Origin: a virus
Lineage: Duplodnaviria; Heunggongvirae; Uroviricota; Caudoviricetes
Length of the DNA: 25,552 bases
Virus record (IMG/VR): IMGVR_UViG_2706794697_000002
Reading direction: 5' to 3' (one strand)
Below, piece after piece: positions 1 to 25,552 of this stretch. The notes below the pieces were generated by a model. The model searched no databases and had not been told where the DNA came from. It saw nothing but the letters and a program-made list of their open reading frames with translations. How positions within the stretch are numbered: position 1 is the stretch's first letter; every line of letters starts with the position of its first letter. Both the position numbers and the translations under genes were made by a program.

Positions 1-83
1 AGGGACAGCTGATAGAAACAGAAGCCACTGGAGCACCTCAAAAACACCATCATACACTAAATCAGTAAGTTGGCAGCATCACC
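1..83 (-). mobile_element. insA: IS1 terminal segment (left inverted repeat plus first 9 codons of insA); the element continues beyond the window start
   Basis: Reverse complement of 1..83 reads GGTGATGCTGCCAACTTACTGAT...GTGGCTTCTGTTTCTATCAGCTGTCCCT, which matches the IS1 IRL and the InsA start MASVSISCP as I recall them. The IS1 boundary is at 83/84. Confidence 0.85.
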
Positions 84-402
84 AGCCTTCTTGAGGCTAC
101 CACCTGTTTTCAGGTGTCATTCAGACGTGATTTGCCCCAGATTGGGAAAGCACGCTTTTTTCTCAGCTATCGTCCTCTTATTTTGCCGTTACATTTCTTT
201 TTGCATTCTAATGATTAATTTACAATAATAATATCGGTAATTATTGAGTAATAATAAATTAATTATTGCAAATGTAATTTAATTCCATCTTCGCGTTATA
301 TTCCAATCTTTAATCTCCGCATGGAACAAGTTGCATGCGTGACTATATTAAGACGACTTATAACCACCAAAACATTTGCTTTGCAAGCAAAAACAGTGAC
401 CA

Positions 403-431
403 TTGACTCTAAGAAAATTCCGATCTATTGT
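403..431 (+). promoter_or_regulatory. Putative sigma70-like promoter (-35 TTGACT at 403..408, 17-nt spacer, -10 TATTGT at 426..431)
   Basis: Hexamers and spacing read directly from the sequence. The region is AT-rich, so a chance match is quite possible. Confidence 0.25.
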
Positions 432-465
432 TAGGGTCATCAAAGTTACTTAACAGTATTCCGAA

Positions 466-567
466 ATGAAAATACAAAGCAAGCTAATTGTCTTATTAAA
501 CATTATTATTGCATTTATATTATTTGAGCTTTTAGCTCAAAAATTTGGTTTGAGTACATTATTTTAA
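466..567 (+). CDS. Hypothetical 33-aa hydrophobic peptide (MKIQSKLIVLLNIIIAFILFELLAQKFGLSTLF)
   Basis: Translated by hand; below the ORF-track size cutoff. Basic N-terminus followed by a single predicted transmembrane stretch. No clear Shine-Dalgarno, and AT-rich DNA readily produces such ORFs by chance. Confidence 0.2.
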   Translation: MKIQSKLIVLLNIIIAFILFELLAQKFGLSTLF

Positions 568-717
568 AGCAAGATAAACAATATCGGGCACTCTAGTTTT
601 TATAATTAACAATTAAACGTCCATAAAATGTTATTTACTTTTCTTCGCTATTGTCATATCTTAATATAGTGGCTTACGCCACTCTACTTTCATCACATTT
701 TGTACGTTTATGTACTC

Positions 718-749
718 GCCATGAAGCTCTTTCATGGCGATTTTTTATT
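718..749 (+). terminator. Putative intrinsic terminator (stem GCCATGA / TCATGGC, 7-nt loop, then TTTTTTATT)
   Basis: Hairpin 718..738 followed by a T-run at 741..749 on the plus strand. The orientation fits a rightward transcript from the AT-rich island and not the end of tfa. Confidence 0.45.
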
Positions 750-832
750 CTTAATCCAAGAACATACTCCCTACCTATAGCAAAATCACTTTTTTAACAA
801 AAGAATAACGTATTTAGGTAATCATTACGAAT

Positions 833-1414
833 TTACCCTATAGGTGCTACTGGCCATTCAATATCCGGTGCAGTTGATGTATCAACACGGTTCAGCAACA
901 CCCGATACTTTTTCCAAGCTTCCAGCAACAAGGTTTCTTTCTCCGTTGCGATCTCCAGATCCACAGCATCCTGAAGCGGCGCTATATGCTCACTGGCTAC
1001 CTGCATCAGGCTGTTTTTTGTTTCTTCCGCCTCCCGGATCCGGAACAGTTTTTCTGCTTCCGTATCCTTCACCCAGGCTGTGCCGTTCCACTTCTGAAAC
1101 TCCCCTTCCGGGGATAACCAGGTGACATTTTCCGGTAATGAGCCGAGTTCAGAAATAAATAACGCGTCGCCGGAAGCCACGTCATAAACCGTTTTACCCC
1201 GATGATCTTCAACGAGATGCCACGATGACTCATCACTGTTGAAAACAGCCACGAAACCAGCCGGAATATCTGGCGGTGCAATATCGGTACTGTTTGCAGG
1301 CAGACCTGTATGAGGCGGAATATATGCGTCACCTTCACCAATAAATTCATTAGTTCCGGCCAGCAGGTTATAAATTTTTATGGTCCGTGCTTGTTCACTC
1401 ATTCTGAATGCCAT
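833..1414 (-). CDS. tfa: Tail fibre assembly protein Tfa (193 aa)
   Basis: ORF translation [38 protein letters not shown]... is near-identical to lambda Tfa as recalled. Its start overlaps the stf stop (TAATG). Confidence 0.93.
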
Positions 1415-4400
1415 TATGCGAGCCTCACAATATAGTTAAATGCGATGTTTTTGACGGTGTTTTCCGCGTTACCAGCAGCGTTAACGGTGATGGTGTGTCC
1501 ATGTGAACCAATCGCAACAGAGTGCGTATGAGCACCAATACCGACAGTATGCGCGTGTGCACCCGCAGATGCTGCTGTGCCGGACAGTGAGTGTGTATGG
1601 TTTCCTTCTGAAGATGATTTACCTACCCATTGGGAGGTGCCACTGGTTAATGAGCCACTGATACCAACCTGATTAGTCCCGCTAACTTGAGTACTCCCTG
1701 CCGGAAACATTCCAGTAGGTTGACTCCCGCTATTCGTTCTGGGCCCAGTCTGACTATGTTGGTGGGCCCCAGCTGAACTTGTAGAGCCGCTCAGACTGTG
1801 CGTATGCGCCCCGGTGTTATTCGTGGATTTAGTGCCGTAATCAAACGACGATGTGGTTTTCGTCCCCAAATCCGTACTGGATGCGCTGGCGCTGTGGGTG
1901 TGCGATTTAATGCCATCCTGTTCCTGAGACAATACGGCACGACCACTGGCGGGCTTGCCCTTAATCGTCCAGCCACGCATATCAGGGATCACGCCTGACG
2001 GATAAGCGGCTGCAAGTTTCGGGTAAGCAGATTTGTCAAAAGTCTGCCCCTGCATCAGGGCATAACCAGACGGAACGGTATCTGATGGCCACGGGATTGG
2101 TGCACCGACTGGATAAAACTCTGCAGGAGGATGAGCCGAGGTGTAAAGCTGCGCCCACGGCGACCAGTTTGCGTCGGTCGTATCCCGTCGTGAACGAATA
2201 AATGCCGGAGCATGAGCACCGCTTGTACCACTCCAGCCGATGAGTAACTCACCTTCGCCAACGGCTGTCATCCCTTTCAGGTGAATGATATTTCCATACG
2301 CTGTTGGATATCCGTTGTTATACACCTCGTATAACTCAAGACCTGCTGCCCCCTGCGTATTGTCTGTCAGCGCGGCTACCCGACCTTTTGAAGCCAGATT
2401 AACTGATGATACTGCTGTTCCACCTGACGGTAGCGCCCCGATCTCTGATGCCGTTGGCTTATTTCTGGAGTTATAGTCCCTTCGCCAGCCAGGTGAATAA
2501 TCTGTTCCGTGATTAATATAGGTAAACTGGGCGTTGGTTGTTCCGCCACCGCTGGATGTGGTCGGAGTGGTAATGCGGATCGTCATCGCTGACTTTATCC
2601 CCATTACTTCAATGACAGCTCCGGCGAGATGAATATTACCGCAGCCAGTATCAGTAATGATTTTATTATTGCCATAAGACCAGGAACCCTTGCACATCCA
2701 GTATGGATGGTTAAATGCTCCCTGAGAATCCAGCCACTCGATAAACTGTGCAGTCGTCCAGTTTCCTGTTGTTGTGCTTACTGACCCACCGAAGGCACGG
2801 CAGGCACCAATATTTTTCGTAAAGGTGTCTTTGCCAGGGATATCCGCACCGTTCTGATCTTTCTGCAGACGTTTCTCAGCATTGTCATTGGCTGCTTTTA
2901 CTGCCTTTGGCGTTGCCGCCAGCGTTTCAGACGTGCTGTTGGTCGCGCTGCTTAGCTGGATTATCCCTTTCTGTGCTGTCGTTGCATCCTGTGCGGTGTA
3001 TTTCCCGTTAGCCAGGTCATACGCGGCCTTAACGGCTTTTGGTGTTGCCGCCAGTGACTCGGAAGTGCTGTTAGTCGCACTACTGAGCTGTACTATCCCC
3101 TTTTTCGTCGTGCTCGCATCCTCAAGCGCCACGGCGGATGCAATATCCTCTGCCCGTTTTGCCGCTGTCTCAGCGCGCGTTGCTGCAGATTCCGCCGTAC
3201 TTTTGCTCTGAGCTGCTGCCGTCGCACTACCAGCAGCCTCTGTCGCCTTCGNNNNNNNNNNNNNNNNNNNNNNNNNNNNNNNNNNNNNNNNNNNNNNNNN
3301 NNNNNNNNNNNNNNNNNNNNNNNNNNNNNNNNNNNNNNNNNNNNNNNNNNNNNNNNNNNNNNNNNNNNNNNNNNNNNNNNNNNNNNNNNNNNNNNNNNNN
3401 NNNNNNNNNNNNNNNNNNNNNNNNNNNNNNNNNNNNNNNNNNNNNNNNNNNNNNNNNNNNNNNNNNNNNNNNNNNNNNNNNNNNNNNNNNNNNNNNNNNN
3501 NNNNNNNNNNNNNNNNNNNNATGCGGCGCTTTCTGCCGATTTTCCGGCGGCGGTGGCACTGGCTGAGGCCTGCCCGGCACTTGTTGACGCGGCGCTGGCA
3601 GACGACGCAGCCGCTGTTTTTGAGCCTGCCGCAGCTGAGGCACTCTGTCCCGCTGCCGTTTCAGAAGACCTGGCGTTCGTCTCGGACGTTTTGGCCGCCT
3701 TCGCAGAATTTGCAGCCGCCGTCGCCGAGGAAGCTGCGCTACTGGCGCTTGATGATGCGTTCGTTTCTGATGATTTTGCCGCCTCTTTTGAAGCCGACGC
3801 ATCCCGGGCTGAGGTGGCAGCTTCTGACGCTTTCGTGGTCGCGGTGGATGCAGAAGTGGCTGCTGATTGTTGTGACGCTGCCGCATTCGTTTCTAACGTT
3901 TTCGCCGCACCGGCACTGGTAGCCGCCGCGCTTTTTGAGGACTCTGCAGCGGCAGCACTTTTTGAGGCTTCAGTGGCCTTTGTTGATGCCGTTCCTGCGC
4001 TGGAAGACGCTGACTGAGCCGACGAAGCGGCCTGTCCGGCTGACGTGCTGGCTGCACGTGCTGAATCTGCAGCATCAGTCGCATGGGTTGCCGCCTCACG
4101 GGCTGATGTGCTGGCATCGCTGGCTGATTTCTTCGCGGCTGCCGTGTTCTGTGCCACCGCGGACGCGTTACGCGCCACCTCTTCCACCATCAGCTCAAAA
4201 CGGCGCAGTGCCTCCGGACGGGCATCATCCTCCGTCATGGCACCGAGAAAATCATTCAGCGTACCGGGTCGGGAATCTTCATACACGGTGATGGTCCCGG
4301 CATGTGACGGCGGGAATCCTTCCACCAACAGAATAACGCTGTACTGACCGTACTCAACGTCCATGCTGTAACGCCCGGCTTCATCCGGATTTTCTGAGGC

Positions 4401-4514
4401 CAGCGTGTTCACCACCACCGTGGTGCTGTTACGTTTTGCTTTCAGCTGGATTGTGCAGTTCTGTACCGGTTTTCCTGTGCCGTCTTTCAGTACACCTGAA
4501 ATCTTTACTGCCAT
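1414..4514 (-). CDS. stf: Side tail fibre Stf, apparently one continuous gene interrupted by the N-run
   Basis: N-terminus [26 protein letters not shown]... follows a GGGGTG ribosome-binding site, with ATG at 4514..4512. The track's 572-aa ORF frame stays open upstream of 3132 all the way to the gap edge at 3251. The C-terminal part matches lambda Stf (SAYPKLA...[11 protein letters not shown]). The Arg-rich tail of track ORF 3093..4520 is a frame artefact of the N-run. Confidence 0.85.
3252..3520. other. Run of 269 N (assembly gap or masked sequence) inside the stf Ala/Ser/Thr-rich repeat region
   Basis: Literal n characters in the sequence. Confidence 1.
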
Positions 4515-4523
4515 ATTCACCCC

Positions 4524-4552
4524 ACAAAAAAGCCCGCCTGAACCGGCGGGCT
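4524..4552 (-). terminator. Intrinsic terminator between lom and stf (stem AGCCCGCC / GGCGGGCT, then U-run on the minus-strand transcript)
   Basis: Hairpin at 4531..4552 with an A-run on the plus strand at 4526..4530; read on the minus strand this is hairpin followed by TTTTTTGT. Confidence 0.6.
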
Positions 4553-4577
4553 GTCATAACACTGTGTTACCTGGCTA

Positions 4578-5034
4578 ATCAGAATTTATAACCGACACCC
4601 ACGATGAAACCGTCAGTGCGCCAGAGACGTGTTGCTGTGGCGACCGTCATCACTTCCGGTCAGCACATCGTGCGTTTTCCCCTTATTGTCAGTTACGCGG
4701 ATATAATCCCCGGAAAAAGTCGACACACGGCTGTAAGCCACACCCGCCATCGCATACGCGCTGAACCATTCATTCACGCGCACAGACTGTAACGGGTCAG
4801 CTGGCGATTCTTGTCTCCTGCATAGCTGAATGACGTCACCAGCCCCAGCGTATCCGTAAACTCATAACGGTATTTCACGTTAATCCCGTTCAGATCATCA
4901 CTGCCGGGAACGTTGGTCCGGGCATGAAGATACCCCGCGCTCAGCGTGGACTGATGTTCAGACGCCCATGCAGGCGCACCGGATACGGCCAGGCAAATGG
5001 CTGCGGACAAAATGGCTGCACAAACTTTACGCAT
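4578..5034 (-). pseudogene. lom: lom outer-membrane protein pseudogene, broken by two frame-shifting internal deletions
   Basis: Frame 1 gives MRKVCAAILSAAICLAVSGAPAWASEHQ...QLTRYS then stops. A second frame gives VNEWFSAYAMAGVAYSRVSTFSGDY...SLA. A third gives TDGFIVGVGYKF-stop. All three match successive parts of lambda Lom, so roughly 160 bp are missing relative to lambda in two pieces. Confidence 0.75.
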
Positions 5035-5055
5035 AATTACCTCTCGCTTTTCTGC

Positions 5056-5082
5056 AATAAAAAAGGCGTCATTCCTGACGCC
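5056..5082 (-). terminator. Putative intrinsic terminator downstream of J (stem GGCGTCA / TGACGCC, loop TTCC, then U-run on the minus-strand transcript)
   Basis: Hairpin 5065..5082 preceded on the plus strand by AATAAAAAA at 5056..5064. Confidence 0.5.
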
Positions 5083-5104
5083 ATTTATTGGGGTTATAAA
5101 TATT

Positions 5105-8100
5105 TCAACGAATACTGATGCCGGAAGCCGCTTTTTTGGTCACAATCACCGTACAGTCGGTGATATTGCCTGCCCCCTGATTGCCTTTCTGGAAAATCTT
5201 AAACTCCAGAGTGACGCTACCACCACCACTAGGCATATCAATAACTGCACTGTAACTACCGGGAATGGCCCCTTTAGTTTCTCTGGATGCGATTAATACG
5301 CCGTTTTTGCGAACTTCAAAACCATAACCCGTGTATCGCGTGCCTCCTGGGTTATTTCCGCTCCCCGGATCGTCATACGCTATACCGTTAAAAATAATGG
5401 GCGGAATAATAATCTGGCGGTCAAAGTTATGATCATCGCTTATGGTGACTGTAACCGTCCCGTTTGGTGTTTCCGTGTTACCCCACGTACCAGCCTGTTT
5501 CGGAAATGATTTGGATACAGCTTTAACGAAGTCACCTCTGACCTGAGTCGCCTCCAGCATGCCCTTAATCGTACAGTTTTCATTTACCGTGACATTGTTG
5601 AGCGTCCCGGCGTTCGCATTCACACTGCCACTGATATCCGCATTTTTAGCGGTCAGCTTTCCGTCCGGAGTCAGGGAAAATGCCGATGGATTTCCACCGC
5701 TGGTAATGGTGGGGGCCGTCAGGCGTTTCAGGAACACGTCGTTCATGAATATCTGATCGCCCTGACCAACAAACATCGGTTTTGTGTTGCCATTCGCAGG
5801 ATTAACCATCGCAATCCTGTCCGCCGCCAGCAGCACCTGACTCTGCATGCCGTCAGGGGTGTTCTCAATACCGGCACCAATACCCGCGATATAAAGGCGT
5901 CCGTCCTGCATCTGCTGCAGCTTCACAGCCCACATGCTGTTCAGGTTATTATTTGTATCAACCTGAACCTTCTGTATCTGCTGAATTGCCGCACTCTGGT
6001 CTTCCAGTTTCTTATTGACGGTCTGCGTGATTTCATTGCTGACATCCGTAATGGACGTCCTGATTTCAGCCAGGTCAGGCGCAAGCTGACCGTTATCAAT
6101 CTGCGTCCACAGCTCCTGAGCCAGATGGGTTTTCCCTATCTCGCCTTTGAAAAAATCCAGATAACCGGATGCATCATCACTCGGCTGACCAACAGCCTCC
6201 ACGAATGCCGATTTGCCAACGGTGTTCACACTGCGGATATAAAAGTAATAATCATGGCCCGGTTTGATATTGATACTGGCGGCTATCCAGTACAGCGCCG
6301 TGCCAAGATAGCGTGCTGTGGTTTCAACCTGCCTGATATCCGCAATCCGCTTTTCCGAGAACCAGAACTCAAACTGTACCGTCGGATCATAAACCGCAAG
6401 ATGCGGCGTGGCGGTTATCTGAAAATAGCCCGGCGTCAGCTCAATCCGCGACAGCGCTGCCGGTGCGGCAATCCGGAACGATACCGACGCCGGATCGCCC
6501 TGCTGCCCCCACGCATTTACTGCCCGGACTGTCAGCCTGTAGTTCCCCAGCGCCAGTTGTGTGAAGCGGTAAGTGGTTTCCGTCGTCCGGGCCGTGCTGA
6601 CCAGCCGCTCACTGCCGTCATCCGCTGTTACGGTCAGACGGAGCAGGAAGCTCACGCCCTTCACCACCTTCGGCGTGTCCCAGCGCGCCAGCACCTGATA
6701 TTCCCCGCTGTCTGCGGTGACTTCGGCAGTCAGGTGCTGCACCGCTGGCGGCGTGACACCATTCACCGTGCCGCTCTGGTCGCCGTCAAAGTGCGCCCCG
6801 TTATCCACGATGGCTTCTTTTTCCGGCACATGCTGCACGGCGGTGATGGCATACGTGCCGTCGTCGTTCTCACGGATACTCACGCAGCGGAACAATCGCT
6901 GGTGCAGCGTCGGCAGCTTCAGCCCCCACACGCTGTATTCAGCAACACCGTCAGGAACACGGCTCACTTTTACCTTCACGCCGTCGGTGACGGACTGGAC
7001 CTCCACGCTGACCGGATTCCCCTGCCCGTCAACCAGGCTTATCAGCGTGGTGCCGGAGGATGGCAGCGTGATTTCACGGTCGAGCGTCAGCGTCCGGGTC
7101 TGGCTGTTCACCGCCAGCACGCGCCCGCCGGTGCGGATACCGGCATAGTCATCATCGCAGATTTCAATGACATCGCCCGGTACATGACGAAGCCCTTCAG
7201 CACCCACGCTGAAATCCACGGTCTGCGTCTCCAGCAGTTCCGTTTTAATCAGCCACAGCCCGGCGCGGTGTGCCTGCCCCCGGCTGGTACAGCCAAAGGC
7301 ATCCATCTTCGTGACGTTACGACCGTAACGGACAATGGCCTGCGTATCCTCCACAAGCTCTGTCGCCGTCTCCCAGCCGTTATCCGGGTCAATCCAGTTC
7401 ACCTCAACGGCATTATGGCGGTCTTTCAGGGCGCTGAAACTGTAGCGGAACGGCGCGCCATCATCCGGCATCACCACATTACTGNNNNNNNNNNNNNNNN
7501 NNNNNNNNNNNNNNNNNNNNNNNNNNNNNNNNNNNNNNNNNNNNNNNNNNNNNNNNNNNNNNNNNNNNNNNNNNNNNNNNNNNNNNNNNNNNNNNNNNNN
7601 NNNNNNNNNNNNNNNNNNNNNNNNNNNNNNNNNNNNNNNNNNNNNNNNNNNNNNNNNNNNNNNNNNNNNNNNNNNNNNNNNNNNNNNNNNNNNNNNNNNN
7701 NCCATTTGTCCACATCCGCCGCACCAAGACGTTTCCCCATGCCATAGCGCGGATGGGTCAGCATATCCCACAGACACCAGGCCATGTTGTTGCTGTATGC
7801 CGGTTTTAACGTTCCGTCCCAGATACCGCTGTATTGCCGCGTCTGCGGATTATAGTTCGACGGCACCTGCAGAATGCGCCCGCGAAGATGATAATTACGG
7901 CTCACCTGCTGGCTGCCGAACTGCTCCGAATCCACCTGTACGCCGACCAGTGCCGTGTTCGGGTAGCACTGTTTCACATCGATGATTTCGGTGTATGACG
8001 ACCAGAGCGTTTTGTTCTGCAGCTGGTCTGTGGTGCTGTCCGGCGTCATTCTGCGCATCCGGATATTAAACGGGCGCGGCGGCAGGTTATCCACCACCAC

Positions 8101-8598
8101 CGAGGCCAGATACTGCGAGGTGGTTTTGCCCTTAATGGTGATGTCTTTTTCCGTCACCCAGCCACCGTTACGCTGTATCTGAACCAGCAGGCGAACTTCA
8201 GACGGATTCCTGTCTCCCTTTGAGGTGGTTTCCACCAGTGCCTGTACACCGAAGGTAAAACGCAGTCGGTCAATGTTTGCCGACGTGATGGTCCGGGTGA
8301 TCGGCGTGTCATATTTCACTTCCGTACCCAGCACCGTCTCGGAGCCGGAGGATTCAAATCCCTCCGGCGGTGACTGCTCCTGCTCACCTGCCCGGAACAC
8401 CACCGTGACGCCGGAGATGTTGGTATTCCCCTCACTGTCCAGCACCGGCGTACTGTTCAGCAGCACGCTTTTTAATCCATCCACCGGACCTTCAACCGGC
8501 CCTTCGCTGATGGCATCGATCACACTCAGCAGCTGCGTGGACTTCAGGTTGTCCTTCGCTTCGCGCGGGGTATGCCCCTTACTGCTGCCTTTACCCAT
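5105..8598 (-). CDS. J: Tail tip / host-specificity protein J, interrupted by an N-run
   Basis: Track ORFs 7471..8598 (N-terminal part) and 5105..7777 (C-terminal part) lie either side of the N-run. Position after I and before lom matches lambda J, and the end ...[32 protein letters not shown] is J-like. Confidence 0.88.
7485..7701. other. Run of 217 N inside J
   Basis: Literal n characters. Confidence 1.
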
Positions 8599-8658
8599 TC
8601 GTCATGCTCCATAAACGATAAAACCGCCCGGAGGCGATTTCACATAAAACATTTTGCA

Positions 8659-9330
8659 TCAGCGACCAATCACCACAACCTGACCACCGTCCCCTTCGTC
8701 TGCCGTGCTGATCTCCTGAGATACCACACGTGACCCCACGCGCATTTCACCATACAGAACAGGCATAACATTGCCCTGGGCAACCATGTTATCCAGTGAG
8801 GAGAAATAGGTGTTCTGCTTACCGTTATCCGTTGTCTGTGTGCGGGGAGTTCTGGCTTTCGGTGCCAGCATCTGAGCCACACCGCCGAGCACCATACTGG
8901 CACCGAGAGAAAACAGAATGCCGGTCATACCACCGGCACCAATGGCAGCCCCCCATGCTGCAAGGGTGGCTCCGGCGGTAAAGAATGATCCGGCAATGGC
9001 GGCTGCTCCCAGGACAATCTGGAATACACCACCTGACTTGGCCCCGGCGACTCTGGGAACAATATGAATCACAGCGCCGTCAGGCAGAGCCTCATGTAAC
9101 TGTGCCGTTAATCCGGACGTGCTAACATCCTGCCCGGCAATACGCACCTGATACCAGCCGTCGCTCAGCTTCTGACGAAACGCAGGGAGCTGTGTGGCCA
9201 TCGCCCGGATGGCTTCGGCACCCGTTTTCACACGAAGGTCGATGCGGCGGCCAAATCGCTGCAAATCCCCGTAAAGGCAGATGCGTGCCATGCCCGGTGA
9301 CGCCAGAGGGAGTGTGTGCGTCGCTGCCAT
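8659..9330 (-). CDS. I: Tail tip assembly protein I (223 aa)
   Basis: Same length and gene order as lambda I; overlaps the 3' end of K by 103 nt. Confidence 0.92.
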   Translation of the reverse strand: MAATHTLPLASPGMARICLYGDLQRFGRRIDLRVKTGAEAIRAMATQLPAFRQKLSDGWYQVRIAGQDVSTSGLTAQLHEALPDGAVIHIVPRVAGAKSGGVFQIVLGAAAIAGSFFTAGATLAAWGAAIGAGGMTGILFSLGASMVLGGVAQMLAPKARTPRTQTTDNGKQNTYFSSLDNMVAQGNVMPVLYGEMRVGSRVVSQEISTADEGDGGQVVVIGR

Positions 9331-10221
9331 TTGTCGGTATACCTCTCTCGTTTGCTCAGTTGTTCAGGAATATGGTGCAGCAGCTCGCCGTCACCACAGT
9401 AAATGGCGGCATGATTCGGCACCGATGAACCAAAACAGCACAGCAGCACATCGCCCGGCTGCGCCGCTGACAACGGCACCTGATACAGCCCTGTGGCCTC
9501 CAGATTATCCAGATAGAGATTCTGACCGTGACGCCACCAGTCATCCTCACGATGAAAATCCGGCATCTCAATCCCCGCCAGATGNNNNNNNNNNNNNNNN
9601 NNNNNNNNNNNNNNNNNNNNNNNNNNNNNNNNNNNNNNNNNNNNNNNNNNNNNNNNNNNNNNNNNNNNNNNNNNNNNNNNNNNNNNNNNNNNNNNNNNNN
9701 NNNNNNNNNNNNNNNNNNNNNNNNNNNNNNNNNNNNNNNNNNNNNNNNNNNNNNNNNNNNNNNNNNNNNNNNNNNNNNNNNNNNNNNNNNNNNNNNNNNN
9801 NNNNNNNNNNNNNNNNNNNNNNNNNNNNNNNNNNNNNNNNNNNNNNNNNNNNNNNNNNNNNNNNCGTCACCCCGTGCTCAAAGCGCCGCCCGGTAAGATG
9901 TGGCACACAGCGGAACTTGTGAATCGCCCCCCGGCAGACCAGCCACCACGGCAAATCACTCTGCACCTGCAGCCGCCGGTCGGCCTCACTCAGCCAGGGC
10001 AGACCACCGGGGTGGCTGTGGACCAGTGCCACAATCTCACCCTGCATCTCTGCCTGCAGCCAGTCTTCCGGCGACATACGGAAATACGCCTCCGGCTCAC
10101 CGGAGATATTCACGCAGGGGAAATATCTTTCCCCCTCCGGCGTTCTTACCACGAAGCCGCACGACTCCGCTGGAGCACATCGCCGGGCGTGCGCCAGAAT
10201 CGCTGATTCTGTCTCTGTCAT
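9228..10221 (-). CDS. K: Tail tip assembly protein K (JAMM/MPN-like N-terminal domain plus NlpC/P60-like C-terminal domain), interrupted by an N-run
   Basis: N-terminal part MTETESAILAHARRC... carries a JAMM-type motif HSHPGGLPWLSEAD. The C-terminal part (track ORF 9228..9566) has the NlpC/P60-like Cys/His context GDVLLCCFGSSVPNHAAIYCGDGELLHHI. The reading frame across the N-run cannot be verified. Confidence 0.82.
9585..9864. other. Run of 280 N inside K
   Basis: Literal n characters. Confidence 1.
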
Positions 10222-10226
10222 GGGAT

Positions 10227-10925
10227 TTACTGCGAAAGTTTGTTAATGGAAAGGAAGCCGCCAAAGTTGCCGACGTTATTGCGAAACTTACAGCCACTCA
10301 GGCATTTGCTGCATTTATCCTTCGTGATGTCGGACGTTGGCTGGTCATATTCATCCGCGACCGCCGGACCGTGATAACCGCACTCATCGCCGCGATAGGT
10401 CCAGGTGCAGGTGTTGGCCAGCATGATACGTCCCGGAAAAACAGCGCCATCTGTTTCCGTCGGCGTGGACAGTACAAAAGAGGCACTCACCGCGCTCAGT
10501 TCGCTGCACTGCTCAATGCGCCAGCGGCTGATCACCTCCTGCTCCGGATCGGCGTCACTGTTTCCGTTGACGAAGTTCACCGCATCCAGAAAACGGGCGT
10601 AAACCTTACGCCGGACCACCGTTCCGCCGACCAGACTCTGTAGATCTTCCGCCATCCCGGTGACCATACCGTACAGGTTAGAAACCATCAGCGTGGGGCG
10701 CGTACTGGTGCCTTTGCCATTCAGTTCAAAACCACTCCCCTGAATGGGATACGGCTGATACTGTCGCCCCTGCCAGGTGACCGGCTCACCTTTTTCGTTC
10801 TGCTCATTACAGAAAAAATAACGTTCTCCACCGACCTCTGTCAGATCGATTTCCCAGAGCACCACGCTGGCCGACTGCTCCGCACGGGTGCATTCATTCA
10901 GTGTTTCCTGCCGGATATCCTGCAT
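10227..10925 (-). CDS. L: Tail tip protein L (232 aa)
   Basis: Length and order match lambda L. Confidence 0.92.
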   Translation of the reverse strand: MQDIRQETLNECTRAEQSASVVLWEIDLTEVGGERYFFCNEQNEKGEPVTWQGRQYQPYPIQGSGFELNGKGTSTRPTLMVSNLYGMVTGMAEDLQSLVGGTVVRRKVYARFLDAVNFVNGNSDADPEQEVISRWRIEQCSELSAVSASFVLSTPTETDGAVFPGRIMLANTCTWTYRGDECGYHGPAVADEYDQPTSDITKDKCSKCLSGCKFRNNVGNFGGFLSINKLSQ

Positions 10926-11254
10926 CAGTTCACCACCTGTTCAAACTCTGCGCTGAACTCAACACGCAGCATACTGACCCGCGACGACCATTTTGCGCAG
11001 GTCACCTTTATCTGCCGCCACTCATAAGGCGGCGTCCACAGAAAGGCTTTCCAGCCCCCGTGCTCTTCCAGAAACGACTCCAGTACCATGGCCTCCTCAC
11101 GGGGGACAGAAAGCGTCACGCTGTACGTTTTCAGGTTGGCATTCAGCCCGGCAGGCGCTCGCTGGGAATAGCCATCACCAAAGCGCACCTTTCTTACAGA
11201 AGGGGCCGAAGCCACATCCATACCGGGTTTCACTTTCCAGCGGAAGGTTTTCAT
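10925..11254 (-). CDS. M: Tail tip protein M (109 aa)
   Basis: Length and order match lambda M; overlaps the L start. Confidence 0.92.
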   Translation of the reverse strand: MKTFRWKVKPGMDVASAPSVRKVRFGDGYSQRAPAGLNANLKTYSVTLSVPREEAMVLESFLEEHGGWKAFLWTPPYEWRQIKVTCAKWSSRVSMLRVEFSAEFEQVVN

Positions 11255-13812
11255 CGTCCACCTCCGGAGAACAGGCCACCATCACGCATCTGTGTCTGAA
11301 TTTCATCACGGGCACCCTTGCGGGCCATGTCATACACGGCCTTCATCATCTGTGGACCTGGCAGACCATTCGTACCGTCGTTCTGAATCACCACGTGATT
11401 GTTCTGATTAAAATTAATGCCTTCAGCCCGCCGCATCTGCGCCGGACTTCCGGCACCGCCCACATAACCACCTTCCGCATAGCCGCGCATCAGCCGGTAG
11501 AGATTCCCCACGCCAATCCGGCTGGTTGCCTCCTTCGTGAAGACAAATTCACCACGGTGAACAATCCCCGCTGGCTCATATTTGCCGCCGGTTCCCGTAA
11601 ATCCCCCGGTTGCAAAATGGAATTTCACCGCAGCGGCCTGAATGGCTGTACCACCTGACGCGGATGCGCCGCCACCAACAGCCCCGCCAATGGCGCTGCC
11701 GATACTCCCGACAATCCCCACCATTGCCTGCTTAAGCAGAATTTCTGTCATCATGGACAGCACGGAGCGGGTGAAGCTGCGCCAGTTCTGTTCACTGCCG
11801 GTCAGCATCGCCGCCATATTCTGTGCAATACCATCAAAGGTCTGCGTGGCTGCACTTTTAACCTGTGACATACTGTCCGTGGCGCTCTCTTCCCACTCAC
11901 TCCAGCCGGACTTCAGGCCTGCCATCCAGCTCCCGCGAAGCTGGTCTTCAGCCGCCCAGGTCTTTTTCTGCTCTGACATGACGTTATTCAGCGCCAGAGG
12001 ATTATCGCCATACTGTTCCTTCAGGCGCTGTTCCGTGGCTTCCCGCGCTGCCTGCCGGTCAGTCAGCCCCCGGTTTTTCGCATCAATGGCTGCCCGTTTT
12101 GCCCGTTGCTGCTGTGCGAATTTATCCGCCTGCTGCGCCAGCGCATTCAGGTGCTCCTGATACGTAACCTTGTCACCAAGTGCAGCCAGCTGGCGTTTGT
12201 ACTCCAGCGTCTCGTCTTTATGCGCCAGCAGGGATTTCTCCTGTGCGGACAGCTGGCGACGTTGTGCCGCCTCCTCCAGTACCGCGAACTGACTTTCTGC
12301 CTTCCACAAATCCCGGCGCTGCTGGCTGATTTTCTCATTCGCTCCGGCATGCTTCTCCAGCGTCCGGAGTTCTGCCTGAAGCGTCAGCAGGGCCGCATGA
12401 GCACTGTCTTCCTGACGATCGCCCGCATACACCTTCACGCCGGACTGTTTCGGCTTTTTCAGCGTCGCTTCATAATCCTTTTTCGCCGCCGCCATCAGCG
12501 TGTTGTAATCTGCCTGCAGGATTTTTCCGTCTTTCAGTGCCTTGTTCAGTTCTTCCTGACGGGCGGTATATTTCTCCAGCGGCGTCTGCAGCCGTTCGTA
12601 AGCCTTCTGCGCCTCTTCGGTATATTTCAGCCGTGACGCTTCGGTATCGCTCTGCTGCTGCGCATTTTTGTCCTGTTGACGCTGTTGATCTACCCTCTTT
12701 TGGGCTGCATCCCGCTCCAGGCGTTTTTTTTCACGATCATCCCAGTAACGCGCCCGTGCTTCATCGTTAACGAAATAATCATCCTTGCGCAGATTCCAGA
12801 TGTCGTCTGCTTTCTTAAACGCAGCCTCTGCCTTAATCAGCATCTCCTGCGCGGTATCAGGACGACCAATATCCAGCACCGCATCCCACATGGATTTGAA
12901 TGCACGTGCAGTCCTGTCTGCCCAGGTCTCCAGCGTGCCCATGTTCTCTTTCAGGCGGCGGGTCTGGTCATCAAACCCTTTCGTTGCGGCCTCGTTCGCC
13001 GCCTGCAATGCCCCGGCTTCATCGCCGGAACGCTGCAACTGAGCAACATACGCAATCTGCTCCGCCGTCACGTTATGGAACTGGCGTGCCATCGCCGTCA
13101 GCCCCGACGTCGGGTCTGTGGTCAGCTTCCCGAAGGCTTCAGCGACCTTGTCCACCTCCACGCCGGATGCATAGGAGAAACGCGCCACACTCTGGCTGAT
13201 GGACGCAATCTGAGCCTCACCGCTTACCCCCGCCTTAACCAGTGCGCTGAGTGACTCGCTGGTCTGGTTAAACGTCAGCCCTGCCGCCTGCCCGGCTCTG
13301 GACAGGACCAGCATACGATCTGCCGTCAGTCCCGCCTGATTACCGGAAAGGACCAGCGTTTTGTTGAAATCGGACAGGGTTGAGTTGCCCTGATACCAGG
13401 CATACGCCAGCGCACCGGTCGCCACCGCCAGCGAGGTGGCCCCCACCATCGGCAGGGTGATCGCGCCGGCAAGCCCCCTGAACATGGGGATCATCCCGCC
13501 GAAGGAGTCCTTAACCTGACCACCCTGTTGCAGCAGGATCAGCCAGGGATTCTGCCCCCCTGCAAGCTGCGTGGCCACGTCGGTGAACTGTGCAGGCAGC
13601 ATACGCATGGCGGCTTTATACTGCCCGACGGAAATCCCCGCTTTCTGTGCAGCCAGCGCCTGTCGGCTCAGCGACTGTTCAACGACTGCCGCTGTTTTTT
13701 TCGCATCACTTTCCGTACCGGAAAAATGACGCCTGACTCTGGCCATCTGCTCGTCAAATCTGGCCGCATCCAGACTCAAATCAACGACCAGATCGCCTAC
13801 CGGTTCAGCCAT
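11251..13812 (-). CDS. H: Tail tape measure protein H (853 aa)
   Basis: Same length as lambda H, with coiled-coil-rich composition and a Gly-rich C-terminal region. Confidence 0.95.
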   Translation of the reverse strand: MAEPVGDLVVDLSLDAARFDEQMARVRRHFSGTESDAKKTAAVVEQSLSRQALAAQKAGISVGQYKAAMRMLPAQFTDVATQLAGGQNPWLILLQQGGQVKDSFGGMIPMFRGLAGAITLPMVGATSLAVATGALAYAWYQGNSTLSDFNKTLVLSGNQAGLTADRMLVLSRAGQAAGLTFNQTSESLSALVKAGVSGEAQIASISQSVARFSYASGVEVDKVAEAFGKLTTDPTSGLTAMARQFHNVTAEQIAYVAQLQRSGDEAGALQAANEAATKGFDDQTRRLKENMGTLETWADRTARAFKSMWDAVLDIGRPDTAQEMLIKAEAAFKKADDIWNLRKDDYFVNDEARARYWDDREKKRLERDAAQKRVDQQRQQDKNAQQQSDTEASRLKYTEEAQKAYERLQTPLEKYTARQEELNKALKDGKILQADYNTLMAAAKKDYEATLKKPKQSGVKVYAGDRQEDSAHAALLTLQAELRTLEKHAGANEKISQQRRDLWKAESQFAVLEEAAQRRQLSAQEKSLLAHKDETLEYKRQLAALGDKVTYQEHLNALAQQADKFAQQQRAKRAAIDAKNRGLTDRQAAREATEQRLKEQYGDNPLALNNVMSEQKKTWAAEDQLRGSWMAGLKSGWSEWEESATDSMSQVKSAATQTFDGIAQNMAAMLTGSEQNWRSFTRSVLSMMTEILLKQAMVGIVGSIGSAIGGAVGGGASASGGTAIQAAAVKFHFATGGFTGTGGKYEPAGIVHRGEFVFTKEATSRIGVGNLYRLMRGYAEGGYVGGAGSPAQMRRAEGINFNQNNHVVIQNDGTNGLPGPQMMKAVYDMARKGARDEIQTQMRDGGLFSGGGR

Positions 13813-14643
13813 ACCGGACTCCTCCTGCGATCCCTTCTGATACTGTCATCAGCATTACGTCATCCTCCGTCATGTCCGCCACATCCGGGGAAGCGGGGAT
13901 AACTTCATTCCCGTCCGGGCCAAAGCGGACACCTCCGGCAAGCCCTGCCGCTTTCTGCATCAGCACATCATCTTCAGGCTCTTCGTCAGCCTCGCGCCGG
14001 TTCAGCAGACTGAAATCCAGCGGATGCATCTCCGGATCGCTGAAAAACAGGCTGAGCACGGTGTACGTCAGCCCGGAAAAGTGCATATCCAGCAGAACAT
14101 CATGAAAATAATGGGTACTGTAAAAGCGGTGCCAGTCGGCATACTCCGTGGATGACATCCCGGCAAGCATGGCGCGCCAGTCGGGTCGCCCCATCTCACG
14201 CGCCAGTTTCAGGGCAAAACTCAGCTCACCGTCGAACACTTTCCCGCAGAAACAGGCTCTGCAGGCCCGGCGTCCTCTGCCTGTTCAGGAGCATCATTCA
14301 CCACAAACTCATACATACCGGACAGCCGGTACACCACGTTTTCAGCATGAGAAATTGCCTCTGTGGGCCAGGTGGTAAGCACTTCCTGCTCAATCTGTTT
14401 AACGGCTTCATTCATGGACGGCATCTGCGTCTTCTTCGGATGGTTATGCCACAGGGACATCGCAACCACAAAAGCGCCGGTTCTGATGGCGTCTTCCACA
14501 GTAAACTTCCGGTTGCTGTCTGACTCCGCCTGTTCTGCCTGCCGTTTCATCAGGTCGAGATGCTCAATACGCTGCAGGGCTGACAGTTCAGAAAGCGTGA
14601 CGGTCACACCGTTATGTTCAAATGATTCGGTTTTCAGGAACAT
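13805..14643 (-). CDS. T: G-T fusion tail assembly chaperone made by a programmed -1 ribosomal frameshift
   Basis: The slippery heptamer G GGA AAG sits on the minus strand at 14245..14239. The -1 frame continues as VFDGELSFALKLAREMGRPDW... (track ORF 13805..14239) and overlaps the H start. Confidence 0.85.
14221..14643 (-). CDS. G: Tail assembly chaperone G (140 aa)
   Basis: Length and order match lambda G; ends ...SAGKCSTVS. Confidence 0.92.
   Translation of the reverse strand: MFLKTESFEHNGVTVTLSELSALQRIEHLDLMKRQAEQAESDSNRKFTVEDAIRTGAFVVAMSLWHNHPKKTQMPSMNEAVKQIEQEVLTTWPTEAISHAENVVYRLSGMYEFVVNDAPEQAEDAGPAEPVSAGKCSTVS
14239..14245 (-). other. Programmed -1 frameshift slippery site GGGAAAG (G to G-T)
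   Basis: Heptamer located directly by reverse-complementing 14239..14245; its position relative to the G stop and the T frame is as in lambda. Confidence 0.85.
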
Positions 14644-14658
14644 CGCTGACTCTCCGGA

Positions 14659-15399
14659 TTAACTGGCGGTGACGTTGATTTCTGCAACCGCAGCAAACTC
14701 ACCATTACCAGATACGACCGGAATGTTGACCTTGCCTGCAGCAACACCTTTCACGGTGATGGTCATACCACTGACCGACACGGTGGCTTTTGTTTTATCC
14801 GCAGACACCGCACGGAAGCTCTTGTCGGTTGCGCCATCCGGCTGGAATGCCACGGTCAGCGTGGTGCTCTGCCCTTTCACTACGGAAGCACTGGCGGGTG
14901 TCACCGTCATGCCGGTCGTCGCCGTCACCGTGCTGCGATCTTCTGCCATCGACGGACGTCCCACATTGGTGACCTTCACCGTGCGGGTAATCACCTCCTT
15001 CGCCGTCACCGCCTTACCGATACTGCTGACCCAGCCACGGAACACATCGACCGTGCCGTTCGGGAAGCGGATTTTATAGGCACGGGTATCACCTTCATTA
15101 AACCACGCCAGCAGCGCCTGCTGCCCCTGCTCTCCGGGCATCCACGCCAGCGTGAAGCTGGTATCTCCGGCAGATTTCTGCCCCTGCCCGGTCGCAGTCC
15201 AGTCTGCATCTTCATCATCGAGATAGCTGTCGTCATAGGACTCAGCGGTCAGTTCGCCGGGCGTCAGGTCTTTAACTTTTGCCAGACGCGACCAGTCAAC
15301 GTCTGAAAGCGGGTTCGCATAAGGGTCACCGCTCCCCTTATAAACCCACAGGGTGGTCCCGGCACCTTTCACCGGCATTGTAGGATTTGGTACAGGCAT
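14659..15399 (-). CDS. V: Major tail tube protein V (246 aa from the internal Met)
   Basis: Lambda V begins [12 protein letters not shown]; the track ORF is extended 10 codons upstream by an alternative start. Confidence 0.9.
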
Positions 15400-15406
15400 A
15401 GCGTCC

Positions 15407-15802
15407 TCACATTTCATAGATAATGACATAAGTCAGATCGGCTGAACTCCACAGGCCCGCATCATCGTCGCGCCGGTAGTCATAGCCGCTGGCCACCATA
15501 CTGGTGATCAAATCTGACAGTGCCGGGATATCGCTCATCACAGGATAAATCCGGGACTCCATCCACGAATCCAGCTCTGAATCCGGCACCTGAGCAGGCA
15601 GGAAAACTTCAATATGCAGCTCCGCCTGCCAGGTATCGCTGTCCAGCTCTTCGCCCGTGTATTCAGCGCCGGTGAGATAAACGGCAATTGCCGGAAAATC
15701 TTCCTCATCAAAAACAGCGGGGCGACCATCAAAAAGCGTCGCCCCGGTGTCATGCTTCTCCAGTGCATCCAGTACGGCTGCACGGAGTTCAGTATGTTTC
15801 AT
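15407..15802 (-). CDS. U: Tail terminator protein U (131 aa)
   Basis: Length and order match lambda U. Confidence 0.92.
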
Positions 15803-16377
15803 CGCTTTATTACCATTCTCAGTTGATGCTGCAGCGCATAGCCCAGCTCTTTCGGAAGACGTTCACGCCGTATCCGTTCAATATTCTGTTTAAACGCCGT
15901 GGTCAGCGGCACCGCCATCGGGATTTTCACCACATCAATGGGGTAACGGTTTTTCCCGGCCACACGCTGCATAACATGCCACCGGCCGTTTTTCAGTTGC
16001 TGAATAAACGCGCCGGGAATACGACGGTTACCCACCACAAGCACGCTGCCGCCACCTTTCAGGGATGAACGCTGCCCCTTTTTATGACGCCTGCGGCGGG
16101 ACAGGACAACCCGCGCATTACCCAGCTTGATTACGGGCAAATCCCCCCGGTTAACTTTGATTCTGGCCTGCGGATTTTTGACCGTGGCCCTTTTCAGCCT
16201 GGCCCTTTCCTTTACCAGTTTCCGGCGTACCTTTGTCTCACGGGCAACCTGTGACGCAGACTGCGATATCGCGGATGAAGCAACGCGGTTAATGGCCATT
16301 GCGGCGGCACCGGGCACCGCCGTTTTGCTGATACGGCTGAGGTTTTCAACGGCCTGCTCAAGACCTTTTATGGCCAT
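15799..16377 (-). CDS. Z: Tail completion protein Z (192 aa)
   Basis: Length and order match lambda Z. Confidence 0.92.
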   Translation of the reverse strand: MAIKGLEQAVENLSRISKTAVPGAAAMAINRVASSAISQSASQVARETKVRRKLVKERARLKRATVKNPQARIKVNRGDLPVIKLGNARVVLSRRRRHKKGQRSSLKGGGSVLVVGNRRIPGAFIQQLKNGRWHVMQRVAGKNRYPIDVVKIPMAVPLTTAFKQNIERIRRERLPKELGYALQHQLRMVIKR

Positions 16378-16388
16378 ACATCCCCCTT

Positions 16389-16742
16389 TCAGCGGCGACG
16401 GTTAACGGCAGGCGGTACGCCCCGTCCAAGCCAGAGATGACAACTTCCGCCATCATCCGGCGAAACCCGATCTACCCAGAAATTTTCCTCACCGATGGTC
16501 AGCGTGTCTCCACGCCGCAGCTGCCGCACCTCATCAGTCCGGACAAACAGGGACGGGCTGGAGCCTTCAACGCGCACGCCCTGTCCGGCATAGCTGATAT
16601 TTTCAGGGTCATCAAAAACACCACGTATCACCGCACCTGACTGCTCACCGGATGTCATGGTGGCTGACGTTCCCATGTACCCGCGTATCGTTTCATCGGC
16701 GCGGGCAATGGCAGCATCGAACAGGTTATCGAAATCAGCCAC
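16389..16742 (-). CDS. FII: Head-tail joining protein FII (117 aa)
   Basis: Length and order match lambda FII. Confidence 0.92.
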   Translation of the reverse strand: MADFDNLFDAAIARADETIRGYMGTSATMTSGEQSGAVIRGVFDDPENISYAGQGVRVEGSSPSLFVRTDEVRQLRRGDTLTIGEENFWVDRVSPDDGGSCHLWLGRGVPPAVNRRR

Positions 16743-16753
16743 AGCGCCTCCCG

Positions 16754-17152
16754 TTATTGCATTCTGGCCAGGCCGCGCTCTGTCATTTCGGCTGCCACAC
16801 CGGCAGAGACACGAAACGCCGTTCCCGGCAGCACAAATGCCACAGGTTTATCCCGCGTGGCGTGAAGTGCATCAGTATGCAGCGTCACCAGTGCCACGAC
16901 CGTGACCAGTTCAGCCGTATCCTGAATCACGGTATCCGGCTGCGCTGATACCACCTCATTTTCATGCCCGGTCAGCACATTTTCCCGGCTGAGAGGGGTG
17001 TCCTGACCGGCAGTTTCATCCGTGTCATCAAGCTCTTCTTCCAGCTCTGCCACACGAAGCGCCAGTTCTTCTTTCGTTCCCGTCAAACTGACATCGCGGT
17101 TCAATTGCTCACCCAGCTCCTGAAGACGGGCAATCAGTTCATCTTTCGTCAT
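16754..17152 (-). CDS. FI: DNA packaging protein FI (132 aa from MTKDEL)
   Basis: An AGGAG ribosome-binding site precedes the ATG at 17152. The track ORF is extended by a spurious upstream start. Confidence 0.9.
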   Translation of the reverse strand: MTKDELIARLQELGEQLNRDVSLTGTKEELALRVAELEEELDDTDETAGQDTPLSRENVLTGHENEVVSAQPDTVIQDTAELVTVVALVTLHTDALHATRDKPVAFVLPGTAFRVSAGVAAEMTERGLARMQ

Positions 17153-17193
17153 GAACTCCTCCACAGAGAGAAAATGGCCCCGAAGGGCCATGA

Positions 17194-18219
17194 TTACGCC
17201 AGTTGAACGGACACGAACTCATCAGGATCAGCCAGCAGCATCAGCGGTGCTGACTGAATCATGGTGAACTCACGCGCCGGATCGCCGGTGGTCACCCAGT
17301 TTTTCGGGTAACGGGCAGAAGCGTTAATGCCTTCGCGCTGTGCGTCCGCATCCTGAATGCAGCCATAGGTGCGCAGACCGCGAGCCTGAGTGTTCCCCAG
17401 CACCATCGTGTTGTCCGGCAGGAAGTTCTTTTTGACGCCGTTTTCCACGTACTGTCCGGAATACACGACGATGGCCACATCGCCATACATTCCCTTATAG
17501 GACACCGCTTTGCCCAGGTCTTTTACCGCTGTCTCCAGCTCGGAATGAGAGCCGCGACGGGTATCCAGCTTCTCCTTGACGGCTTTGAAGGAACGGAACA
17601 GCGCCCAGCCTTTCGGGTCAAACACGATGATATTCACCACACCGCTGGCGTTCAGCGCGTAGGCTTCGATATCGTCGGTCGGGTCATACGTGGACTTGTC
17701 ACGCTTGCTCCACTCCGTGACGCCGGACTGTGTGATGTTGTTCGCCGCACTGCGGCCCATATCCACCTCAACCGGATCGAAGGCTTCACCGGTCATGGTG
17801 TATTTGCCCTTGAGCACGGCAGAAACTGCCTGCATCTCTTCGACCTGAGCAATGGCCAGCTCTTCGTCACGCATGTTCTGCATGATGATGCGACGGCGGC
17901 GGTAAGCCGGGTCCGCCAGATTCTGCGGATCTTCATCCGGCAGGCGACGCAGGGTCATCTGCGGATTCACCTCATGCTTGGGTTTGACATATCCCGGCGT
18001 AAATTCAGAGGTGGAGCCGCCACGGGAACGGATAACCTCACCGGAAACAATCGGCGAAACGTACAGCGCCATGTTTACCAGTCCCGGAATTTGTGAGAGA
18101 TAGACTTTCTCCGTAGTGAAGGGATAGCTCTCACGGAAAAAGAGACGCAGAAACAGCGGATCAAACTTAAATTTCTGCTCATTTGCCGCCAGCAGCTGGG
18201 CGGTTGTGTACATCGACAT
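17194..18219 (-). CDS. E: Major capsid protein E (341 aa from MSMYTTAQ)
   Basis: Near-identical to lambda gpE as recalled. Confidence 0.95.
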   Translation of the reverse strand: MSMYTTAQLLAANEQKFKFDPLFLRLFFRESYPFTTEKVYLSQIPGLVNMALYVSPIVSGEVIRSRGGSTSEFTPGYVKPKHEVNPQMTLRRLPDEDPQNLADPAYRRRRIIMQNMRDEELAIAQVEEMQAVSAVLKGKYTMTGEAFDPVEVDMGRSAANNITQSGVTEWSKRDKSTYDPTDDIEAYALNASGVVNIIVFDPKGWALFRSFKAVKEKLDTRRGSHSELETAVKDLGKAVSYKGMYGDVAIVVYSGQYVENGVKKNFLPDNTMVLGNTQARGLRTYGCIQDADAQREGINASARYPKNWVTTGDPAREFTMIQSAPLMLLADPDEFVSVQLA

Positions 18220-18274
18220 AAAAAAATCCCGTAAAAAAAGCCACACAGGCGGCCTTTAGTGATGAAGGGTAAAG

Positions 18275-18607
18275 TTAAACGATGCTGATTGCCGTTCCGG
18301 CAAACACGGTCCGTTTTTTCGTCTCGTCGCTGGCAGCCTCCGGCCAGAGCACATCCTCATAACGGAACGTGCCGGACTTGTAGAACGTCAGTGTGGTGCT
18401 GGTCTGGTCAGCAGCAACCGCAAGAATGCCAACGGCAGCACCGTCGGTGGTGCCATCCCACGCAACCAGCTTACGGGTGGAGGTGTCCAGCATCAGCGGG
18501 GTCATTGCAGGCGCTTTCGCACTCAATCCGCCGGGCGCGGTTGCGGTATGAGCCGGGTCACTATTGCCCAGCGGCTGGTAATGGGTAAAGGTTTCTTTGC
18601 TCGTCAT
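18275..18607 (-). CDS. D: Capsid decoration protein D (110 aa from MTSKETF)
   Basis: Near-identical to lambda gpD as recalled. Confidence 0.95.
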
Positions 18608-18616
18608 AAACATCCC

Positions 18617-19222
18617 TTACACTGGTGTGTTCAGCAAATCGTTAACGGCATCAGATGCCGGGTTACCTGCAGCCAGCGGTGCCGGTGCCCCCTGCATCAG
18701 ACGATCCAGCGCAGTGTCACTGCGCGTCTGTGCACTCTGTGGTGCTGCGGCCAGAATACGGCGGGCCGTTTCCACGGTCATACCGGGGGTTTCGGCCAGC
18801 ACGCGTGCCTGTTCTTCGCGTCCGTGAGCCTCCTCACAGTTGAGGATCCCCATAATGCGACTGTTTTCTGCCGCAACCGCTGCGGTGATCTGCGCGTTCA
18901 CGTCCGGCTGCGCCGCGCTGGCGTTCTCGCCCTCCGTCGCTTGCACCACGCCAGTAACGTCAGCCTGCGAAGCAGTGGCTGAAACAGTTGTTGATTGAGT
19001 CTCTTTGGTCATTCGCCCTCCTGAGAGACGGGATTTACGTGCATCCAGTGCATCACGCATGACGGTGATCGCATCGGTACTGTTAACAAGTTCATCAGCC
19101 AGTCCGGCATCAATGGCCTCCTGACCGCTGTACACTGCAGCCTCGGTATCCAGCACAGCCTGCACGGACAGGCCGGTATATGCCGACACCTTCTGTGCAA
19201 ACATCCGGCGGGTTGCATCCAT
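18617..19222 (-). CDS. Nu3: Scaffold protein Nu3, nested in-frame in the 3' part of C (201 aa, MDATRRMFAQKV...)
   Basis: An in-frame ATG at 19222 lies 606 nt from the C stop, the spacing I recall for lambda Nu3. That a separate product is made is taken from lambda biology, not shown by the sequence. Confidence 0.6.
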   Translation of the reverse strand: MDATRRMFAQKVSAYTGLSVQAVLDTEAAVYSGQEAIDAGLADELVNSTDAITVMRDALDARKSRLSGGRMTKETQSTTVSATASQADVTGVVQATEGENASAAQPDVNAQITAAVAAENSRIMGILNCEEAHGREEQARVLAETPGMTVETARRILAAAPQSAQTRSDTALDRLMQGAPAPLAAGNPASDAVNDLLNTPV

Positions 19223-19916
19223 CCGGGACTGCAATGTTTCCCGGACATCATCCGGTAGATGGCTGTAGGGGTTGCCATCCACCTTATGGCTGCCGCTGTA
19301 AATCAGCGTGATTTCCACGCCCTGTTTCTCCAGTGCAGCGCCGTAATTACTGTGAGCCATCATGACGCCGATGGAGCCTGTCCGGGCGGTCTGCGTGACC
19401 AGACGCCGGGAGGCGGCACTGGCAAGCAGCTGACCTGCGCTGCAGTTCATGTCATTGGCCAGCGCCCATACCGGCTTTATGTCACGCACACGGGCGATGA
19501 TGTCAGCGCAGTCAAATGCTCCCGCCACCATTCCGCCCGGTGTGTCCATATCGAGCAGAATGCCGTCCACCATCGGGTCGCTGGCAGCCTGTTGCAGACG
19601 GGCGATAATGCCGTTGTAACCGGTCATCCCCGAGTACGGCTGCAGCGCCCGCGTCCGGCTGACCAGCGTGCCGGACACCGGCAGCACGGCGATGCCGTTC
19701 ATTACCTGATAACTGCGGGCCTGTCGTGGTCCGTCATCATCACCGGATAACGCCAGCGCCGCGGGTGCCTCTCCGGCAGTCAGGCTGTCGCCGGATACTG
19801 CATCCGTCAGGCAGCTGATCCCAAGCTGGCCTGCAAGCGCACAAAAGAAAACCCGCGCATAGGCGGGTTCAAGCATCAGCGGCTCATTAAAAGCCATGCT
19901 GGCAATATGCGGGAGA

Positions 19917-19936
<20 letters not shown>
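18617..19936 (-). CDS. C: Capsid assembly protease C (439 aa; GTG start preceded by AGGAGGAG)
   Basis: VTAELRNLPHIASMAF... matches the lambda gpC start. A strong Shine-Dalgarno sits 4 nt upstream of the GTG at 19936; the gene overlaps the 3' end of B. Confidence 0.92.
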
Positions 19937-23617
<3,681 letters not shown>

Positions 23618-23643
<26 letters not shown>

Positions 23644-24163
23644 TCAGCAACCCCGGTATCAGTTCATCCAGCGCGGCTGCTTTGTTCATGGCTTTGATGA
23701 TATCCCGTTTCAGGAAATCAACATGTCGGTTTTCCAGTTCCGGAAAACGCCGCTGCACCGACAGGGGGATCCCGTCGAGAATACTGGCAATTTCACCTGC
23801 GATCCGCGACAGCACGAAAGTACAGAATGCGGTTTCCACCACTTCAGCGGAGTCTCTGGCATTTTTCAGCTCCTGTGCGTCGGCCTGCGCACGCGTAAGT
23901 CGATGGCGTTCGTACTCAATAGTCCCTGGCTGGAGATCTGTCTCGCTGGCCTGCCGCAGTTCTTCAACTTCCCGGCGCAGCTTTTCGTTCTCAATTTCAG
24001 CATCCCTTTCGGCATACCATCTTATAACGGCGGCAGAGTCATAAAGCACCTCATTACCCTTGCCACCGCCTCGCAGAACGGGCATTCCCTGTTCCTGCCA
24101 GTTCTGAATGGTACGGATACTCGCACCGAAAATGTCAGCCAGCTGCTTTTTGTTGACTTCCAT
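23618..24163 (-). CDS. Nu1: Terminase small subunit Nu1 (181 aa)
   Basis: MEVNKKQLADIFGASIRTIQNWQEQGMPVLRGGGKGNEVLYDSAAV... is near-identical to lambda Nu1 as recalled; overlaps the A start by 26 nt. Confidence 0.97.
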
Positions 24164-24340
24164 TGTTCATTCCACGGACAAAAACAGAGAAAGGAAACGA
24201 CAGAGGCCAAAAAGCCCGTTTTCAGCACCTGTCGTTTCCTTTCTTTTCAGGGGGTGTTTTAAATAAAAACATTAGGTTACGGCGAAGAAGAACGGAAACG
24301 CCTTAAACCGGAAAATTGTCATAAATAGCGAAAACCCGCG
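24164..24340 (-). promoter_or_regulatory. cosB-equivalent region between cosN and Nu1
   Basis: The reverse complement aligns almost base-for-base with the first ~190 nt of the lambda genome as recalled (CGCGGGTTTTCGCTATTTATGA.AATTTTCCGGTTTAAGGCGTTTCC...). Individual R and IHF sites were not mapped. Confidence 0.7.
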
Positions 24341-24352
24341 CGCCTTCCGCCC
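24341..24352 (-). other. cosN-equivalent 12-mer (GGGCGGAAGGCG on the minus strand), at the position of the lambda cohesive end
   Basis: Flanked on one side by the lambda left-end-like sequence and on the other by lambda right-end-like sequence (...CCGACAGGTTACG). The 12-mer differs from canonical GGGCGGCGACCT at 5 positions. Confidence 0.7.
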
Positions 24353-24551
24353 CGTAACCTGTCGGATCGCCGGAAAGGACCCGCAAAATGATAATAATTA
24401 TCATCTACATGTCACAACGTGCATCTACGCCATCAAACCACGTCAAATAATCAATTATGACGCAGGTATCGTATTAATTGATCTGCATCAACTTAACGTA
24501 AAAACAACTTCAGACAATACAAATCAGCGACACTGAATACAGGGCAACCTC

Positions 24552-24785
24552 ATGTCAACGAAGAACAGAACCCGCAGAACAACAACCCGCAACATCCGCT
24601 TTCCTAACCAAATGATTGAACAAATTAACATCGCTCTTGTTCAAAAAGGGTCCGGGAATTTCTCAGCCTGGGTCATTGAAGCCTGCCGCCGGAGACTGTG
24701 CTCAGAAAAAAGAGTTTCGCCTGAAGCAAACAAAGAAAAGAGTGACATTACTGAATTGCTCAGAAAACAGGTTAGACCAGATTGA
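24552..24785 (+). CDS. Small basic ribbon-helix-helix-like protein (77 aa), antisense to the late operon and adjacent to cos
   Basis: MSTKNRTRRTTTRNIRFPNQMIEQINIALVQKGSGNFSAWVIEACRRRL... shows a beta-strand, helix, G-x-S turn, helix pattern typical of Arc/CopG-type folds. From memory, an almost identical ORF lies on the complementary strand at the right end of lambda; this is unverified. Confidence 0.6.
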   Translation: MSTKNRTRRTTTRNIRFPNQMIEQINIALVQKGSGNFSAWVIEACRRRLCSEKRVSPEANKEKSDITELLRKQVRPD

Positions 24786-24842
24786 AGCAATTTAGATAAT
24801 CGTGCAGACTACGCCCCCTCATATCACATGGAAGGTACTACA

Positions 24843-25253
24843 ATGGCTCAGGTTGCCATTTTTAAACAAATATTCGATAAAGTGCGAAATAATTTAAACT
24901 ATCACTGGTTTTATTCTGAACTAAAACGTCACAATGTCTCACATTACATTTACTATTTAGCCACAGAGAATATTCATCTTGTTCTTGAAAACGATAATAC
25001 GGTTTTAATAAAAGGACAGGGTAAGGTTGTAAATGTAAGATTTTCAAAAAATAAATGCCTTATAGAAGCCACCTTAAAAGGATTCAAATCAGGAGAGTTA
25101 TCATTTTACGAATACAGGAAAAATCTTGCTACAGCAGGGGTTTTCAGATGGATTACAAATATCCACGAAAACAAAAGGTATTACTATACCTTTGATAATT
25201 CATTACTCTTTACTGAGAACATACAGAACACTACACAAATATTTCCGCACTAA
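24843..25253 (+). CDS. AT-rich hypothetical accessory protein (136 aa from the second ATG); possibly YbcV-like / DUF1398, unverified
   Basis: A GGAAGG ribosome-binding site sits 7 nt upstream of the ATG at 24843. GC content is visibly much lower than in the flanking phage genes. The family guess rests only on length and locus (between the lysis region and cos in lambdoid prophages). Confidence 0.6.
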
Positions 25254-25421
25254 ATCATAACGTCCGGTTTCTTCCGTGCCAGAACCGGACTCGCTGGCAT
25301 GATGAAATATGTGTACCCGGTAACCCCGGTGTGCATCGTTTTTGATTATTCCCGCACACTCGCGCAGAAGGAGTTCCCCGTCGGGCTACGGTCTCTGTTA
25401 ATACGGGAATACGGCGACGAT

Positions 25422-25552
25422 TGGATTTGCCCCTATATTTCCAGACATCTGTTATCACTTAACCCATTACAAGCCCGCTGCCGCAGATATTCCCGTGGCG
25501 AGCGATAACCCAGCGCACTATGCGGATGCCATTCGTTATAATGCTCGAACGC
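25422..25552 (-). mobile_element. insD: IS2 terminal segment (right inverted repeat plus the last 39 codons of transposase InsD); the element continues beyond the window end
   Basis: 25422..25464 reads TGGATTTGCCCCTATATTTCCAGACATCTGTTATCACTTAACC, the IS2 end as I recall it. The minus-strand frame 25433..25552 translates to ...[39 protein letters not shown]-stop. Confidence 0.85.

Follow-up and report, generated by a model that had tools for sequence, protein, structure and literature searches.

A candidate accessory gene in AT-rich DNA beside tfa of Escherichia coli prophages, encoding a predicted small membrane protein related to YncL

The window analysed here, a stretch of 25,552 nucleotides from a virus of the Caudoviricetes (IMG/VR record IMGVR_UViG_2706794697_000002), opens with the end of an IS1 copy, which is followed by an AT-rich island (84-832) and then by the tail fibre assembly gene tfa, as listed in Table 1. 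The placement of the island between IS1 and tfa in the initial annotation was borne out on both sides: the IS1 end lies at 83, positions 1..83 being assigned to an IS1A-family transposase element in near-identical genomes, and tfa occupies 833..1414 on the minus strand. In PhiR70_1, ev099 and mEp332, which carry no IS1, the AT-rich DNA runs uninterrupted leftward across 83/84. The reported AT-richness of the island and its lack of any ORF of 60 aa or more were likewise observed, the GC content of 84-832 being 31.5%, compared with 51.6% for tfa/stf and 54.5% over the whole window. Its designation as non-coding was wrong, since the 33-codon ORF at 466..567 (ORF33), which had itself been described correctly, is under purifying selection; the GC content of this ORF is 21.6% (about 22%), compared with 52–55% in phage genes.

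The island is not one entity and consists of a small-gene unit and an unrelated left segment, 84-172. This left segment occurs by itself at the ends of prophages at the serU/zinT site (ST131) and at the uspF/Rac site (O55:H7), and about 110 bp to its left in PhiR70_1 there are 340 bp of host yodB-serU DNA, ending inside serU. The segment 84-172 is what remains of an attachment-site arm of a prophage and is separate from the unit.

Table 1. Coordinates of the features at the left end of the window.
Feature	Position	Strand	Remarks
IS1 copy, last 83 bp	1..83		left boundary, outside the unit
Prophage-end (attachment-site arm) relic	84..172		unrelated to the small gene
Conserved upstream block	285..365		86% identity between window-type and Sx181-type alleles
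Interrupted inverted repeat	375..391		7-bp arms, 3-nt spacer; best read as chance
Sigma-70-type promoter candidate	403..431	+	TTGACT, 17 nt, TATTGT
YncL-like small membrane-protein gene (predicted), 33 codons	466..567	+	product MKIQSKLIVLLNIIIAFILFELLAQKFGLSTLF
Hairpin 1 of the 3' block	668..683	+	AGUGGC-UUAC-GCCACU, predicted fold
Single-stranded U/C-rich linker CUCUACUUUCAUCACAUUUU, then 4-bp hairpin (702-715)	684..715	+	predicted fold
Intrinsic terminator	716..749	+ only	11-pair stem, 5 G-C pairs, then TTTTTTATT
tfa (tail fibre assembly gene)	833..1414	-	right boundary; convergent with the small gene

ORF33 was intact, with identical length, start and stop, in 57/57 copies, which represent seven nucleotide alleles and four protein alleles and include copies in heavily decayed prophages, and a frameshifted allele (P0018) was observed on one metagenome contig. 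The initial annotation had proposed that conservation of the ORF at the amino-acid level be sought in other genomes, and such conservation was found and was confined to the reading frame of ORF33, with frame 0 giving dN/dS values of 0.09, 0.04 and 0.06, and the other frames, where these were computable, at least 0.37. The most distant pair of alleles shows 11 synonymous versus 7 non-synonymous differences (p 1.5e-4) and a hand count over the alleles gave 18 synonymous and 9 non-synonymous changes (binomial p 1.7e-7), these tests resting on few substitutions because there are only three diverged lineages, all within E. coli. The substitution patterns indicate that ORF33 is a genuine gene under purifying selection. 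Its product is predicted to be a small membrane protein, in which a short basic N-terminus (K2, K6) precedes a single hydrophobic helix at about residues 7–25 with Asn12 within it, and a K-F-G motif lies at the C-terminal end. No Shine-Dalgarno sequence was found before the AUG (..uauuccgaaAUG), and a hairpin inside the ORF (523-541) was rejected as a structure, as it carries two A-C mismatches in the Sx181 type. No annotation pipeline had called 466-567 as a gene among the matching genome records listed, and the exact protein is predicted just twice among 15 billion database proteins. A phmmer search of 1.84 billion representative proteins returned only ORF33 itself and the frameshifted allele, a query of this shortness being unable to reach YncL at library-wide E-values; tblastn against phages and plasmids missed even the four phages that encode the exact peptide, probably through low-complexity masking of the hydrophobic query, and therefore carries no weight; Pfam gave no match at E <= 10, PHROGs and PADLOC gave no meaningful matches, and a full-text literature search with the peptide sequence found no paper.

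A relation to the host small membrane protein YncL was detected with NCBIfam model NF000537 (YncL, equivalog), against which the window allele scored 25.0 bits (E 1.3e-5) and the Sx181 allele 23.5 bits (E 3.7e-5), both below the curated cutoff of 35 bits for equivalog membership; on these scores ORF33 is best described as a significant homologue of YncL and not as an equivalog. The Smith-Waterman score of ORF33 against K-12 YncL was 60, versus 20.2 ± 4.1 for shuffles, and 60 was reached by 0 of 20,000 composition-matched shuffles. An HMM of 18 distinct chromosomal YncL orthologues gave 22.2 bits, against 14.8 for the best of 5,000 shuffles, with the caveat that the pattern used to collect these orthologues derived from both ORF33 and YncL; the NCBIfam model is independent of that pattern. 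ORF33 and YncL are single-helix peptides of 31–33 aa with an identity of about 35% (K-12 YncL), their alignment is gapless over residues 1–28, and they have in common M1, S5, K/R6, V9, L10, N12, A16, L19-F20, L22 and K/R26-F27-G28. Within the motif that is invariant in 29/29 chromosomal YncL orthologues (..TV.(L/M)IN.FAA..LF.L.S.(R/K)FGWF., 31 aa), ORF33 keeps N12, A16, L19-F20, L22 and K26-F27-G28 and has lost T7, F14-A15, S24 and W29-F30. Differences were also observed in length (33 aa in ORF33, 31 aa in all 29 chromosomal proteins), at the C-terminus, where the conserved G-W-F of YncL is replaced by G-L-S-T-L-F, and ahead of the start codon, where chromosomal yncL has GGUGG (26/29) or another G-rich sequence (3/29), whereas ORF33 is without a Shine-Dalgarno sequence. 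The K-12 yncL gene lies in the chromosome between patD and ortT, while ORF33 is prophage-borne and always adjoins prophage tfa. ORF33 is a diverged phage-borne homologue of YncL.

Upstream of ORF33, the promoter-like site noted earlier at 403-431 is present. Taken alone, this match is within chance expectation for AT-rich DNA, the region containing 6 promoter-like sites versus a mean of 4.8 ± 2.3 after shuffling. No other promoter-like site, however, was found at a homologous position across the three diverged lineages, all of which retain the -35 hexamer and the 17-nt spacing of this one (TTGACT-17-TATCGT in the Sx181 type, and a homologous site also in the MP1 type). Among 36 distinct sequences no indels were observed in 398-565, and indels flank this promoter-to-ORF stretch on both sides. 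The feature at 375-391 that had been presented as a perfect 17-bp palindrome is TTTGCTT-tgc-AAGCAAA, with 7-bp arms around a 3-nt spacer; about one such repeat is expected by chance (0.76 on average in the shuffled region), and the repeat is disrupted, without compensation, both in PhiR70_1 (AAGCAAA to AAACAAA) and in the Sx181-type allele, so a functional role for it is unsupported. The block at 285-365 is possibly a regulatory region, and the 36 bp next to it (366-401) show 53% identity between the window-type and Sx181-type alleles. Inspection of 320-350 by eye for promoters of the sigma-E, sigma-54 and sigma-32 styles found spacings or key bases that do not fit, and a 37-aa ORF at 321..434, annotated in PhiR70_1, was rejected as coding because indels frameshift it in the Sx181 type.

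Downstream of ORF33, the hairpin-plus-T-run terminator of the initial annotation was confirmed as a stem of 11 pairs (716-740) with TTTTTT behind it, kept in all lineages. The minus strand of this stem has no T run following it, the terminator count in the region is above that in shuffles, and the terminator is the sole such site at a homologous position in the three lineages. It belongs to a 3' block of about 80 nt (668-746) that displays 92.6% identity between lineages, versus 66% and 69% in its flanks, and that is more conserved than ORF33 (ORF dS about 1). The predicted fold of the block has a z of -7.3 and the textbook shape of an Hfq-dependent small RNA. Three changes were seen in hairpin 1, namely C673U (giving G-U), A681G (giving U-G) and the loop change C677U, and the stem is kept in all; 684-715 is nearly invariant in the three lineages, where just 696 and 715 vary in more than one sequence. 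The covariance models of Rfam 15 gave no match to 84-832 even at E <= 1, the sole match at that threshold in 1-3000 being IS009, inside tfa (873-1071, minus strand). Candidate ORFs at 651..797 and 700..780 were rejected as coding, both crossing the T run, which is of variable length.

Of 5,426 complete E. coli genomes, about 820 carry the unit (about 15%, roughly one in seven), as do 4 of 50,697 phage records. ORF33 is found only in some E. coli, and none of 185,579 species-representative genomes contained a match to a synonymous-degenerate DNA pattern of its first 13 codons. The gene is placed immediately downstream of tfa in prophages at three chromosomal sites (lambda attB, ydfJ/Qin and sitABCD) and in three sequenced phages, in good agreement with the earlier suggestion of accessory cargo in the lambdoid b-region, and other prophage ends, such as those of ST131 and DEC5A, have different DNA past the tail-fibre genes. 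Among 48 IMG/VR contigs found by the 3' block alone, the ORF was also present in 47, and the last contig ends inside the ORF.

Morons are characterized by their own promoter, their own terminator and a deviant GC content, following the Juhala/Hendrix definition as restated in PMC3594210, with expression in the repressed prophage as a further trait. The unit possesses a predicted promoter (403-431) and a predicted terminator (716-749) whose positions are kept in three lineages, the base composition of the island and of the ORF deviates from that of tfa/stf and of the window as given above, and some related phages carry the unit while others lack it, in the sense of "more DNA". The co-linear order of promoter, small hydrophobic ORF and terminator, which the initial annotation had singled out, does form a unit, with homologous positions in three lineages of up to 21% divergence, and these elements together appear to constitute a moron of about 500 bp with 22–32% GC, convergent on tfa. 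In the reading preferred here, the stretch from about 255 to about 760 is probably a self-contained accessory transcription unit of this kind, encoding a diverged YncL homologue with a possible YncL-like role at the membrane. Transcription would run from the sigma-70-type promoter through the 33-codon gene and a structured 3' UTR to the terminator, and the one-directional terminator would keep the transcript from running antisense into tfa.

Production of YncL leads to sublethal membrane depolarisation and nucleoid condensation with lowered viability, and heat shock and growth in minimal medium both induce yncL (PMC12542507). The ORF33 peptide may similarly be made from the repressed prophage, insert into the inner membrane and cause a mild drop in membrane potential that would shift envelope and stress physiology, an expectation built on overproduction data for a protein of about 35% identity. 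It may also have gained a phage-specific role, for instance in phage exclusion, along the path by which HK97 gp15 arose from YebO. Expression from the prophage is uncertain because H-NS would be expected to bind and silence DNA as AT-rich as the island in E. coli.

Differential support was observed for the other explanations of the island. A decayed or AT-rich spacer at a phage module junction, with its features arising by chance, would be consistent with promoter-like matches that are no commoner than in shuffles, with the chance nature of the 375-391 repeat, with the mosaic of unrelated pieces that makes up the region and with the lack of a pipeline call for ORF33 among the records listed; the frame-specific purifying selection, the intactness of every copy even in heavily decayed prophages, the homology to YncL, and the conservation and excess of the terminator make this highly improbable, and the selection and homology tests already contradict it. 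The main product might instead be an Hfq-type small RNA acting in trans, released from the 3' UTR or transcribed by itself from 668-746, where a 5' hairpin, a U/C-rich single strand, a small hairpin and a terminator with a U tail follow one another, the ORF being secondary in a dual-function locus. The identity of this block relative to its flanks and to the ORF, its predicted fold and the wobble-compatible changes within stems are in line with such an RNA, and a minus-strand ORF of 24 codons at 661..735, rejected as coding, shows about 4–5 non-synonymous versus 3 synonymous changes by hand tally, without synonymous excess, which places the constraint on nucleotides and not on a protein. Against an RNA as the main product stand the lack of an Rfam family at E <= 1 and of a conserved promoter directly upstream, where the best -10-like hexamer would place the start inside hairpin 1, and a variation too scant to show covariation. 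The block was, moreover, never found without the ORF, a natural deletion variant (NCTC9064) loses hairpin 1 and keeps the ORF and terminator, and the high identity could also stem from a tract of recent recombination or from a "linker" at the module junction next to tfa; the small-RNA explanation is considered unlikely.

In a type I toxin-antitoxin system, the 33-aa peptide would depolarise the membrane and its mRNA would be repressed by a small antisense or divergent RNA from 285-365 or 665-745. The known toxins of this type (Hok, Ldr, TisB, Ibs, ShoB, ZorO, DinQ) are, like ORF33, small hydrophobic single-helix peptides, and they can depolarise the membrane; some are prophage-borne, such as hokD and ralR in K-12 cryptic prophages. 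The lack of a Shine-Dalgarno sequence and the long conserved untranslated flanks of ORF33 would also suit such a system, and the AUG region 466-478 pairs with 699-711 at 11/13 positions including one G-U (77% Watson-Crick), both segments being largely invariant and the pairing recalling the fold-back control of hok mRNA, although this long-range pairing is absent from the predicted minimum-energy fold. A minus-strand TATAGT at 347-342 is conserved, and the effects of produced YncL on membrane potential and viability (PMC12542507) would also suit a toxin. On the other side, ORF33 has no match in Pfam, including any type I toxin families that Pfam holds, nor in PADLOC, and neither a cognate antisense RNA nor an antisense or divergent promoter conserved in position over the three lineages was found, the minus-strand candidate of the window at 657..628 being missing from both other lineages. 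Pairing of 329-353 with 659-683, complementary over 25 nt in the window, was rejected as a structure because the Sx181 type has lost it without compensation, no direct repeat connects a possible divergent RNA to the 5' UTR, and yncL in K-12 has no antitoxin gene annotated beside it. The description of ORF33 in the initial annotation as a type I toxin-like membrane-peptide gene therefore divides: a small membrane-protein gene is supported by conservation and YncL homology, and the toxin label is unsupported, as no antitoxin RNA was found. A type I toxin-antitoxin system at this locus is considered quite unlikely.

The preferred reading, an accessory unit for a diverged YncL homologue, connects a poorly understood host protein with phage accessory cargo, parallel to HK97 gp15 and YebO. 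Annotation regularly overlooks small membrane proteins, and this gene has never been named despite its intactness in all copies. The link to YncL and the parallel with gp15 and YebO therefore make ORF33 a candidate for a part in lysogenic conversion, in stress tolerance or in the exclusion of phages. More speculatively, and with a rather small chance of being right, the locus might be dual in function, giving the peptide together with an Hfq-type small RNA from the 3' end that would regulate host genes, and/or the peptide might have been repurposed as a factor in superinfection exclusion or abortive infection. If so, the YncL family would gain its first biological role, and about 15% of E. coli would carry a new small-protein gene for defence or conversion. 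In practice little changes: annotation gains one gene, and small-protein and prophage biology gain a testable candidate, with no new principle.

Among known phage accessory genes, lom, cor and bor occupy the same kind of position near the tail-fibre genes and likewise have envelope targets; their products are outer-membrane proteins or lipoproteins of 100–200 aa that bear no sequence relation to ORF33. In relatives of the window, lom lies two genes from the unit. A YdeO/GadX-like regulator also neighbours the unit. The moron-encoded gp15 of HK97, which descends from host YebO, resides in the inner membrane and prevents superinfection (PMC3594210). Differences from gp15 were observed in sequence, to which ORF33 is not related, and in location, as gp15 is encoded within the tail operon, flanked by the chaperone and tape-measure genes, and the ORF33 unit follows tfa and is convergent with it; exclusion has been demonstrated for gp15 and would be a possible role for ORF33. 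In other respects the two correspond closely, both being accessory in the lambdoid tail region, with deviant GC content and their own promoter and terminator (predicted for the present unit), and each encodes a small inner-membrane protein, putatively in the case of ORF33, that has diverged from a small protein of the host.

The segment between IS1 and tfa (84-832) has a GC content of 31.5%, against 51.6% in the adjacent tail-fibre genes and 54.5% in the window, and no ORF of at least 60 aa was found within it, in agreement with the initial annotation, from which the promoter-like site, small hydrophobic ORF (hereafter ORF33) and terminator were also recovered at unchanged positions. The "perfect 17-bp palindrome" described there is really an inverted repeat with 7-bp arms and a 3-nt spacer; repeats of this kind occur on average 0.76 times in dinucleotide shuffles of the region. 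Neither phage PhiR70_1 nor the Sx181-type allele keeps this one, no compensating change accompanies its loss, and it was treated as a chance feature. In the neighboring tail-fibre genes, a run of 268 N at 3253-3520, reflecting either masking or a gap in the assembly, breaks stf and makes ORF calls across it unreliable, while IS009, an Rfam family for a candidate sRNA proposed in an early screen of intergenic DNA, matches 873-1071 (-) at 218 bits wholly within the tfa CDS and probably models conserved tfa coding DNA, not an RNA gene.

Features of the AT-rich segment and its borders (window coordinates)
Feature	Position	Strand	Remark
IS1 copy, terminal part	ends at base 83		window starts inside this IS1
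Promoter-like site	403-431	+	TTGACT-17-TATTGT
ORF33	466-567	+	33 codons
Terminator	716-740	+	11-pair stem, then T run
tfa	833..1414	-	tail fibre assembly gene
stf	beyond tfa	-	side tail fibre gene

ORF33 is a real gene, conserved as a protein. The frame is intact, with the same start and stop, in all 57 copies sampled (the window, annotated genomes and phages, and 48 IMG/VR viral contigs), which comprise seven nucleotide alleles and four protein alleles; the 48 contigs were retrieved via the 3' block of the unit alone, and the ORF33 start is present in 47 of them, the last ending inside the ORF. Between the window and Sx181 alleles, 11 synonymous and 7 non-synonymous differences were observed (binomial p 1.5e-4), with dS of about 1.0, dN of 0.09 and dN/dS of 0.09, and the other two frames of the same sequences gave ratios of 0.37 and 6.1. 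The MP1 lineage displays a further five synonymous changes and one non-synonymous change, and the changes pooled by hand across alleles comprise about 18 synonymous and 9 non-synonymous ones, against an expected synonymous share of 20% (p 1.7e-7). Indels were located at 368, 397, 566-570, 597 and 616 with none within 398-565, indicating that the geometry from promoter to stop is kept. The check on conservation and frameshifts in relatives that the initial annotation had proposed came out in favor of the ORF. One metagenome contig encodes a predicted 43-aa protein (P0018) with 26 residues identical to ORF33 followed by a frameshift that reflects a sequencing error or else marks a rare, inactivated allele.

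The predicted peptide, MKIQSKLIVLLNIIIAFILFELLAQKFGLSTLF, contains two N-terminal lysines, one hydrophobic stretch with Asn12, and the end K-F-G-L-S-T-L-F. Searches of Pfam, PHROGs and PADLOC gave no match to it. Its residues 1-28 match the curated NCBIfam model of YncL (NF000537), a small stress-response membrane protein of E. coli K-12, with E 1.3e-5 and 25 bits, below the equivalog cutoff of 35 bits, which would explain why NCBI PGAP never named ORF33. K-12 YncL, MNVSSRTVVLINFFAAVGLFTLISMRFGWFI, aligns with it without gaps at about 35% identity, with a Smith-Waterman score of 60 compared with 20 ± 4 for composition-matched shuffles (n = 20,000). A loose codon pattern of the shared motif, run on 185,579 species-representative genomes, returned 29 loci, all of them chromosomal yncL of 31 aa and tightly conserved, in Escherichia, Shigella, Citrobacter, Intestinirhabdus, Superficieibacter and one unclassified Enterobacteriaceae genome, and 26 of the 29 carry a GGUGG ribosome-binding motif upstream. 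Against an HMM of the chromosomal sequences ORF33 scores 22 bits, the best of 5,000 shuffles reaching 14.8. Unlike YncL, however, ORF33 is two residues longer, lacks the conserved C-terminal Trp-Phe and the Shine-Dalgarno sequence, and has a GC content of 22%; it is absent from all the species-representative genomes, the E. coli representative included. The sub-cutoff match, together with alignment and HMM scores above those of shuffles, marks ORF33 as a diverged phage-borne paralogue of YncL, not an orthologue.

The selection and homology tests both contradict the reading of the region as pure chance or junk DNA. A type I toxin-antitoxin locus is an attractive alternative in view of the membrane effect of YncL and of how small and hydrophobic the peptide is, but the peptide matches no Pfam model, no conserved antisense promoter was observed, the minus-strand candidate of the window (657..628) not being recovered in the other two lineages, and candidate RNA-RNA complementarities either lack conservation or are absent from the predicted fold. 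The type I toxin-like label of the segment was dropped on these grounds.

The organization of the unit (promoter-like site, ORF33 and terminator) is instead that of a phage moron. Promoter-like sites number 6 in the region against 4.8 ± 2.3 in shuffles, so that a match alone is within chance, but the site preceding ORF33 is the only one shared in position by all three lineages, with a -35 hexamer identical in the three lineage representatives (one change, at 407, in 1 of 36 distinct sequences), a conserved 17-nt spacer and a -10 hexamer of TATTGT or TATCGT. The terminator is the sole terminator-like site in each lineage and is predicted for the plus strand only, as no T run follows the stem on the reverse strand. 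Transcription starting near 438 and ending near 746 would yield an mRNA of about 310 nt, for which folding predicts an unstructured AUG region (-0.4 kcal/mol). An unstructured AUG region can permit initiation without a Shine-Dalgarno sequence. ORF33 sits in an independent unit of its own, which converges on tfa. Morons are defined by a promoter and a terminator of their own, a deviant GC content and a patchy spread among related phages (PMC3594210), and by sequence ORF33 appears to be a YncL-like moron; the small membrane-peptide cargo unit initially annotated stands in outline, with a conserved YncL-like ORF and its own promoter-like site and terminator.

The unit ends in an 80-nt stretch (668-746), termed the 3' block, that is 92.6% identical between lineages, with flanks at 66% and 69%, and the synonymous sites of ORF33 are saturated between the same lineages. 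In the predicted fold of the block (z = -7.3), a 5' hairpin is followed by 18 nt of U/C-rich single strand, then a small hairpin and finally the terminator, a modeled shape of the Hfq-type sRNA kind, and the three changes observed in hairpin 1 all preserve the stem. A 24-codon minus-strand ORF inside it exhibits no synonymous excess in a hand tally of variable positions, indicating that the constraint is on nucleotides. No Rfam match and no conserved promoter of its own were found for the block, which was never seen without ORF33 among the 48 IMG/VR contigs, and in NCTC9064, a natural deletion variant, hairpin 1 is gone while ORF33 and the terminator are kept. The block may represent a 3'UTR-derived sRNA, an mRNA-stabilising structure or a recombination "linker" beside tfa. 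An upstream block (285-365) is also conserved at 86%, compared with 53% in the adjoining stretch.

Lambda-like prophages at the lambda attB site, next to bio/ybhB, carry near-identical DNA in their b region, in the order J, lom, stf, tfa, AT-rich segment, IS1, AraC-family regulator gene and IS2 remnants. It is also present in the sequenced phages mEp332, PhiR70_1 and ev099 (this one under two accessions), all three of which lack the IS1, so that the AT-rich DNA extends another ~750 bp to the regulator gene. This gene (L002, i.e., PhiR70_1, 1017-1760 (-); L001 4366-5109 (-)) encodes a YdeO/GadX-like protein (NCBIfam YdeO, E 2e-43, with a score well short of the equivalog cutoff) and is divergent from the small gene, ~1.1 kb apart in phages without IS1; in the lineage of the window, IS1 was inserted between the two.

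The segment is a mosaic. Window 84-168 stands alone at the ends of unlike prophages at the serU/zinT site (ST131) and the uspF/Rac site (O55:H7), and about 110 bp left of the segment PhiR70_1 carries 340 bp of host DNA (L002 2067-2406), 97% identical to K-12, covering the yodB-serU intergenic region and the last 62 nt of tRNA-Ser(CGA) serU. This piece is common to the b regions of PhiR70_1, ev099, mEp332 and the lambda-attB prophages, and the phage-side sequence after it runs on into window 84-172. The lone occurrence at prophage ends and the adjoining serU DNA indicate that 84-172 represents the arm on the phage side of a fossil attachment-site junction and bears no relation to the small ORF; the junction itself looks like one from a serU-integrating ancestor, captured through imprecise excision. 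In the window's own genome the host piece would fall just past the left-edge IS1. Window 255-832 is a separate travelling block, always directly downstream of tfa; its identity to the window is ~96% in prophages at the Qin site (ydfJ) and, in those next to sitABCD, 94% for strain MP1 and 79% for Sx181 and GF54. In sitABCD-adjacent prophages, tfa 3' fragments flank the unit on both sides (L005 4892-4991 and 5596-5754; L009 2504-2603 and 3208-3366), which suggests transfer of the unit from phage to phage through recombination in tfa. From position 366 on, the ydfJ-site allele (L004) resembles the window (97-100% identity), and in 285-365 it departs from the window at many positions shared with the Sx181 type, a switch suggesting that a recombination breakpoint lies within the unit, close to 365.

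Among 5,426 complete E. coli genomes the unit was detected in 812-827, all matches listed have "none" as the annotation under the match, and the conserved 33-codon gene carries no annotation among the matching records listed. The exact peptide is predicted only twice, unnamed, among ~15 billion database proteins and was not found in the searchable literature; the unit is a previously unannotated element. The depositors' only CDSs in the region are a 55-aa ORF in ev099 (window 51-218 equivalent) and a 37-aa ORF in PhiR70_1 (window 321-434 (+)), the latter frameshifted in the Sx181-type allele and probably spurious.

YncL is induced by heat shock and in minimal medium, and its production causes sublethal membrane depolarisation, nucleoid condensation and greater sensitivity to pore-forming peptides (PMC12542507); its cleavage is RseP-dependent in vivo, but purified RseP did not cleave it in vitro (PMC10470546). 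In the lysogen, the promoter of the unit itself would drive transcription of ORF33, and its product may insert into the inner membrane and act there; by analogy with gp15 of phage HK97, it is proposed as a membrane-acting lysogenic-conversion peptide that would either tune stress physiology or exclude other phages. The unit would gain in interest if the 3' block were an sRNA or the peptide excluded phages. The closest precedent for its arrangement is HK97 gp15, a moron-encoded inner-membrane protein that is a diverged copy of host YebO and now serves as a superinfection-exclusion factor (PMC3594210).

Follow-up and report, generated by a model that had tools for sequence, protein, structure and literature searches.

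The right half-site of cosN in lambda-like phages

According to Feiss et al. (PMC4669245), lambda-like phages commonly differ at bp 7-12 of cosN, as the right half of the site is functionally tolerant. Many right-half mutations have a minimal phenotype, whereas the symmetric mutations of the left half are severe. The asymmetry is due to TerS bound at cosB R3, which anchors TerL for the bottom-strand nick, and this nick is positioned by the cosB-anchored terminase and not by the local sequence (PMC4669245). As natural variants the same paper cites N15 and phiD326, which deviate at bp 9 and 12, and Gifsy-1, which deviates at bp 8, 9 and 11. In experiments lambda TerL cut cosN-N15 as efficiently as cosN-lambda. 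The cosQ site and the CG pairs that flank cosN are conserved. A 2-nt mismatch between cohesive ends cuts the yield about fourfold, and displacement of cosB leads to mis-positioned nicking (PMC4669245).

The cos site of the window

The window, i.e. the whole stretch of 25,552 nucleotides analysed here, contains a cos site on its minus strand. The cosN 12-mer reads GGGCGGAAGGCG (24352..24341) and the one of lambda (NC_001416) GGGCGGCGACCT. It is preceded on that strand by ...GGTTACG (...CCGACAGGTTACG) and followed by CGCGGGTTTTCGC; a longer read gives ...GGGTCCTTTCCGGCGATCCGACAGGTTACG, GGGCGGAAGGCG and CGCGGGTTTTCGCTATTTATGACAATTTTCCGGTTTAAGGCGTTTCCGTTCTT... in this order. The features of the site and the adjoining terminase genes are listed in Table 1.

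Table 1. Features of the cos region and terminase genes of the window.
Feature	Position	Strand	Basis and comparison with lambda
cosQ heptamer GGGTCCT, packaging termination signal	24376..24382	-	-30..-24 from the nick, as lambda 48473-48479
16-bp cosN, CG-GGGCGGAAGGCG-CG	24339..24354	-	CG pairs conserved at both nick sites (PMC4669245)
Cohesive-end segment of cosN, variant GGGCGGAAGGCG	24341..24352	-	sequence; lambda alignment; same 12-mer in PhiR46_1
Predicted 5' overhangs: left end GGGCGGAAGGCG, right end CGCCTTCCGCCC	from 24341..24352	-	inferred
cosB R3 (AGGCGTTTCCGTTCTT), TerS binding site	24288..24303	-	bp 50-65, identical to lambda; position according to PMC9026076
R3-R2 spacer, houses the IHF site I1 in lambda	24245..24287	-	5 substitutions: bp 71, 73, 78, 97, 102
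cosB R2, inverted R box	24229..24244	-	identical to lambda
cosB R1	24188..24203	-	identical to lambda
Nu1 (TerS), 181 aa	23618..24163	-	3 substitutions
A (TerL, gpA), 641 aa	21718..23643	-	4 substitutions: T151S, D185E, L404R, T466I

Alignment of 260 nt on either side of cosN with NC_001416 confirmed the five-base deviation which an earlier sequence-only reading of the window had pointed out. The changes are C to A at bp 7, G to A at bp 8, A to G at bp 9, C to G at bp 10 and T to G at bp 12, while bp 11 is the same in both. All of them lie within bp 7-12, and the left half GGGCGG as well as the flanking CG pairs are intact. Also in agreement with that reading, the surroundings are nearly those of lambda: the 260 nt towards cosQ contain ten differences and bp 13-190 eight, all of them scattered, and cosQ and the three R boxes are unchanged in sequence and spacing. 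Nu1 and gpA differ from their lambda counterparts in only 3 of 181 and 4 of 641 residues, respectively. By its layout the site can be assigned to the lambda-type cosQ-cosN-cosB sites, with the GGGCGG half, the CG flanks, cosQ, the R boxes and the adjoining genes for Nu1 and gpA. Judged from its sequence, the window allele retains every feature which the published cosN studies call important.

The cohesive ends are expected to be about as stable as those of lambda. Nearest-neighbour stacking amounts to -19.8 kcal/mol for the window allele and -20.2 kcal/mol for lambda, and the GC content is 10/12 in both.

The clustering of the differences is far beyond chance and needs explaining. The nearest canonical relative examined, a prophage of E. 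coli O26:H11 str. 11368, differs from the window at nine positions within 24639..23950 (690 nt), five of which fall inside 24341-24346 (Fisher p = 6e-10; the corresponding comparison with lambda gives p = 6e-7). The earlier statement that such a cluster is unlike neutral drift thus holds with respect to its non-randomness; yet variation at exactly these positions is to be expected, as it is common among lambda-like phages (PMC4669245).

Occurrence of the allele

Of 5426 complete E. coli genomes, 155 contain the 12-mer GGGCGGAAGGCG. It occupies 166 places there, 150 in chromosomes and 16 on plasmid records. These numbers come from a megablast search with a 32-mer centred on the variant, whose matches represent the exact allele since any exact word of 28 nt within it includes the complete 12-mer. 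A 70-nt cos core was matched at all at 5534 places in 3464 complete E. coli genomes, and the variant thus accounts for about 3% (166/5534) of the lambda-type cos places. The exact allele is furthermore present in 48 cosQ-anchored IMG/VR contigs, many of which are predicted prophages and not virions, and in 27 metagenome contigs, mostly from human gut. All 27 metagenome contigs contain GGGCGG as left half, although the scan had left those six bases free. Among the species-representative genomes only Escherichia sp. E1V33 contains the allele according to a scan with a 22-mer; the longer 32-mer gave no match in that set. Neither strand of the exact 12-mer could be found in a phage paper within the searchable text, which does not include the dedicated survey of Vahanian et al. 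2017.

The allele is not bound to one type of cosB. In most cases it is paired with the R3 of lambda. An N15/Monarch-like R3 accompanies it in four IMG/VR and four metagenome contigs, and a phage-21-type R3 at a single locus (L125), which is a deleted remnant.

Two deposited phage genomes carry the allele, PhiR46_1 (PV340565.1, host ECOR13) and Ravinvirus YDC107_1 (CP025712.1). A supplement (PMC13190303) lists PhiR46.1 among the temperate phages that Brenes & Laub 2025 isolated and that served in plaquing panels, which points to plaque formation by a phage with this cos end. As prophages both are linear plasmids of the N15-like (Ravinvirus) type and possess a telL site or protelomerase. The same allele and the same architecture are found in CP056845.1, a 46-kb plasmid record. 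These three are telomere phage-plasmids of about 46 kb, which combine lambda-type cosB, terminase, head and tail genes with N15-type modules for replication, immunity and the protelomerase. For another 15 or more plasmid records the match with the 70-mer is so close that they cannot contain the canonical block. They range from 33.9 to 91.5 kb, with many of them at about 46 kb, and originate from E. coli, Shigella sonnei, E. albertii and E. fergusonii. The allele is not restricted to plasmids: E. coli 582 (NZ_CP120568.1 2824304-2864714) contains it in an integrated lambdoid prophage, all structural genes of which are annotated as intact.

Among the possibilities named in the sequence-only reading, the real variant cohesive end is borne out, as the same 12-mer occurs in complete genomes, in IMG/VR, in metagenomes and in the isolated temperate phage PhiR46_1. 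That reading would have been given up if the variant were common among functional lambdoid phages, and to a large extent this is so (155 genomes; PhiR46_1 and YDC107_1). Therefore most of the interest of the anomaly is gone.

Comparison with other natural cosN alleles

The cosQ-anchored scans of IMG/VR, in which the left half was fixed, also provide a census of right halves. The canonical CGACCT occurs at least 117 times, followed by CGTCCG (52, N15 type), CAGCGT (49, changed at bp 8, 9 and 11) and AAGGCG (48). Rarer are CGTCCT (15), CGACCG (10), CAGACT (6), CAGACG (5), CAGCGG (4) and singletons. AAGGCG is therefore one of the three commonest non-canonical lambda-like ends in these scans, and on lambda-type right flanks (CGCGGGTT) no other alternative to the canonical end is nearly as frequent. 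As rare one- and two-step neighbours of AAGGCG we found CAGGCG, AAGGCT, CAGGCT and CAACCT. A stepwise origin, possibly via the 'CAG...' class, is plausible because such low-frequency neighbours exist.

With the cosN of lambda, 21 and 434 (GGGCGGCGACCT) the window shares cosQ, GGGCGG, the CG flanks, C11, the R3/R2/R1 boxes with their spacing, and a near-identical Nu1 and gpA, but the two kinds of ends would mismatch at 5 of 12 positions (bp 7, 8, 9, 10 and 12). The cosN of N15 and phiD326 (GGGCGGCGTCCG, changed at bp 9 and 12) is likewise a natural right-half variant and has G12 in common with the window allele, which is also found in N15-like Ravinvirus phage-plasmids. The two alleles differ, however, at bp 7-10, and the N15 site has another right flank (CGCAGATT), a simple cosB and another TerS specificity, whereas the window allele resides on lambda-type flanks.

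The Gifsy-1-type cosN, which we found as GGGCGGCAGCGT and labelled according to the positions quoted in PMC4669245 and not from a Gifsy-1 sequence, shares A8 and G9 with the window allele and is likewise changed in the right half. It deviates by a G at bp 11, by its flank CGCAGGAT and by another R3 region. CAGACG, CAGGCG and CAGGCT are rare intermediates between the Gifsy-1-type and the window classes. The end of mEp213/LLS (GGGCGGCGCGCT) is another right-half variant of the lambda-like 12-nt end (PMC12315714), but is substituted at bp 9 and 10 and belongs to phages with head genes that are not lambda-like.

Terminase genes and the cosN allele

We also looked for residues of the terminase which vary together with the allele. 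For this purpose gpA and Nu1 of 11-13 variant loci were compared with those of 38-68 canonical loci, the lambda-type gpA set comprising 11 and 38 loci, respectively. No residue of gpA or Nu1 separates the alleles among these loci. The best-linked residue is I466 of gpA, which is present at 10 of 11 variant and 9 of 38 canonical loci. L404R occurs at three of the 11 variant loci, among them the window, and at none of the 38 canonical ones. The association of L404R and T466I with the variant allele is probably a matter of linkage. Both residues are located in the C-terminal, nuclease-containing half.

In residues 380-641 of gpA, the C-terminal half with the endonuclease, several variant loci, PhiR46_1 among them, show 100% identity to canonical loci. 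A co-evolution of the terminase with the cosN allele was rejected, as no residue is strictly linked and the same nuclease half is found with both alleles. These comparisons suggest that an unchanged TerL may suffice for the variant allele.

Interpretation of the variant cosN

We regard the cosN of the window as a genuine, functional natural right-half allele in an otherwise canonical lambda cos, located beside lambda-type terminase genes, and assign a probability of about 0.85 to this reading. The changes are confined to bp 7-12 and recur in independent genomes, among them that of an isolated temperate phage, as is characteristic for the class of natural right-half variants.

In the proposed course of events Nu1 dimers would bind R3, R2 and R1, IHF would bend the DNA at I1, and gpA would thereby be anchored. 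One gpA would nick the bottom strand between bp 12 and 13 (G12/C13), largely independent of the sequence, and a second gpA the top strand between G-1 and G1, beside the conserved left half GGGCGG. We infer these nick positions, as well as the cutting efficiency on the AAGGCG allele. The products would be 12-nt 5' overhangs, GGGCGGAAGGCG and CGCCTTCCGCCC, with about the stability of those of lambda, which would separate and later re-anneal on infection. Tolerated substitutions would stay self-complementary and could accumulate because both chromosome ends derive from the same cos duplex. In a study by Cue and Feiss from 1998, the bottom-strand nick at packaging termination was reportedly found to be cosQ-dependent as well.

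A tolerant right half alone leaves several things unexplained, namely that there are a few discrete haplotypes with multiple substitutions, that intermediates are scarce, and that five of six bases are changed amid near-canonical flanks. Relaxed constraint is insufficient, and therefore the age of the allele together with recombination near cos, or some selection, has to be added. Probably the allele is old, and the contrast between block and flanks results from flanks which are constrained (cosQ, R boxes) and often exchanged. Since mismatched ends survive to replication (PMC4669245), annealing of heterologous cohesive ends could splice the 12-mer to a foreign flank exactly at the nick. The hexamer AAGGCG is also present at bp 49-54 of the window site, where R3 starts, but the flanks do not prolong the match. 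By our estimate one such 6-mer match within about 400 nt has a chance of roughly 1 in 5, and a templated multi-base mutation was set aside as source of the block.

Alternative explanations and state of the window prophage

The sequence-only reading had also named a sequencing or assembly error and a decayed cos as possible sources of the 12-mer. Both were rejected, since hundreds of independent assemblies and an isolated temperate phage contain exactly this sequence. Indeed, the window is interrupted by three runs of N (3252-3520, 269 nt; 7485-7701, 217 nt; 9585-9864, 280 nt) inside stf, J and K. The length of these runs does not correspond to the homologous stretches of PhiR46_1, as 280 N stand for about 30 nt in K and J is too short by 4 nt. 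The window must thus be a gapped or masked draft, in which the apparent frameshifts of these two genes are uninterpretable. Nevertheless, an error at cosN has a negligible probability when complete genomes contain the exact 12-mer with its flanks 166 times, and 48 IMG/VR contigs, 27 metagenome contigs and two phage records contain it as well. A cos that became non-functional in a defective prophage and acquired the block after constraint was lost is very improbable, too. Such a decay would be in line with the fragmented lom gene of the window, with K, J and stf being unreadable across the N runs, and with the deletion of TerS and TerL sequences at the allele-bearing locus L125. However, it would not leave cosQ, the left half, the CG flanks and the three R boxes untouched and at the same time change five of six adjacent bases, and the allele persists in phage-plasmids that are maintained as well as in a temperate phage that was isolated. 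Moreover, the terminase, head and N-free tail genes of the window are full-length with 81-100% identity to PhiR46_1.

That the terminase cuts at shifted positions, so that the true overhang is not made up of these 12 nt, is highly improbable. The rotational symmetry of cosN has decreased from 10/16 bp in lambda to 8/16 bp in the window, and mis-positioned nicking is known after displacement of cosB (PMC4669245). On the other hand, the cosQ-cosN-R3 spacing is exactly that of lambda, the CG pairs at both nick sites are kept, and G12 is also found in N15, whose 12-nt end is annotated. Maintenance of the functional allele by selection instead of drift, as a second cohesive-end compatibility class within the Escherichia phages of lambda specificity, is unlikely, although the discrete haplotypes with rare intermediates, the block of five changes in six bases amid near-identical flanks and the sharing of the allele by prophages, phage-plasmids and satellite-like islands are in favour of it. 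As a 2-nt mismatch already reduces the yield about fourfold (PMC4669245), five mismatches should be worse. Against this selective explanation, concatemers are normally homotypic, with mismatched ends arising only after recombination of co-replicating phages. A share of 166 in 5534 cos places in complete E. coli genomes fits hitch-hiking, and the literature reads bp 7-12 as simply unselected.

The apparent breaks in K and J had been considered as signs of a defective prophage, which was rejected as they are runs of N. The alignment of the lom homologue (4582-5034, minus strand) to Lom of PhiR46_1 is broken, with no Ns involved, into three pieces that lie in different frames. Probably this non-essential moron gene has become a pseudogene. 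Outside of stf, J, K and lom all head, tail and terminase genes of the window are full-length.

Significance of the allele

With respect to the functional natural right-half allele, the variant is ordinary and explained by the known asymmetry of cosN, of which it is a clean natural example; the understanding of cos cleavage is unchanged. Of practical use is the allele for the prediction of phage termini, for the annotation of cos sites and for the design of cosmids and packaging substrates from wild lambdoids, since GGGCGGAAGGCG ends will not anneal cleanly to lambda arms. If a separate compatibility class did exist, chromosomes with mixed ends would cyclise poorly due to the five mismatches, which would partly hinder gene exchange between lambdoids that infect the same cell. 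Hybrid chromosomes would then be penalised and lineages with lambda packaging specificity partly isolated.

Prophages, phage-plasmids and satellite-like elements share one circulating cohesive-end allele. We propose that recombination has carried it into integrated prophages, N15-like phage-plasmids and satellite-like islands.

Further elements with the AAGGCG allele

The prophage of E. coli 582 is apparently complete and seems to be a full-length relative of DLP12, the cryptic prophage of K-12, from which its genes emrE, ybcK, ybcN, rusA and ylcG are known.

At locus L125 the AAGGCG cosN is fused to a 21-type R3 (AATCATGTCGGTACTT), while phage 21 itself has AATCGTGTCGGTACTT. This decayed mosaic has lost most of TerS as well as codons 1-55 of TerL. 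Because the locus is such a deleted remnant, it is no evidence for a use of the allele by a 21-type terminase.

A group of satellite-like elements combines the AAGGCG cosN and cosQ with an N15/Monarch-like R3 (GGTGGTGGTTTTGTTG). It consists of L139 (about 1-6300, cosN at 4116), L143, L169, L175 and four metagenome contigs. These elements encode their own Nu1-family TerS of 183 aa, which is 35% identical to Nu1 of the window, and no TerL was found within 3 kb. For cutting at the AAGGCG allele they would need the TerL of a helper. Upstream they contain a D5-type primase, an SSB-like ORF (recognized by eye only), a capsid-E-family protein and AlpA, and downstream an Abi_C gene.
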